64,000 bases of DNA, from sequence record PP496444.1, one strand, 5' to 3'. The first letter of the stretch is position 1. Every line of letters starts with the position of its first letter. The position numbers and the translations under genes were made by a program. Below the pieces are notes generated by a model. That model was not told the origin of the DNA and searched no databases. It was given only the letters and a program-made list of their open reading frames with translations. Below, piece by piece: positions 1 through 64,000 of this stretch.

Positions 1-20
1 TGGATCGTATTCATTTTCCT

Positions 21-245
21 ATGGACTTCTCCGCTATAGAGGAACGTGCAGCTCGGTCGATGTTCTTCGACTCATTCTCAGATTTCTCGGGTACGGATAC
101 TGGATCAGACAGGGATCAGTTCAAGCGTACACCTACTGCTCGCATCACACCGCATCCGTTGAAGGCTCTGGACTACATCCAGAAGGGTAGCGGAAGACTC
201 TCCAAAGGTATGAAACTCATGCTGAAAAAGCAAAGGGGTTGGTAA
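21..245 (+). CDS. hypothetical protein (74 aa)
   Basis: ORF whose TAA abuts the next ATG at 247; no recognisable motif. Confidence 0.5.
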   Translation: MDFSAIEERAARSMFFDSFSDFSGTDTGSDRDQFKRTPTARITPHPLKALDYIQKGSGRLSKGMKLMLKKQRGW

Positions 246-246
246 C

Positions 247-1269
247 ATGACAGATGCAACGTTGGATACGTACGGTGACGTGCTGGTGCAAGATGCGGCC
301 AAGATCATCACCGACTTCGTGGATAATGTAATCGCTCCGGTTACTCTGGCGTCGGATAAAGACTACCCGGCCAAGTTCAAAGTCCTAAAGACTAAGCTGG
401 CCCAGATGGCTGGCAGTGCCATGAGCCTCCCGATATCCGTTGTGGTGATGCGCAACCTTCCTTTTTACGTGTTGCTGAGTTCGCCGAAACAGGTAAGCCA
501 CATCATCACTCTGGCCAAAGCCATGATGCCCGAAGGTCTTCCACTGAAAGCACTCGGCGCCACATACCACGAGAACGTGGTCAACATACTGTCTCAAGTG
601 CTGGTCGAGCGCGGTGTGGGTGAGATGTTCCTCGGTAATAGACTGGCCGATCTGCCCAAGTCACCAGTGACGGAAGCCGAACGCAAGGAAGATCCATTCG
701 CCCCAGTAGATCACGATGACGACAACGTGCACGAACTGAGCAGAATGCTTTCTCCGCAAGGTGCTCCGTGGTACATCACCAACGACCAGATCAGGGCTGC
801 GCGTAAGGACGCAGGCGGGTCGATGGACGCTGCCATGGTGATGGTTAGCGAGCGCCACGCCAAACGCCACCTGGTCGAGCTAGTGAACGCTGCGCTGCTA
901 TTCAAGCTGCCGGTCACGCATCCCTATCCCATCTCGGAGTATTCAGCCGAGGATTGGTGGGTGAAAGAGATTGCGGGCATTGCATCTTCACTGGTGCCGC
1001 TGACCGCAGACCAGTACCGTGCTATCCACATCGCCCGGAACTTCGCCCGTCTGGTGTTCGACACAATCAAGGCACCGAGCGATGAAGAGTTGGTCTATCA
1101 GTTCCGCTCGCGCTGGGATACGGAAGATGAGTGGAGCGGTTGGACTAGCACCACTAAAGATGTATTCGATACACGCAAGGAGAGACATGCTCAAGAGCTT
1201 ACCCTAAAGCTGCATGAGTTCCGTGTCCTGCGCGTTATGCCGGAGGTGAGCAATGACATCCCCAACTGA
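247..1269 (+). CDS. hypothetical protein (340 aa)
   Basis: Long ORF with protein-like composition, first large gene of a tightly packed + strand run. Confidence 0.8.
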   Translation: MTDATLDTYGDVLVQDAAKIITDFVDNVIAPVTLASDKDYPAKFKVLKTKLAQMAGSAMSLPISVVVMRNLPFYVLLSSPKQVSHIITLAKAMMPEGLPLKALGATYHENVVNILSQVLVERGVGEMFLGNRLADLPKSPVTEAERKEDPFAPVDHDDDNVHELSRMLSPQGAPWYITNDQIRAARKDAGGSMDAAMVMVSERHAKRHLVELVNAALLFKLPVTHPYPISEYSAEDWWVKEIAGIASSLVPLTADQYRAIHIARNFARLVFDTIKAPSDEELVYQFRSRWDTEDEWSGWTSTTKDVFDTRKERHAQELTLKLHEFRVLRVMPEVSNDIPN

Positions 1270-1537
1270 ACAGGTGATACCGACCGTCGCGTCGGTGGAA
1301 GATATCGTGACCACCGGCGTCTACCGGGTTGACGACCTAATGGTGATGCAGATGAATTTCACACCTGAATTCACGTCTAGCGTTAAGTTCACACGGGAGA
1401 TCGTCAACCCGGAAACCAAGAAGATAGTATCCCAGCAGGTGGGGTTTGAAGACGGAAGCATCTTCAGTCGTACCCACGGGGAGGATGGGGACTGGACGTA
1501 TGGGCCGTGGGTGAAGGAGGTGTCAGATGTATCGTAG
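1253..1537 (+). CDS. hypothetical protein (94 aa)
   Basis: Start overlaps the end of the upstream gene, preceded by GGAGG. Confidence 0.65.
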   Translation: MTSPTEQVIPTVASVEDIVTTGVYRVDDLMVMQMNFTPEFTSSVKFTREIVNPETKKIVSQQVGFEDGSIFSRTHGEDGDWTYGPWVKEVSDVS

Positions 1538-1686
1538 CGCAGTGAAGTACAAGGATCACGGGTATCTTGCTCCGGGTAGCCGTGCGTTTGAACTCTACCA
1601 CGACAAATCCGACAAAGGCCACAAGTTGCTGGATCAGCACATGGCCGAGGTGGATGCCGCGTGGCGTAAACTGGAGGGGCGCAAGA

Positions 1687-1977
1687 ATGGAAAGTAACAT
1701 TGTCCCTCTCAAGTCGGTTGCCCTGAGAAAGGCAGTAAAAGAAATCCGGGGGAGTATCCCTGAGATAAATGAGAGATTGTATCGACTAGAACAGGATGTA
1801 CGATCTTTGTCGGTCCTTATCTGGGGTACATCACTAGAGCAACGGGACACTAACATCAATTCTGCTATCGGGAACATACGAGAGGCTCAATGGCGATTGG
1901 GACTGTTTCTAGAAAATGGATTCACACCTAGCGACTTCCCCGTACTCGACATCAAAGGTGACGACGATGAAAGCTAA
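1687..1977 (+). CDS. hypothetical protein (96 aa, coiled-coil-like)
   Basis: ORF track 1567..1977; start moved to ATG 1687 (MESNIVP) behind GGAGGGG. Confidence 0.65.
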   Translation: MESNIVPLKSVALRKAVKEIRGSIPEINERLYRLEQDVRSLSVLIWGTSLEQRDTNINSAIGNIREAQWRLGLFLENGFTPSDFPVLDIKGDDDES

Positions 1978-2419
1978 TCTAGCCAAGGTAAAGTCCATCA
2001 TGCTTACCCAGCTGGTTCTTGTGCTGATCATCTCCGGGTACTACATGTTCACGGTCGGCCAGCACCGAGATGAGAAAGTCATGCGGTATGCTCTGATGGT
2101 GGATACCAGTGCAGACTCCAGCTACCATAAGTCCAACTACTCGTACAACACGTCTGGGTACTACGTGGACGAAGAGACCAAACTGTACTTCCGCGACGAC
2201 ATCTCGGACAAGCTGTACCGGCAGTTCGAGGCTGGAGGGAACAAGCCTATTAGGATGAGCTGGCCCTACAGCATCGACAAGCGCGAGCAGACAAGCATCG
2301 GCTTCTTCTACATTATGGGCGGCGTAATGTTAGAGGCCATCGCAATCATCCTCCTGATCCACCTAGTTATGAAAGCGTGGGCCAGACATGTACGGGAGCA
2401 GAAACCTAATGTGGATTGA
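1967..2419 (+). CDS. hypothetical membrane protein, two hydrophobic segments
   Basis: ORF track 1916..2419; ATG 1967 overlaps the upstream gene end; hydrophobic runs MLTQLVLVLIISGYYMF and IMGGVMLEAIAIILLIHLVM. Confidence 0.7.
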   Translation: MKANLAKVKSIMLTQLVLVLIISGYYMFTVGQHRDEKVMRYALMVDTSADSSYHKSNYSYNTSGYYVDEETKLYFRDDISDKLYRQFEAGGNKPIRMSWPYSIDKREQTSIGFFYIMGGVMLEAIAIILLIHLVMKAWARHVREQKPNVD

Positions 2420-2807
2420 CTACGTCTGGGGTTACAAACTGTTCGGTGACCTGTACGAAACGGTGCGGGTCAAGTTCCAAAGTCCAGAGATGGATGAACT
2501 GGATAACGTCTTCGTCAAGGAAGCGGATGCGCAGAAGGCAGTGGAGGTGTTGAACCACAAGCCGGAACCCGAAGACACCCTGCTGCATACGTATGCCATG
2601 GGCCGACTGCTTATCGAGATGGTGCAGGGTGAACAGGCCGTGTACAGTATCTTGGCACCTTTGCAAGGGCAAGGGTCAGACTATGATGGGTCCGATGAAT
2701 CCTTTGAGAACAAACTACTGCTCCGAGCCAAGACGGCGTGCTTGATTCGCTTCGACCGACGTGTCACCAAGAACCCACGTAACCTTTCTCTGGCGGCGAT
2801 CCTATGA
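2409..2807 (+). CDS. hypothetical protein
   Basis: ORF track 2388..2807; ATG 2409 overlaps the upstream gene end; ATGA overlap with the next gene. Confidence 0.7.
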   Translation: MWIDYVWGYKLFGDLYETVRVKFQSPEMDELDNVFVKEADAQKAVEVLNHKPEPEDTLLHTYAMGRLLIEMVQGEQAVYSILAPLQGQGSDYDGSDESFENKLLLRAKTACLIRFDRRVTKNPRNLSLAAIL

Positions 2808-3400
2808 ATTCGTATGAGATAAAAGAAGTGCAGGTAGGTATTCATCATAACAATCCAACCTTTAAGTTGATGCGGCGGATACCTAGTCATACCCATCGTG
2901 GTCATATCATCTCGGATGAACAGTTCCGGGTTAAGATGGACACCGTTATGCTGATGGATCTGGCCCACATCACCGAAGCCGAAGTGAATGCAAAGGTGGA
3001 GGAAAGGTGGGTCAAGGACTTGAATTTTAGTCTTCCGGCTGGGGAGGGTGAATACCCTGATCTGAAACTAACGGATGAAGAGATAGCAGCCCACCGCCGC
3101 GCTGATCCAGAGTCGCGACGAGTGACGAAGTATGCCAACGAAGAGAATGGCAACTACAGCAACCAGTGCGCGCACTGTAGTTCTACCTTCATCGGTTACA
3201 AAGGTTTTGGTTCCTGTCAACTGTGCAGTGATCTTCTGTCGTTCCGCCGAGATCAGCGTGAGTTTGAATTCCATGCCAAGGAGAACTTGGGGTTAAGTAC
3301 CAAGAAGCTGGCATCAGGGGAATACCAATCATTCGGGGCTCAGATGGCGTGGGTTACCTGGCAGTACACGGGTGGATACAACAGAGGTGGAAACAAATGA
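2804..3400 (+). CDS. hypothetical protein with CxxC..CxxC zinc-ribbon motif
   Basis: QCAHCSSTFIGYKGFGSCQLC; ATGA coupling at both ends. Confidence 0.75.
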   Translation: MNSYEIKEVQVGIHHNNPTFKLMRRIPSHTHRGHIISDEQFRVKMDTVMLMDLAHITEAEVNAKVEERWVKDLNFSLPAGEGEYPDLKLTDEEIAAHRRADPESRRVTKYANEENGNYSNQCAHCSSTFIGYKGFGSCQLCSDLLSFRRDQREFEFHAKENLGLSTKKLASGEYQSFGAQMAWVTWQYTGGYNRGGNK

Positions 3401-3846
3401 GCGACGATAAAGATCAAGTAGTTGAAGACCGTGACTATCAACAGCCGGTCAACGTCGGCACCGTAGTTACTGACCCGCCAGAAGTTGGCACAGTAGACGG
3501 ACGTAAGATCGTCGTTGTCGGGTCTGGTAGTGGAGGATCTGTGTTCGGGTGTAGCCGCAGTGAAAGAATAAGTACGGCTCGGCGCAGCATAGGTCTGGCC
3601 GTTGCAGCAATGGCTCTTGCTGGTTCCATGGCTATGCCGTCAAACCGTGAAGTAGAACCTTCCCGTCGACGTAAGCCGGAACGTATGGTACCTCGGATAA
3701 TGCCCAAGCAGTGGTACATGGACAGCGGTGGTCACTACAAGAAGACCCCCGTGACCGAGGACGATCATGCAGCCGTCTCAGCCGCCGAAGCCAAACGCCA
3801 GCGGAAAGCTAAGAAGCTTGCTGCCACCCAACCAAAGGAGTCTTGA
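3397..3846 (+). CDS. hypothetical protein
   Basis: ORF track 3349..3846; ATG 3397 in ATGA overlap, SD GAGGTGG upstream. Confidence 0.7.
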   Translation: MSDDKDQVVEDRDYQQPVNVGTVVTDPPEVGTVDGRKIVVVGSGSGGSVFGCSRSERISTARRSIGLAVAAMALAGSMAMPSNREVEPSRRRKPERMVPRIMPKQWYMDSGGHYKKTPVTEDDHAAVSAAEAKRQRKAKKLAATQPKES

Positions 3847-4274
3847 TCATGGCACCACAAAAGAAAGCTAAGCCTGCACCCAAGGATGTACCCGGTCGAG
3901 ATGATGGGAAGTTCGTTACCCGGCTGGGCGCCCTCCGCGATCTGGTCGCTGCCCGTGCTAAGGAACAAGGCGTCAGCATGAACACCTGGTTGGTCAGCGC
4001 GGTGGCTCAAAGCCTCGGAGTGGAAAAGGATGAGGCAGGCAATCAGTTGCTCATCCCCCATCTTGGGCAGAGCCAGCCCCCGTTAGTACCGGGCATGATG
4101 GTGCGCAACAAGAATGCGCCCTATCAGGTGTTCCAAGTCAACACGTTCTCCATCAGCCGATCCGTTGAAGCGGCGAAGCAGGTGGATCAGCGCCAGTTCA
4201 TCAAGGTGTATGGCATTGATCTTAAAACGGGTAAGGGTGTCTCGGCATCGCTGAAAGACGTGACGGTGGTGTGA
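3843..4274 (+). CDS. ribbon-helix-helix (Arc/HicB C-terminal-like) DNA-binding protein
   Basis: GKFVTRLGALRDLVAARAKEQGVSMNTWLVSAV matches the RHH pattern GKFxLR..A..EGVSLN.WI. Confidence 0.65.
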   Translation: MIMAPQKKAKPAPKDVPGRDDGKFVTRLGALRDLVAARAKEQGVSMNTWLVSAVAQSLGVEKDEAGNQLLIPHLGQSQPPLVPGMMVRNKNAPYQVFQVNTFSISRSVEAAKQVDQRQFIKVYGIDLKTGKGVSASLKDVTVV

Positions 4275-4275
4275 C

Positions 4276-4557
4276 ATGGGCGCTCGGTCTGATGCAGCTC
4301 ATGCACAACTCAGCAGGGAGATGACGAGCGTTCTGAACCGCCGCCAGCGTCTTGATCGTACCGTGGACATCCTACTACGAGCTCTCGGGATGGACGATGA
4401 CGACGCGGACAAGATGTTGGACGACGTACAGGCGTGTGACTTCCGGTCGCTGGGCAAACTCCTGCAAGAGAAGTTCCCGGACAGCCCAGATATCGAGTGG
4501 TGCCTGAAAACGCATCAGGACTATGCCATGGTTCCAGTTGAGAGGAATAAACCATGA
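4276..4557 (+). CDS. hypothetical protein (93 aa)
   Basis: Packed between neighbours, ATGA overlap with the next gene. Confidence 0.7.
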   Translation: MGARSDAAHAQLSREMTSVLNRRQRLDRTVDILLRALGMDDDDADKMLDDVQACDFRSLGKLLQEKFPDSPDIEWCLKTHQDYAMVPVERNKP

Positions 4558-4862
4558 AGGACCTTCAGGAACACTTCGCAGAGAACTTTGAACGTACTGA
4601 TCTTACTGGCGCAATCCATTGGGCGCAGAAGTGGTACAAGGAAATGGAACAGGTGCTTCCGGGTGAGGATAAAGCTCAGTTCACCTGTAGATCAATGGCC
4701 GGTCATATTTCAGACTATCTGGAAGGATATACTGGAGCAGAGATAGAATCGTTTAATCAGGGTGCATGGCATGACAATGCTACCTACATGGACACGAAGT
4801 ATGGTTCGACGGTCTACAGCTTTATGTTTGGAGGCGATTACCCATCCGTTGAGAAGTCCTAA
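4554..4862 (+). CDS. hypothetical protein (102 aa)
   Basis: SD GAGG, ATGA overlap with the upstream gene. Confidence 0.7.
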   Translation: MKDLQEHFAENFERTDLTGAIHWAQKWYKEMEQVLPGEDKAQFTCRSMAGHISDYLEGYTGAEIESFNQGAWHDNATYMDTKYGSTVYSFMFGGDYPSVEKS

Positions 4863-4900
4863 TTACTGACTGATGATTCAACTCACTCAGGAAGATAGTT

Positions 4901-5581
4901 ATGACCATTGCACTCTCGAAGTTCGTTGTCACCACGCCGATGACCGCCAAGGTAGTTAAGGGTAAGAACATTGCCCTTACGGTCAAGGGTGACGAGGCAT
5001 GTTCCCGTTGCGCGGAGTTCATCTCGGTCAACGCTGACGAAGAACTGGACTTGTTCGCACCGACCCACGGCGCGGCCACCGAGTCGGTACACAGAACACG
5101 TACCGAACTGATGGAAGAAGACTACTGGGCTTTGGACTCTGCCGCTCACCACTGGCTGCGCATGGCGATGACCGTCAAGTGCGTCAACCAAGGCGGCCGT
5201 GTGGTAATTGCCCAGTGCCACGTGAAGAACAGCAACAACCCGATGATCAAGATCTTTTGGGACAAGGGTGCCATCAAGATCGGCTTCCGTCGAAAGGAAA
5301 GCGATGAGCCTGTCACCACCACCGTCCGCAAGGGCGTCAAGGAAGGTGATCGGTTGGCACTGGCACTTCACCTAACCAAAGCGGGCAGCGTCTCGTTGAA
5401 CGTATCGTCGAATGGCCAGAAGGATAACTTCACCGAGAAGCTGGACCCGTCGTGGCAAGACTTCACGTTGAACTTCCACGCCGGCCTGTACAACCAGCTG
5501 GACTACTCGGACAAGATCCCGACCACTGACTGCTCCCGTGCGACCATCCACACGCTGGGCGTAGACCACGACGCAGCCTAA
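4901..5581 (+). CDS. polysaccharide lyase family 7 (alginate lyase-like), no signal peptide
   Basis: The three PL7 motifs in order: RTELME (RxELRE), IAQCH (QIH), FHAGLYNQ (YFKAGxYxQ). Confidence 0.75.
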   Translation: MTIALSKFVVTTPMTAKVVKGKNIALTVKGDEACSRCAEFISVNADEELDLFAPTHGAATESVHRTRTELMEEDYWALDSAAHHWLRMAMTVKCVNQGGRVVIAQCHVKNSNNPMIKIFWDKGAIKIGFRRKESDEPVTTTVRKGVKEGDRLALALHLTKAGSVSLNVSSNGQKDNFTEKLDPSWQDFTLNFHAGLYNQLDYSDKIPTTDCSRATIHTLGVDHDAA

Positions 5582-5680
5582 GCCCCACCAGCCGCTGCAG
5601 GCTGAATGATCCACCCGTGACATGGGCCATCGGTCCGGTTATCCGGTAGCGTTCAGCCTGCGAGCGTATACGCGCCCACA

Positions 5681-5726
5681 AAAAAGCCCCACTCACTCGG
5701 CACTTGACCGGATGGTGGGGCTTTTT
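5681..5726. terminator. bidirectional intrinsic terminator between convergent genes
   Basis: AAAAAGCCCCAC (5681-92) / GTGGGGCTTTTT (5715-26) inverted repeat with A/T tracts on both sides. Confidence 0.85.
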
Positions 5727-5730
5727 CGTC

Positions 5731-8577
5731 TTACATGGTTACCAAGGTGATGAAGCGGTTCGACATTGCACGCGCAGTCAGAAGAGTTGTCAGCAATCCT
5801 GTATCTGCCCGGTACTTCAATACCACCTTGTACACTTTGCCCGGCGTCAGACCAGTCGCCACATACTCCCAAGAGCAAGTTGCGGCGGCAGCGGAGTAGC
5901 AGCTACGTGCATCATCTGCTGGCAACACCACCGTTGCGTCTTGACTCAGGACGAAGCTGACTCGCGTACCTGCAGCGCACTGTGCACCAAAGGTAATACG
6001 GATCAGTCCCGATGCCCCACACGTGATCTGCGAAGTCGGTCCCACGGTGGCTAGGTCAACGTACGTCGTGCTCAGTGTACCTTCAGCTGCGGGGATTGTG
6101 TTGTTGACCAGACCAGTGGTGTTCGGCGGCGTAGCGTACGTGCCGTCTGCTCGGAGGAACTTGCCAGTGTCAGCAATCTTCGGCGCCGGAACCAGACCAT
6201 GCTTGCCATCGGCAGTGACAGTAGATCCAACCATGTCGGCAAGCCCGGCCAGCACGTTCGCCATGAAGGTGGAACTGTCCTTGACCGCCATCAGGCTGCG
6301 CCCGTAATCCGTGGTCAGGAACGCCTTCACCGAACTTGCCAGTGCATCCCCCATGAGTACAGCATTCTCAGGAAGGGACAGCGCCGAGATGTTGCTGAGG
6401 ATCGTAGCTTTGGCTTGATACCCCGACAGGTCTGGTGGTGCCACAACGGGTTGACTGCCTTCCAGCTCCACCGTGGTCACCTTGATGGCGTTGTCCGGTA
6501 TTGCAGGCTCGGTGACCAGTCCATTGGTTTCCGTACCTTTGCGCAACTTGAACGTACCGGTCGTGTCCGCGTAGATCAAATCGATCCGTTGCTGACTGGT
6601 ACCTGCTGCGGCAATCGTGAACGTCACTGAGGTACCATTTATCGTGTACGTGGTTCCCTTGATCCGCCACTGGATCTGGTTGCCACTACGCACGGTCAGA
6701 GTGACGTTCAAGCCCACCTGCGTGACTTCCAGCGGAGTCAGCAACCCATCTGCCAATCCCGCTTTCAATGCCAGCTGCTGGGTGATCGAATCCAGTGCCT
6801 GCTGCACCGTCTTGGGAATCGGCTTGTCAGCGTCTGCCGTGTTGTCCACATGATCCAGTCCGATGTTCGCACGCACCTGAGCTTTCTGTGCGTCGGCCAG
6901 CGTCTGAACATTGTAGCGTACCAGTTCGGTGATGCCCAGATTAGCCCTTACCTGTGCACGCTGTTCAACCGTGAAGGTCTGCTCGGCATCATAGCGCAGG
7001 AAGTACCCGGTCAGCAGATCACGCAAGGAGGGACTGTCACCCAAGCCCAGTACCTTCAAACCGAAGTCGGTGTAAGGCACATTGACGTTGCTGCCGTCCA
7101 GCTTGAAACCTAGGAGTGTGGCCGGAGTGGTTCCCATCTTGGCGAGTGCATCCAGTACCAAACTCTTGGCTTGGAACCCGGACAGATCCGGTGGTGTCAC
7201 CATTGGCTGTGCACCTTCCACGAACACCGAGGTGATCCGAATGGTGTTGGCCGGGAGTGCAGGCTCTACTGCGGTGACGTTGGACTCCACGCCTTTGAGG
7301 ACGTGCACGGTGCCTGTGATGTCGCCGTACAACAGGTCGTAACGCTGCATACCCACGCCAGACGCATCCAGCACGAAGGATACCGAAGGTGTTGGTGACG
7401 TGTAGGTTACCCCGTCGATCCGCCATTGCAGGTTGCTGCCGGTGTCACTTGCCAGTCCGATCATCAGACCGTTGTTGCTGGTCGAGATGGGAGTGAGCAA
7501 ACCGTCCTGCAGATCAGCCTTTCCGTCCAGCAACGTCAAGATGTTGGACAGCTGGTGCATGACCGAGGTGGGGATGGGCTTGTCGATGTCGGCGGTATTA
7601 TCCACCTTGTCCAAGTTCAGGTCAGCCAGTGTCACCGCACCTGTCAGTCCATTGATCGACGCCACCATCAGGCTATCCTTGAGCCGGTCCCACGTGGTGC
7701 CGTTGGAGATGATCCAGTCACCGATCTGCCATTCCTTGTTGCCATCGATGTTGGTCGTGCCTGCCACCTTGACGATGTAATACAGGCCCTTGTTCGCCGT
7801 GCTTGCCGCTGGCATGCTCGGAAGGTTCTTGTCCGCATCCCACGTCCCGGCATATCGCAGGCTACCGAGGATGGATTCAGGAAGAAAGGACAGATCGATC
7901 TTCCGATTGTCGTCCAGTGGTACGATACCACCTGCCTGCCCCTTGAGCATAGAGTCCAGTTTGGAATCTAGCGCCATCTGCTGCGGAATGGAGATGGGTT
8001 TCTCCAGATCCGGGATGTTGCTCACGTGTTCCAGACCAACCGCTGCGGGTGTCAGCACGTCGAGCAGGCGGTCACCCCGGATGTACTGGCGATACGTACC
8101 CAGAGGGATCAGGGAACTGATATCCGGCGCAGTCACCTTACCCAAGTCAGCCAACGTTCCGTCTGTGTACATCACCATCAGGTTACCGGCACCGTTGATC
8201 ATCGACGAGGCAATGCCCCGGCCCGCAGACCCTTTCACCGTACCAGCCATCTCCTGATCACCGTTGGCATAGGTGATGAGCAAGCGCCCATCCGCCGTCA
8301 CCTGAGCTTTCTGTACCACCTTGCCCGTGGTATCGCTACTGGCGTCAGAGGTAAGCTGAGCCTGCGCAGAAGTGAATGATTCATAGCTGGTCATCAATGA
8401 CGGGCGGGAGCAGATCAGCAACTTGCGGTTGACCAGCTTCGACAACTCTTTCCAGTTGGTGTCTACGAAGGGCAGTGGCACATAGTACCAGTCGTCTACC
8501 CGCATGCGTTGTCCGTTAACCTGAACATCTTGTTTCACGTTCGGAAATTTCCGGAAGCCTACTAATACGTTATCCAT
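5731..8577 (-). CDS. modular virion fibre protein (head or tail fibre)
   Basis: Fibre motifs LDKVDNTADIDKP (x3 variants), QKAQVRANIG, GTWDA..GDWIISNGTTW, GLVPAP..KFLRADGTYATP; start moved from GTG 8586 to ATG 8577 behind AGGTG. Confidence 0.75.
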   Translation of the reverse strand: MDNVLVGFRKFPNVKQDVQVNGQRMRVDDWYYVPLPFVDTNWKELSKLVNRKLLICSRPSLMTSYESFTSAQAQLTSDASSDTTGKVVQKAQVTADGRLLITYANGDQEMAGTVKGSAGRGIASSMINGAGNLMVMYTDGTLADLGKVTAPDISSLIPLGTYRQYIRGDRLLDVLTPAAVGLEHVSNIPDLEKPISIPQQMALDSKLDSMLKGQAGGIVPLDDNRKIDLSFLPESILGSLRYAGTWDADKNLPSMPAASTANKGLYYIVKVAGTTNIDGNKEWQIGDWIISNGTTWDRLKDSLMVASINGLTGAVTLADLNLDKVDNTADIDKPIPTSVMHQLSNILTLLDGKADLQDGLLTPISTSNNGLMIGLASDTGSNLQWRIDGVTYTSPTPSVSFVLDASGVGMQRYDLLYGDITGTVHVLKGVESNVTAVEPALPANTIRITSVFVEGAQPMVTPPDLSGFQAKSLVLDALAKMGTTPATLLGFKLDGSNVNVPYTDFGLKVLGLGDSPSLRDLLTGYFLRYDAEQTFTVEQRAQVRANLGITELVRYNVQTLADAQKAQVRANIGLDHVDNTADADKPIPKTVQQALDSITQQLALKAGLADGLLTPLEVTQVGLNVTLTVRSGNQIQWRIKGTTYTINGTSVTFTIAAAGTSQQRIDLIYADTTGTFKLRKGTETNGLVTEPAIPDNAIKVTTVELEGSQPVVAPPDLSGYQAKATILSNISALSLPENAVLMGDALASSVKAFLTTDYGRSLMAVKDSSTFMANVLAGLADMVGSTVTADGKHGLVPAPKIADTGKFLRADGTYATPPNTTGLVNNTIPAAEGTLSTTYVDLATVGPTSQITCGASGLIRITFGAQCAAGTRVSFVLSQDATVVLPADDARSCYSAAAATCSWEYVATGLTPGKVYKVVLKYRADTGLLTTLLTARAMSNRFITLVTM
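6408..7615 (-). repeat. internal ~150-aa duplication in the fibre gene (about 7165-7615 and 6408-6860)
   Basis: LDKVDNTADIDKPIP..DGLLTP..QWRIDG..QRYDLLYGD.TGT..PPDLSGFQAK versus LDHVDNTADADKPIP..DGLLTP..QWRIKG..QRIDLIYADTTGT..PPDLSGYQAK. Confidence 0.9.
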
Positions 8578-8606
8578 TATACGCACCTATAACCGGACTA
8601 CAGAAT

Positions 8607-8638
8607 AAAAACGGGGAACCAGTTTAAGGGTTCCCCGT
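8607..8638 (-). terminator. intrinsic terminator after the SGNH fibre gene
   Basis: ACGGGGAACC / GGTTCCCCGT hairpin followed by a T run on the - strand. Confidence 0.75.
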
Positions 8639-8658
8639 GGGACTTAGATTTAGGTAGA

Positions 8659-11208
8659 TTAGATCAGGTTTGCTTTACGGATGAAGCAGCAAGGGATGTC
8701 AATGGTCAAGGAAGACGCAATACCTGTGGCCGTGAACATCGGACGGAACTCGATAGCCAGTGAGGCTGGAACCGTAGCTGGAACTGTGTAAGGCGCCGAC
8801 AGGGAAACCCCGGTGAAAGCCTCTACTACGGAAGCAGGCATCATGTTGTCACCACCCAACGACAGACCACCGTATACACGATCTGCTGCAACGTTCGGGT
8901 CGATCATCACGGTCGGAGCCGAGAAGTTCACGTGACCCGCAGCGGCTACAACCTCGTAACCAGCGACCAACACGTCACCCGGCGAGCAACTCGGTGCAAT
9001 GCTTGGGGTACGCAGGCGTACATACGCGTTGGTGGCCGTTGTGGTGCCTGACACGACCATGCGATATGCGCCACGGCCGTCTGCCAGTGTTACAAAGCTA
9101 CCGACTACGGTGAGACCGTTGGACGTGGACAGGGTGTAGTTGGTTGGAACCACACCAGTTGCACCTGCACCCAGCGTACCCGTAGTACCTTGCATCATCG
9201 GGTTGGAGTTGAGGCAACCGCCGGGGTTGGCTACAGCATCGAACAGGTCGCCGTTGGACGATGGCACCCAGTTGGCAGGTGGTACGAACTTGATCAGTTC
9301 CTGTGCACCGAGCTTACCTGTGAGGTAACCGATACCTGGACTGTTGTGCAGGCCGTCTTGGTTGATCATGTTCGGCAGTGGAATGCCTACCAGAGCAGCC
9401 GGATCAACGGCACGAGGCCATACGTCGATGACGGTGATAAGCGGGTCAGCACGCAACGATCTGATCCAGTTAGCGTAACGGTACATCAGCTTGTAGGAAT
9501 CAGACGACATGTAACCTGTGGTGCCTACAACGGTGCCATAACCACGAGGCCATTCAGCGATGATGCAGATCTTCTTGCCCAGATCCTTGAATTTCTGGAT
9601 GATCGCCAGCAAGTCAGACTGCATGCTTGCCAGAGGAATTAGGGAGTTGATGCTGTTGGTGCCGATCAGGATCAGAGCAATGTCGTAACCTGCCGAACTC
9701 GGCTTCATGCCGTAGGCGTTGGCTACGTCACCGATTACTCGGTCTTTCAGGTTGGTAACGCTGTCGCCCGATACGCCAAAGTTGAAAAGGTGGTTACGTA
9801 GGAGCCGACCGTGAGACAGGGTCTGAATCCACCATACTGGACTTCGAGCCAGAGGGGCTGGAACTGTCAAGCTGGCGTACGATTCGTTCTGGTAGGTCCG
9901 GCTGTCACCGAATACGGCAATGGTGCGCTGAGGCGTAGTGAGCCAGCCGGGCAACCCATCTTTGCCGTTCGTGCCATTAGTCCCGTTCGTGCCATTGGTG
10001 ACTGTAGGCGCTATTACCCACGCACCGTTCTTACGTTGATACGCGTTGGTATCCTTTGGTGCATCGAGGAGATAGTTACTCAGGTCTTGAGCAGTGTACG
10101 GCGTCCACGTCTTCCCTACGGCCAGATAGGATTTGCCATCCTCTGGTGCCGATGGCATCAGCCCATCCAGATCTGTTTTGCTTGCCAGATTAGCAATTTC
10201 GGTCTTGGTCGCTGCGGCGGATACGCCCTGACCCAAAGTACTGAGCGAGTTAGCCAGACCGTTGATCGTGTTGATCTCTTGAGTACCCGTGTGAGTACCC
10301 CGGTCACGAAGGCTGGCGTCCGTATCGTTCTTGGTGGCGCCGACGGCAATACCCGTGAGCTTGTCTTTGTCGGCGGTTACGTAGGCGTTGGTGTCCGGGT
10401 TGCTTTCGTACAGGGTCTTAACCTGTGAAGCCGTCAGCGGGGTAGAACTACTGGAACTCAAGATCCACTTGCTGTCCGAAGCGTCCCAGATATACCGGGT
10501 GGCATCCGCGCCCGCAGTGTCTACATCGGCGTAGTTACCTGCAACCGGGTTGGCTACCCCTGCGGTAAGCGCGGACAGCGACGTGAACGTACCTCGGAAC
10601 ATCGGGCCTTCAATCCCGGCCAGCTTGGTCTTCTCCGATTGGGTGAAGTTGGCCTGGGACAGCGAGTAGCCCGTCTGCTTTTCTACCTTGGTGTCCATCA
10701 AGTTCTGCAAGACGGCCCGCACGTAGGCATCGTCATAGTTGAACAGGTTGGCCAGCTTGGTCTTCTGCGCTGCATCGAAATCGTTGGTGGACAACGCCTT
10801 GCCGGGAACAACGGCGACCGCACCGATGTCGGAGGCCTTACTCGGGATATACGGGGCGTCTACCAGATCCTCGAACAATCCGGAAATGGCTACCTTGGCG
10901 AGTCCGGGAACAGTACCTGAACCGCCACCCGATCCATCGCCTGCAGCCACTGCCGCCGCCGTACTGGTACTGATCGAGGGGTCCATAACTCGACGATGGA
11001 ACTCGTCTGCGGTGGCGTAGGAAAGGATAGACTCTTCAGAACAAGCAAGCCAACCCCGTGCTACTTGAGCCCGCAGCATCTCGAAACTTTTCAGTAAGAA
11101 TCTTTCAGTGGGGTAGAAGAACCGACCCTCCGTCAGCGTAGTCCCCTCGATGGATAGTCCCTTCGGGGCGGATGCCGTTCGTTTAAAGCCAATAGATGAT
11201 GCTGCCAT
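8659..11208 (-). CDS. modular fibre/spike protein with foldon-like and collagen-like segments, SGNH hydrolase and C-terminal beta-sandwich
   Basis: Fibre motifs (LAKVAISG..DL, GKALSTNDF..QKTKL, LRDRGTHTGTQ); DAPKDTNAYQRKNGAWV; (GTN)n GKDGLPG; SGNH blocks FGDSRT, GVSG, IGTNS, DGLH. Confidence 0.8.
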   Translation of the reverse strand: MAASSIGFKRTASAPKGLSIEGTTLTEGRFFYPTERFLLKSFEMLRAQVARGWLACSEESILSYATADEFHRRVMDPSISTSTAAAVAAGDGSGGGSGTVPGLAKVAISGLFEDLVDAPYIPSKASDIGAVAVVPGKALSTNDFDAAQKTKLANLFNYDDAYVRAVLQNLMDTKVEKQTGYSLSQANFTQSEKTKLAGIEGPMFRGTFTSLSALTAGVANPVAGNYADVDTAGADATRYIWDASDSKWILSSSSSTPLTASQVKTLYESNPDTNAYVTADKDKLTGIAVGATKNDTDASLRDRGTHTGTQEINTINGLANSLSTLGQGVSAAATKTEIANLASKTDLDGLMPSAPEDGKSYLAVGKTWTPYTAQDLSNYLLDAPKDTNAYQRKNGAWVIAPTVTNGTNGTNGTNGKDGLPGWLTTPQRTIAVFGDSRTYQNESYASLTVPAPLARSPVWWIQTLSHGRLLRNHLFNFGVSGDSVTNLKDRVIGDVANAYGMKPSSAGYDIALILIGTNSINSLIPLASMQSDLLAIIQKFKDLGKKICIIAEWPRGYGTVVGTTGYMSSDSYKLMYRYANWIRSLRADPLITVIDVWPRAVDPAALVGIPLPNMINQDGLHNSPGIGYLTGKLGAQELIKFVPPANWVPSSNGDLFDAVANPGGCLNSNPMMQGTTGTLGAGATGVVPTNYTLSTSNGLTVVGSFVTLADGRGAYRMVVSGTTTATNAYVRLRTPSIAPSCSPGDVLVAGYEVVAAAGHVNFSAPTVMIDPNVAADRVYGGLSLGGDNMMPASVVEAFTGVSLSAPYTVPATVPASLAIEFRPMFTATGIASSLTIDIPCCFIRKANLI

Positions 11209-11344
11209 TATAATCTCCAGTTCGGTCCTAACTGCGTGTATTGTCTATACCACCTTTTATTAGGTGGGACGGAATGCCCGAAAACAAATCTGGGAAATAA
11301 CGTCCGGATTTAACCTGGTATGCGTGTAATTAGGTGGTTCAGAC

Positions 11345-11378
11345 AAATAAAAGCCCGCACGGCTGGGCCAATGCGGGC
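11345..11378 (-). terminator. intrinsic terminator
   Basis: GCCCGCA / TGCGGGC hairpin plus TTTTATTT just after the stop at 11384. Confidence 0.75.
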
Positions 11379-11383
11379 GATTA

Positions 11384-12598
11384 TCATGCAGCAGGTACTG
11401 GGTCCCAGCTCACCTTGAACAACTTGCCGAGGTATTTGACAACCCGGCTGTAGTTCTTGGATTCTTCCATAATGCCGATCACGTAGTTGAGCACGTCACC
11501 GCGAATCTGCGACTGACTCCACGCTTGTGGCACACCTTTCATATAGTCCAGTGCTTTGCCCTGCATCCACTTGGCGCTGACGGCGGAATGCAGCGTCAGG
11601 TTAGTGTTGCCCGTATCGGTCAGCTTGATCGCACCCAAGTCTCGCAGGACCAGTATCAAGGTGTTCATCGACCGGTAACTCGGCAAGTCCATCTTGCGGC
11701 ACACCGCTTGCACCGTGGCGAAGTCGATGTACTCTTTGGGTTTGAACATTTCCGCAGGCTTCGGGTAACCATCGATAGCCTTGAACGGTTCGTAGTACGG
11801 CCCTCTGGTGGGCACTGGTTCCGTTTCTGGTTCCTTGTCCATGGAGCTGACCAGGTCGTCAATCGCTGCCGGGCACATGGGATCTTCGCGCAGTGGCTCG
11901 CTGACGATGGTAGCCAAGACCTTAGGGGTGGTCTCCGCTGGTTCTTTCGCGGACAGTGGCGGCGACGGATCAACGGCCAGCACCGGCTCGGGAACTTCCG
12001 GTTTTGCCGGGGCCACCGGCTTCGCAGGCTGCGTTTTGGGGCGCTTTGTGCGTTTCGCCGGGGATTGTGCCGGTTTCGGGACTTTGTTCAAGGCGGAGCG
12101 TTTTACGGGCTTGCGTGTGGCGAGCATGATGTCAAGCGTGTGCTTGGTCTTTGGACACTCACACGCGTTCATCAGGTCAATGATTGTGCTGATCGGCAGC
12201 ATCATGCTCTCAGCTTGCACATCACCGTCGGGAATCTTGATCGCTTTGTTCTGGCCGGGCTGACGCACCACTTCATAATGCAGCAGGTTATCAGCCAGTC
12301 CCGGAATGTTGGCCCAGTACTCACAGACGGCTTTGATGTCATCGTGAGTCTTAGGCAGTTGAAGAAGATGCTTGCGCAGGGAAGCGCCGGAGTAGTTGAG
12401 CCCGCAAGACTTTAGTGCCGAAGCAATCTGCTCGAACGAGGCGCCATACGTACGCATCCTGACAATACCCGGTAATGCCTTGTCCAACAACAACTGTACT
12501 TCTTTTCTTACCTTACGCGGACCATCGTAGTCGTAGTCTTCTGCCAGCTTTAGGAACTGGTCAAGATCGAACTGTGGTTTATCAGTTGTGTCTTTCAT
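11384..12598 (-). CDS. hypothetical protein; N-terminal helix-turn-helix-like region, Pro/Lys-rich linker
   Basis: GASFEQIASALKSCGLNYSGASLRKHL is HTH-like; 404-aa ORF. Confidence 0.75.
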   Translation of the reverse strand: MKDTTDKPQFDLDQFLKLAEDYDYDGPRKVRKEVQLLLDKALPGIVRMRTYGASFEQIASALKSCGLNYSGASLRKHLLQLPKTHDDIKAVCEYWANIPGLADNLLHYEVVRQPGQNKAIKIPDGDVQAESMMLPISTIIDLMNACECPKTKHTLDIMLATRKPVKRSALNKVPKPAQSPAKRTKRPKTQPAKPVAPAKPEVPEPVLAVDPSPPLSAKEPAETTPKVLATIVSEPLREDPMCPAAIDDLVSSMDKEPETEPVPTRGPYYEPFKAIDGYPKPAEMFKPKEYIDFATVQAVCRKMDLPSYRSMNTLILVLRDLGAIKLTDTGNTNLTLHSAVSAKWMQGKALDYMKGVPQAWSQSQIRGDVLNYVIGIMEESKNYSRVVKYLGKLFKVSWDPVPAA

Positions 12599-12698
12599 TT
12601 AGGGTAGTCTCAATGTGGGGAGGAACCTACCCTCTCCATTATACGTGTGGGTGAAAGAGTGGCCTACGCATTGCAGGTCCACCCCGGTTGCTTCGGTG

Positions 12699-12986
12699 TT
12701 AATCGACTCGTACGTTGACGACGGTTACGCCTTCGTATTCCTTCAATCGTTCTATGAAGGTAGATGCTATCTCTTCGGTGGGCACGAAGAGCATATCACG
12801 GGCCACAGTTTCCACCGCGAAGAAGTTGGCATCCGTTTGTACCGAAAGGACCGAAGCCCCTGACATAGAAGACCGATGGGTACTCGCTTCTGTGCCTACA
12901 TCTACGGTAGTGCGAAGCGTGACGCTATACATCTTTGTCACTACGCCTTGTTCCGGCTCAAGTCTCCCAGCTGGCTTATCATTCAT
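12699..12986 (-). CDS. hypothetical protein (95 aa)
   Basis: ORF track 12699..13091; ATG 12986 overlaps the recA end. Confidence 0.6.
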   Translation of the reverse strand: MNDKPAGRLEPEQGVVTKMYSVTLRTTVDVGTEASTHRSSMSGASVLSVQTDANFFAVETVARDMLFVPTEEIASTFIERLKEYEGVTVVNVRVD

Positions 12987-14538
12987 CTTCTTCCACTTCC
13001 TCTTCTTCCTCGTCCAACCCAGCGCCGGACAAGTGGTTGAAATACAACTCCAGGCCACGACCCGAAGAAATCTGAGCGGCCAGCACTTCACGGATGTCGA
13101 AGTCTTTAACTTCCCATTCCGCCGTCAGTTCCTTGCGCGCCTTGCCTTTGAACAGGACCAGTTGTTTAAGGTCCTCCCACGTCAAGTCCAGCTCAGGGAT
13201 AGACTTGCTGTCGGCATGCAGCGTGAAAGACTTCATGTTGCCGGACAGCTGGCCGGTCATACGCAGGTAGTACCACGTGTCCCAGACCGGATCGAAACCA
13301 CGACCTTTACCAGTGGCGTCGCTGATCCACAAGCGCTGCCAGATTTCAAGGTTGTCAACCCCGTACTTGTTCTTGATCGCCTTCATGTTGATGAAGCGAT
13401 AAGTGTCTGTACCGGACGCACCTACGCTTGGTTCTTCCATCGTGGCGCCAGTGGCCGAGATGAAGTCCGGGCAGGATCGAGGGGTCTGCATGATCCGTGC
13501 ACCGGTGGCGTGCTTGATCGCCATGCCGCCAGGTTCATAGTTCGGGTTGCCCATTCGCATGCCCGGATTCTGACGGATCTGGTTGATCGACACCACGGTC
13601 GCCATCTTCTTACGGAGTCGGCCCCACACCTTCTTGATGTGCTTGGAGTGCATACGTGCATCCAGAGCCATACCCCGGCTACCGTCACCGTCTTCCCCTT
13701 CGTCTTCCTCGGTGGTCATCGAGGCAATGGAGTCGAGCAGGATAAGGCACTGCATCATGCCGCCGTTGGGCGACTTCATCCGCAGCTTGCCTTTGTAGAC
13801 GGTGTACTTGCCCTTGAACTTGCTCATGTTCTCTTTGGTGCGGTCATACAGCAGATACCACTCGCCGTTGATATGCACCTTGTCGGGCAGCTTTTTCAGG
13901 ATCGACGACATAACCTTGTAGAACTTCTCGCCCGACGATTCGTTGTAGTAACGAACGCGAGGTGGAACGACGTAGTTGCCTTTGTCGTCCTTCACGCCGA
14001 ACATACGCTTCATGCTGATCTTGATGCCTTGAGCTTCGAGCATGTTGACGATGTAGTCTTCGGCACCGGTGTTCTCATAGTCCCACCAAAAGGACATTGG
14101 AACGCCAGCCAAACAGATGGAACCCAACCACGACATCAGGTTGGTGGACTTGCCCGAGCCTTCCGGCCCTGAGAAGTTGTACCAGCCGCCGGGATAGATA
14201 CCACCCGCCAGCATTAGGTCGGTGCACAGCATCCCCGTGGACACTCGCCCTTCCCGGAGGATCTCCAAGTCCGATACACCTTGGACGATGTTGAAGTGTT
14301 CCTCCACCTCGTCGATCATGGCGGTGACGCCCATCATCTCAAGGATTTCGTCTACCATGTCTTCGCGGGACTTGGCAGGTGGTTCAGCTTTTGCAGCAGA
14401 TGCTTTGCTGGCCCCACGCTTGGCGGGTACCTTGGCATCCTCGATCAGCTTCTCCGCGAGGGCACTGACCTTTTTCTTGGCGGCTACTGTCGCCGTCTTG
14501 ACGGGTTTCGGCTTAGCTTTGGTAGTGGCTGCTGCCAT
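12979..14538 (-). CDS. recA: RecA/UvsX-family recombinase with basic N-terminal and acidic C-terminal extensions
   Basis: VSTG..DL.L.GG; Walker A GPEGSGKST; Walker B ILLDSIASM; ALDAR; INQIR; GG.AIK. Confidence 0.92.
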   Translation of the reverse strand: MAAATTKAKPKPVKTATVAAKKKVSALAEKLIEDAKVPAKRGASKASAAKAEPPAKSREDMVDEILEMMGVTAMIDEVEEHFNIVQGVSDLEILREGRVSTGMLCTDLMLAGGIYPGGWYNFSGPEGSGKSTNLMSWLGSICLAGVPMSFWWDYENTGAEDYIVNMLEAQGIKISMKRMFGVKDDKGNYVVPPRVRYYNESSGEKFYKVMSSILKKLPDKVHINGEWYLLYDRTKENMSKFKGKYTVYKGKLRMKSPNGGMMQCLILLDSIASMTTEEDEGEDGDGSRGMALDARMHSKHIKKVWGRLRKKMATVVSINQIRQNPGMRMGNPNYEPGGMAIKHATGARIMQTPRSCPDFISATGATMEEPSVGASGTDTYRFINMKAIKNKYGVDNLEIWQRLWISDATGKGRGFDPVWDTWYYLRMTGQLSGNMKSFTLHADSKSIPELDLTWEDLKQLVLFKGKARKELTAEWEVKDFDIREVLAAQISSGRGLELYFNHLSGAGLDEEEEEVEEDE

Positions 14539-14561
14539 GGAGATGTACCTGCGTCGTAAAT

Positions 14562-14603
14562 AAAAAATGGGGCACCGACCAGCGAACCGGCAGATGCCCC
14601 ATT
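14562..14603 (-). terminator. intrinsic terminator
   Basis: AATGGGGCA / TGCCCCATT hairpin followed by TTTTTT on the - strand. Confidence 0.8.
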
Positions 14604-14619
14604 AGGGTTGCGCAACAAA

Positions 14620-14796
14620 TCACCTGGATGACTTGCGGCGCTTCGCTTTGACCGTACTCACCGCCTTAAAGCCGGGCTTATTGTAGTCCGGTCTGGCATC
14701 GGCGGCGAGGTTGAACAACCCCCCGCTGCTCGGGTCAAAGCCTTTGGCGGATCGGCTTTTCGGCTTACCGCCGCCGACCTTACCGCCGGCCTGCAG
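14620..14796 (-). other. 58-codon in-frame open extension after the TGA of the acidic protein (candidate readthrough segment)
   Basis: Hand translation LQAGGKVGGGKPKSRSAKGFDPSSGGLFNLAADARPDYNKPGFKAVSTVKAKRRKSSR*; no convincing own start; ends just before the terminator. Confidence 0.5.
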
Positions 14797-15606
14797 TCAC
14801 TCGATGTCGAGATCGATTTTCAGCTTTTTGGCCGCTTTGAGGATCTTGTCCTTACCGGCTTCGACAACCTTCTCGGCGATGGCGTCGGTGTCGTCTTTCT
14901 TGCCGATGGTGATCTTCAGCGCTTTGGCCAGCGACTTGAGTTCGTCTTCGTCGAGTTCTTCGAGGGCGTCTTGGAGTTCTTCTTCCTCCTCCTCTTCCTC
15001 CTCGTTTTCTTCCTCTTCTTCCTCGGACTCCTCGCCCAGTTCGATGTCCAGCTCTTCAGCTGCGTCACGAACGTCGTCTTCGTCTTCTTCGAGCAGCTTC
15101 TCGATGATGGCCGCTTCGTCGTCCTTCTTGCTGAGCTTGATTTCAAGCTCTTTGGCCAGCTTTTTCAGGTCGCCGATGTCGAGTTCTTCGAGTTCGGCTT
15201 CGAGGTCGCCTTCCTCTTTCTCCTCTTCTTCCTCCTCCTCGTCTTTTTCTTCTTCCTCTTCCTCGGACTCCTCCAGTTCGAGTTCGATGTCCAACGCGTC
15301 AGCCGCGTCTTCGATTTCGTCCTGCGTCGCGCCTTCGGCCAGCGCTTCGGCCATGGCTTCTTCGTCAGCGCCCTTGGCGAACTTGACCTTAAGCTTTTTG
15401 CCCAGCTGTTTCAGTTCGTCTTCTTCCAGCTCGGCCAGCGCTTCGATCAAGGCTTCCTTGTCGTCGCCGCCGTCTTTTTCATCACCGCCGTCTTCATCGA
15501 GCTCTTCAGCCAGCTCGATGATTTCCTTGAACGCCGCCTTGGCTTTCTTGTCCTTGGTTGCTTCCATTGCTTCTTCGGCCAGTTCAACGATTTTTTCAAC
15601 AGACAT
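14797..15606 (-). CDS. hyper-acidic protein with three Rho-N/HeH-like repeats
   Basis: ALAELEEDELKQLGKKLKV / ELEELDIGDLKKLAKELEI / ALEELDEDELKSLAKALKI separated by poly-E tracts; SD GAGGA. Confidence 0.85.
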   Translation of the reverse strand: MSVEKIVELAEEAMEATKDKKAKAAFKEIIELAEELDEDGGDEKDGGDDKEALIEALAELEEDELKQLGKKLKVKFAKGADEEAMAEALAEGATQDEIEDAADALDIELELEESEEEEEEKDEEEEEEEKEEGDLEAELEELDIGDLKKLAKELEIKLSKKDDEAAIIEKLLEEDEDDVRDAAEELDIELGEESEEEEEENEEEEEEEEELQDALEELDEDELKSLAKALKITIGKKDDTDAIAEKVVEAGKDKILKAAKKLKIDLDIE

Positions 15607-15704
15607 GATACATCCTCATTACTGGTAGGGTGCCAACTAAGGCTCTTTAATCAACGGGGCGCCTTTTGGCTCACCCCGTTATATGAATGATTTACAGCGG
15701 TTCT

Positions 15705-16787
15705 TCAGCGACGACTTGAACGCGTGGATCTTGTCGAAGTTTTCTCTTTGTCGCGGCTGGTACGGCTGCTGCGTTCCGACCGGCTCGACGTTGATTTACC
15801 GGACTTCTCCGGCTTGTCAGCTTTCGCAGTCTTTTCGCGGCGGGAAGTACGCTCCGGCTTCTCTTCACGGCTGCTGCGCTTGCTGCCTCGCAGTGGACGA
15901 TCCGATTCACGTTTACGCTTGCTGCCCCGGTCGAGATCCTTACCGGCTTTCCCTTCCTCTTCCTCGACTTCCTCAGCATCAGGAGCCTTGGATTCCAAAC
16001 TTGCCACTTCCTTTACAGCATCTGCATAGGACATTGGCTGGTCGAGGTTGCCGAGGATGTCCCACTGCAGATACTTCTGCTCGGTACGGCTCAGCGGGGT
16101 ATGGCCTGTGCTGGAGTCCAGCTGCACGTCATACATATCCGACGCCGACTTCGCGTCTTTGTCGTACGACACCAGCAGGTCACGACCGAACTCGGGATCA
16201 CCCAGCGGCATGATCTGCACGCCCTGCTTGGTTTTCACCTTGTTAGTGTCTTCCAGCTTCTTGATCTTGCCAGCGATGCGGTCAGTAACCCGCATGACGC
16301 GAACCGGGGTCCACGAGGCGCTGTTGATGTTGTCCACGAAGCCGGTCTTCTTCTCGTTGGCCGAGTGTTCTGGGACGCGCTTCGGCTCGCTGTCTTGCAG
16401 TTCCCGCACAATTACCGGTACGTAGTAGTACTTCTTGGTCTGCTTGGGGTTGCTGATATCAGCGAACGGGCATTCGATGGTGGTGTCGAAGGTATCCGCG
16501 TCCCGGTCGAAGTTCAACGGGGTATGCGAGATATTGAACTCACCCTTCGGTGTAACGATCTGGATCGCATACACCACCTCTGGAATCGGATCACCGACGA
16601 TACGCACAGCGATGAAAGCACCACCTGGCGGGTATTCCAGCATCTTCACTTTCTTGTTGAAGTACACCCGCTTGCCGCCGGTCTGGCCAGCATTGGTCGC
16701 ACCGAAACCTTTACGAGCCGGGGCAGCACCAACGCTACCACCTCCGCCAGTACGGGTACGACCTGTTCTTGCACTGTCACGTGCCAT
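15705..16787 (-). CDS. gp32-like single-stranded DNA-binding protein with Arg/Ser/Lys-rich C-terminal tail
   Basis: AVRIVG..; CPF; YYVPVIVR; LGDPEFGRDLLVSYDK..MYDV resembles the gp32-like D.TDPE.GRD....YD pattern; near recA. Confidence 0.65.
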   Translation of the reverse strand: MARDSARTGRTRTGGGGSVGAAPARKGFGATNAGQTGGKRVYFNKKVKMLEYPPGGAFIAVRIVGDPIPEVVYAIQIVTPKGEFNISHTPLNFDRDADTFDTTIECPFADISNPKQTKKYYYVPVIVRELQDSEPKRVPEHSANEKKTGFVDNINSASWTPVRVMRVTDRIAGKIKKLEDTNKVKTKQGVQIMPLGDPEFGRDLLVSYDKDAKSASDMYDVQLDSSTGHTPLSRTEQKYLQWDILGNLDQPMSYADAVKEVASLESKAPDAEEVEEEEGKAGKDLDRGSKRKRESDRPLRGSKRSSREEKPERTSRREKTAKADKPEKSGKSTSSRSERSSRTSRDKEKTSTRSTRSSRR

Positions 16788-16819
16788 GGGACATCCTCTT
16801 TCGGTTAGCTTACATCCCG

Positions 16820-16826
16820 TATTTAC
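16820..16826 (-). promoter_or_regulatory. candidate phage promoter motif GTAAATA (also 21713-19, 26294-300, 57362-68)
   Basis: Same 7-mer 32-69 nt upstream of four - strand starts. Confidence 0.4.
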
Positions 16827-16846
16827 AGGATCTGATTTGGGGTGGA

Positions 16847-17356
16847 TTATTTCGGATCTGAAACTGGCTGCATATCCATCAATTTACCGGACACCAGTAC
16901 AAACACCTCAAGGAAAGCGCGGGTGACCACGTTCTTCTTGCGCTGGGACTCTTGAATCTGCAGCATGGAGTGGAAGACGGCTTCCCGCAACGACGCCGAG
17001 TTACTAAGAGCAGCGTCGAAATACTCGGTAAGAGCCATACCCTCCAGAATCTTGAACGGAATACCCGTGGCCTTCCATTCAACGGGCAGGATCATGGAGT
17101 CTTTGTCGCCCATATAATTAGGCCAGCCCGACTTACCCAGATTGGGAACGTACACCGAAGCGGCATCCAGACCGGACTTGCCAATCTCGGACAGCACACG
17201 ATCCACCTGCATGTCGAACCACGCCCGCAGCGTAGGGTCCATGGCCTCGAACTGGGCAAGGCTCATGGTGGACAGGATCACCGGGGTCAGCGCTGTCTCG
17301 TTCGTGAACACCGGCAGTTCTTTATCGAACGGTGAGCTCTCGTCAGGATTGAACAT
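16847..17356 (-). CDS. hypothetical protein (169 aa)
   Basis: ORF in a co-oriented run, overlapping the upstream gene end. Confidence 0.7.
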   Translation of the reverse strand: MFNPDESSPFDKELPVFTNETALTPVILSTMSLAQFEAMDPTLRAWFDMQVDRVLSEIGKSGLDAASVYVPNLGKSGWPNYMGDKDSMILPVEWKATGIPFKILEGMALTEYFDAALSNSASLREAVFHSMLQIQESQRKKNVVTRAFLEVFVLVSGKLMDMQPVSDPK

Positions 17357-17891
17357 CGGTATCCACCTTAGACGCGCGGACTAACTGTTTGGTCCAGTTG
17401 TCCATGGTGAATGTAGCAGGTTTGTCCGCTTCCGACTTGATCACGTCGAGCAGGCCTTTACGTTCCAACCACGTCTCGAAAGCAGTGATGGCAGGGCTCG
17501 CTTCATGGTGGGAGCTGAGAGTGGTAACTTCGTCACGGCTGGTCAGATAGCCGAGAAAGTCAAGGATCGCCATCTGCACCAGTTCGGAATTGAACAGTGC
17601 CTGATCCGGGTGTGGCTGGTAGTTCTTACTGAAAATGGTCTGTCCAGTGGCTACGAAGTGGGCGGTATCGCCTGCCAGTTCTTGTTGTAGGCGGACCAGT
17701 CCGTCCAGTCCTGCATAACCTGGGTGTTCGGCGGCTTGTGCAGCGGAATCAATAGCGGTCTTGACGGCTGCATGTTGATCTGGAGTCAGTTCCTCCACTT
17801 TGGCGTATGCGACGCCCGTGGTGTTCAGCTGCTTGATCTGATCTTCGGTCAGTTGCGCGCCCATGGATGGATAGTCTTTCTTATCAGTCAT
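17343..17891 (-). CDS. hypothetical protein
   Basis: ORF track 17343..17945; start moved to ATG 17891 (MTDKKDY) behind GAGGC. Confidence 0.7.
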   Translation of the reverse strand: MTDKKDYPSMGAQLTEDQIKQLNTTGVAYAKVEELTPDQHAAVKTAIDSAAQAAEHPGYAGLDGLVRLQQELAGDTAHFVATGQTIFSKNYQPHPDQALFNSELVQMAILDFLGYLTSRDEVTTLSSHHEASPAITAFETWLERKGLLDVIKSEADKPATFTMDNWTKQLVRASKVDTDVQS

Positions 17892-17962
17892 GTCAGATGC
17901 CTCATTAGGATAGGAACACCAGATGTCGTACAGTGGTGTGTGCATGGTAATCGGCCTTATGT

Positions 17963-18922
17963 TCAGTCCAAGTTGAATGCTGATCTAGCGTAACCAACCG
18001 GGTCTGCGTACACGCATAGCTGGTAGATGCGGTCCGTGCTGTTCTGCTCCACGATAGCTTCTTCGTAAGACGGAACCGAAACCTCTTCCACCGAAGGGTC
18101 GTCCATTCCCGTGTACAGATTGGTTTGGCCTTCACCCTCTACTGCCTCCACACTCGGGACGTAGTACGCCAGCCCCAGATAGTGGTTGAATTCGTTGCTG
18201 GTCTTCGCATCCTTTACCCAAAACTCAAGGTAGGATGTGAATGTACCCTTGCTGACCTTGTACTTGTTGATCGCCCGCAAGGTGGCCAGCATGTAGTTCT
18301 GGGCCATGTCGCTGATATCCACCTTGACCGAGGACACCGTGACTTCCTTGCGCACCTTGGAGAACAACCAGCGGCTGTACTTCTTGGCGATCAGCTTGCG
18401 CAACTCATTGGCCAGACCGTACCACATGATCACCTGACGGCGTGCAGCCCATAGATCTCGGTGGCCGGTGTAGCGCACGCTGGCTTCAATCTCCGACTTG
18501 CGGCGCACCAGCGTATGGTAGTTCGCCTTGGTGGCGGATGCCAGTTCAAGGCACACACCGTCATACTCAGTCGTCCGGTCAAGGAACGCCTCGATGATGG
18601 CGTGGTACATGGTTCTTTCCAGCTGCATGTCAAAGAACAGCGTCAGCTTTTCCTGTGGATCTTTCACCGACAGGAACCCGGCCATCAGGGATACAACGTC
18701 ACCCCGTGAGAAGGAGGACAGCTTGCGGCGCTTGTTCATCATCTGCCACGACATGGTAGTGGCAACCACCTCGTCGGCAATCAGCGTGGTTTGGAAGATG
18801 ACCAGTAGTGCCCGGCCAATGAGATCATCGAGTAGGCCGAACATCTGTGCACTGGTCAGAGTGAGGTCGTATGGATTGTTAGACTTCATCCAGCCCATTA
18901 CGTCCTGAGGTTGACCGGCCAT
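17963..18922 (-). CDS. phage sigma-70-like transcription factor
   Basis: DISDMAQNYMLATLRAINKYKVSKGTFTSYLEFWVKDA matches sigma region 2 (EDL.QEG..GL..A..KFD..KG..FSTYA.WWI); no clear region 4. Confidence 0.75.
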   Translation of the reverse strand: MAGQPQDVMGWMKSNNPYDLTLTSAQMFGLLDDLIGRALLVIFQTTLIADEVVATTMSWQMMNKRRKLSSFSRGDVVSLMAGFLSVKDPQEKLTLFFDMQLERTMYHAIIEAFLDRTTEYDGVCLELASATKANYHTLVRRKSEIEASVRYTGHRDLWAARRQVIMWYGLANELRKLIAKKYSRWLFSKVRKEVTVSSVKVDISDMAQNYMLATLRAINKYKVSKGTFTSYLEFWVKDAKTSNEFNHYLGLAYYVPSVEAVEGEGQTNLYTGMDDPSVEEVSVPSYEEAIVEQNSTDRIYQLCVYADPVGYARSAFNLD

Positions 18923-18925
18923 GAC

Positions 18926-19615
18926 CTACTCCTTACCTAGAGGCCCGGAAAGTTCGAGCCGGATGGCATCAGTATGCTTTGTGTCTTCGGGGGTCAGTGG
19001 CTTACCGTCTACGGCGTCATCATATCGACGAACTGCCAAGGTCATACGGGTGCCCGTTTCCCCGCTCTCATACCAGAAATCTTCTGAGTCAACCCACTGA
19101 TACACGTACTTGCCTTCGGAAATACCGAAGTCCTCGATGTTCTCCTTGATTCGTTCCAAGGTGATACGAGTGTGCATTGCCTTGTGGTTGTTCAGCCACA
19201 GAGTGCGTGCTTCGTAATCCACATAGGCCGTCATCTCGGGGATGTTATGCCGATGGTGTAGGTCAACTTTCCACCCGATGGCAGTAAGCACCTCTTCCAT
19301 CTGCCAGATCAAGTCAGTGTTTTCACCAGCACTGCCGGGGTGGGACTTCATCTCCGTTTCAAATTCCTTGGAGATGCGCTTACGGCGATCGGCCTTGCTT
19401 TCAAACTCAACAACGTTGGTCTTAACAAGTCTAGCGCTGATGCAGCTGAGAGTGTATGAGCAGTTAGGATCACCACCTTCTCGGAGACACAGGCCATGAG
19501 CTGCTTGCTTCCGGGCTGAGAGTTCATCATCAGCTTCAACAACACCCAGATCGCGTTTGTCAGGGTGGTCCATGCCTTGAACCATGTGATAGAACTTTAC
19601 CTTGTACTGCGGCAT
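18926..19615 (-). CDS. hypothetical protein
   Basis: ORF track 18926..19669; ATG 19615 follows the SWIM gene stop. Confidence 0.7.
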   Translation of the reverse strand: MPQYKVKFYHMVQGMDHPDKRDLGVVEADDELSARKQAAHGLCLREGGDPNCSYTLSCISARLVKTNVVEFESKADRRKRISKEFETEMKSHPGSAGENTDLIWQMEEVLTAIGWKVDLHHRHNIPEMTAYVDYEARTLWLNNHKAMHTRITLERIKENIEDFGISEGKYVYQWVDSEDFWYESGETGTRMTLAVRRYDDAVDGKPLTPEDTKHTDAIRLELSGPLGKE

Positions 19616-19617
19616 GA

Positions 19618-20070
19618 TCAGTATCCTTTGGCCTTGATAGCCATAAGCAGTCGCAAGACGTGCTTGCATACCAGTGGGACCATTGAGGCGTTCTTGACGA
19701 TGGGCTTCTCACCGTTGGAGTACACGATGTCGGCGGCACCCACACGGAACAAGGCTACTTCCCACGTGAAGCAATGGTCTTCGCAGTCGCACTCCACCTT
19801 GATACCCGCAGCCCGTGACATCTTGGTAGCCCGATCCAGTGCAGTGATCTTCACCCGGCGCTTCTGAGGATTGGTGTTGATCCGGGTGCGGCGGCTCTTG
19901 GCCGTACACTCCACGACGTAGTTACCTTCCTTGTCCACGGTGCGCTTCGGGGAATACAGGCGAACGTCACGGCTGCGCTCATACGTGTAAGGCATGTAGC
20001 GCACGGTTTCGTTGATCAGCTTCTTGAGGGGCAATCCCTTCTTACTTTTTTGCTTTACTACGCTCGCCAT
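19618..20070 (-). CDS. SWIM-type zinc-finger protein
   Basis: VECDCEDHCF...LVCKHV (CxC..CxH); start moved to ATG 20070 (MASVVKQK). Confidence 0.7.
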   Translation of the reverse strand: MASVVKQKSKKGLPLKKLINETVRYMPYTYERSRDVRLYSPKRTVDKEGNYVVECTAKSRRTRINTNPQKRRVKITALDRATKMSRAAGIKVECDCEDHCFTWEVALFRVGAADIVYSNGEKPIVKNASMVPLVCKHVLRLLMAIKAKGY

Positions 20071-21643
20071 CGCTCTGCTTCCTTCTCTTGGCAACCCGGT
20101 CCCGTGCTTCCTTGGAAGCCTTCGAGCCACGTTTGGTTGAAGTACTGGATGCCTTAGTGTGACCCTTCGGTGCACCGGTCTTGGACTTCACGCCGTGCTT
20201 GACCTTGGCTACCGTGTCGGACTCGTAGCGCTCCAGAATGCTGGTGATACGATCGCGTGCATCTTCCTCGGTGATTTCCGGGACAGGATTGCCTGCCTCA
20301 TCCAGCACTTGCGCTTCCGGGACCGAGGCGAACAGGGAGGATGCCTTGCCCGGCCCGGACGTTGGTAGTGTGTTCAGGAAGAAGGAGTACTTGTTCCGGG
20401 TGGCATCGTAACCTACATCCACCACGCTGTCGATCAGATCGTACAGCTTCATCGACTCACCCTTGCCGCCGCGTGTCTTCAAGTGACCGTTGACCACCTC
20501 ACGCACTTCCTTGTCGGTAGAGTTCATGATGATCTCGGTCATCGATGTCACAATCCGGTTGTAGGTGTACATGTTGTGGTAGGCCAGCAGGAAGGTGGCC
20601 ACGTTGCCGCCGATCACGCTGAGAACGTCGGTGTACTTGATCGCGGTACACACCGGGCAGTTGCACGGCAGATGGTTGAACGGGCTCGGGTAGTTCACCT
20701 TGTCGAACATCTTGAAGAAGCCCGGCGGGGTGCTGATGTGCTCTTGGAAGTAGTAGCCCTTGGATACCGATTCCTGCAACCACGTCGAGGCGTCACTGGT
20801 GATCAGCGGTGCCAAACCTTTCTTCGCCATGTAGATCAGCGGATACACCAGCGAGAGCTTGGCAACGCCGAGCATGTGATACTGCTCGTATTTGCGCCCG
20901 GTCACCATCTGCTGGATGATCTTGGCGATGGCCGTCATCTGGGTATCGTAATACGTACCACCCATGGCCAGACGAGTGATGTCGTCGCGCTCTACCAGTT
21001 CCCGATAGCGGCTCACTTCTTCCTGCGTGTTACCGTGGAAGATGTTCATCAGCTCCAGACTGGGGCGCTTGTTCTGCATCATCAGTTCGGTGTTCGCCGC
21101 CTGCACTCGGCCCAAGCGCTGATACAGCTCTGGGTCGTTGAAGTGCATCGGGATATCCAGCACGATACCGATGTCTGCGTTGTTGTTGTACCACTGGATG
21201 ATCTCCATCGGGTCTAGGTAGTCGAGACGACCCATACCGAGTTGGAAACCCCCGGAGTCCGCGACGATGTGCCGGGACTTTTCTGCGAAGGTGGTCACGT
21301 CACCCTTGCGAGTGTTGTGAGAGATGCTGTCTTTGTTGATGTGCTGAGTGTAGTTGACCATGTACTGGCTGACGCCCATGTCTCCGGCGGTCAGATCGTC
21401 AAACGCACTCATGTGGTACATCTCGTCGAACGAACCATCAGCCCAGCGGGTAGAGACCGCATGGTGAGTGTTGGACACGATGAACAGATCACGGTCGGGA
21501 CACTTGAGGAAGATGTGGTTGCCGCCGATTTCCACTAAGTCGATCTTGTTGGGGTTCTTGGCGTAACGGACGTATACCGAAATGCCTCCATGCGCGGGAT
21601 AGAACACTCCAGCAGGCACCAGTTTGAATTGACCAGGCGTCAC
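20042..21643 (-). CDS. tRNA-guanine transglycosylase superfamily protein (TGT/DpdA-like)
   Basis: DSGGFQ, LDIP, AMGG, HMLG, SDASTW and zinc site PCNCPVC..HN; GTG start with SD AGGAG. Confidence 0.85.
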   Translation of the reverse strand: MTPGQFKLVPAGVFYPAHGGISVYVRYAKNPNKIDLVEIGGNHIFLKCPDRDLFIVSNTHHAVSTRWADGSFDEMYHMSAFDDLTAGDMGVSQYMVNYTQHINKDSISHNTRKGDVTTFAEKSRHIVADSGGFQLGMGRLDYLDPMEIIQWYNNNADIGIVLDIPMHFNDPELYQRLGRVQAANTELMMQNKRPSLELMNIFHGNTQEEVSRYRELVERDDITRLAMGGTYYDTQMTAIAKIIQQMVTGRKYEQYHMLGVAKLSLVYPLIYMAKKGLAPLITSDASTWLQESVSKGYYFQEHISTPPGFFKMFDKVNYPSPFNHLPCNCPVCTAIKYTDVLSVIGGNVATFLLAYHNMYTYNRIVTSMTEIIMNSTDKEVREVVNGHLKTRGGKGESMKLYDLIDSVVDVGYDATRNKYSFFLNTLPTSGPGKASSLFASVPEAQVLDEAGNPVPEITEEDARDRITSILERYESDTVAKVKHGVKSKTGAPKGHTKASSTSTKRGSKASKEARDRVAKRRKQSDGERSKAKK

Positions 21644-21667
21644 TGCGCGTACTCCTATGTAAGGGTT

Positions 21668-21702
21668 AAAAACCCGCGTCCCAGTTTCCCAGAACGCGGG
21701 TT
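21668..21702 (-). terminator. intrinsic terminator
   Basis: AACCCGCGT / ACGCGGGTT hairpin plus TTTTT on the - strand. Confidence 0.75.
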
Positions 21703-21736
21703 GGTTACACGCTATTTACAGGCGTGCTGGCCCTAC

Positions 21737-22306
21737 TTACTTCGAGTCTTCCTTGTTTTGCTTCTTCGCTTCCTTTTCCGCAGCGTCGGAATCAGCCTTG
21801 GTGAAGATCGCTTGGATCAGGTGAGCGGCCGCACGTGGGTTGTGGCTGTTGCGTTCCAGAATCGTGCGGATCTCTTGCAGGCTGGCACCGGCGCCCGACT
21901 TGCCGGACGTGGACTTCGCGCCTTCGTCGTGAGCATTGATCTGGACGGCGTGCAGTTCGTCCTTGGTCAGCAGGGTCAGGCCGTTGGCTTCAACGTAGCG
22001 GTCTACGACCAGCTTCGTATCGGACTCGGACAGGTTCTCCGGGTTGAACGACTTGATCTGTTCGTTGCCGACTTGACCTTCCACGTCGGAACCGATCACG
22101 TTGTCAGCCTTGGCCAGGTCTTCCGGGGTGGCTTTGTCCTTCGCAGCCGCTTGACCTGCGCCGCCGGTATCGACCGCGCTCAGATCAGACGAAGTGGAGG
22201 GCGTAGGCTTGGCCGGGGTTTCAGGCTTGGCCGCTTCCTTGACTTCCGGGGTCGCTTTGGTTTTGGTCTTGTCTTCGGCAGCAGGTTTCGAGGATTTAGC
22301 AGTCAT
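21737..22306 (-). CDS. hypothetical protein, Ala/Lys/Pro-rich N-terminus
   Basis: ORF track 21737..22339; ATG 22306 behind AGGAGA. Confidence 0.8.
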   Translation of the reverse strand: MTAKSSKPAAEDKTKTKATPEVKEAAKPETPAKPTPSTSSDLSAVDTGGAGQAAAKDKATPEDLAKADNVIGSDVEGQVGNEQIKSFNPENLSESDTKLVVDRYVEANGLTLLTKDELHAVQINAHDEGAKSTSGKSGAGASLQEIRTILERNSHNPRAAAHLIQAIFTKADSDAAEKEAKKQNKEDSK

Positions 22307-22386
22307 GGTGAATCTCCTGTCATTGGAATTACCACCCAAGAGGCCTCTCGGTGTGGCTCGTTGCAGTGCAGCACTTACGGTAGGTG

Positions 22387-23484
22387 TTACTCGGGGTTCC
22401 GGTCGAAGCCCTTGCCGCGCATGGCGGTGAAGCTCTTCTCGACCAGACGATGAATCGATTTCGGCAGCTTCTCACCCATGGCGTACCAGCGCACGGCTTC
22501 GCAGAAGAATTCCGATGGGTTCTTCTGACTGTACTCACCGATAGGTGATTCCATGATGTTGACCGGCAGGTCAGTGGTCGGCCACACGGCGTCGGGAACC
22601 AGATTACCGGACAGGAGGATGTTCAGCTTTTCCTCATCCAGATAGTGGTTCTCACCGACGTACGTGATGATCGCCGCCAGCGCTGCTTCGTCTTTCTCGT
22701 TCATGCTGGCATAGGCCAGTTCGGTGTTGCCCTTCTTGACCAGCGTACGCACGATCCGATCCAGCTGCTTCTTGGATGCTGTATCTTCGATCACGTGCTT
22801 GTGGTACTCGCTGATCCAGAGTGCCTGAATGGAATCGGGCATCAGTCGGCTCATCAGGCCGTGGGCGAATTCGTGGGCCACCAGATGCTGCACGTAGTTG
22901 ACGTTCTGGGCTTCCTTCGGTCGCAGACGCACACGGTCCATTGGCTCTTTCGCCATGTTCACCGTGGTGTAGTCACCGTCGTACTTACCTTTCGGCTCAT
23001 GCAGCTCGATGCGCAGCGGGAAGATGGCATCCAATCCCCAGCCCTTGTACTGCTCGTACACCTTGTCCAGCCCGGTCATCAAGCCTTTGAAGCTGGCTTC
23101 CTCCAGATCGGGGATGTAGCTGAACACCGGACCGTAAGGCTTGTCGTCGAAGCTGTCGTGGCGCAGCAGAATGGTGCAACCGTAGACGCTGCCCGGCTCG
23201 GGGCGTGGGCCAAGGTTGAGGATGACTTGGGCGTGCGGTACGCGAGTGAGCATCTCGTCGTCCAGCTCGTAGTCTTCCGACTTGTTCAGCGCATTCAGAT
23301 CAGCGCCGGTGACTTCGGAACCTTTGAGGCTGTACACACGCAAGGCCAGCTTGCGGTACTTGGGCTCGCCGCCTTCGTCATCGTTCTTGGACGACTTGCT
23401 GATCTTGACGATCACGATATCCCCAGCGTTAACCGGGACCAACGGCACCTCGGGTGCTGCCTTGTTACGGTCTTTCTTTTTCAT
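22387..23484 (-). CDS. putative zincin metallopeptidase
   Basis: VAHEFAHG (HExxH) plus downstream EYSQKNPSEFFCEA (Y..N..E.F.E). Confidence 0.7.
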   Translation of the reverse strand: MKKKDRNKAAPEVPLVPVNAGDIVIVKISKSSKNDDEGGEPKYRKLALRVYSLKGSEVTGADLNALNKSEDYELDDEMLTRVPHAQVILNLGPRPEPGSVYGCTILLRHDSFDDKPYGPVFSYIPDLEEASFKGLMTGLDKVYEQYKGWGLDAIFPLRIELHEPKGKYDGDYTTVNMAKEPMDRVRLRPKEAQNVNYVQHLVAHEFAHGLMSRLMPDSIQALWISEYHKHVIEDTASKKQLDRIVRTLVKKGNTELAYASMNEKDEAALAAIITYVGENHYLDEEKLNILLSGNLVPDAVWPTTDLPVNIMESPIGEYSQKNPSEFFCEAVRWYAMGEKLPKSIHRLVEKSFTAMRGKGFDRNPE

Positions 23485-23503
23485 CGGTAGGGTCTCTTGC
23501 GGA

Positions 23504-23791
23504 TTAAAGGCGGGCAGCGAGTAGTTCGCAGAACTGCTGCACGGTTAGATACTGGGCCTCGGACTGCTTGACCAGTTCGCTGACCAACTTATCTGGCACA
23601 TCACAATCAATGCCTTCGTAGTCCTCCAGTGACATGGCAAACTCTACCCAGTCCAGCGAGTCAAGGCCCATATCGATAACCAGTGTGTCTGGCTGGGCCA
23701 TGTAAGGAGCGGTATTAACGTTCAACCTCGGTGTGGGTAGTGCATGCAGGCATTGGATGACCGCAGATGTGACAACATTGACGTGAAGCAT
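23504..23791 (-). CDS. acpP: acyl carrier protein
   Basis: DMGLDSLDWVEFAMSLED (phosphopantetheine Ser in GLDSL) and C-terminal TVQQF..LL. Confidence 0.8.
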   Translation of the reverse strand: MLHVNVVTSAVIQCLHALPTPRLNVNTAPYMAQPDTLVIDMGLDSLDWVEFAMSLEDYEGIDCDVPDKLVSELVKQSEAQYLTVQQFCELLAARL

Positions 23792-23816
23792 ACATCTTAC
23801 CTATACAAATACTGAC

Positions 23817-23845
23817 AAAACCCGCCAGACGGTAGCCTAGCGGGT
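23817..23845 (-). terminator. probable intrinsic terminator
   Basis: ACCCGC / GCGGGT hairpin followed by TTTGT on the - strand. Confidence 0.55.
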
Positions 23846-23853
23846 GCTGGGGT

Positions 23854-24474
23854 TTAGTTTACCGCGGTCTCAACCTCGGGTGCTTCCGGGATCGCATTAT
23901 CCCGGATACGCGCGGCCCAAGGCTTGTCAGCGAAAGTGCCTCGCTTGAGTTGAAGATGCGGCAGGATCGGATCAGGGATAGCCTGATTGGGTAGCAGCGT
24001 CGTCTCGATGCGCTTCCCGTTACGCTTGCGGGCGCCCAGCTGGAAGATGTAAGTCGGAACCCGACTCCCGGCCACCAGCTTGGGAAACCTGCTTGACAGC
24101 GTGAGCTGATGTTCTACGTCTTTCGCTTGATGCAGGAACACTACACCGACCAGATTGGGATTCGCCAAGATGACGATATCCCGCTTGACCCCGGCCAGCT
24201 TGTTGTACTCTTTGCCGTCAGTCCGGTGGCCCAGGTAACAGGGCTCGGAAAGATCACCCCACGGCATCTCCACGCTGACCGGATCGTTCCCCAACTCATC
24301 CAGACAGTATGAAGCGGCATGGGTTTCCGCACCTCGGCAGCGACTGTTGATAATCGCCACCTCCTTCGGGTTGAGTCCCATGTGCTGGATCACAGAATTC
24401 AAGCATGCGACCATCAATGGGTAGGTGGTGAAACCGTAATCCCCAATCACGGCAATCAGCTTCTTATCGGACAT
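23854..24474 (-). CDS. SLOG-superfamily (YspA/DUF2493-like) protein
   Basis: LIAVIGDYGFTTY, IINSRCRGAETHAASY, YNKLAGVKRDI resemble GSR.F.DY / GGA.GAD / AG..RN; ATG 24474 behind AGGAG. Confidence 0.6.
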   Translation of the reverse strand: MSDKKLIAVIGDYGFTTYPLMVACLNSVIQHMGLNPKEVAIINSRCRGAETHAASYCLDELGNDPVSVEMPWGDLSEPCYLGHRTDGKEYNKLAGVKRDIVILANPNLVGVVFLHQAKDVEHQLTLSSRFPKLVAGSRVPTYIFQLGARKRNGKRIETTLLPNQAIPDPILPHLQLKRGTFADKPWAARIRDNAIPEAPEVETAVN

Positions 24475-24521
24475 GGTAGTGCTCCTACAGGTAGACTTAT
24501 GGGTAGTGTTGACCCATTGAA

Positions 24522-25139
24522 TTAGTAGGTATAACGGGGAGCTGCCGGGGCCTCGGAAATGACCAGTTGGTGGGTAGGGAAGAGCGAACCGATCACGATG
24601 CGGAAGTACTGACCTTCGGCGCACTCCGGGACGTTGAACGATACGAAGAACTTGCCGTCGGCGTCATTGCCGCTTTCCAGTCCCATTTCTTCCCAGCGCA
24701 GGATCTTCTGAGCTTCCAGATACTTGGTGTCAGCGATCTCGACGATGGTGACCTCTTTCAGCAGGGTCATCAGGCTGGCGCTGCCCTTCAATGCCTTGAG
24801 CGACAAGCGATAGTACTCATAGCACAGGTCGTTGACCACCTTGAGGAACGTTACGTCACTCACCTTGGGCAGCTTGGTGAAGTCCACCGTGTGGGAATAG
24901 CCCTGCGAACCCAGCTTGCCGCTGATGTTGCGGGTCATTGCAGGTGCACGGGGTGACGAATCTTGGTTGTATTGGGCCAGCGCCTCACGAACGTTGTCCT
25001 GCGCTTCACGTGCTGCCTGCTGCGCTTCGGTCAATGGCCGGTGATGCTGGCCGCGACGAGAACTGGCGTGCTGGAAGGCATCTGCGTTGGAAGCGTTGTG
25101 TTCGGTGCGATAGGCCGGGGTAGGTGCTGGGATAGTCAT
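24522..25139 (-). CDS. hypothetical protein
   Basis: ORF track 24522..25181; ATG 25139 follows the Cas4-like gene. Confidence 0.7.
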   Translation of the reverse strand: MTIPAPTPAYRTEHNASNADAFQHASSRRGQHHRPLTEAQQAAREAQDNVREALAQYNQDSSPRAPAMTRNISGKLGSQGYSHTVDFTKLPKVSDVTFLKVVNDLCYEYYRLSLKALKGSASLMTLLKEVTIVEIADTKYLEAQKILRWEEMGLESGNDADGKFFVSFNVPECAEGQYFRIVIGSLFPTHQLVISEAPAAPRYTY

Positions 25140-25149
25140 GGTGGTATTC

Positions 25150-26250
25150 CTAGAGGTTGCGGACATTAATGAGATTGCCACTGGATGCGGCGACTAACAT
25201 GGTCTTGGTCAGGCCGCGCTTGCTAAAGCACAAATCGTCTTCGGCCAGCGGGCATGTGAAATAATCATTCTTCATGATCTCGTCGTGATCCGCCTTGCAA
25301 TGGCAGGGACGCAACTTTTCGATCTTGTCGAATGTGGTCAACAATGCTGATTTACTGCGAACTTTCAACAAGTCCCTCCAGAGCTCCCATCCCAGCTCAT
25401 ATTCTGCCATGAGTTTACGCAGCTGGCGCTTCTCTTTATCTGGCAGGATATCGCCCACAATAACGCGGCGGTGGAAGTTGTCTCGGGTGATGTAGATCAG
25501 CATCCATCCTTCAATGGTGATGTTGTGCATCATCTCAAGCAGCACGATGTACGACTTGATCTGCGGCACGTTGGCTTTGGCCGGGAACACGCCACCTTCT
25601 TTCTGATGCTTCATAACCTTGTAGCTGGACGTGGTCTTGTAGTCGATCACGTAGTACTTGCCGTCGAGCCAGAGCAGCCCGTCGGTGTGGCCGGTGATGT
25701 TCTTGCCGTACGTAACGGCCAGCTCTTCATAGCGGAAGAACTTGTGTCCACACTTGACGCACTTGCCGGGATGGGGCGAGAATTCGTGGTTGTGTTTACA
25801 CTTCTTGCAGTAGTAGTCACCAACGATGGCCCGCTTGAGGCCTTTCATAAAGCGCTGGCGACTCAGCTTCTTCTTCGTGGCTTGGTCAAGGATCTTGGCG
25901 TTGCGGCGTGCCGAATCTCCCATGGCGAATGGGGTCAGGCTGACGGCGTGCTGGAACGTCTCGTGCACCGCCGTACCAATGGACGTATAAAAGCCGCCGC
26001 CGACTACCTCTTCCTCGCGTTCCATGACCAGACCGCTTTCCAGCGTGGCAATGGCGTGATAGATCGGGCAGAACGGAAAGGAGCTGGGGTGCAGGTCCAT
26101 CACCCGTGTTTCAGACATATGGCGAACGTCCGTGACTTTGCACGCCTCCGCCATGATGCGTTCCATCTCCTTGAGCGCGTCAGCCATCGGTCCTGATGCA
26201 ACCTGATGCTTACTCACTAACCCGATGTTTGCTTTTCCGAAACCTTTCAT
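25150..26250 (-). CDS. Cas4-like PD-(D/E)XK exonuclease with inserted zinc ribbon
   Basis: HPSSFPFCP, GTAVHE, TGHTDG, IDYKT, QIKSY; C-terminal PCHC..CPL; internal CKKC..CVKC. Confidence 0.85.
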   Translation of the reverse strand: MKGFGKANIGLVSKHQVASGPMADALKEMERIMAEACKVTDVRHMSETRVMDLHPSSFPFCPIYHAIATLESGLVMEREEEVVGGGFYTSIGTAVHETFQHAVSLTPFAMGDSARRNAKILDQATKKKLSRQRFMKGLKRAIVGDYYCKKCKHNHEFSPHPGKCVKCGHKFFRYEELAVTYGKNITGHTDGLLWLDGKYYVIDYKTTSSYKVMKHQKEGGVFPAKANVPQIKSYIVLLEMMHNITIEGWMLIYITRDNFHRRVIVGDILPDKEKRQLRKLMAEYELGWELWRDLLKVRSKSALLTTFDKIEKLRPCHCKADHDEIMKNDYFTCPLAEDDLCFSKRGLTKTMLVAASSGNLINVRNL

Positions 26251-26313
26251 GGGGTACTCTTTTAGGTCGGGTAAATGTTCGATAATTATGGGCTATTTAC
26301 CGAGGTAATGGCA

Positions 26314-27432
26314 ATGGCCAGCCAAGTCAAGCAAGATTATGCAGCGATCAGTGCGGCGCACCGTACGATCCTGCGGGAGATCGAAAGAATCCCCGGTCGA
26401 AAGAAGCACAAGCCGACCAACATTGAGATTCAGTGCCCGTTCCACCCCGGAGACAATACACCGTCTTGCGGCATTTATATAGGCACGGGCGGCACGCTGC
26501 CCCTAGGTTGGTTCTACTGCTTGGGGTGTGGTGCCAAAGGTCCGTGGAACAAGCTGGCCGAGAAGTTGAAGCTGCAAACCATTGCACGGTCTGATACCAA
26601 ACGGGACAGCGCCTCCGTGTCCAGTACGGAAATGGACCGGGCCAGATTGAAGTGCTTGGGCGACGACAAGACCGGGGTGGATCAGTACGCCAGCGTAATG
26701 CGTCTGGGAATGCCCAAGCCGTTCGACAGACCCAAGTGGCGGGGTATCAGTGGCGCCTTGATGCGGGACTTGGGTGCACAGATCGCGGTGGACACGACCA
26801 GCAAGAAACTGCGGGAGGTGTTGCTACTGCCACTGACTCTATATGGGGAATTGGTTACCGTCATCAAGGCAGCGATGTACAAAGTGAAGGGTGACCTGAG
26901 CTATATCGTGTATGACGAAGCGGACACCAAGACGAAAGGGTTGTTCGGTTTCGATCTAGTGGTCGCCATGCTGAACAAAGGCAAGTACAACTGGGTGGTG
27001 CTGGTGGAAGGTCAGCGTGACGCATTGCGCCTGATCCAGTACGGCGTCCCGGCCATCGCCATCCTTGGCACCCAGAGTTGGACCCCGGAGAAACGGGACC
27101 TGTTGGTGGGCTTGGGCACAGGCATAGCCGTGATGATGGATGGTGACCCAGCAGGTGTAGCAGCGGCGAGGAAGATCATGCCGGACTTGCGCCGCCTAAC
27201 CGATGTCAAGGAAATCGATCTGATGCCGCTGACCGAGGACTACGGCCAGAAGGTGGACCCCGGCAACATGCCCATCTGGAAAATCAAGGAGCTGCAGGCA
27301 CTCAATGTCAGCAGCCGTAAACTTCGGGGGCGCAGAGTTCCCCGGTACAGTCGCAGGCAGGAACGTGTGGATAAGCAAGCACGTCAAGGCCAAGTTAACC
27401 GATATCAAGTTGAACTGGAGCAGTCAGAATGA
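26314..27432 (+). CDS. dnaG: DNA primase (zinc finger + TOPRIM)
   Basis: CPFH..D.TPSC..FYCLGCGAKG; VLVEGQRDAL; MMDGDPAG; start moved from 26275 to ATG 26314 behind GAGGT. Confidence 0.88.
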   Translation: MASQVKQDYAAISAAHRTILREIERIPGRKKHKPTNIEIQCPFHPGDNTPSCGIYIGTGGTLPLGWFYCLGCGAKGPWNKLAEKLKLQTIARSDTKRDSASVSSTEMDRARLKCLGDDKTGVDQYASVMRLGMPKPFDRPKWRGISGALMRDLGAQIAVDTTSKKLREVLLLPLTLYGELVTVIKAAMYKVKGDLSYIVYDEADTKTKGLFGFDLVVAMLNKGKYNWVVLVEGQRDALRLIQYGVPAIAILGTQSWTPEKRDLLVGLGTGIAVMMDGDPAGVAAARKIMPDLRRLTDVKEIDLMPLTEDYGQKVDPGNMPIWKIKELQALNVSSRKLRGRRVPRYSRRQERVDKQARQGQVNRYQVELEQSE

Positions 27433-28367
27433 AAAAGAGTTCGTGGGGTGCCATCCTTCGCTATACGTGGGCAGACATGTTCAAAGGGAGCAGCGAAGAC
27501 TGGCCCCGTATGTGGAAAGATATACACGGAGGTCTATACGGGCCTAATACGCCACTGATGTGGGTTCTTAAAGCGATCATCACCGTGATCATAATCTTAG
27601 TATCCATGGTGGTGTTCGTTATTCCTCTTATGATCACGGTGTTCTTCGGCAACTTGTGGGAGAACTACAAACGGTTCCGTAACCCGGACAGGCACTATGT
27701 CGCCGGTCGCCGGAGGAAAAGAAAGATTGATCTTTTGCTTCGTGCGTATAACGTCGTGGACGTAGACCGCGAGCAAGGAACTCGGCCAATGTTGCGTGAG
27801 GTTTTGTTTGAACCTTTCTGGGGTGACTTCATTCGCCGCTGGGTCTCAGTAGCTTCCGATAAACCTGTGAGTCGTGACGATATCCCCAAGCCGGATGCGT
27901 CCGGGGCTATTCCAGCCGTGCGCCCGCTTGTGCGTAACGCCGCAGGCGGGGTTTCCGACATTCCGGCGCCCCAACGTATCACTCCCCGCGTATCGAAGCG
28001 CCTGCGGCTTCCTGTGAAGCTCGTTCCCGTATCCGTGGATGTCACTATGACGGAAGGGGAGACGTGGATTGACCCAAGCACACTCCCTGAGATGTATAGG
28101 ATGTCCGTAGTTGGGGGCGGAGGCCGGTCGATATTGGTAACGGGGAGTGGGGGTCGATCAATCCAGATACCAGCGGGTATGCCCATTCGTATGGGGGAGG
28201 CAGTGGTTATCAAAGAGAGCGTGGCATTGGCTTTCGATCACGCAGACCGAACTCGCTACTATATTGGAGGTGGCCGTTGGACATACGACTATGAAGAGGC
28301 CATCCGGTTCAAGCTGTTCTTTCAAGAGCTGGTAAAAGAGTTAGTTGACGTAATCGTCGAGCAGTAA
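27429..28367 (+). CDS. hypothetical protein with N-terminal transmembrane segment
   Basis: Hydrophobic run VLKAIITVIIILVSMVVFVIPLMITVFF; ATGA overlap with the primase stop. Confidence 0.7.
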   Translation: MKKSSWGAILRYTWADMFKGSSEDWPRMWKDIHGGLYGPNTPLMWVLKAIITVIIILVSMVVFVIPLMITVFFGNLWENYKRFRNPDRHYVAGRRRKRKIDLLLRAYNVVDVDREQGTRPMLREVLFEPFWGDFIRRWVSVASDKPVSRDDIPKPDASGAIPAVRPLVRNAAGGVSDIPAPQRITPRVSKRLRLPVKLVPVSVDVTMTEGETWIDPSTLPEMYRMSVVGGGGRSILVTGSGGRSIQIPAGMPIRMGEAVVIKESVALAFDHADRTRYYIGGGRWTYDYEEAIRFKLFFQELVKELVDVIVEQ

Positions 28368-28430
28368 GAAATAAAAACCCCCAAGCATTCTCGGACATAG
28401 CGCCGGTGGCTTGGGGGTTTTTATTTCTTA
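28365..28430. terminator. bidirectional terminator, 22-bp perfect inverted repeat
   Basis: TAAGAAATAAAAACCCCCAAGC (28365-86) / GCTTGGGGGTTTTTATTTCTTA (28409-30). Confidence 0.9.
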
Positions 28431-28874
28431 CTTGACGGCCCCGCCGACAATTGCGGCTGCAGGGCTGAACTTCGCCATCGGGTCTTCCGGCAATGGAACG
28501 TCTTTGCACTGGTCCTCCTTAAGGTCACGTCGGTAGTAACACAGGAGCACCTTGTCCGACTTGATATACCCCATGATCGATTGCAGGTTGACACCCATGG
28601 TCAAGTAGTCTTGCCATGACAGTGCCACGAATGTGGTCTTACCATCAGCCACTTGCTTCTCGAACTCGTCGATGTTCTTGTCGCTGACCACTTTCCAGTT
28701 GACCGACTTAAGGCTTAGCGCTTGCTGCCTTGGCGGGTGGAACTGCGGGATTACTTCCGCATCTGCCGCCGGTTGCACATTGGAGGTCGTTGAGCACGCT
28801 GTTAGAAGCGTTATTAATACGACGCTCAACAAGGGTAGGCTTCTTGCGTACGACGTCTTCAGTCTTTTTATCAC
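28428..28874 (-). CDS. o-spanin (Rz1-like lipoprotein)
   Basis: Lipobox LLTAC after a hydrophobic signal; start lies inside the i-spanin gene (GTG 28874 behind GGAGA). Confidence 0.75.
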   Translation of the reverse strand: MIKRLKTSYARSLPLLSVVLITLLTACSTTSNVQPAADAEVIPQFHPPRQQALSLKSVNWKVVSDKNIDEFEKQVADGKTTFVALSWQDYLTMGVNLQSIMGYIKSDKVLLCYYRRDLKEDQCKDVPLPEDPMAKFSPAAAIVGGAVK

Positions 28875-29211
28875 GGTGACTCTCCAATTTATCGGTAGCG
28901 TTTTCCTTCTCACTGCGAATGACGTTCAACTGCTCATTGACGGCATTGGCGAAGAGCTGGGTACTGGTTGCGGCGGTCTGCAGGCGGGAGATCTGAAAGG
29001 CAGCTTGACCCAGTTGCAGATCACGCTGAGCGATAGTCCCCGCCTGTTTCTGGTTTTCATCCTGAAGGTGATACACCATGAGGATGCTGGCGCCGAGAAG
29101 GGTTGCCAGTACAATCACGACCCCGATCATCACCTTTCCCAGCAGTGACCCGAACAGGCTCTTGCCCCCGTTCATAACCGCCGTCTCAACGGTATCTATC
29201 ACGTTACTCAT
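28708..29211 (-). CDS. i-spanin (Rz-like)
   Basis: N-terminal TM helix then coiled coil; C-terminal Cys pair; overlaps the lipoprotein gene. Confidence 0.75.
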   Translation of the reverse strand: MSNVIDTVETAVMNGGKSLFGSLLGKVMIGVVIVLATLLGASILMVYHLQDENQKQAGTIAQRDLQLGQAAFQISRLQTAATSTQLFANAVNEQLNVIRSEKENATDKLESHRDKKTEDVVRKKPTLVERRINNASNSVLNDLQCATGGRCGSNPAVPPAKAASAKP

Positions 29212-29524
29212 TGGTAGGATCTCTAGTAATGATTACTGATGGAGGTGGTCCAGTGTCGAACTTCCCGTTCGGACCGGTTTCTACGTAAAACTTGAAATAG
29301 GCCGCAGCAGAGCCGACCGTTGCACCCAAGATCGCAGCCGCTCCCAGACCATCCATCGACGACGCCTTCATCCAGTTGACGACATCGAACGACAGCTTCA
29401 TCCAGAAGAACAGCAGCATGATGGGGAAGATCCGCCATGCGACCATGACGTATTGCACGTGGTCCACAACAGACCTGAACCACGGATTGATGTGTTGCGG
29501 ATCAGGTTTCTGTGACGAAGCCAT
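29204..29524 (-). CDS. putative holin
   Basis: 106 aa, two hydrophobic helices, between the amidase-like and spanin genes. Confidence 0.6.
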   Translation of the reverse strand: MASSQKPDPQHINPWFRSVVDHVQYVMVAWRIFPIMLLFFWMKLSFDVVNWMKASSMDGLGAAAILGATVGSAAAYFKFYVETGPNGKFDTGPPPSVIITRDPTNE

Positions 29525-29996
29525 ACGGCACCCCTTGCAGTGTTTGCACTAGCGCTTGTACGTCGAAGCATGGACTCTCAGTCGGCGGTTGTCCCTCCAC
29601 CTGGGGATGTTCCTTGGCCCCACGTATCTCCGTGACGGGAATCCTGTACTTGCTGACCAGACTGTCCAGCAGATAGCGCAGTGAGTCCTTCTGCACCGGC
29701 GTGAAGTTGTCCACCCATTCGCCTTTGTTGTTCAATCCCCCGATCAAGCAGATACCCAAGTTGCCCTGAGTCTTGTTCGGGGTGTGCATGCCCACTGACC
29801 TGTCGTCCCGACCATTGACCACGTTCCCGTTCGGCAGGATCAGGTAGTGGAAGTCGATGAACAGTCCGGTGTGTGAGCACTTGCGCTTCGGGTCTGACTG
29901 GCATGCCTTCATGGTCTGGGAGTTCAGGAATTCAAGCCATGAGAACCCCGTCATCTTCTCAGTCCCGGAGCAATGGATTGTTACCTCTGAAATCAT
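29502..29996 (-). CDS. T7-lysozyme-like N-acetylmuramoyl-L-alanine amidase fold, apparently lacking catalytic residues
   Basis: TIHCS, HYLI..NG.V..GR, GMH, NLGICLIGG, FTPVQKDSL, PCFDV. Confidence 0.8.
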   Translation of the reverse strand: MISEVTIHCSGTEKMTGFSWLEFLNSQTMKACQSDPKRKCSHTGLFIDFHYLILPNGNVVNGRDDRSVGMHTPNKTQGNLGICLIGGLNNKGEWVDNFTPVQKDSLRYLLDSLVSKYRIPVTEIRGAKEHPQVEGQPPTESPCFDVQALVQTLQGVPYGFVTET

Positions 29997-30463
29997 TATA
30001 GAACCCCTTGCAGCAATTGGCGGGTGTTGCCAGTCTTCCCTATTAGGCCTAAGTCTTTGGTGAAGAAGTCAAACAGGACTTTGCCCGTGACCGCATGGTT
30101 CTTTGGCATCACTTCGATACCGTTCTCGCGAAGGCACTCGGAGATCAGTTCAAAGCAGTACCACCTGTCCTTGGAGTGAATGTGCAGGAACCACAAGGCG
30201 ATCCCGAGGAAGTCATACTTGCGGCCTCTGTTCCGCAGCAAGAAGTCCTTGGCATCCATCTGTGGGAAATCGAACACCATGATGGTGCGATCCATTTCAT
30301 GCTCTGGGAACGTATTGATATCGAGGTAGCCCCGAGCCATGTTCGAGTCCCAGACTTCGTCTCCCTGCACGATGGACGCATGCGAAACAGGATAGCCTGT
30401 GCCGATACTGACAGCCATCGATGCGATATCGTAGACATAGGCTTGATGAAGAATAACGCGCAT
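29996..30463 (-). CDS. permuted papain-like NlpC/P60 (YiiX/YaeF-like) enzyme
   Basis: SHASIV (His before Cys), GRKYDFLG, WYCFEL. Confidence 0.7.
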   Translation of the reverse strand: MRVILHQAYVYDIASMAVSIGTGYPVSHASIVQGDEVWDSNMARGYLDINTFPEHEMDRTIMVFDFPQMDAKDFLLRNRGRKYDFLGIALWFLHIHSKDRWYCFELISECLRENGIEVMPKNHAVTGKVLFDFFTKDLGLIGKTGNTRQLLQGVL

Positions 30464-30555
30464 GATCCTAACCTTCCATATTAAGCGGGGTCACTGGTGA
30501 CGTGGATACCTGTCTGGTGTAACGGATTAGGGTAGGCAGTCCTTTGCCTAGATGT

Positions 30556-31113
30556 TCAGTCCCAGCCGATGGCGTAGACTTGGTCTCGGGTCTTGGCCGC
30601 AGTTAGCTTGGCTTCCAACGTGTCCTTCTTGGCGAGGGTAGCCAGTATAAAGGCCTTGGCATCCTGACCAACTTTCTGAATCTGGGCTTTGTTGTGCAGC
30701 TTGTACTGCGCTGCCATGTCTGGACCCGTGCACCAGAATGGAGTCTGCCAGTTGTCGTCGTCCTTACTGAGTAACGAGTCTACAACGGATGCCGTCAGGT
30801 TAGCCTGATCCGTAACCTTGGAAGGGTACGTGTGAGTTGTCCCCAAGGCATCACTGGGGAATCCACCCGTGATGGTAGTCGCACATCTACTGGCAATCTC
30901 CTGATACTTGGCGGTTTTCACCACCTCTAGATCGGGGAGAGGAATTGCAGGCGTGGTGTCAGTAAACTCTCCAGAGTTATAACTCCATCCGATGCTGACG
31001 GGGGTATTGTCCGGCAGGTGAATCGCTTGTCTATCAGGACCAGGTTGCCATTCCCCCTTGTCCCAATTGATCATGTTCTCTACTTTTCCTTTGTAGATGA
31101 TGGCGTACAGCAT
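30556..31113 (-). CDS. tail fibre assembly protein (DUF4376-like)
   Basis: SIGWSY..GEF; TYPS..DQANL; FWC; C-terminal ..AIGW; directly downstream of the tail fibre. Confidence 0.75.
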   Translation of the reverse strand: MLYAIIYKGKVENMINWDKGEWQPGPDRQAIHLPDNTPVSIGWSYNSGEFTDTTPAIPLPDLEVVKTAKYQEIASRCATTITGGFPSDALGTTHTYPSKVTDQANLTASVVDSLLSKDDDNWQTPFWCTGPDMAAQYKLHNKAQIQKVGQDAKAFILATLAKKDTLEAKLTAAKTRDQVYAIGWD

Positions 31114-31155
31114 AGTTACATCTCCGTTAAGGGGCGATTACCGCCCCTATTCAGA

Positions 31156-34100
31156 TTAATATTCGATGAGGATGAAGCCCGGCATGCCTTGGCTACCAGC
31201 ACCACCTGAACCGGCAATGGTGGTGCTTGGGGCATAAGCAGAACCACCACCGCCACCACCTGCACCGTACCCAGTGCCGTTACGGCCCGGCTGAGCACCA
31301 CCTTGAGCAGCTCGGCTACCCCCACCTGCAGTACCGAATGGAGTAGATCCACCAGTACCACCATTACCACCGAGGGTGTAGATGATCGAACCCGAACTAT
31401 CTGCGGAGCGGAAACCGTCACCACCTTGAGTCGCCCCCAGTCCAGCGGACAGACCACCGGCACCAGAAACTGTACCCCCAGCTTGACCAGCGATACCACC
31501 ACCATAGGTTACGATGCCTGCAATCGTGGTGTTCCCGCCGTTACCGCCGTTAGTGCCGTTACCTGCGTTACTACCCGTCAGCTGTGTAGCAACTCCGCCT
31601 TGACCAGCGCTACCTCGGGCACCAATGGTGATCGCGTAACTCTGACCTGGAACTACGGTGTAGGGTTCGCAGATACCGTATTGGGCTGCACCACCACCAC
31701 CACCACCACCTGAACCAGTCGGGGAGTTACCTGCACCCCCGCCACCGCCACCGCCACCGCCACAACCCGAGACGAATATCCGGGTAACGCCGGGAGGGCA
31801 TACCCAAGTACCACTGGTTGCAAATACGTCTTTGCCCGTGATTCGAGCGATTGCCTCGTTAGGGGAATCAATAGAACCTCGGTCAACAACCCAGTAGGTA
31901 GTACCACTGGCCGTAAGCTCCATCGTCTCGTACGGTTGCAACGTGATCGATTGAAGCGAGGTGACCGTGGAGATTGAGGAACCGGATGGCGCCGTCAACG
32001 TCTGAACGGTTGAAGTCGGGTTACGGAAAACGAACGTCTGACCTGCGCCAATCGTGGTGATGTCCGGCAGGGTGATGTTCAACGAACTCCCCGCCAGGTT
32101 CAACCAATAACCAGCATGAGAGGAGTCCATCACCAGGTTGGTCGTTACCCCGATGCCCACACCTTTGAACTTACGTGCAGATGAAAAGTTCAAGTTCTGG
32201 GCGTACTGCGTGGTTGCCAACTTGTTGCTGTTGTCTGTTGTAACAGGCGTTGGTGCAGTTGGTGTACCAGCCAGAGCTGGGGAATCCAGTGCAGCAGACT
32301 CGCTCCATGCCGACCAGTTCCCGCCCGCCTGACTCCGCCAGAACATCCGGTTACCCGATGTGAGTGCCGTTGCAATCTGGAGACAGCCTCCAGAGTTATA
32401 AGGCACCACGATAACTGAGAAGTTAGCCGAGATCGGGATGTTGGCAGTGGTAGACGAGGCGCGGTACAAGCCGCCGAGTACCGCCTGGTTCATGTCGTTG
32501 CCGGTGACGATGTTGCTTGTGGTAGTTCCCAGACCCCATGCAGCCAATTGAGCTGTTACGAAAGCCGTGTTGGCGATGGTCAGGTCATTGTCGCCCAGTG
32601 CAGCGGTCGGAGCCTGCGGATCGCCAGTTAATACCGGAGAGTTGGTACTCGCAATCTCAGCCCATGGATACCAAGTCGAATCGTGCTTGACCCGCGTGAA
32701 GGTACGGTTGCGACCAGCCCCAAAGACTGAGTTGGCGTACTGGGTGACTCGCGCTGCACCAGATACCCCAACGGTGATCAAGGTGAAGGCTACTGCCGTT
32801 GTGCTGCCGATGCCCAGCAAAGGTCGGTTGTACGTGGTCGAGTTAGCCTCAGTACCTTCAGCCTTGACGAAGGAGTTCAACGGCGCATCGTTGAAGTTCA
32901 GAGTGTCACCGCTGATTGCCTGCCCACCCAAACCGGAAGCATTCAACAAGCCTTGAACAAACGCGGTGTTCGCGATAGTCAGGTCGCTGTCCGACAATGC
33001 AGCAGTCGGAACCTTTGGATCACCGGTGAATGTAGGCGAGTCCAACCCAGCGATCTCGCGCCATGCTGACCACTGCGTGACGTTGTTCACCTGCCCATTG
33101 GAATATCGCTGGAACATGCGGTTAGTAGCCTGCGGCATGAAAACCTGCTGGCTGTAATACAAGGCATTGCTTGAAACGATCACAACACCGGACAGGTAGT
33201 TCGCACCGTTGATCGTGATAGTGGAACTAACCTGATACGTACCGCCTTCGGTCAGTGTATTGACGTCGGCGGTGGTATCATCCAGATCCGCTGTACCGAT
33301 ACCATACTTCGCCATGACTGCGCGAACGAACGCCGTTGTTGCGAGCGAGGTGTCGTTGTCAGTAGTGGCCGGGGTTGGTGCCTTCGGGTCACCCGTGAAC
33401 ACCGGGGAGTCCAGACCAGCGAACTCTTTCCATGCGTTCCATGCGTTGGAAGAACGAGTACGCCAGAAGATACGGAGTGGGTTAGCGGGGGTTGCCCAGA
33501 TCTGCAATGCTGCGCTGCCGTCTCCGAACGGAGTATGGATCAGCAGGCCGTTAGACGCAACCGGCAGGCCTGTGGCCGTGGTCGCGGCGTTGTAGTAGAA
33601 GCCACCGTTGATGACGGAGTTCAGATCGGTGACGTTGGTTGCACCTGCTGTACCTACACCAAGAGCGGCCATGGCCGCTCTTACGAACGCCGTGGTAGCA
33701 ATAGAGGTGTCGTTGTCGGTAGCCGCTGCCGTCGGAGCCTTCGGATCACCCGTCAAGGTTGGCGAATCAATCGGAGCCTTGGTCGCGATCAGCGCGTTGA
33801 TCGTGGTCGCGAAGTTGGGATCGTCTCCCAGTGCCGCAGCTAGTTCGTTCAGAGTGTCCAATGCACCTGGCGACGAATCAACCAATGCCGCAATTGCCAG
33901 CTTCACGAAGGCCGTGGTGGCAATCGATGTATCGTTGTCTGTCAGCGGTGGGGTTGGAGCCTTCGGATCACCGAGGAAGGTCGGGCTGGTGATTGGGGCA
34001 TACGCCGTCAAGTCAACCTTCGAGCCGCTTACCAGTTGGAAGCGCGTGCCGTCGTAGAAGACGTCGTGCACTTTGCCGACCGACAACTCACCGCCTGTGA

Positions 34101-35193
34101 GCGAGTCAGTCCCGTTGACCGAGATCGACTTGGCACCCAGACCGTTGATGTTCAGGGAGGCAGAGCTGGTGTTGGCCGTAGCCACCGTGAACTGGAAGCG
34201 CTGGCCTGCCGCGTAGGCTGTCATCACCTGACCCAGTGCACCCGCCGTTGGCAGCGTGGCAGACAGGGTGTTGGTGGTGGACTGCGTGACCTGACCGAGG
34301 AAGGTAAGCGCCATGCCGCGCTGTGCTGTGGTCTTGACGAAGCCCGAAGTGAGCGAGTCGTCTACTACGCGCCAGCCCGTGGTGCCGTCAACGTACTGGT
34401 AACCTTTGACGCCGCTGATGAACTGGATGTTGTCAGAACCAACAACGGTGCCCTCGAAAGACTGACCTGCAGCCGCTGTGACCGTGATCGGGAACTGGTT
34501 GGAGTTCTTGGAGTAGTCGCCGACGAACACCAGGTCACCTACGCGACCCGCTGGCAATACTACCTTGGGGTTGGCGATGGCGTTGGTGTTGTTGATCCAA
34601 AGCATCTCACCTTTGCCGACCGTGATGTTGGCGGCGGTCGGAATCACGACCCGGCTGTTACCGAAACCGCCGACACCCATCTGACCTACGGCCAGTTGAG
34701 AATCCCACGATGCGCCGTTCCAGATGAACCGGTAGTCGGCGTACGGGGTTGCCATGATGAAGGTAGGCAAGCCGTCGATGCTGGTGCCGTTACCCGAGAT
34801 GGTCACCGGGTACGTGCCGATGGTGCCGCCCGTAACCTGAACCCGCACCGCATCACCTACGACCAGTGCGGTACGTTTGGTGACGTCTGTCTGGTTGGGT
34901 ACCTGCTTGTCCGTCGGCAGGAGCATGGTGACCGGGTTGAGCAACGCCTGATGCTGGTACATGCCGTTGGCAAGCAGCAGAGTGTTGTTGTCCGAACCGT
35001 TGGTGGTGCCCAGTGTCAGGTAACCGCCAATGGCTTGTTGCAGCATCTCAGTGCTCTGATACAGGTTATAGATCGGCCTGTTCAGTACACCTTCCGTGGG
35101 TACGGGTGGTTCTTGGATCGAACCGTCAGCATGCTCGCCGTCTTTAAACCAGCCGATCAATGCTTTCGGAATGAATCTTAAATTGATAGCCAT
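31156..35193 (-). CDS. long tail fibre protein (1345 aa)
   Basis: Six SP.(F/L).G.P.APT..TDND..IATTAFV repeats; SSPGALDTLNELAAALGDDPNFATT; knob-like modules; Gly-rich C-terminal domain. Confidence 0.92.
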   Translation of the reverse strand: MAINLRFIPKALIGWFKDGEHADGSIQEPPVPTEGVLNRPIYNLYQSTEMLQQAIGGYLTLGTTNGSDNNTLLLANGMYQHQALLNPVTMLLPTDKQVPNQTDVTKRTALVVGDAVRVQVTGGTIGTYPVTISGNGTSIDGLPTFIMATPYADYRFIWNGASWDSQLAVGQMGVGGFGNSRVVIPTAANITVGKGEMLWINNTNAIANPKVVLPAGRVGDLVFVGDYSKNSNQFPITVTAAAGQSFEGTVVGSDNIQFISGVKGYQYVDGTTGWRVVDDSLTSGFVKTTAQRGMALTFLGQVTQSTTNTLSATLPTAGALGQVMTAYAAGQRFQFTVATANTSSASLNINGLGAKSISVNGTDSLTGGELSVGKVHDVFYDGTRFQLVSGSKVDLTAYAPITSPTFLGDPKAPTPPLTDNDTSIATTAFVKLAIAALVDSSPGALDTLNELAAALGDDPNFATTINALIATKAPIDSPTLTGDPKAPTAAATDNDTSIATTAFVRAAMAALGVGTAGATNVTDLNSVINGGFYYNAATTATGLPVASNGLLIHTPFGDGSAALQIWATPANPLRIFWRTRSSNAWNAWKEFAGLDSPVFTGDPKAPTPATTDNDTSLATTAFVRAVMAKYGIGTADLDDTTADVNTLTEGGTYQVSSTITINGANYLSGVVIVSSNALYYSQQVFMPQATNRMFQRYSNGQVNNVTQWSAWREIAGLDSPTFTGDPKVPTAALSDSDLTIANTAFVQGLLNASGLGGQAISGDTLNFNDAPLNSFVKAEGTEANSTTYNRPLLGIGSTTAVAFTLITVGVSGAARVTQYANSVFGAGRNRTFTRVKHDSTWYPWAEIASTNSPVLTGDPQAPTAALGDNDLTIANTAFVTAQLAAWGLGTTTSNIVTGNDMNQAVLGGLYRASSTTANIPISANFSVIVVPYNSGGCLQIATALTSGNRMFWRSQAGGNWSAWSESAALDSPALAGTPTAPTPVTTDNSNKLATTQYAQNLNFSSARKFKGVGIGVTTNLVMDSSHAGYWLNLAGSSLNITLPDITTIGAGQTFVFRNPTSTVQTLTAPSGSSISTVTSLQSITLQPYETMELTASGTTYWVVDRGSIDSPNEAIARITGKDVFATSGTWVCPPGVTRIFVSGCGGGGGGGGGAGNSPTGSGGGGGGGAAQYGICEPYTVVPGQSYAITIGARGSAGQGGVATQLTGSNAGNGTNGGNGGNTTIAGIVTYGGGIAGQAGGTVSGAGGLSAGLGATQGGDGFRSADSSGSIIYTLGGNGGTGGSTPFGTAGGGSRAAQGGAQPGRNGTGYGAGGGGGGSAYAPSTTIAGSGGAGSQGMPGFILIEY

Positions 35194-35252
35194 GTAGAAA
35201 TCCCTGAATCAATGGTGGCTGTACGTCTGAGGGTGTCTAGGCATGATCAGGA

Positions 35253-35849
35253 TCAAGCAAACACAATTGTCCATCTCAGCACAAGTTTGCGCTGGTTGGT
35301 CTTGACCAGTGCCGGAAACGTTTCACGGCAGAACAAGTTGCCGTTGACGCTGAACATCCCTGCTTCGGTGTAGGCCAAGCCTGCCGATGGCGTGGTGGGG
35401 TTGTTACCTTCGGACTTGTCGATGACCAGCGTGTACTGCACCTGGGTCTCGCTGCCGACTGGCTGGTACGTGTAGTCTTTCGGATCGACCGACGTGTTGA
35501 AGAGCTTGCTGAACACCGAGGACGTAACGTCCAGCAGGCCAGTGTCGGTTTCCTTCGGCGCAACCGGAGTCATAATGTCGCCGGTGGTCAGGTTGTGCCC
35601 TTTGGTGCCGAACTTGAACGAAGCGATGGAGTAGGCAGCGTCTGCGGACGCCAGCAAGTGGGCCAATGCCTTGGCGCCGAGCGTCACAACGAGGTTGGGT
35701 TTGAAGTGCACCAGTCGAGTGACACCGTCTTCCTCGATGTAGGCTTCGACCTGACCACGGCACTTAATTCCTTCAACCTTGTCCATACCGATACCCGACT
35801 CCATTGATGCCTTTGGCTTGATGGCCTCTACAGTTTGATGCGTGCTCAT
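35253..35849 (-). CDS. baseplate/tail-fibre attachment protein
   Basis: NLVVTLG..LA.LL, FGT.G, YTEAGMF..GNLFCR.TF..LVK..LRWTIVF; position in the baseplate operon. Confidence 0.7.
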   Translation of the reverse strand: MSTHQTVEAIKPKASMESGIGMDKVEGIKCRGQVEAYIEEDGVTRLVHFKPNLVVTLGAKALAHLLASADAAYSIASFKFGTKGHNLTTGDIMTPVAPKETDTGLLDVTSSVFSKLFNTSVDPKDYTYQPVGSETQVQYTLVIDKSEGNNPTTPSAGLAYTEAGMFSVNGNLFCRETFPALVKTNQRKLVLRWTIVFA

Positions 35850-37042
35850 GTGGTCTCCTCAGCTGGGGCATAGTCTACCCATTCAGCGTCAATATAATCG
35901 TGTGCGTAGATGTTGGAACCACCGATCCACTTGCCTTGGGTTGCCGGGGTTGCTCTCACTACATCGGGATTGTTGATGTAGAACCCACCGATGACCGGCA
36001 TGCCTCGCCCGTTACGGCTTGGCTCGCTGATATCCGTGATTATCTCACCTGCGTCGAATTCGAGCACTGACAACGAAGACGAAGGAGCCGCCGGTTGCGT
36101 GATCAATACCTCGATATCGAAGTCTAAAGTAAGCTCTAGGGCCTTGATGCGGGGTTCAACCACATCATGGTAGCTTTCGATTGAATTAGCATCGAGGTAC
36201 TTTTTGACGATATCCCGGAAGTCACCCCCGTAGAAGTCCATGTCATAGATGTCGTACCAGCCGTCCAAGGCATTGATCGGTTTGTTGCGATGGTGGCCTC
36301 CGATAGTCGGGTACGGATACGGCAGCGGGGCACCTTGACCGATGAAGAACCCACCAATGTCGAACGGCGGGTATGGGTAGTCTCGCAGCTTGCCGACACG
36401 GAACGGCTGGCGAATGTCTTCGTTGATCTGTTCCTCGATATCCTCGGTGAACAGCGCCACGTCTTTGATGTTGACGCCCAGCTTGAACCCGATGATGTTG
36501 GAGCAGACCCACATGAATTCTCGGGCCAGTACCAGCAGCTGTGCTTCGGTTAGCAGATCGGGTGCACTGGTAGGGGATGCCTCCAGTCCGATCAGGATCT
36601 CGCAGTTGTTCAGCCCGACCAGCTCCGGGTCATCTGCCCATGCCACCCCGTTGGCGGTTTGCAGTTCGATCTCACGCTGCACCCGTGTGCCTTCGTAGAT
36701 GGTCGCACCGATGCCCAGCAGGCGAAGGATGAACACCAGTCCACGTGACGTACCTTTCAACCGGTAGATCATGCGGGTAACGCCGACCAACGAACGGTCT
36801 TCGATAGCCGCACCGGCAGAACTCAGGATGCGCTTGATCTCCTCGGCACCGAACTCATCCGCACCAATGCCCGGATCGTACGCATCACCTTGAATGTTGA
36901 ACCGCTCCACCATCTCTTCCACGTTAGCATAGTGGTTGGTCAGCGAGATGAAGTCCATGATCGCTGACACTTTCTGGAAGATGGGGCGGTCGCGAAGTTT
37001 CTCTGGAACCAGCTGAATGCTTGGCAGGATCTCCATAGCCAT
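35846..37042 (-). CDS. baseplate wedge protein (gp7/gpI-like)
   Basis: YRLKGTSRGLVFILRLLG motif; follows the gp6/gpJ-like gene. Confidence 0.6.
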   Translation of the reverse strand: MAMEILPSIQLVPEKLRDRPIFQKVSAIMDFISLTNHYANVEEMVERFNIQGDAYDPGIGADEFGAEEIKRILSSAGAAIEDRSLVGVTRMIYRLKGTSRGLVFILRLLGIGATIYEGTRVQREIELQTANGVAWADDPELVGLNNCEILIGLEASPTSAPDLLTEAQLLVLAREFMWVCSNIIGFKLGVNIKDVALFTEDIEEQINEDIRQPFRVGKLRDYPYPPFDIGGFFIGQGAPLPYPYPTIGGHHRNKPINALDGWYDIYDMDFYGGDFRDIVKKYLDANSIESYHDVVEPRIKALELTLDFDIEVLITQPAAPSSSLSVLEFDAGEIITDISEPSRNGRGMPVIGGFYINNPDVVRATPATQGKWIGGSNIYAHDYIDAEWVDYAPAEETT

Positions 37043-37045
37043 GGC

Positions 37046-38530
37046 TTAATCCTCTGTAACGACGGTGTAACCCGTGGAGAGATCGCCGTCATCAGGCCCA
37101 AAGTTAGCCAGTTGGGTTTCGTCTGTGGTGAACGTGACGCTCAACTCTCCGGGGATGAAGTACTGGTAGAAGCGAAGTTTCTTGTCCTTGATTGGCGTCT
37201 TGACGTACACCCGAGTTACCTTGTCCAGCTTTTGCCCGATGCCGCCGGTGAAGAACGTTCCACCCAGCTTGTAGCACTGCGCTAGGCGTTGCTTGGCAAT
37301 GGCTGATTCCATCGTGGTGGTGTCTGCCGTCTTGTCGATGACCAGTACCAGCTCAAGGTCAACCCGTACTGCAACCGGATCGATCCACACAATGCCTTCA
37401 GCACTGATTTTGAACTTGGCCAGGTAGTCCAGCAGCGCCAGTTCTTCCAGTGGGGAAAGTGCATGGGTATCGTCGAACAGGTAGGCAATGGCGCAGCGGC
37501 AGCAACCCTCCTGCTTACCGTCATCCCATGCACCACCTGCAGCAATGCACGCCTCCTTGCTCCACTTGTCGTCCAGACTGCATTCGCCCCGGTGGAACTT
37601 GGCGTCCAGCATACCTGGGTACGACTTCACCAACGCCTCGTGGTCGCTCGGTGTCACCATACGCCTTTGCGTCGAGTGATAGGCCGGGGCCAGCGTGGCG
37701 ATCTTTTCCAGCGTGTCTGCAGGGTAGAACGGGGTAGACGCTTCGATGGCTTGAGGCGTCATGAACGTGGAGTCCAGTGCTACCTTAGGCAGTGCCAGAT
37801 TGAAACTCGCCAGTGCACGGGTATCAATGACTCGCAGATACGACAGCGACACCTTACCGTTGAACGGCAGTCGGTAGCCGATGGCCCCGTCACCTGATTT
37901 CAAGGCCAGTGCGTCTGGGAGGGTGGCGATAGGCAGCGCACCTTCGTACATGTCGTCGGTGAACTTGCTGTTCGGCACCACGGCGTCTTCTACAGTTACC
38001 TGAACGAACTTGTTGTCCACGGTCATCACGTCTTCGACGGGGATCACGAACGTGTAGAAATCGGTGTCGGAGTCCACGAACGTGTCGATGGTCTCCCATG
38101 TGCCTAGCAGCAGAGTCAGCTTGTGCGTACCGACCGCCAGGTACTGGGACTCGCGCAAGGAGAGTGGTTGGCTGTCAACGTAGCCGAACGGTTGCTCGCG
38201 CAAGAAGTAATTCGCTTTGGTCACCTGAACCGTGACATCGATGGTCATGGCTGTACACCGGTTGACCGGATAGTCCAGGTGGTACGCGATGTTCAGGATG
38301 GTGCTCTGGAGTTTTGCAGTGACCAGCGAGCGTTCCCGTAGCAGGGACATACTGTGGAAACGCAAAAATGCCCCCAGGCCAGCAGCCAATTCCTTGACGA
38401 CTGTACCTGTGGACATGCTGAAATAGTCTTTCCACTTTGCTGCGTCGTCTTGACCGTCCAGAAATGCATTCAGGTCGTCCAAGATCGTGGCTTGGGAAAT
38501 GCGACTGGGATCTATGATGGTAGTGCCCAT
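37046..38530 (-). CDS. baseplate wedge protein (gp6/gpJ-like)
   Basis: TAKLQSTILNIAYHLDY and QRRMVTPSDHE motifs. Confidence 0.75.
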   Translation of the reverse strand: MGTTIIDPSRISQATILDDLNAFLDGQDDAAKWKDYFSMSTGTVVKELAAGLGAFLRFHSMSLLRERSLVTAKLQSTILNIAYHLDYPVNRCTAMTIDVTVQVTKANYFLREQPFGYVDSQPLSLRESQYLAVGTHKLTLLLGTWETIDTFVDSDTDFYTFVIPVEDVMTVDNKFVQVTVEDAVVPNSKFTDDMYEGALPIATLPDALALKSGDGAIGYRLPFNGKVSLSYLRVIDTRALASFNLALPKVALDSTFMTPQAIEASTPFYPADTLEKIATLAPAYHSTQRRMVTPSDHEALVKSYPGMLDAKFHRGECSLDDKWSKEACIAAGGAWDDGKQEGCCRCAIAYLFDDTHALSPLEELALLDYLAKFKISAEGIVWIDPVAVRVDLELVLVIDKTADTTTMESAIAKQRLAQCYKLGGTFFTGGIGQKLDKVTRVYVKTPIKDKKLRFYQYFIPGELSVTFTTDETQLANFGPDDGDLSTGYTVVTED

Positions 38531-38547
38531 ACGTTCCTCGGTTTCGG

Positions 38548-38931
38548 TTAGGAGGCTGGGCGTTTAAGGTCGCCACCAACGGAATAGTTACCGTCCAAGC
38601 CTTGGATATAGAAGTTCAACTGGACGTAGTACATCTGAGCGTCCATGTAGGGAATAATCGAGGACGTCTTCATGTCCAACCGAAGGCGGGGTTCATGCTT
38701 CTGCACGTTGCCCACGAAGTGAGCCATGATCAAGGAGGCCGTGTCGGAATCGATGGGCTCGAATAACAGGTCTCGAAGGTCTGAATCAATGTCGGGTCGA
38801 AACAAGCGCTGCTTCTTCCCGGTGTTCATCAAATTATCCAGCGCCTGATAAACCGCTGACTCATTGACCTGCAGCGGAAGCCCGGCCATTGGATCATTGC
38901 TCAAGTCGCTGTAGAGTACCGTGATTGCCAT
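38548..38931 (-). CDS. gp25/gpW-like baseplate protein
   Basis: LDNLMNT.K..RLFRPD..SDL..LLFEP..EPR. Confidence 0.85.
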   Translation of the reverse strand: MAITVLYSDLSNDPMAGLPLQVNESAVYQALDNLMNTGKKQRLFRPDIDSDLRDLLFEPIDSDTASLIMAHFVGNVQKHEPRLRLDMKTSSIIPYMDAQMYYVQLNFYIQGLDGNYSVGGDLKRPAS

Positions 38932-39066
38932 GTCCGGCTCCAGCTTGCCGCCCGTATACGCTCACAGGCGGGGTTTTACGTAATGAGTGGTTAAATGGTA
39001 CGTCCCGATGACTAACGAGCCCACCTGCCGCCGCTGGGGGCCGTTACAGTCCAACCTGATTCCACG

Positions 39067-39564
39067 TCAGTTCTTGCCGCGTAGTTCCAGTGTGCTTGCC
39101 GACGGTGTCGGAAAGAACTCTACTACAGGGTCTCCCTTGGAATCAGTGAAAAGCCGCTCCGGTAGATTAACCTCAGGGATTGTCGTTGCGGCGTTGGAAG
39201 CCGCTGACGGAGATAAGCTACTGGGAGGTGGAACGGCTACCATTTTTTCCTTTTCGTCTCCGTCCTTGGAGCGTGTCGCATTGAACCTGGAGTACAGCTC
39301 GCTGATCTGACTCTGTTGATTTCGGAACTGCTCCGTGGTTTCCCGGTTGAACTTGGTCTGGGTAGACACGAAGGAGATTACCGTCTTCTTCAAAGCATCG
39401 ATGTCAGCACTCACAGGCGCTTGCTTGGCGTAACGATCCTCCACAAAGAAGTATATGGAGAATACCGCGACGACAATAGCTATTACTTGGGTAGGCGAGA
39501 GACGGATGGCAGAAACTTCTGTGTTAGCAGAAGGCGCGCCTCCGTTTGCGGGTTGACCAGCCAT
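39067..39564 (-). CDS. hypothetical membrane-anchored protein
   Basis: TM segment VIAIVVAVFSIYFFV followed by a coiled-coil region. Confidence 0.65.
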   Translation of the reverse strand: MAGQPANGGAPSANTEVSAIRLSPTQVIAIVVAVFSIYFFVEDRYAKQAPVSADIDALKKTVISFVSTQTKFNRETTEQFRNQQSQISELYSRFNATRSKDGDEKEKMVAVPPPSSLSPSAASNAATTIPEVNLPERLFTDSKGDPVVEFFPTPSASTLELRGKN

Positions 39565-39602
39565 ACTACCGTCCTCTACAGGCCATCAGGCAGTGGGTTA
39601 TC

Positions 39603-40610
39603 TCAGGCGAGGAATCTGTGTAAGCCCGAGGAATATTTGTTCTGGTACATGGTCATCACCTTATTGGACGCGGTGGTGGCTCTATTACCAGATCGGTTAA
39701 ACGACATATGCAGCCAAGGGCGGTTCCCGTGCTCAAAGATGAACTGGTCATAGTTGATGTTGTCTTTGACCCAATTGGCACGATCCCAATACTCTTGATT
39801 GCTAATGCCGGGCCACTGTACATCGATGGCTTGCCCCGTCTCATGTTGGGACCTACCATTCTGCTGTGTACGAAAACCGGAGTTGAAGGAGAAACCTGGG
39901 TAGGCGTCCCACAATGGTTCCAGTATATGCTCGGCCAATGCCTTGAGGTTGCACACGATCTCCTGTTCCGTCAAGCCCCGTTGAGCCTTGATGGTGTGAG
40001 GGAACGCAGTCTTGATCGACACGTTAGCCAGCGTAAACCTTGCGGATAAACGCATGCCGTAGTCCAGCGGTAGAGTAATCATGGCGCAGTCAGTGATCGG
40101 CGTAACTCGGTCTGGCGGGGCTACCGTGTTCTCTTCCTGCGCGGGTGTATCGATTGGCGGTGGAGGTGAAGTCTGGGGCGCCGGTGGGTAGCTCATCTGC
40201 GGAGTACCGGGACTGGTCTCGTATTCATCCGCGAAGGCATCGTAACCGACATTCCGAATAAGCTTGGCTGCGTTCTCGGGGCTGGTCTGATCCACCGGAA
40301 TGATGGTGGCGGCAACAATCTCCACCTTACCCTTATCCGATGTACCGTCACCTACCAGCACCGTGGGCGAACCGGTCATGGGCGCGTCATTGTCTTGGAA
40401 CCCATCACCCATGCGGGCGACCGGAAGACCGTTGGTGAACACCGTGGCGCTACCCACTCTCTGCGACGTGGGACCGGGTGGACCAATCCAGGTGTCAGTG
40501 ACTCGTACTACAGGGAAGCCATTGACCATGTGGTTAGGTGATCCAGACACTGCCACCCGTTTAGCGTTTGACAAGTCTGGGCCTTGCCGGGCCACTGGTT
40601 TCAATGCCAT
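39603..40610 (-). CDS. PAAR-repeat spike-tip protein fused to a peptidase M15 domain
   Basis: PVARQG, GSPN.MVNGFPVVRVTD, GSATVFTNGLPVARMGD, GSPTVLVG; C-terminal NSGFR..SQH..G.AID and WLHMS. Confidence 0.8.
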   Translation of the reverse strand: MALKPVARQGPDLSNAKRVAVSGSPNHMVNGFPVVRVTDTWIGPPGPTSQRVGSATVFTNGLPVARMGDGFQDNDAPMTGSPTVLVGDGTSDKGKVEIVAATIIPVDQTSPENAAKLIRNVGYDAFADEYETSPGTPQMSYPPAPQTSPPPPIDTPAQEENTVAPPDRVTPITDCAMITLPLDYGMRLSARFTLANVSIKTAFPHTIKAQRGLTEQEIVCNLKALAEHILEPLWDAYPGFSFNSGFRTQQNGRSQHETGQAIDVQWPGISNQEYWDRANWVKDNINYDQFIFEHGNRPWLHMSFNRSGNRATTASNKVMTMYQNKYSSGLHRFLA

Positions 40611-40619
40611 GTGCCCACC

Positions 40620-41258
40620 TTACGGGTTGTCCTGAATTTGTCCAGCCTTACGTGTCTCGATACCGATGGTGTTGGTATCCTTGGCACCTTCCACGTTCTC
40701 AGCCAGATTGCCTTTGACCAGTACCGCGCTGTCGCCCACCACTTGCCGTGAGAAGTTCCTGCCGACAACCTCGATCAAGTCCCGCTTGGCAGTTCTGATG
40801 ATGTCGCCGTCGTTGGTGAACTTCTCTGTACTGCCGGTATGGTGAATGAACGTCACCTCGCCGCTGGTAAGGTCTGTGATCCACTGGTTACCCGACGCAT
40901 CGATCTGGCCGTACGTGGTGGGGTAGTTGGTACCCGACACGTCCGTCTGTTGCGTGCCCGCCGACTTCCAGAACCCGGTGTATATCGGGAAGTGTGGGTC
41001 TTGGCTGGGGAACTCGATGATCAGCTCAGAGCCAACGATGGGAACACCGAAGGAACTGGTACCACCTCCGCCACCCTGATCAGCAGGAACCTGAGCGTAG
41101 CACCACGGCAGTGAGTCCACGTCTCCGTCGATGAACGGCGGAATGCGGCACTTCACCCGTGAGATGCCACGCGGGTCTTGGTTGCTGACCACGATGCCTT
41201 TGAGCGGCTGATCGAAGAACCGCCGGGGCTTCATCACTTGATTGATAGAAAAGAGCAT
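40620..41258 (-). CDS. baseplate central spike (gp5/gpV-like OB fold + beta helix)
   Basis: GIVVSNQDP...RVKCRIP..PWC..G...P.VGS...F...DP.FP.Y.G; short beta-repeat C-terminus. Confidence 0.85.
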   Translation of the reverse strand: MLFSINQVMKPRRFFDQPLKGIVVSNQDPRGISRVKCRIPPFIDGDVDSLPWCYAQVPADQGGGGGTSSFGVPIVGSELIIEFPSQDPHFPIYTGFWKSAGTQQTDVSGTNYPTTYGQIDASGNQWITDLTSGEVTFIHHTGSTEKFTNDGDIIRTAKRDLIEVVGRNFSRQVVGDSAVLVKGNLAENVEGAKDTNTIGIETRKAGQIQDNP

Positions 41259-41276
41259 GTGAACCTCTCGCGCCGG

Positions 41277-42098
41277 TTAGAAGTATTCCGGCTTGAACTG
41301 CTCGATCTGGACTTGGAATTCCTTTTTCAACTTCTCCTGACGTTCCTGATCTTCCATCACGATGATGTGGCGGCGGATCTTCGAGCATGCAGTCAAGTCA
41401 CCGGCTGCGCGCTCCAGCTGGCGGGCGTAATCTTCAAGCTCGCTGATCTGTTTGTCCAGCTTGAACGTGGTCTCACCCTTCACGTACTTCTGGATGTAGA
41501 ACTTGCGCATCTGCTTGTTGTACATGTTGCGGTAGGTCTTCTCGTACTCCGCCAACGCTTCGGCTGGCTTCATCTTGAGCGGACCCTTTTGCACTTTGTC
41601 TATCTTGACAGTGTGCACGACATCCTTCGTTTCTACCTGCTTGATCGTCGGCAGCAACGGGTTCTTCTTGTCAGCTTGGGTTTGCGTCGGGATCTGCGCG
41701 ACTGGCTTTTCCTTGGCAACCTTGACGGTGGTGTCCACCTTGGGACGTGCACGACCGAGGAAACCCGCGACGTCGTCTGGGCTGATCCACTTCGGCAGAT
41801 CCTTGACCGGCAGTGCAGTCTTGCGCACCTTGTTGCTGGTGCACTTGCCCAGTACCCACTTGCGGGTGGCCGGGAACTCTGCGACTTCGCCGTCGTCGAA
41901 ACGGATGAACAAAGTCTTGTCCGCCACGCTGCGCTTGGATACGGTGCCGATGAAGATCAGCGGGTCCTGCTTCTTGCCGTCGTAGTTGATAACGAGCCGG
42001 TCACCCTTCTTGAAGTCATCAATCAGGGCTGACGTTTCGATCTCTTGCTTGTCGTGCGACGACGTAGAGCGGGCCGGGTTAAGAGTCCGAATGCTCAT
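41277..42098 (-). CDS. hypothetical protein with N-terminal Tudor/SH3-like domain
   Basis: KKGDRLVINY..FIGTV..IRFDDGE; paralogous to 58935..60083. Confidence 0.75.
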   Translation of the reverse strand: MSIRTLNPARSTSSHDKQEIETSALIDDFKKGDRLVINYDGKKQDPLIFIGTVSKRSVADKTLFIRFDDGEVAEFPATRKWVLGKCTSNKVRKTALPVKDLPKWISPDDVAGFLGRARPKVDTTVKVAKEKPVAQIPTQTQADKKNPLLPTIKQVETKDVVHTVKIDKVQKGPLKMKPAEALAEYEKTYRNMYNKQMRKFYIQKYVKGETTFKLDKQISELEDYARQLERAAGDLTACSKIRRHIIVMEDQERQEKLKKEFQVQIEQFKPEYF

Positions 42099-42166
42099 TA
42101 TTTTCTCCTGTTCGGGCGCTGTGCCATGTCATTCAAATCATGCCCATAATTAGGCCTTTTGTGTGT

Positions 42167-43330
42167 TTAGCGGACGTTGCCTTTGAGGGCAGCTGGCGCT
42201 TCCCGACTCATCTCAACCCGAGTAACCATGGACCCGTTAACGATCCGTCTTGCGACCATGTTGACCAAGTACATACCGGTATACGTCTCGGAGGTTTGCT
42301 TGTTTTGGTTGTTCACCTCAAGCTCATCATCCTTGAACAGTACCAGATCCAGTAGCCGCACTGGATAGAATTCATTCTTGAACGACACGTCCACCGTGCA
42401 GGCGGAATAGCTGCACAAGTAGTTCAGGTTGTTGATGTAGGACTCGTTGTACCGGGCGTGCACGTTGTCTCCGGCGAAGGAGTTCGGCACCCGACGAATC
42501 TTGACATCCGCGTTTCGGCCCAGTGTGGCAGATGCAGCCAGCAGAGTGGACACCGTACTGCTCCGGCCAATGCTGCCGCCGCTGTCCAGGTTGTACTCCA
42601 GCGTTTCCAGACCATACCCGGCGAACTGGTTCAGCAGGCCATTGGACAGCTGAATGGTGTACTCACCTTCAATGGCGATTTGAACGCTCTTGGATTTCTG
42701 GTCCGGGGCGGTGGCGCCATACGTGAAGATGTATGACGGTGCCAAACTCAGCATGGCCTTCAAGCTGCGGAACCGGAAGATGGAGTCCGAGGAAATGCCG
42801 ATCAGCGGGACGTTGTTCAGGCCCACATCCGTACGTAGCCAGGTGCTGTTGACGAACGCCCGGTCTGTGGTGTACGGCTGAATCCACTTCATCTTGTCCG
42901 CCGACGCCGGAAGGTTGGTGTCGAACTTCATGTTGTTCCGTTCGGCTACCCCGGCCATCACCTGCACGCCCGACATCATCGAGGTAATCTGCTGGTGGCA
43001 GTCGTTCACGTAAGACGGATGATAGGCCAGCCCCGACAGGTTGAACACGTACTCCGATTGACCATTCCGCTTGATCTTGGGATTCAGAATCCAGAGGCGG
43101 TAGTCCATCATGTTGTCCGCTGTCCGGCCAATGGAGATGGTCAGCGGGTTACCTTCGTTCATGTTGTACAGCACTTCCTTGTTCCCCGTGGAGAACGTCA
43201 TCTCGAACTGCGGCAGCTCCCCGCCCGCGCGCTCGATGATCTGGAAGTCCGTCAACTGGTCTCCCGTCAGGAAGTCCTTGATGGTGCCGATGGAAGCTGA
43301 CAGGCGCCACTGGCCGTTAACGCCGATCAT
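42167..43330 (-). CDS. baseplate hub protein (gp27/gpD-like)
   Basis: 387 aa; position between the gp53-like and spike genes; MKWIQP, LLDLV..Y.G.YLV. Confidence 0.65.
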   Translation of the reverse strand: MIGVNGQWRLSASIGTIKDFLTGDQLTDFQIIERAGGELPQFEMTFSTGNKEVLYNMNEGNPLTISIGRTADNMMDYRLWILNPKIKRNGQSEYVFNLSGLAYHPSYVNDCHQQITSMMSGVQVMAGVAERNNMKFDTNLPASADKMKWIQPYTTDRAFVNSTWLRTDVGLNNVPLIGISSDSIFRFRSLKAMLSLAPSYIFTYGATAPDQKSKSVQIAIEGEYTIQLSNGLLNQFAGYGLETLEYNLDSGGSIGRSSTVSTLLAASATLGRNADVKIRRVPNSFAGDNVHARYNESYINNLNYLCSYSACTVDVSFKNEFYPVRLLDLVLFKDDELEVNNQNKQTSETYTGMYLVNMVARRIVNGSMVTRVEMSREAPAALKGNVR

Positions 43331-43716
43331 AATGGAGAACTCCCGTACGACGTGGTGGCGACACCTGACGACTTCAACGGCTTGAGCCGGAAGTACAGGT
43401 CCTCCAAGTCCGAGACGCGGAAGTAGTTCATCACGGTACCCACCTTAAGCTCGGTGAACAGGCACTTGTTGTTGTAGTGCATGAGCAAGGCCCAGTAGTC
43501 CACCGTGCCGTAGATGGTGTACGACAGGAACTCCGGGTGATACTCGTCGTCTGCGCCGACCAGCAACGTACCCGCCTTTTCCAACAACGAGAGCTGCTTG
43601 AGGAACACGCTGCTCAAGGGGTCGTACATGTCAACCCCACCGGCGCTGACCACCTGAATGAACTTCTCCAGATCGTATCGGCCATCACCTTTACTTTCGT
43701 CAATGATGAAACCCAT
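43327..43716 (-). CDS. gp53-like baseplate wedge protein (LysM-like)
   Basis: HPEFLSYTIYGTVDYWALLMHYN matches RPD.ISY..YG..DYWW.I..YN. Confidence 0.75.
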   Translation of the reverse strand: MGFIIDESKGDGRYDLEKFIQVVSAGGVDMYDPLSSVFLKQLSLLEKAGTLLVGADDEYHPEFLSYTIYGTVDYWALLMHYNNKCLFTELKVGTVMNYFRVSDLEDLYFRLKPLKSSGVATTSYGSSPL

Positions 43717-43724
43717 GACTCACC

Positions 43725-44600
43725 TCAATTAAGCTTGGCCGCGCCGGAAGTCAATAGGTCCTTCAACTGCGCTGTGGTCTTGGTGCCTATCGCGGTGGCA
43801 CTGGCATAAGACTTATCGAACTCCGAGGAGATCTGATCCAGCCGTTGCTGATTGGTAAGCGAAGGGGTTGCGGCGGCAACGGCGGGCGCGGAGGCTGTAG
43901 CCGTTAGGCTGGACAGCAACCCTAAGCCTACGTCGCGGAAGTACGCGAGGAACTCTTGGTCGGATACCAGACGGTACGGTTGCACCGTCAAGGAACCTGT
44001 GGCGTACAACGGCGTGCCGTCCACGGTGATGGCTTGGGAGAACTCGAAGTTGGCGTCTACCAAGATCAAGTTGGTGGCCCGGAACCACTGGCCGATCTCA
44101 AGTGTCCATGTACCCTGTGCTTCGGTCTTACCCGAGGGCAAGTAGCCGCCCGGCGGGGTGAGGAATGCCGAGAGGAAGGAATCGACGCCTACCTTTTCGT
44201 TCTTCCCTTCCCCGATCCGTGGATACAGGTAGCTTTGCAGCTTGGCGGACTTCAGGTGTACGGGTTCCTCGCTCTCGTTGTAGCGCACGATGGCGATCTG
44301 CAGCGGGAACGTGGGGCGCTGTGTGCCGTTCCAGGTAGACACCGTGTTGAGCAGCGTCTTGATTTGGAAGGTCTTGAAGTCCGTACCGAAGGCGATGTTG
44401 GTCGCCGTGGTCAGCTCGGTGAGCTTCTGGGACTTGTCGTTGAAGAATTGTTCAAATGGACTCTCATAGTTGGCCGAAGAGTTGATACCGAACGGCGCTG
44501 TGATGATGCACTTGAACTGATAGAGGTCTAACTGGTGGGAGAGGCGAATCGTATGATCCGCACTCCCCATCAGCGCGTTATAGTCTAAACCGGCGCTCAT
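43725..44600 (-). CDS. tail tube/baseplate junction protein (gp48/54-like)
   Basis: Position downstream of the tape measure; beta-rich core; call mostly positional. Confidence 0.55.
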   Translation of the reverse strand: MSAGLDYNALMGSADHTIRLSHQLDLYQFKCIITAPFGINSSANYESPFEQFFNDKSQKLTELTTATNIAFGTDFKTFQIKTLLNTVSTWNGTQRPTFPLQIAIVRYNESEEPVHLKSAKLQSYLYPRIGEGKNEKVGVDSFLSAFLTPPGGYLPSGKTEAQGTWTLEIGQWFRATNLILVDANFEFSQAITVDGTPLYATGSLTVQPYRLVSDQEFLAYFRDVGLGLLSSLTATASAPAVAAATPSLTNQQRLDQISSEFDKSYASATAIGTKTTAQLKDLLTSGAAKLN

Positions 44601-44609
44601 GGTATCCCC

Positions 44610-47600
44610 TTAGAATGCTGAATTGTTGACCATCATCACCATAATGTCATCGATGTTCTTGGCCGCTTTGGATGTACCGTTGCCAGAGTTGGTGCCGCCA
44701 CCACCAGACTGAATAACCTGTGGAGCTGGCTGCTCTTTAACCGCACTGGTGGTACGGTCCTGCGTTTGGATAAGCGCTGCCGTCTGTGCAGTCTGCAACT
44801 GGGTACGGCTCTCGTTGACGCTGCTTCGGGCCGACCCTACATCCTGCAGAGTTCCGTTGGCGGCATCGATGGACTTCAGAGCACCCTTTACTGGTGCGGG
44901 TGCTGCGTCTACCGGCTTGATCATCGACAAGCGTTGTGCGGGCTCGGTCAGCGTACCTTTGGTGACGGTAGTGTCCGGGGTAGCCGAGGAATCCGCAGGC
45001 TTGCTTTGAATGATCGGGACCGGGCTGGTGATACCCTTGGCCGACATCATGGACTGATTGGCAGCAGGCGTAGCCACGGTGTTGGCTGGCAACGGCGTGA
45101 TGCCTGGAATGAACGGTGGGGTCGGTGCCGCTGTACCTTTGGCGGGTACGTCGGTGGCCGGGCCAGGTTTGCCGATAGCCATTGGCGTTACTATCTTGCC
45201 GTTGGTATCCACCTTAGGCACGGTCATAGATGTGCTGATCGCCGCGTCCACTTTGTTCTTCATGTCCTTGCTGTACTTCTGGGTGTTCTCCGTGCCGTTC
45301 CATGCGTCGAGCATTTCGATGTCCGAGATCTGACCTTGGTAGCCTTCCTGACGGAATACAGCCTTGGCAATCGCCATCATGGTCTTCTGATCGTTCGGGT
45401 CCAGCTTCTGGTTAGGATCGATGCCCGTCTCTTTGGACACGGCAGTCACATATCCGCTGGTATCGTTCTCGTTCGGCGGGGTCAGCTTGTTGACCAGTTG
45501 CTTCAAGGTCATGCCTTCCGCACCTACGTGCTTACGAGCCAGCTTGAACCAAGCCCTTGCGCCGTGCACCACGGTGTCGAACTTCTCGAAACCACCTTCC
45601 TGACCGACTTCGCCTACCCACTGGTTCTTGTCGCTGGCCCGGATGTTACCGGGGTTGAAGTTCCGGGTTGCCAGTGTGGCTTGGCCTTTGAGCGGACCGG
45701 AACCACTGCCCTGATATGATACGCTCTGATCCAGTGTGCCCGGCTGCGGCAGAACAGGAATGGCTTGGCCTTTGATGTTCGGCGACGCACTGATATCCGT
45801 GGATGAGCTGGAGACCTTTTCTTCCTTCGAGTCGAACCACGTCATCGGGTTGATGCGCGTAGCTAGATCCTTGGCTTTGGAAACCAGATCCGCAATACGG
45901 TTCGGGTTGCTGAAGAAGTCAATTGCGGCACCGACTGCGGCACCCGCCGGGCCGAAGATGGCACCCTTGAGTCCGTTCTCCCCAAGATAGTTGTGGGCAG
46001 TGTCCAGCATCTCTGTACCGAGTTTGGTCACAGAGTCGAGTGTACCCGACGCCAGATCCTGCACCGACTTCCAACCTTTGGTGCCCCACGACTCAACGGT
46101 TTCCCAGCCTTTGTTCAAGCCGCCCATCATGTCTTGGGTGAAGCCTTCCATGTACTTCGATGCTTTGTCCAGGCCTGCGCTAACGGTGTCCGTGACGAAC
46201 TTCGAGGCTGGACCCAGTACATCAGTAATCTTGTCCAGTCCGGCATAGATGTCTTTGGTATCGATCAACCCGAAGGTCAATCCCGACGCAATGGACGACA
46301 GTGCAGCCTGTGACTTCTGACCGAACGTAGCATCTTGGCCGGGTTTCAATCCAGCGATATCCGAGGCATTGTTCCAACCGTCGAACCCATCGTATGCCGC
46401 CATTGCAGCGATGCCGATAGGACCTAGCAGTTTGCCTGCCCCGGAGATCAGCCCACGACCCGCACGTAACGCTACCTTACCCCCGGACTTCGCCAATCCA
46501 CCTGCACGGCTGGCGAGCTTGCCTGCACGGGTTGCTGGTCTTGGTCGAGCTGGTGGCGTTACATCCCCGGCAGTGGGACCAGATGGAGTGTGTGGCGTAG
46601 CGGGGTTGCGCGGACTCACCTCACCCGTGACAGTATCCAGAACAGCATCGGATTCCTCACTACGTGCACCTCGGCGCAAGCCTACCAGACCACCGATAGC
46701 CCCGGCACCCGCACCGACCAGCGCAGCCATCTTACCCACGCGTCCAGTAGCGAAGCGGCCAACACCTTTGGCAGCACGCCCCAGACGACTACCGCCACGG
46801 GCTGCACCTTCAGCTGTACCCGCAGCCCCTCTTTCGGCACCCCTACGTGCGGCCCGCCCTGTGAGGATAGCCGAGCCAGCAGCCCCAAGGCCACCCACGA
46901 TACCATCGGACAGACCCAATGCGGCGTCGAAGTTACCCAAGCCCAGAGCGTTGAGGATACCCGAGATGGCAGTGGACGCCGCGCCCTTACCAGCCGCAAC
47001 AATGCCTGGGTTACGGACGAAGCGGTCACTCAGTTTGTTCTTTTGCAGTCCGGTCTCTACGTCGCTGTGATCCAGCAACGACTCATCGAACTTCTCGTTC
47101 AACTCCTTCAGGTTGAATACGATCTTTTCGTCAGTGGTGTCGGCTTGAATGCGTTGCAGGATGTTCGAGACTTTCTTGCTGGTGTGTGCGTTCAGCTTGC
47201 CGTCTGCCCGGAACGCTTTCTGCATTGCCACCACTTGCGCGGCGAACTGCGGAATGGCAGACAGTTGCTTGATCACACCTTGCATCGCGTCCTTGCGTTC
47301 GTTCAGGTTGCCGGACTTCAATGTCTTGATGGCACCGGCCAAGTCAGCATCTACCGACTGGCGCTGGAATGCAACCTTCTCATATCCCTTGAGCATGGTT
47401 GCAATCTGGGCGTATTCCTTCTCCGAGATGTCGCTGTTGTGAGACAGCAGTTTCTCGATGTCTTTCAGCTGCGGGTTGTCTTTAAGCTGGCGGGACTGGC
47501 GCAGGAAACCCACGGTCTCACCGGCAATGGTGCTCCGGTAGTTCTTGCCCAGTCGGCGGTCCGTGATCCGGTCCGTCATCTGATTTACGACTTTGCTGCT

Positions 47601-48131
47601 ATCTACGTGCGCAATCGGAGCAACTGCTTTGAGGTCAGTTGCCACGGCTTTGGCAGATTCAACAACGGCGTGTGCCTGATCGGAGTCAACGGACTTCCGG
47701 TTCAACACATCTTCGTACAGCTTGCGCTCGGGACCGGAGCGGAACTTCTGCAGACGGTCCAATGCGTTCAGCTGGTTTTGAATGGTCTCTTGCAGGGACT
47801 CATCACCCTGCTTCTGAGCCTTCTTCATTTGCTTCATCAGTTCCAGCTGGGTCTTGCTGTAATCCAGCAGATCCGACTGGTTGCTCACCGAGTCCAGAAT
47901 GGTGGTCAACTGATCGTGCAGGCCTTTACCCATCAGGAAGGTGGGCACCATGGACTTCATAGCCCGCTTGAGCACATCCACGCCTTCAGTGAAAGCGTTG
48001 GAGGCCAATGCGTTTGACCTTTCCGCCATCCTGAGTTGCTTCTCCGCCATCTTGTCACGGTCAATGGAGGCCGGGTCAATGTTGTTACTTCTGAGGATGT
48101 CTAGATAGGATTCGTTGATTAGCGTCGGCAT
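44610..48131 (-). CDS. tape measure protein with C-terminal lysozyme-like domain
   Basis: 1173 aa helical, Gly/Ala-rich; RNFNPGNIR..F.KFDT..G.RA..PPNENDT.GY..IAKAVFRQEG. Confidence 0.8.
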   Translation of the reverse strand: MPTLINESYLDILRSNNIDPASIDRDKMAEKQLRMAERSNALASNAFTEGVDVLKRAMKSMVPTFLMGKGLHDQLTTILDSVSNQSDLLDYSKTQLELMKQMKKAQKQGDESLQETIQNQLNALDRLQKFRSGPERKLYEDVLNRKSVDSDQAHAVVESAKAVATDLKAVAPIAHVDSSKVVNQMTDRITDRRLGKNYRSTIAGETVGFLRQSRQLKDNPQLKDIEKLLSHNSDISEKEYAQIATMLKGYEKVAFQRQSVDADLAGAIKTLKSGNLNERKDAMQGVIKQLSAIPQFAAQVVAMQKAFRADGKLNAHTSKKVSNILQRIQADTTDEKIVFNLKELNEKFDESLLDHSDVETGLQKNKLSDRFVRNPGIVAAGKGAASTAISGILNALGLGNFDAALGLSDGIVGGLGAAGSAILTGRAARRGAERGAAGTAEGAARGGSRLGRAAKGVGRFATGRVGKMAALVGAGAGAIGGLVGLRRGARSEESDAVLDTVTGEVSPRNPATPHTPSGPTAGDVTPPARPRPATRAGKLASRAGGLAKSGGKVALRAGRGLISGAGKLLGPIGIAAMAAYDGFDGWNNASDIAGLKPGQDATFGQKSQAALSSIASGLTFGLIDTKDIYAGLDKITDVLGPASKFVTDTVSAGLDKASKYMEGFTQDMMGGLNKGWETVESWGTKGWKSVQDLASGTLDSVTKLGTEMLDTAHNYLGENGLKGAIFGPAGAAVGAAIDFFSNPNRIADLVSKAKDLATRINPMTWFDSKEEKVSSSSTDISASPNIKGQAIPVLPQPGTLDQSVSYQGSGSGPLKGQATLATRNFNPGNIRASDKNQWVGEVGQEGGFEKFDTVVHGARAWFKLARKHVGAEGMTLKQLVNKLTPPNENDTSGYVTAVSKETGIDPNQKLDPNDQKTMMAIAKAVFRQEGYQGQISDIEMLDAWNGTENTQKYSKDMKNKVDAAISTSMTVPKVDTNGKIVTPMAIGKPGPATDVPAKGTAAPTPPFIPGITPLPANTVATPAANQSMMSAKGITSPVPIIQSKPADSSATPDTTVTKGTLTEPAQRLSMIKPVDAAPAPVKGALKSIDAANGTLQDVGSARSSVNESRTQLQTAQTAALIQTQDRTTSAVKEQPAPQVIQSGGGGTNSGNGTSKAAKNIDDIMVMMVNNSAF

Positions 48132-48141
48132 GGCCTGTTAC

Positions 48142-48351
48142 CTATTTCCGCTGGAGCAAATTGGAGAGCATCTTCAACATGTTAGCGTTGCGGTCAGCCT
48201 CCTCTTTGAGGCGGATCGTTAACAGGTTGTTCAACTTCACCAGTCTGTCGTACGGCATGAATTGAATATGGAAGGCGTCAACTATTCCCTCTGCGGCCAA
48301 ATCGCAAGCCATTTTTAGAAGTTGGCGTGGCTCCACGAAAGGGTGTGACAA
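48142..48351 (-). CDS. small tail-assembly-chaperone C-terminal (T-like) ORF
   Basis: In the +1 frame, overlapping the end of 48278..49285, directly before the tape measure; LLKM.CDL..IQFMPYD.L..L. Confidence 0.6.
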   Translation of the reverse strand: MSHPFVEPRQLLKMACDLAAEGIVDAFHIQFMPYDRLVKLNNLLTIRLKEEADRNANMLKMLSNLLQRK

Positions 48352-49285
48352 GCATCGAGTCCTCCTTCACCTCGACACGAACATTTTTGATGACCCGTTC
48401 AATGTACTGAGGATAGAAGTTCTTCTGACCTTCTTCCTTTTCTGTTTCCATCTTGACCCAGTCTTGGTTGAGCGACTTTTCCTTGAGCGGAATGATCAGG
48501 TCGGAAATGCCATGGTAGAGCATGGTGTCGATGGCGGTCAGCATCATCATGCGTTCGCCCGTGGCGTCGGCCACCAGCTTCAACATGGGTTCCAGATCCT
48601 GATCACTGCCCAGAGCCAGCCAAGCGTGTGCCTGATTGATACCCTTTCGGACTTCTTCCGGGACGTTGAGGTAGGCCAGGTGCTGGCGCAGGGTGACCGG
48701 CATGAACTCGATGCTCTGCATACGACCACCAACCTCGGTGTCGAGGATGATCGGCAGCTCTACGGTCAGTTCGTCGAACGACAGCTCAGACGCACGCATG
48801 ACGTGATGGTGCTCGGCGTCGTCTACCACGAACGTCAGCTGTACTTCTTCCGTACCCATGGTGGCGAACTTGCGGTACATCGCGATACAGATGAAGTCAC
48901 CCATGGTCAGATCGAGTACATCAATCCCCGTGGCCGTGATGCCTTCGAGAATGTGCATGAACCGCTCGATCTCATTGAACCGCCCTTCGCTGACCGTTTC
49001 AATCTCGGCAAACGTGTAGGGGCGATAAGATACCGTGGTGCCCGCTGGGTAAGGCCGGAACTGACTCGGCAGTTCTTTCATCAGGAACCATGGCACGTCC
49101 ACTTCTTCAGTGGTGAGCTTCTGCGGAGGCAATGGTTCTGGTGCAGCCGCCATTCGCTTCGCCAAACTGACCGGGCCATCGTCATTGATCTCCTGATCAA
49201 CGTCACCCCAGTCCAGGCTTTCTTTCTTGGGGTCCGGCGTATCAGGTTGCCGCTGGTGCGGGGGTACGGGATTCTGGGTGAACAT
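48278..49285 (-). CDS. tail/baseplate assembly chaperone (gp26/gp51-like)
   Basis: LPSQFRPY..VSYRPYTF.E motif; upstream of the tape measure. Confidence 0.7.
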   Translation of the reverse strand: MFTQNPVPPHQRQPDTPDPKKESLDWGDVDQEINDDGPVSLAKRMAAAPEPLPPQKLTTEEVDVPWFLMKELPSQFRPYPAGTTVSYRPYTFAEIETVSEGRFNEIERFMHILEGITATGIDVLDLTMGDFICIAMYRKFATMGTEEVQLTFVVDDAEHHHVMRASELSFDELTVELPIILDTEVGGRMQSIEFMPVTLRQHLAYLNVPEEVRKGINQAHAWLALGSDQDLEPMLKLVADATGERMMMLTAIDTMLYHGISDLIIPLKEKSLNQDWVKMETEKEEGQKNFYPQYIERVIKNVRVEVKEDSMLVTPFRGATPTSKNGLRFGRRGNS

Positions 49286-49312
49286 TTTGGTTACCTCACT
49301 TATAGGTAGGGT

Positions 49313-50395
49313 TTAGCTGAAGAACTGACCGATGCTGCTCTTGGCCGACTTGTAACCGCTGGCTACTTTGTCTGCGCCGCTGTTGAACGCGTTGTTCGCG
49401 GACTGAGAGATTCCGCTGGTGGCACTGTCGAACTTGCTGGAGACGGAACCGAGGGCGCTGGTGTACGCATTGCTCACGTCGTTTTGCAGTGTGGTCAACC
49501 CGGTGGAGATGCGGTCGATGGCACTGTTCGCCGTGCTGCTAAGGCCTGCTGCGCTCTTGAGCAAGCTGGATGCGGCGCCGGATGGATCAAGGTCGTTGCG
49601 GGTAGCACCCGGCGATCCGATCACCTCAAGCTTGAGCACGTACTGGCTCAGGTCACCCTGCGACTTGCCGGAGAACGTCAGCGTACCAGAAGGAACTACC
49701 TTGTACGGGCGAATCTCCACGGTGTCCTTTTGCCGCGACATCTTCTTGATGTACAGCATCTTGTACGCATCACCCATGGGCACGATGCGACCACCGGCAC
49801 CGCCAATGTTCTGGTTCATCCACGTGGTGAAGTAGTTGAACAGGCTGTTGACATGATCGTCCAAGAACACAATCTGGATCGACATGGCATGCGTACCTTC
49901 CATGATGGTGATCGTGGTCGGCCCCATCTGGAAGTCACGGGTGGTCACATGCGCTGCGTCTTCCTCTAGGTCGATGACCGGGAGCCAAGACTGGAAGTAG
50001 GACGGCAGCGCATTGGCGTCGGCCAGCTTGATGTCCCACAGATGGTCCGTGTTCCATTCAACCTGTTGCAAGTCCAGCACGTTCTGCAAATAGCCGGAGT
50101 GGGCCGGGATAGGAGGTGACGCGTTGGCGTAGTTCCCCAGACTGCCTTGAAACAGTCCTAGACTTGTCAGCCCACTCTTGATGGCACCCAGCGACAGGGA
50201 GTTGTCACCTGTGATGCGGTACAGCTTGTCATTGATCTTCTGCTCGACGTAGCTGCCCACCCGACTCTGGATGGTGTTGCCGATGATGCCTGTTACCGCG
50301 CCAAGTGATCCACTCTTGCGATAGGTACTGATTGCCTCGATACCCGTAGTGAATGCCCCCAGCGCGCTATTGGTCTTCAAACTGAAAAGGCCCAT
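49313..50395 (-). CDS. tail tube-fold protein (gp19/gp54-like)
   Basis: IQIVFLDD..LFNYFTTWMN; ORF track start 50428 moved to ATG 50395 behind GAGGA. Confidence 0.6.
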   Translation of the reverse strand: MGLFSLKTNSALGAFTTGIEAISTYRKSGSLGAVTGIIGNTIQSRVGSYVEQKINDKLYRITGDNSLSLGAIKSGLTSLGLFQGSLGNYANASPPIPAHSGYLQNVLDLQQVEWNTDHLWDIKLADANALPSYFQSWLPVIDLEEDAAHVTTRDFQMGPTTITIMEGTHAMSIQIVFLDDHVNSLFNYFTTWMNQNIGGAGGRIVPMGDAYKMLYIKKMSRQKDTVEIRPYKVVPSGTLTFSGKSQGDLSQYVLKLEVIGSPGATRNDLDPSGAASSLLKSAAGLSSTANSAIDRISTGLTTLQNDVSNAYTSALGSVSSKFDSATSGISQSANNAFNSGADKVASGYKSAKSSIGQFFS

Positions 50396-50433
50396 ACCGA
50401 TATCCTCTTGTATGTAGCGGCGGCGCATACACG

Positions 50434-50440
50434 TAATTAG
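50434..50440 (-). promoter_or_regulatory. candidate phage promoter motif CTAATTA (also +4859-65, -11327-33, -42147-53)
   Basis: Same 7-mer upstream of four starts, twice right after a terminator. Confidence 0.4.
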
Positions 50441-50467
50441 CGTCAGGGCATAGTTGCCGCGCAGACG

Positions 50468-50504
50468 AAAAAAAGCCCGCGCAGCTGGTGGGCCGGGCGG
50501 GCTT
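50468..50504 (-). terminator. intrinsic terminator
   Basis: AAGCCCGC / GCGGGCTT hairpin plus T7 on the - strand. Confidence 0.8.
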
Positions 50505-50524
50505 GAGATGAATCAATGTAGCGT

Positions 50525-51016
50525 CTAGCGCTTGTTCAATAGTTGCATGATTGCCAGCAACCGATCCTTTGTTGTGGCTTCGCCTGATGCGATTGGGGGT
50601 GTTTCCGGGGTTTCCTCCACCGCTGATACGTCCAGCGGGGTGATCGTGTCGCCTGCGGCTTCCTGCGTCGGCTCCAGTGCATCGGCCACGGCCAGCGCAT
50701 CGACCCACGTTGAATCTTGCGGACCACGCACTACGTCACGGCCAGTCAGATCGACATTGGTGGCAACGATATGTTGATCGTCTTCCGCGTCCACGGCTCC
50801 ACCCTTCTTGACGGACAGCACTGAAATGATCTCCTTGACCAGCAGTACATCGTTCAGGTTGATTTGCTTGGGGTAGCGCTGCACACTCTTGCTTCGCATG
50901 TAGGACACGTAAGCGCGAGTGGTAGGTGCGTCCCATACACCAGGTTCATAATCATCGTGCAGCAGACCACGGCGTATGAACGCCCGCTGCACCTTGGCTA
51001 GCAAGGCGGTATCCAT
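50525..51016 (-). CDS. hypothetical protein, N-terminal peptidoglycan-binding-like region
   Basis: AKVQRAFIRRGL..PGVWDAPTTRAY loosely resembles PG_binding_1; SD AGGAG. Confidence 0.6.
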   Translation of the reverse strand: MDTALLAKVQRAFIRRGLLHDDYEPGVWDAPTTRAYVSYMRSKSVQRYPKQINLNDVLLVKEIISVLSVKKGGAVDAEDDQHIVATNVDLTGRDVVRGPQDSTWVDALAVADALEPTQEAAGDTITPLDVSAVEETPETPPIASGEATTKDRLLAIMQLLNKR

Positions 51017-51037
51017 TCAACAACTCCTCTTGGTAGG

Positions 51038-51067
51038 CAGGGTGGATGGGAATTCCCATCCACCCTG
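51038..51067. repeat. 30-bp perfect palindrome in an intergenic gap
   Basis: CAGGGTGGATGGGAATTCCCATCCACCCTG is its own reverse complement; no T tract on either side. Confidence 0.9.
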
Positions 51068-51076
51068 AATCACGTG

Positions 51077-54000
51077 TTACGCCACCTCACGCAGCTTCCA
51101 CTTGGTTTCGGCCTTGACGGCTTTCGCCAGTGCCCGACCGGCAGCAGCCTCGCTTACTTTGCCGAGGTCTGTATTGCCGTCCTGCGTTTCGAGCACGTAG
51201 CCATCCTTGGTCTTGACCAGTGCGATGAAGCGTGTGCCGGACTTGGTCTGGAAGCGACGTATCGTCTTGCCGGTTACTTCGGTGTTCACCTTGGCAGCGG
51301 GTGTACGCTTCTTCGTGCGCAGCGTCAGCGACTTGATCGTGTCCATGACCTCGTCGTAGTTGCCCACACTCACACCTGAACGCACGATGGCGTCCAGCTC
51401 TGCCTTGGCTTCCGCCTTGGAGTTCGACAGGATGAACCATTCGCTGTCCGAAGATTCCCACTTGACCGTAGGGACTATAACCTTGCGACGCACCTGAACA
51501 GCCGATGGTTGCTTGGTCATGTCTACCAAGATCCAGCATTCGCCTTCGTAGAACATCACGTATGGACGCAGTTCACCTTTCGGCACCGCGCGCTTGCGGT
51601 CCAGGTGGAAGTTGCGAACGTCGGTGTCGAGTGCAGCCTCGAAGTTCAGGAGTTTGCGCTTGCCTTGTGTGAACGCGGCCAGTGCGGATTCCAGATCCTT
51701 CAAATAGCGCGGCTGAATCTCGAAGTTCTCTTTCAGCTTGTCGATGACGTTGGACAACGCCCGGTAGGTAGGCACGATTGCGTAGATGAACTTCCCGGTT
51801 TCGCGGAAGCCCAACTGAGTCGCCATCTTATCCGTGACATCCGGGTCTTCGCGATCCAATGCCAGCTGGATCATGTTGTTCAACACACCTGGGTACACGA
51901 AGATCTCACCGTCAAGATCACGGTTACGTTCCACCACGGCTTTCTTGACCGGGGCATCCGGGATTGGAGCGGGCTCGTCTTCCGGTTCCTCGGCGTCATC
52001 ATCTGCTTCCGGTTCCTCTACCACTGGATCGGATTCAGGCGTCGTGTACTGCGTGGCGCGTTCCGGCATGCCCACCATCTCGGCCAGTCGCTGGCGTACG
52101 GGCACCTTGTTCGGCTTGAGGATCACGAACACCGCCAGCTTGTTCACTGAGACAGTGCCGATTTCCTTGATCTTCACCTTGAGGGTGTTTTTACCGGAGC
52201 TGACTACCTCACCATCCCCGTATTCGGTGTGCACCTGCAAACCTTTCATGTCGGCTTCATCAGCCGTCAAGTCATTGTCTGCCAGCCAGTCGGCCACCGG
52301 AATGATACCCAGTGCGTCTGTGAACGGCAGCTGCATGTTCGAGGTGTACGGCACCGTGATCAGCGCGGAGCCCGGCAGGTTACCCGCTGTCGGAATCTCC
52401 TTGGCTTTCGTTGGGCCGTCGTACGTCTTGAGGAAGTCGGCGTACTCATCCCGGCGGATCTTGGTGTACTGCCCGTAAGCATCTACATAGCTGAACAACG
52501 AACCCTGATCGTCTTCCGAACCGAACTTGTTGGCGTCCATGATCGAATCAAGAGTCATGCTGACCAGCGGCAGGTTAGGCAGCTTGTCGTAACGGGCGTC
52601 CGATGCCTGGAAGCGAACCATCGTCAAGAGCTTAGACATCATCCGTGCGGTCTTGGTCACGTCGATAGTGCCGTCGGCAATGATGCGGTCGAAGAAGATC
52701 TTGCTGCGTGCGCCGTACTTGTTCTTCGGGTCGGGGCGGTTGAGTCGCGACTGCCCTTGCTCGAATTCCCCCGGCGACCATACCGAGTCCGTCGAGATCA
52801 AGCGGTTGACGAACTGGAAGTTATGACCTGTGTTCAGGGACGTCTCTACCCCGATCAAGCCGATGATGCTTTCATCCTTCTCGAACTTCGGCAGCAGCTT
52901 GTCCTTGTCTGCGGCGTAGTACAGGATGACCTTCTTCTGGAGTTCCGGTGGAAGCGACGCGTGCAATGCCTGAGCCGATGCCACATACGCGCAGAAGATC
53001 AGCACTTTGCCGTTCGTCTTGTCGCGGCTGTGCTCGTCGAACAACCGGATGATCTCTTTGGCTTTCGGGCTGATACGATCGGTGCCCTGCAATACCTTGT
53101 CACCCACCTTGTCGTGCGCGGGTGCCGAGATGAACATTTCCAGTCGCTGCAAGTACGGACGCAGCAGCATCTCGATGTTGGCGACGTTTTCCTCGCCTTC
53201 ATCCGACGCTTTCAGTTTCTTCATCAGATCCGCGTCGGCCATGATGGCTTCAACGGCATCGTTCAGAATGTCCTGATACACGGCCATCTGTTTCTTCGAC
53301 AGCGACACCTTGTGGAACGTTTCGGTGGCCGCTGGCAACAATGCTGCCCACTCACGCCGTGAGACGCGCACGTAGTCCGCTGCACTGTTCATCTGGTTAC
53401 GCACGTCACGCTCGGCGTTGTTCTTCCAGCTGAGCGGCTTGCCTTGGAACGTCTCGGCAGCGTACCGCTCGATGAAGTCCTTCTTGGAACCGAACGTCGA
53501 TGGCGACATGATCGAGAACTGACCAGCCGCATCCGTCAGTTGCCCGTGCACGTAGGTACCTGTGGTCTGGCGGAGGTTGTCCGACAGGGTGGCCTGTGCC
53601 CGTACCGAGGAAGATCGTGCACTGTCCAAGTTGGCCAGATACTGCGATTCGTCCATGGACAAGTAGATCCACTCGAAGCGACGCATCAGCTCTGAGTTGT
53701 TCGACAGGATCAGATCGGTGTTGCCGTACTGAATGCTGTACTGCCCGTTCTTGGGGAAGTCGAAGTCACACAGAACCAACGTGTTGACCGGCGCGTTGTA
53801 GATCAAGTTGTACATGTAGTCGTGACCGTAACGGTTGATCACGTCTGTGGACAGCACGACCACGTTGACCGAACCTTGCGTCAAGTAGGTGATATCCTCG
53901 ATGTAGTTCTTGATCAGGTTCTTCGGGCACATCATCAGCGGACGCTTCTGCTGATTGCCTTTCAGATCGCCACGCTCGTAATACTGACCGAGAGTGAACA

Positions 54001-56830
54001 GGCAGTCCAGCACGTTCATCAGCGTCTTACCGCCGCCCGCATCCACGTGGTCAACCTTCTTGTCCGGCTGGCGCTGACCCGACACAATGGGACGTATCTG
54101 GTGAGCCAGTGCGGAGAAGTCTGGGCGAATGAATGGCACCGGGGCCACTTCCGTCTCGTCGTTGACCTTGACCGGGTTCAGCGAGTACTTCGCCTGCTTG
54201 GCCGACACTTGAGCCTTCAGTTCATCCTTGGCCGACTGCTCTGCATACTTCGACATGGCGAAGATGGACGCCACACCCTGCATACGACTGGTGACCGACA
54301 GCACGTTGCTGGTGCCGATGGCCTTCGGATCACTGAGGACCTTGAACAACGAGTCCGCACCGTCTTGCATGGCTTCGACCGCGATACGGCCAATGCCTCG
54401 GAGCATGGGGATGTCGGAATCTGCGGTCAAGTGACTGATACGCAAGTCCTTGAAGATTTCCTCGAACGGGTAGTCGTCTGTCGCGATGTCACGATCAACC
54501 AGACGCTTCGCCAGTGACGTAACCGATTGCAGCACCTCGTGGATCGAAGGGTTATTTCCGTCGGGGAACAGGAACTCTTGAACGCTTTCACCCAGCACGT
54601 CGGTGACTGCCGCAGGAACCTCGAAGTCGCTTTCCTCGAAGTAGTCGGTAACCTTCTTGCCTTTGTAGTTCACCCACGCCGTCAGCGAGTTACGCAGATA
54701 GCCGAACGACAGTGCCTTGGGGTTTACTTTTTCCTCCAGCGACTTCTGGTACTCCATGACGCTGGCCGGGGAATAAGCCGAGACGTCAGCAGTAACCAAC
54801 CCACCTGATGCTGTGGTGTAGCTGAGGATGTCTGCGCCCCAGTCAGTGAAGACGTAGTAGGAACGGAGACGGCCTTGAGCGAACGACTTGATAACCAGAT
54901 TGTCCGTCTTGGCGTTGTCCGGGACCATGTACTGGTTCTGGATGCTGATCTCAGGAGTTTCCTGACCCTCAACCTCTTTGAACTTCGCTTTCACGCCGCC
55001 CATGCCCACGTCTTGGCGGGTGTACTCGTTGTCCGCGAAGGCGCCGCGATACGAATCCTCGATGGCCTTCTCGTACTGCGCAACAATCTGCGCGTCAGCA
55101 GTCGGTACGAATACCAGATCAGCGTCAGGGCCGATCATCATCTGGTCGCCGTTCAAGCGCGAACGCTGCGGCAGCTCACGGGTGTCCGAGATTGCCTTGC
55201 CCACGGCGCGATAGAACGATGCGTCCGTCTTGGCGAACGAGTACTGCGCGTCCGTCATCTGGTACGCCCACTCGGCCACGTCAACCGGGGCGGGTGGAGA
55301 GTGCTGAGTCACGAATGCCGCTACGTCTTCCGAGATGGTGAACTCGGAGAAAGCAACCACTTCGGCTTCACCACCTTGGCCGATGTCAGCCAGTCGGCAC
55401 ATGAACGAGCGGGACTTCAGACGCGCCATGGCATCCTTGTAATCCGCTTTGTCCACCACGTCGGTCTGCAGGGACGGTGGCACCGGCATCTTGTTGGTTG
55501 ACAACCAGCCATTGAGGCGGGTCATCGGTGTGTTTTCCAGAAGCCAGTTCATGAAGTCCACTGGGCGATCTGGCATGGTTGGTTCTTCAGGCGCACCCGC
55601 CGTCAGATTGCCATCCAGTCCACGGTACGCATGGTTCCAGTTCTTGAGCAGGCGCTCCAGAATCTTGCCGCCCACTTCATCCTTCACACGCTGGAAGGAT
55701 GGCTTGTCCTCTTTCGAGTAGGCGAAGATGATCTTGGCGACCATGCTGTCGTTGACATCGGACCAGGTGTTGTCGTAGTCCAGATCCTCGATGCGATACT
55801 TGCGCAGCACGTCCAGCTCTTGCTGGTTGGCAAAGCTGCAATACATCGCGGTCTCGCCAAGGGTACGGCGAACGTACGGCAGCTTGCCGCCTGTGCCGGT
55901 GCCATTGATGAAGCTGACCTCGTTGGTGCTTTGTATCCCAGAGTTGTTGCGGGGTGGCGACACTTCGATCAGCAGGTTGAGCCCGGCGACCACTTCCTTC
56001 AACCCGTCCTTCTCGAAGGCGAAGTCATTCTCGCCCAGCAGAACTTCCTTGTCGATGAACGGGCTGTTCAAAGCAGACTTGAAGTTGACCGGGATACGCA
56101 AGCGCATCTGGCGAGTCATGTCGTCCAGCGCCAATGGATCTTCCATGAACTTGCCCAGTGCAGTCTTGAGCAGTTCCAGTTGGCTGGTCATCAGTGCATC
56201 GACCTTGGTTTGCATCCGGGTACGTTCTTCCGGCGGCAGATACACCATGGCGCTTTGCAGCATTCTCAGGCGGGGCACGACATAGGACGTGTCGACCTTG
56301 CTGGCTTCGCAAATGCCCATCGCGTCGAACATCTCAGGGATCGAGAAGCCGGGAATGCGGGACTCTGTGACGAAGTTGCCCATGGCCGGGATAGCCAGCG
56401 TGAAGTCACCTCGACCGTTCGCCGTCACCTTGGTATAGGGTGCCAGTGTACGCATGCCTTCCGACATCTCGTCCCACTTCTCAGACTTGATCGTGGCACG
56501 GTTGGCGCGGAACTTGACCGGTGGGGTCTGGCCGTAGTCCATGAACTCCAGGCTTTCTTTCATGTCCTGCAACAGACGCTTGCCGTTGTCGAACAACTTC
56601 GGCAGCTCGGTCTCGAACAGGTTAGGCACCTTGGTCAGTTCGTCCATCAGCGTAGCGCCACCTACGGACAGCACAGCGTATGCCATGGTGTGCAGGTCGC
56701 CCAGCTTGTAGTCGTAGTTGATCTCGTAATCTTCCGGTTCTTCAACCGGCTCGGCCAAGGGTGCGGCCAGCGAACGTAAGCGTTCCATCTCTTCCGGGTC
56801 GCGACGACGCCTGCTTGCTCTTTTGCTCAT
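51077..56830 (-). CDS. giant (~1917 aa) protein with SNF2-family helicase/ATPase domain
   Basis: Motif I VDAGGGKT, Ia MCPKNL, II MDESQ, III TTGT, IV KVLIFC, V LNTGHNFQ, VI EQGQSRLNRP; ATG 56830 behind AAGGTG. Confidence 0.85.
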   Translation of the reverse strand: MSKRASRRRRDPEEMERLRSLAAPLAEPVEEPEDYEINYDYKLGDLHTMAYAVLSVGGATLMDELTKVPNLFETELPKLFDNGKRLLQDMKESLEFMDYGQTPPVKFRANRATIKSEKWDEMSEGMRTLAPYTKVTANGRGDFTLAIPAMGNFVTESRIPGFSIPEMFDAMGICEASKVDTSYVVPRLRMLQSAMVYLPPEERTRMQTKVDALMTSQLELLKTALGKFMEDPLALDDMTRQMRLRIPVNFKSALNSPFIDKEVLLGENDFAFEKDGLKEVVAGLNLLIEVSPPRNNSGIQSTNEVSFINGTGTGGKLPYVRRTLGETAMYCSFANQQELDVLRKYRIEDLDYDNTWSDVNDSMVAKIIFAYSKEDKPSFQRVKDEVGGKILERLLKNWNHAYRGLDGNLTAGAPEEPTMPDRPVDFMNWLLENTPMTRLNGWLSTNKMPVPPSLQTDVVDKADYKDAMARLKSRSFMCRLADIGQGGEAEVVAFSEFTISEDVAAFVTQHSPPAPVDVAEWAYQMTDAQYSFAKTDASFYRAVGKAISDTRELPQRSRLNGDQMMIGPDADLVFVPTADAQIVAQYEKAIEDSYRGAFADNEYTRQDVGMGGVKAKFKEVEGQETPEISIQNQYMVPDNAKTDNLVIKSFAQGRLRSYYVFTDWGADILSYTTASGGLVTADVSAYSPASVMEYQKSLEEKVNPKALSFGYLRNSLTAWVNYKGKKVTDYFEESDFEVPAAVTDVLGESVQEFLFPDGNNPSIHEVLQSVTSLAKRLVDRDIATDDYPFEEIFKDLRISHLTADSDIPMLRGIGRIAVEAMQDGADSLFKVLSDPKAIGTSNVLSVTSRMQGVASIFAMSKYAEQSAKDELKAQVSAKQAKYSLNPVKVNDETEVAPVPFIRPDFSALAHQIRPIVSGQRQPDKKVDHVDAGGGKTLMNVLDCLFTLGQYYERGDLKGNQQKRPLMMCPKNLIKNYIEDITYLTQGSVNVVVLSTDVINRYGHDYMYNLIYNAPVNTLVLCDFDFPKNGQYSIQYGNTDLILSNNSELMRRFEWIYLSMDESQYLANLDSARSSSVRAQATLSDNLRQTTGTYVHGQLTDAAGQFSIMSPSTFGSKKDFIERYAAETFQGKPLSWKNNAERDVRNQMNSAADYVRVSRREWAALLPAATETFHKVSLSKKQMAVYQDILNDAVEAIMADADLMKKLKASDEGEENVANIEMLLRPYLQRLEMFISAPAHDKVGDKVLQGTDRISPKAKEIIRLFDEHSRDKTNGKVLIFCAYVASAQALHASLPPELQKKVILYYAADKDKLLPKFEKDESIIGLIGVETSLNTGHNFQFVNRLISTDSVWSPGEFEQGQSRLNRPDPKNKYGARSKIFFDRIIADGTIDVTKTARMMSKLLTMVRFQASDARYDKLPNLPLVSMTLDSIMDANKFGSEDDQGSLFSYVDAYGQYTKIRRDEYADFLKTYDGPTKAKEIPTAGNLPGSALITVPYTSNMQLPFTDALGIIPVADWLADNDLTADEADMKGLQVHTEYGDGEVVSSGKNTLKVKIKEIGTVSVNKLAVFVILKPNKVPVRQRLAEMVGMPERATQYTTPESDPVVEEPEADDDAEEPEDEPAPIPDAPVKKAVVERNRDLDGEIFVYPGVLNNMIQLALDREDPDVTDKMATQLGFRETGKFIYAIVPTYRALSNVIDKLKENFEIQPRYLKDLESALAAFTQGKRKLLNFEAALDTDVRNFHLDRKRAVPKGELRPYVMFYEGECWILVDMTKQPSAVQVRRKVIVPTVKWESSDSEWFILSNSKAEAKAELDAIVRSGVSVGNYDEVMDTIKSLTLRTKKRTPAAKVNTEVTGKTIRRFQTKSGTRFIALVKTKDGYVLETQDGNTDLGKVSEAAAGRALAKAVKAETKWKLREVA

Positions 56831-56840
56831 GAGGTGCACC

Positions 56841-57317
56841 TTACTTGACTAAACCGTTGTTGTTGACCAGTAGATCCCAGTACGGAATCGGCGGAGTGAG
56901 TTTGCGGCGCTGGAAGAAAACCAGAATGGTCTTGGCCACCTTGATACGGTCGTAGGCACGCAAGCCTTCGATCAGTGTAGGGCCGTACAGCGTCTCCGCC
57001 AAGTTGCTGGCCTCTCGATCCGTGTAGCCATCCAGATTGGTTGCGATGACCGTGCAGAGTCGATCGACCGGCATGTCCAGACCGTTTTCATACAGCTGGA
57101 CGTGCATCTCGTTGATCTGCCCACGAAGACGGCGCAGCGTGTTGTACAGCTGCGTGATCTGCTGGGCGTTGAGCTGGGGCACTTCCATAGTGCCTGAATC
57201 ATCGGCGCCGGGAACGGGGGCCACCAGACTCTCAGCCGTGGTCACGTCCTGAATCAGCCTCTCGTACCGATCCAGCATGGTGACATCGACACTCTTGATG
57301 CCTTTTTCTTTGTTCAT
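56841..57317 (-). CDS. hypothetical protein (158 aa)
   Basis: Co-oriented ORF with SD AGGAG; stop abuts the next gene. Confidence 0.75.
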   Translation of the reverse strand: MNKEKGIKSVDVTMLDRYERLIQDVTTAESLVAPVPGADDSGTMEVPQLNAQQITQLYNTLRRLRGQINEMHVQLYENGLDMPVDRLCTVIATNLDGYTDREASNLAETLYGPTLIEGLRAYDRIKVAKTILVFFQRRKLTPPIPYWDLLVNNNGLVK

Positions 57318-57364
57318 ACGGGTGCTGCTCCTACTCTCGAATTGGCATATATCAATACGGCTAT

Positions 57365-57775
57365 TTACCGTTTGTTTTGCCGTGCGATCTTCTTCCGCTG
57401 TTCATCCTTGTACAGATGACCATGCAGGAAATTCTTGGAATGACACGCTGGACACAACGGGATCAGGTTGGACTTGCTATCAGTGCCGCCACGAGACGCC
57501 TGCTTGATATGGTGCAACGCAAGTCGGCCACCGTCAGGGATCTTGCTCTGATGGATACCACAACGACCGCAGCAGTTGTTGAAGACTGCCTTGACTTCCT
57601 TCTTGCGGTCCTTCCACTCATCCGACTTGAGACCGCCCAAGTAGTTAGCCTTCTTGGCGCGGCGCACAATCCCGGTCTTGCTGATACCCGCACCAGTCGA
57701 TGGGCGTGCAATCTTGATGCCCGGTTTGCCCGGTTTACGGGGGCCATTGATCCGGGCACGGGGCGGCGTTTTCAT
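57365..57775 (-). CDS. HNH endonuclease with basic N-terminal tail
   Basis: CGRCG..LALHHIKQASRGGTDSKSNLIPLCPACH. Confidence 0.88.
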   Translation of the reverse strand: MKTPPRARINGPRKPGKPGIKIARPSTGAGISKTGIVRRAKKANYLGGLKSDEWKDRKKEVKAVFNNCCGRCGIHQSKIPDGGRLALHHIKQASRGGTDSKSNLIPLCPACHSKNFLHGHLYKDEQRKKIARQNKR

Positions 57776-57778
57776 AGC

Positions 57779-58528
57779 TTACTCCAGAAACGATTTCAAG
57801 TCAACGTTGATCTTTCCGTACATTTCCTCGGTCCTCTTGCCCATGTCGCGGAAACATTGCAGCACGGCGTCTTCAACCTTGGCCCAACGCTTGTCCTTAA
57901 TGTGGGGCGCCAGCGCGGTCTTCAGCATGTTGGCCTGACTCACGTACATGTGCGCGAAGCCAATGAAGATCGGGTACATCACCTTCTCGCTGATGTTGGC
58001 CGCGAGATTGCTTTGCTCCTGATTCGCCTGCATGTCGTTGATCAGTTCTCGAATCGAGTTGATCATCGCGTTCAGGGAGTAGACAGCGGACTGTGAACCT
58101 TCCGTGTTCCGCACTCGCAGTTCGAGAATGGGCACCATGTCGATCAAGGTGATCAACATGCGTACCTGGAACATGGAAAAACCCCGATCTTTTTCCTCAG
58201 CGGACGAGATCAGGGACATGATTTTGCTTGAATCAGTGCCGAAGATCGACTCCAGCATATCCGGGTCAACCTCCAGATCACCACCTTCCGACATGGTGGT
58301 TTTCATCTTCACCAAGTAGTCCCGCAACTCATCCGGGTTCTTGTCGGATACGATGTCAACCCCGGTGTACCCACAAGAGTCACACACAGGATCATCGTTG
58401 AGTATCTCGGAGGACAACTCATCTGGTGCACGGCATTTGTTGCACCGGCACTTGAACGTGTCTTTGGTCAAAGTCTTCACGACACGGAACGCGCCGTAAG
58501 TGGCCTTCACCTTAATGGGATCAGCCAT
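57779..58528 (-). CDS. hypothetical protein, N-terminal zinc ribbon and helical C-terminus
   Basis: CRCNKC..CDSCG. Confidence 0.75.
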   Translation of the reverse strand: MADPIKVKATYGAFRVVKTLTKDTFKCRCNKCRAPDELSSEILNDDPVCDSCGYTGVDIVSDKNPDELRDYLVKMKTTMSEGGDLEVDPDMLESIFGTDSSKIMSLISSAEEKDRGFSMFQVRMLITLIDMVPILELRVRNTEGSQSAVYSLNAMINSIRELINDMQANQEQSNLAANISEKVMYPIFIGFAHMYVSQANMLKTALAPHIKDKRWAKVEDAVLQCFRDMGKRTEEMYGKINVDLKSFLE

Positions 58529-58928
58529 GGTTGAGCACCTCTAATACATTCACGGTAGACAGGAAGTGTCGGGTCGGCGGATTGGTCTGGAATAGGCGGA
58601 GCATGTTCGGCTGAATCCACAGGAACCTGTCATGTTCATCGTTCAAGGTAATGGGCGGCACACTGGTCAGGTTGATCAGGACGTACACTCGGTCGGGGTC
58701 CAGCTTATCCGCCTTGATGCGCTTCCATGGTTCACTCTTGATCGTATGCCAGCCCAGTTCCTCTGCCAGTTCCCTACGCAATGCTTCCGCAGCCTTCTCC
58801 CCGGCGTCCAACCTACCACCGGGAAGATTCCACATTCCTGCGTTGTTCACCTTAGCGCTGCGGCGTGCCAGTAGCACATCGCCTGTTGCGGTGTTTCTGA
58901 TAATGGCGTACACGCCGCGCTTGTCCAT
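58521..58928 (-). CDS. Nudix hydrolase
   Basis: Complete Nudix box GGRLDAGEKAAEALRRELAEELG. Confidence 0.92.
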   Translation of the reverse strand: MDKRGVYAIIRNTATGDVLLARRSAKVNNAGMWNLPGGRLDAGEKAAEALRRELAEELGWHTIKSEPWKRIKADKLDPDRVYVLINLTSVPPITLNDEHDRFLWIQPNMLRLFQTNPPTRHFLSTVNVLEVLNHG

Positions 58929-58934
58929 ACCTAC

Positions 58935-60083
58935 TTACCCTTGACGTGAAGCCCATGCCTCAAGAATCTTTTCCGCTTGCTCGGCTACGTCACCTGCGAA
59001 CTTCGGATTGGGTTTCTGTTGCTTCGAGCTCTTGACAGCCCACTGACCAATCTGAATCGTCGGACACGCTGGAACACCGGTCTCTTGAACGGAGGCCATG
59101 AGTTGTGCAAACTCGACTGTCCCATTTACTGCTTTGTTCAAGACATCCCGTGCGAAGCTGTTCAGACGCTCGGCGGATGCAGTGCCGGCCTTGAACGCCA
59201 TGGTGACGATGAACGACGTGGTGCTCTTGTCCACCGAGATGACCAGTGGCAGGGTATCCGTGATGCTGCCCGATGCACTAGACGCTGTGATGCGCTGCAC
59301 GTCGCCGCTGGCCAGACCCTTGAGTGCGTCCAGTTCTTTCTTGCCGAGCGAAGTCATGGCCGCTTTGATCTTGTCAAGGCTGGTGTAGTCTTCGATGCGG
59401 AACGTGGACTTGTCTTTCAGCAGGGTGAACTCCTTGCGGAATCCAGTCTTGGAACCGATGTAGATGGCGAACGTGTCGTCTTCGTACGAACGGTACACTG
59501 CGTAGTTCTTGTCGCCGGGATCAGCGAAGAAGAACTGGTGAATGACACCACGGGCCGAGTCCAGCGTACCTTTGGCGACTTCCTTGAACTTCAACGTCTT
59601 GACCAGTTCGGTGAAAGACTTACGCAGCTTGCCGTACGTACTATCTTCGTCGCCGTACAGGATGAATACGTCTTTGCCGTTGGGGTTGGCCTTCACTTTG
59701 TCCAGACCCAGCGATTCGGTCAGCTGATCCACGTACCGTCTGACGACAGTGCTGCGGCCCGTGTCCGGGTTGAGCTTCTCGAAGTCTTCCGGCACTACCC
59801 ACTTGGAGAGCTGACTGGCCGGGATGGGTTTGGCGCGGGCTGTGAGAATGGCGGCGCGACCGATGATGCCAGACATGTTCATCATGGCGTAGTACATCGC
59901 CACGTCGTCGTCATCGAACAGCACCTTGATGCTGTCTTTGCCCCGGTACTTGGAGAACTCAGTGATCACTACGGTGTAGTAATACGGATCGTTCTTGTCA
60001 CCGTAGTTGACGATGATGCGGTCGTTGATCTTTACGGGTGGGAGAGCCGCGGCCACCACAATTTCGGCGTGCATTAGGGGCAT
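58935..60083 (-). CDS. hypothetical protein with N-terminal Tudor/SH3-like domain
   Basis: KINDRIIVNY..DP..KVLFDDDDVA; paralogous to 41277..42098. Confidence 0.75.
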   Translation of the reverse strand: MPLMHAEIVVAAALPPVKINDRIIVNYGDKNDPYYYTVVITEFSKYRGKDSIKVLFDDDDVAMYYAMMNMSGIIGRAAILTARAKPIPASQLSKWVVPEDFEKLNPDTGRSTVVRRYVDQLTESLGLDKVKANPNGKDVFILYGDEDSTYGKLRKSFTELVKTLKFKEVAKGTLDSARGVIHQFFFADPGDKNYAVYRSYEDDTFAIYIGSKTGFRKEFTLLKDKSTFRIEDYTSLDKIKAAMTSLGKKELDALKGLASGDVQRITASSASGSITDTLPLVISVDKSTTSFIVTMAFKAGTASAERLNSFARDVLNKAVNGTVEFAQLMASVQETGVPACPTIQIGQWAVKSSKQQKPNPKFAGDVAEQAEKILEAWASRQG

Positions 60084-60121
60084 GATTTATTACCTTGGGT
60101 TGCGTGTCCACATGCGTTAAA

Positions 60122-60670
60122 TTAGACAGGCGGGAAAGTGAAGGCCGTGTGGCGGGTAACATCAGAGCCGCTGGCATTGATGGCGTCGTCGATGAATGAC
60201 AAGACATCCCACTCGCGATCTTCAGCGTAGCGGGTCAGTGCAATCTTCGCCATGTCCGGGACGGATACCGGCGGGCATTCAACCTCGCGCAGTGGGTCCA
60301 CTTGGGATACAGCGCCTTGAAGTTCGTCAACGACCATCACGACGCCTGTGATGTTGCCGCTGGCGTGCATGTTCAGGAGGACATCTACTATCGTACCGAT
60401 AACACGAGACTGATCTTCGCGGTCGGCCATCAACGCCATGACGACATTGCTGTAGATATCAGGAATAGACAGGTTCCACACGGTATCCAGCGCGTACGCC
60501 GGGGTAGGATCGATCAGCAGGTCAGCCGCCACTCGGTCCAGGTCAATGCGGAACTGCGGCAGGTTGGGTACCGATACGATGGCCTGCATTTTGTTAGGTG
60601 CCTGCAATGACCAGCTCCAATACAGCGGGTCGAAATAGGCCAAGGAGATCACCTTTACTTGTTTGATCAT
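60122..60670 (-). CDS. hypothetical protein
   Basis: ORF track 60122..60694; ATG 60670 behind GAGGTG. Confidence 0.7.
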   Translation of the reverse strand: MIKQVKVISLAYFDPLYWSWSLQAPNKMQAIVSVPNLPQFRIDLDRVAADLLIDPTPAYALDTVWNLSIPDIYSNVVMALMADREDQSRVIGTIVDVLLNMHASGNITGVVMVVDELQGAVSQVDPLREVECPPVSVPDMAKIALTRYAEDREWDVLSFIDDAINASGSDVTRHTAFTFPPV

Positions 60671-60691
60671 TGGAATGTCACCTCGCACATA

Positions 60692-60724
60692 CAAAAATGG
60701 GGGATGAACGTGTCATCCCCCATT
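60692..60724 (-). terminator. intrinsic terminator
   Basis: AATGGGGGATGA / TCATCCCCCATT hairpin plus T run on the - strand. Confidence 0.8.
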
Positions 60725-60748
60725 GGGTGCTTCATCTGCAGCTACCGA

Positions 60749-61021
60749 TTAACGGTCGCCCAGTTTGATCTTGACTGGAGCACCAACCTTGCTACGTTTG
60801 CGAGTGACACGCAGGTCACCCTTGGCTTTCCGCGAACGGCGAAGCTTGGCCCGTTTCAGGATCTCGGACTTGTTCTTGCGGTAGTACTGCTTGCTCGCCA
60901 GCTTGCGGGCAGCTTTGTTCTTGCGCGCTTCCATCAGAGCCTTTTTGCGCTCGGCGGCAGTACGGGGTTTGGTACGACGGGTCAGGCCATTGCCTTTCAG
61001 CTTCAACCGTTTCATAGCCAT
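60749..61021 (-). CDS. small highly basic (Lys/Arg-rich) protein, possibly DNA-condensing
   Basis: 90 aa dominated by K/R with very few acidic residues; followed by its own terminator. Confidence 0.75.
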   Translation of the reverse strand: MAMKRLKLKGNGLTRRTKPRTAAERKKALMEARKNKAARKLASKQYYRKNKSEILKRAKLRRSRKAKGDLRVTRKRSKVGAPVKIKLGDR

Positions 61022-61037
61022 GGTGGTATATCTCCAG

Positions 61038-63017
61038 TCAATTGATTCCGTACTTTTCGATGAAAGCGGAATAAGGGGTTTTATCGCCTCCGAAGGAATT
61101 GACCTTCGAGTTACTTGCCCCGTCTTTGTAGATCAGGGTCGTGGTAAGATTCGCGCTGAATGGCCCGATGACGCCGCCGTTCTTCACGATGAACTCGTTT
61201 ACCTTGCTGTCCCGTACGCCGGTCAAGTAGAAGCGCTGACCTTTGAACAACTGGGACGCCACCCGAACCTTCTTCGGGGGTTTCGGCAGCACGTACGTCA
61301 ACCCAGCCTTGGTGTACGCCATAAAGGCGGTCATGAAGGCCGGAAGTGCTGCAATGAACTGATCCGCACGCTTAGGTCCGAATCCATCCAACTCTGCCAG
61401 CTTTTCCCGCAATGCCTCACGGGCAGCTCTGGTCCGCTGCAAGCCCGCAGGATCGCCCAGGCTCAACGCTGCCGGTTTCAGCAGTGTGAGTCCCATGCCG
61501 TGGCCGAACGCCCCGCTGGCAACCATTAGGTCGGCCAGGTCAGCGTCCACGATACAGTCGGCCAGCGCCGCAACGAACTTCTTGGCCGTCGGGGCGCCGA
61601 AACCGGCTTGCTCGACCAGTTCTTTGGCGAACCGGATCGGAGTTTTGGTCACTTTACGAATTAGGCCCTGTACGCCGCCAACGTCCATGTACTCTAGCAT
61701 AGCGTCAAACGTGGCTTCCTTGAACCCTTCCAGACCGAGCGTCACGAAGAAGAACGTCATGGACTTCGTGAGCTGTTGCTCTCCGCTGCCGATGGTGCGG
61801 ATGTTGACGCTGTTCTCATCCCAGTCGTACGAACCGGCTTTGGGCAGATCGGCTTTGCGTGCCGGAGTGACCACACCTGTGATATAGGGGATCACGTCAC
61901 CAGACCGGACTAGGGTAATGACAGCACCCTTCCCGATCTTGTTGTCCTTGATGAACTTGGCATTGTGCCCTGTGGCCCACGTCACCTTGACGCCAGCCAG
62001 TCGTACCGGTGTGATCTTGACGCGGGGCTTGAGTGTCCCGTATCTTGATTCGTTCCACTGGACCAGCTCGACCGTTGCCGTTGCCACCTCTGACATCAGT
62101 GCGGACTTGAAGGCGAACTGATAGTCCGGGTTACCTGCGCTCGACGGAATACGACCCACCTTGGTCGTGGACACGATCACGCCGTCCATCTCGTATATCG
62201 ACTTCTTGCGCCGGTCCAGCAGATACGTGGTCAGCTCATTGATGTCCAGCCGCAGCACCTTCTTGACCGTGGGGATCAGGAAGCCCATGGCCTTGAGTTT
62301 GGCGAACTGCTTGTCCACGTCCATGGCAGGCTTGACGATCTGGTACATGACCACTTTGATCTTCTTGCCTTTGAATACTGGCGGAATGATCTTGCTGTTC
62401 GCGGCACCGGCCACCAGATTGCGTGGGTTGGCAAAGTCATCCTTGAACTGCTCGAAGGTGGCCACCGGCATGATCAGCTCGCCCCTGCCTTGCCAGCCAT
62501 TGGGAATCGGTGGCAGGTCCAGATAAGGCGCCACGTGGCTGATGTCCAAGCCTTGGTTACCATCGCCACGGGTGTACAGCCCCGGCTTCTTGGGATTGGC
62601 TGTCCCTTTGATGCCGATGGAGATACCGTCCAACTTGTCCGACAGCACATAAGGGCCTGGGTTAGCCACGGCCCAGCGCTGGATGGACTTCTCATCCAGA
62701 TACTTGTTCATGCTGCCCATACCGAACGGGAGCGATGTCTTGTTCAGCTCGTTGGACTGCGAACCCACCTGATACAGCTTCTTGTCCACGGTGAGGATTA
62801 CGGTCTCGTACTTGTTGAACTCCTCATCCGTCACGACAGGCACACCGGCGTAGTAGGCGTCTTTCAACAATCCGTAGGCTTCAGCCAGTTGCTTCTTGGG
62901 TACGGACTTCGCCGCTTCCACCTGCATGGCTTTATTAGCCGTGTGGATAATACCGAACACGAAGTCTTTCAGTTCTTGGCGACCTTTTTTGGTGCCTATG
63001 GTGAACTTGGTCGCCAT
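61038..63017 (-). CDS. ligA: NAD+-dependent DNA ligase
   Basis: YYAG..VTDEEF (Ia), SDKLDGIS (KxDG), RGDG..G.DI, RGEL, NPRN..AG, DGVIV, HN, SGDVIP, C-terminal BRCT-like FYLTG. Confidence 0.92.
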   Translation of the reverse strand: MATKFTIGTKKGRQELKDFVFGIIHTANKAMQVEAAKSVPKKQLAEAYGLLKDAYYAGVPVVTDEEFNKYETVILTVDKKLYQVGSQSNELNKTSLPFGMGSMNKYLDEKSIQRWAVANPGPYVLSDKLDGISIGIKGTANPKKPGLYTRGDGNQGLDISHVAPYLDLPPIPNGWQGRGELIMPVATFEQFKDDFANPRNLVAGAANSKIIPPVFKGKKIKVVMYQIVKPAMDVDKQFAKLKAMGFLIPTVKKVLRLDINELTTYLLDRRKKSIYEMDGVIVSTTKVGRIPSSAGNPDYQFAFKSALMSEVATATVELVQWNESRYGTLKPRVKITPVRLAGVKVTWATGHNAKFIKDNKIGKGAVITLVRSGDVIPYITGVVTPARKADLPKAGSYDWDENSVNIRTIGSGEQQLTKSMTFFFVTLGLEGFKEATFDAMLEYMDVGGVQGLIRKVTKTPIRFAKELVEQAGFGAPTAKKFVAALADCIVDADLADLMVASGAFGHGMGLTLLKPAALSLGDPAGLQRTRAAREALREKLAELDGFGPKRADQFIAALPAFMTAFMAYTKAGLTYVLPKPPKKVRVASQLFKGQRFYLTGVRDSKVNEFIVKNGGVIGPFSANLTTTLIYKDGASNSKVNSFGGDKTPYSAFIEKYGIN

Positions 63018-63028
63018 CTGGATCGTCC

Positions 63029-63622
63029 TTATATGGGAATGGTGTCTATGTCAGCGAATCGCTGCATGCACCACTTGACGTAGGGTTTAACCTGCTCTGG
63101 CCATCGCTTCGTATACCCACGGGCGTACAACTCTACCATGCCGGGCACAGCTTCATAGTAGTTGCCGAAGGGATAAACGTCGAAGTTCTTGAGTTTCAAG
63201 CCGAGCAGCTGCATCAGTAATTTACCGTTCTGGATAGTCGTGGCATACGCCGGATTATCGTAGGTAAACCCCTTACGCCATTCGTTGAACTTCGGGTCTT
63301 GCGGGTTCTGGCCGAGCAGGGATAGCAGCAGGTCACCACTACGCAGTTGTTGCAGTGTCGTTCCCTCTTTCTCCAGCAGCGCGTGCGTGCACTCATGCAG
63401 CAGAGTGGCCCATGCTTTCGGCTCGGTGAAGAAGGAGTCCCGGAGTAGGCAGGTGCCGCCGGTGAATGAAGCGGTAGGTTGGCCTTTGCCCGGAATCAAC
63501 GTGAAGGTGTGAGTCCGTGCATAGCCATAGACGGGCGCCCGCATGTTCTGCGGCATCTTGTCGATGATCTTCAGTAACGCCGAGTTGTCAACCTCATTCC
63601 CGCTTCGATCCACCGTCGTCAC
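63029..63622 (-). CDS. hypothetical protein with HExxH motif
   Basis: LLHECTHAL; GTG start overlaps the upstream stop. Confidence 0.65.
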   Translation of the reverse strand: MTTVDRSGNEVDNSALLKIIDKMPQNMRAPVYGYARTHTFTLIPGKGQPTASFTGGTCLLRDSFFTEPKAWATLLHECTHALLEKEGTTLQQLRSGDLLLSLLGQNPQDPKFNEWRKGFTYDNPAYATTIQNGKLLMQLLGLKLKNFDVYPFGNYYEAVPGMVELYARGYTKRWPEQVKPYVKWCMQRFADIDTIPI

Positions 63623-64000
63623 TTTGGGACTTCGGCAATCTCCATCAGGTGTGCCACTTCCGCGAACTTCTCCGCAGTAGCGAGAGCCGACATGCGTTCC
63701 CGGTACAGCTGAATCTCGATAGGTTCCTCCAGCTCTTTCAGGAACTTTTCCAGCTTGGTTTTGAACCGCTCGGTATACGGCTTCTGGATGGTGATGTGTG
63801 CCTTGTAGTCCGGGAACGTCGGCGCTGCACCAATGCCCAGCAGCTGGTTGTGCAGGTCAGTCAGTTCCTTGCAGTTGACCAGCAGCACCAGAGTGTCTTC
63901 TTTGGGACCGAACACATCGACGCCAGTAACCTCAGCGGTGTACTTGTGCGAAGGGTTGAGCACACCTCGTGCGGCCGCATCGTCAATGGTGGCCGAAGAG
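63619..64000 (-). CDS. 2H phosphoesterase, Acb1 (T4 gp57B)-like; 5' end lies beyond the window
   Basis: DTLVLLVNCKELTDLHNQLLGIGAAPTFPDYKAHITI; frame is open to the window edge (SSATIDDAAARG..). Confidence 0.7.
   Translation of the reverse strand, partial: SSATIDDAAARGVLNPSHKYTAEVTGVDVFGPKEDTLVLLVNCKELTDLHNQLLGIGAAPTFPDYKAHITIQKPYTERFKTKLEKFLKELEEPIEIQLYRERMSALATAEKFAEVAHLMEIAEVPK

Follow-up and report, generated by a model that had tools for sequence, protein, structure and literature searches.

The closest described relatives of the protein analysed here are gp57B of phage T4, the product of the gene 57B now named Acb1 (PMC9117128), and its orthologue from the Erwinia phage FBB1, for which structures have been solved (7T26/7T27). 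With enzymes of the Acb1 family, phages degrade the cyclic-nucleotide alarm signals on which bacterial CBASS immunity relies. Both are small single-domain phage proteins with a compact 2H fold, and both use metal-independent acid-base catalysis (PMC9117128). Catalysis is carried out by a tetrad formed by two HxT motifs, which are represented by H44/T46 and H113/T115 in the T4 protein (PMC9117128). Base stacking involves the T4 residues Y12, W74 and F107 together with residue W147, which is located in a lid made up of residues 145-152, and E141, which contacts the adenine N6, provides the sole base-specific contact (PMC9117128). A further solved enzyme, the 2H phosphodiesterase PDE-9 from the Burkholderia phage BCSR5 (9Q2G/9Q2Y), cleaves 3'3'-cGAMP and spares 2'3'-c-di-AMP, and belongs, like FBB1 Acb1, to a structural group that acts broadly on CD-NTase messengers (bioRxiv 10.1101/2025.08.21.671373). 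According to the same study, the substrates of viral 2H phosphodiesterases vary sharply between and even within structural groups, two of these groups cleaved none of 18 messengers, specificity is set by the enzyme core and not by the lid, and Panoptes can be triggered by enzymes of broad activity like T4 Acb1 (bioRxiv 10.1101/2025.08.21.671373). The 2H fold and the two HxT motifs are also found in the LigT/ThpR enzymes, for instance in E. coli LigT (5LDI).

Here, we analysed Peetri_00143, a 188-codon gene of the Pseudomonas phage vB_PpuM-Peetri (PP496444.1, record positions 125619-126185), which carries the label "RNA ligase" in GenBank. The phage is a 200-kb jumbo phage with Pseudomonas putida PaW85/KT2440 as isolation host. 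The product of Peetri_00143 is a new, uncharacterised member of the known anti-defence family Acb1 and represents a somewhat isolated lineage within it.

The gene and its assignment to the Acb1 family

The window, that is the whole stretch of 64,000 nucleotides that was analysed, corresponds to bases 62001-126000 of PP496444.1, as placed by the 100% identity of its last 2 kb, and ends within Peetri_00143, which extends for another 185 nt to record base 126185. The part of the gene inside the window is a minus-strand frame of 126 codons plus the stop codon (63619-63999), which runs off the window end (Table 1). A first-pass annotation of the window had quoted two peptides without naming the strand, and both are present in the minus-strand translation of 63619-63999. 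It had also predicted that the first HxT motif lies outside the window, and H57-C58-T59 is indeed encoded there, 9-17 nt past its end. The ATG start codon of Peetri_00143 is preceded by the Shine-Dalgarno-like sequence GAGGGG. At its start, the gene shares 14 nt with the end of the upstream ORF, and the stop codon and the GTG start of the downstream ORF overlap by 4 nt.

Table 1. Positions of the features discussed in the text, given in window coordinates
Feature	Position	Strand	Basis
3' two-thirds of Peetri_00143, codons 63-188 and stop codon (63619-63621)	63619..64000	-	Translation, Pfam, structures
Second catalytic HxT motif, H130-I131-T132	63790..63798	-	Direct reading and alignment of 114 relatives
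F92 codon; column of T4 W74 (base stacking)	63910..63912	-	Aromatic in 102/114; mapping inferred
F124 codon; column of T4 F107 (base stacking)	63814..63816	-	Aromatic in 112/114; alignment to 7t26
S166 codon; column of T4 E141	63688..63690	-	E in 66/114 (including FBB1 Acb1), S in 9/114
Lineage-specific C-terminal tail, residues 169-188, with one Phe (F174)	63622..63681	-	Pfam match ends at 137/144
ORF of 197 codons with H-E-x-x-H motif, GTG start, function unknown	63029..63622	-	ORF list; 4-nt overlap with the phosphodiesterase stop
Terminator-like hairpin (stem of 12 pairs, then a run of T)	60696..60724	-	Consensus scan; such sites not above chance in the region

The full Peetri protein matches the Pfam family Acb1 (PF23474) with 58.3 bits and an E value of 9.2e-16 (cut-off 27), and the match covers profile positions 2-137 of 144. 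The fragment encoded in the window reaches 36.5 bits against the same profile when used alone (E 4.9e-9, cut-off 27). In contrast, all scores for LigT-type families remain below the respective cut-offs, with 24.3 bits for 2_5_RNA_ligase2 (PF13563, cut-off 27), 16.7 bits for LigT_PEase (PF02834, cut-off 23.3) and 24.4 for TIGR02258 (cut-off 65.7). The identification as an Acb1-like 2H phosphodiesterase, which the first-pass annotation had put forward from the incomplete gene, is thus borne out by the complete protein, and the short motifs that it had listed as common to this protein and Acb1 are indeed visible when it is aligned to the solved chain of FBB1 Acb1 (7t26). A closer match to LigT-type enzymes was looked for with family profiles, with a profile search of solved structures and by fold comparison, and none of the three revealed one.

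The Peetri protein is also matched by PHROG 755 at 1.2e-23. This group is named "RNA ligase" and the GenBank label evidently comes from its name. In both places, "RNA ligase" is an older superfamily name and does not denote a demonstrated ligase, and a nucleotidyl-transferase ligase domain was not among the Pfam or NCBIfam matches of the protein. With this, a misleading database label is corrected. Since the orthologue cluster of the Peetri protein already carries PF23474 in precomputed tables, a current annotation pipeline would find Acb1 here. Acb1 is thus already the assignment of the orthologue in current family databases, and no new kind of system emerges from our analysis.

To survey the relatives of the protein, we used several searches that differ in depth. 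A word-index protein search returned the orthologue cluster only. Using tblastn against 50,697 phage records, full-length orthologues were found in eight other P. putida phages of the genus cluster G3, with 92-93% identity among the matches listed, and a full-length match is carried by all nine related P. putida phages. Another 100 phage records were matched below 60% identity. Among the genes reached by tblastn are two annotated as 57B, one of the Vibrio phage KVP40, for which the match (E 5e-6, residues 7-133) spans both motifs, and one of the Acinetobacter phage 133; T4 itself is absent among the matches listed, in which only 57B-annotated genes of T4-like phages appear. With P0001, an orthologue with 93% identity to the Peetri protein, as the query, 1.84 billion representatives were searched exhaustively using HMMER. 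This yielded 249 proteins at E <= 0.001, of which no more than five reach E <= 1e-10, and the nearest relative outside the genus is 36% identical. These low numbers of close matches and the distance to the nearest non-genus relative indicate that the Peetri lineage is fairly isolated.

We aligned 114 single-domain relatives, all 114 of which match Pfam Acb1, and built a profile from this alignment. Against solved structures, the profile gave E values of 4e-33 for FBB1 Acb1 (7t26), matched over the whole length, of 1e-25 for the enzyme of the Burkholderia phage BCSR5 (9q2g) and of 5e-18 for the Pam3 portal protein (8hds), in which the match lies in the C-terminal part, whereas LigT-type solved enzymes were reached only at 0.016-0.8. 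FBB1 Acb1 is hence the best sequence match among solved structures; a pairwise sequence search of the PDB gave a weak match (E 2e-4). Judged by sequence, the Acb1 likeness of the Peetri_00143 product is far beyond chance.

Predicted fold, active-site residues and C-terminal tail

A model of P0001 was predicted with AlphaFold2 on the alignment of relatives. The model has a mean pLDDT of 87.6 and a pTM of 0.81, displays the alternating strand/helix pattern of the 2H fold and is of low confidence only at residues 1-20 and 168-188. In a Foldseek search of the PDB, the top five matches fell on 9q2y, 7t26, 9q2g and 7t27, with E values of 3.7e-10 to 1.5e-8 and target TM scores of 0.69-0.77. PDE-9 ranks first by fold (E 3.7e-10, target TM 0.74, 16-18% identity) and FBB1 Acb1 the second best, with only about 24% identity to the P0001 model in the structural alignment. 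LigT, Usb1, plant CPDase and AKAP18 appeared in the same search at 2e-5 or weaker with TM scores of about 0.5; the match to LigT/ThpR enzymes such as E. coli LigT is much weaker than those to the phage enzymes (E about 5e-5, TM about 0.5, 10-13% identity). When viral models were searched with Foldseek, every one of the best named matches carried the name "Anti-CBASS protein Acb1", among them a protein of the Pseudomonas jumbo phage PaBG. As a prediction, the P0001 model is therefore closer to the two solved phage Acb1-type enzymes than to other solved structures. Ahead of the first strand, the Peetri protein and PDE-9 have N-terminal segments of about the same length. PDE-9 closes with an N-terminal lid, whereas both ends of the Peetri-type protein are of low confidence in the P0001 model.

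To compare individual residues, we mapped the Peetri protein onto the FBB1 chain by profile positions and from there onto the T4 numbering. The published numbering (PMC9117128) fits the T4 protein (152 aa) and is offset by 7-8 to the FBB1 chain, and we infer the residue correspondences given here and in Table 1 on this basis. As in the T4 and FBB1 enzymes, an HxT/HxT tetrad is present: H57, T59 and H130, corresponding to T4 H44, T46 and H113, are invariant in 114 of the 114 relatives, and the column of T132 (T4 T115) contains threonine in 101 and serine in 12 of them. The three core positions used for base stacking in FBB1 and T4 Acb1 are likewise aromatic in the Peetri protein. One of these, Y19 (T4 Y12), lies in a column that is aromatic in 113/114 relatives, and the other two are F92 and F124 (Table 1).

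Two features set the Peetri protein apart from FBB1 and T4 Acb1. One is found at the position of the adenine-contacting glutamate, which is replaced by serine (S166) in the Peetri protein. This serine is kept in all five G3 phages examined, and the five nearest relatives without the glutamate have Q, Q, G, A and M in this column. As 42% of the family members are without it, the glutamate at the T4 E141 column sets specificity and not family membership. The other feature is the C-terminus. The Peetri protein is about 36-44 residues longer than FBB1 and T4 Acb1, and its C-terminal tail comprises 20 aa compared to a median of 3 in the 114 relatives. The tail is absent from a 168-aa Vibrio phage homologue. 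The Pfam match stops before the Trp-bearing lid, and the low-confidence tail occupies the place of the lid: the short Trp-bearing C-terminal lid of FBB1/T4 Acb1 is not recognisable, and in the model a 20-residue, probably helical tail is seen instead, with a helix at residues 172-180 predicted at a pLDDT of about 57-60. Due to the exchange of the glutamate for serine and the apparent replacement of the lid by the tail, the set of signals cleaved by the Peetri enzyme likely differs from that of T4 Acb1. The list of substrates that the first-pass annotation had quoted for T4 Acb1 may thus not transfer to the Peetri protein.

Gene neighbourhood, candidate function and alternatives

Peetri_00143 sits in a long run of minus-strand genes, with virion genes (head-tail connector) located upstream. 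Downstream, the first genes are the overlapping HExxH ORF, an NAD-dependent DNA ligase gene and a gene for a small basic protein, followed by a terminator-like hairpin. Beyond the hairpin, which lies at around 60696-60724, there are four ORFs of unknown function and genes for a Nudix hydrolase, an HNH endonuclease and a 1920-aa helicase. From its sequence, the hairpin probably closes the minus-strand run made up of the phosphodiesterase gene, the HExxH ORF, the ligase gene and the gene for the small basic protein; in a scan of the region for promoter and terminator consensus sequences, such sites were not above chance. The Nudix hydrolase at 58521 had been pointed out as a further nucleotide-degrading neighbour, a connection that we do not retain, as the gene is six genes off and codes for an ordinary MutT-type enzyme (Pfam 64.7 bits, PHROG 1198) with no link to Peetri_00143.

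The flanking ORFs, including the HExxH ORF, have no match in Pfam or PHROG. A second homologue search with the HExxH ORF returned only itself, and a single-sequence model of it has a pLDDT of 48 and is unusable. The ORF is limited to the nine G3 phages and two Vibrio coralliilyticus phages. In one of the latter, vB_VcorM_GR11A, the order phosphodiesterase - HExxH ORF - ligase recurs, with protein identities of 36%, 34% and 37%, respectively. The two Vibrio phages are at the same time the nearest relatives genome-wide, with a major head protein that is 54% identical, and we therefore read the gene order common to Peetri and GR11A as common descent and not as joint function. More distant relatives by the head protein include phiRSL1, BcepSauron and BCSR5, the source of PDE-9 (37.5% identity). 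Elsewhere, Acb1-type genes are located beside the tail-fibre chaperone gene, as in T4-like phages, or inside portal or other virion proteins.

Based on the comparative analysis, we propose that Peetri_00143 codes for a 188-aa, presumably metal-independent phage 2H phosphodiesterase of the Acb1 family, which probably acts on cyclic CBASS-type signals. The mechanism is modelled on T4 and FBB1 Acb1 and on PDE-9 of the Burkholderia phage BCSR5. During infection, the enzyme would bind the cyclic di- or trinucleotides that the CD-NTase of a CBASS-type host immune system produces as alarm signals. The two histidines would catalyse the attack of a ribose 2'-OH on the 3'-5' phosphodiester, and the ring would be opened via a 2',3'-cyclic phosphate intermediate, giving a linear product with a 3'-phosphate. 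As a result, the effector would stay inactive and the infected cell would not be killed prematurely. The wording "candidate anti-CBASS enzyme", chosen in the first-pass annotation, is the proper level of claim: profiles, motifs and fold place the protein in the Acb1 family, and cleavage is predicted.

A true Acb1-family 2H phosphodiesterase could also have a natural substrate other than a CBASS signal, such as another cyclic or linear oligonucleotide messenger, for instance the cyclic oligoadenylates of type III CRISPR systems or 2'-5'-linked species, or a housekeeping cyclic dinucleotide, and its role might then be a different kind of counter-defence or host manipulation. The serine in place of the adenine-reading glutamate, which the nearest relatives are also without, and the lineage-specific C-terminal tail are in favour of this idea, as is the variable substrate scope of viral 2H enzymes, two groups of which cleaved 0/18 messengers (bioRxiv 10.1101/2025.08.21.671373). 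However, both of the best solved structural matches belong to the group that cleaves 3'3'-cGAMP and other CD-NTase products, and the three aromatic base-stacking positions are kept, and we thus regard a substrate outside CBASS as unlikely. A related question is where a CBASS-type signal would be encountered. For the isolation host, defence systems encoded by prophages have been described, one of which, of the RexAB type, acts against the genus of Peetri, and in the literature on this host, P. putida KT2440, we found no mention of CBASS. The relevant target would therefore be in natural hosts, and the presence of the gene suggests that the natural hosts of the G3 phages use cyclic-oligonucleotide immunity.

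The alternative contained in the database label is that the protein is a LigT/ThpR-type RNA 2',3'-cyclic phosphodiesterase or "2'-5' RNA ligase", which would heal RNA ends, for example those of tRNAs cut by anticodon nucleases of the host. The common 2H superfamily fold, the weak sub-threshold matches to 2_5_RNA_ligase2, LigT_PEase and TIGR02258, the name of PHROG 755 and one gene elsewhere in the Peetri genome that is annotated as polynucleotide kinase would agree with such a role. We nevertheless consider it highly improbable: all of these scores remain below curated cut-offs while Acb1 is matched at twice its cut-off, the profile search of solved structures separates the two groups by 4e-33 versus 0.016-0.8, and in the fold comparison LigT and Usb1 fall behind by four to five orders of magnitude, with TM scores of about 0.5. 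In addition, a nucleotidyl-transferase RNA ligase is not annotated anywhere in the Peetri genome, and the annotations "polynucleotide kinase" and, for a short gene, "DNA ligase" are without Pfam support. One might also speculate that the phosphodiesterase forms a three-gene module with the translationally coupled HExxH protein and the NAD-dependent DNA ligase, which would function in nucleic-acid end processing or repair and not in signal degradation. The recurrence of the gene order in GR11A and the 4-nt start/stop overlap of the first two genes point in this direction, but the order is explained by descent, as the Vibrio phages are closest genome-wide, and the Acb1-type gene is placed quite differently in more distant phages. 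A repair module of this kind is therefore extremely improbable in our view.

For the preferred reading as an Acb1-family enzyme acting on CBASS-type signals, Peetri_00143 is the first recognisable counter-defence gene for the recently described P. putida jumbo phages of the genus cluster G3 from the CEPEST collection. With a substitution at the residue that sets specificity and an unusual tail, this lineage is also a reasonable case for how Acb1-type enzymes tune the signals that they destroy. Going further, we speculate that the Peetri-type proteins and their nearest relatives could form a subclade that lost the adenine-reading glutamate and, in the P. putida phages, also gained the tail, and that may have a shifted substrate range and may act with the lineage-restricted HExxH protein as a two-part counter-defence unit; taken as a whole, this scenario appears distinctly unlikely. 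If the substrate range were indeed shifted, the enzyme might for instance act on signals without adenine, or spare decoys such as 2'3'-c-di-AMP, which triggers Panoptes.

Selection and divergence among the P. putida phages

In each of the five G3 phages examined, Peetri_00143 is intact, has the same length and retains all key residues. Pairwise dN/dS values across these five phages range from 0.07 to 0.10, with one near-identical pair containing too few changes to judge, and the gene is under purifying selection. The synonymous divergence between Peetri and the other phages is 0.58-0.70 in Peetri_00143 and 0.21-0.33 in the flanking genes, and is thus raised two to three times, which could be due to an exchange of the gene between related phages. 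The stretch with the lowest similarity is located at 63900-64100.

Gene order around the phosphodiesterase

The ORF directly downstream of the phosphodiesterase gene, here called the HExxH ORF after its motif, is translationally coupled to it through a 4-nt GTGA overlap. In GenBank the HExxH ORF starts at 63556, 22 codons later than the frame listed in the table, but its similarity to the homologue in Vibrio phage vB_VcorM_GR11A sets in at residue 4. The ORF has no match in Pfam or PHROG, is restricted to the nine P. putida phages of G3 and to two phages of V. coralliilyticus, and is strongly conserved (approximately 99% amino-acid identity, dN/dS 0.02-0.03). GR11A carries an Acb1-type phosphodiesterase, the HExxH ORF and an NAD-dependent DNA ligase in the same order, with protein identities of 34-37%; GR11A and GR7B are also the closest relatives of the G3 phages, as judged by the major head protein (54%). 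The terminator-like hairpin is likely the end of the transcription unit containing the phosphodiesterase and ligase genes.

Features of the window and the corresponding GR11A block
Feature	Position	Strand	Evidence or remark
Gene annotated 'CRISPR/Cas system associated protein'	25150-26250	-	PD-(D/E)XK nuclease domain, 36.7 bits
Very large ORF annotated DNA helicase	51077-56839	-	1920 aa
MutT-type Nudix hydrolase	58521-58928	-	Pfam NUDIX, 64.7 bits; recognisable Nudix box
Terminator-like hairpin	60696-60724	-	12-pair stem, T run
Small lysine/arginine-rich ORF	60749-61021		Followed by the hairpin
Phosphodiesterase/HExxH ORF/ligase block	61038-64000; L011:3968-7119 (GR11A locus)	- (window)	Gene order, protein identity
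HExxH ORF	63029-63622	-	197 codons; H-E-x-x-H motif

Divergence of the phosphodiesterase gene

When Peetri is compared with its relatives, the phosphodiesterase gene (63619-64000 and beyond; L001:7620-8186 in the stretch with the complete gene) has a synonymous divergence (dS) of 0.58-0.70, two to three times the value for the flanking genes (0.21-0.33), and nucleotide identity reaches its minimum at about 63900-64100. The raised dS and the identity minimum may stem from the gene having been exchanged among related phages.

Other genes of the phage

The Nudix hydrolase lies six genes from the phosphodiesterase, and no evidence for a functional link between the two was found. A PD-(D/E)XK nuclease domain is the sole match of the gene labelled as CRISPR/Cas-associated, a label that seems over-specific. 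Elsewhere in PP496444.1, a 'polynucleotide kinase' (record 175454-176065) and a 159-aa 'DNA ligase' (record 40598-41077) are without Pfam support. Two QueC-like genes, one QueE-like gene and one GTP cyclohydrolase gene at about 158-196 kb (L005 and L006, outside the window) point to a 7-deazaguanine pathway, which probably serves DNA modification.

Acb1-like domains in virion proteins

In other phages (MN734436.1, MK552141.1, MT939487.1 and PDB 8hds), Acb1-like 2H domains are found at the C-terminus of the Pam3 portal (8hds) and within the Aminobacter phage Erebus portal, the BcepSauron 'prohead protease' and Erwinia jumbo-phage 'structural proteins'. Their location inside virion proteins suggests that in some phages the enzyme travels within the particle.
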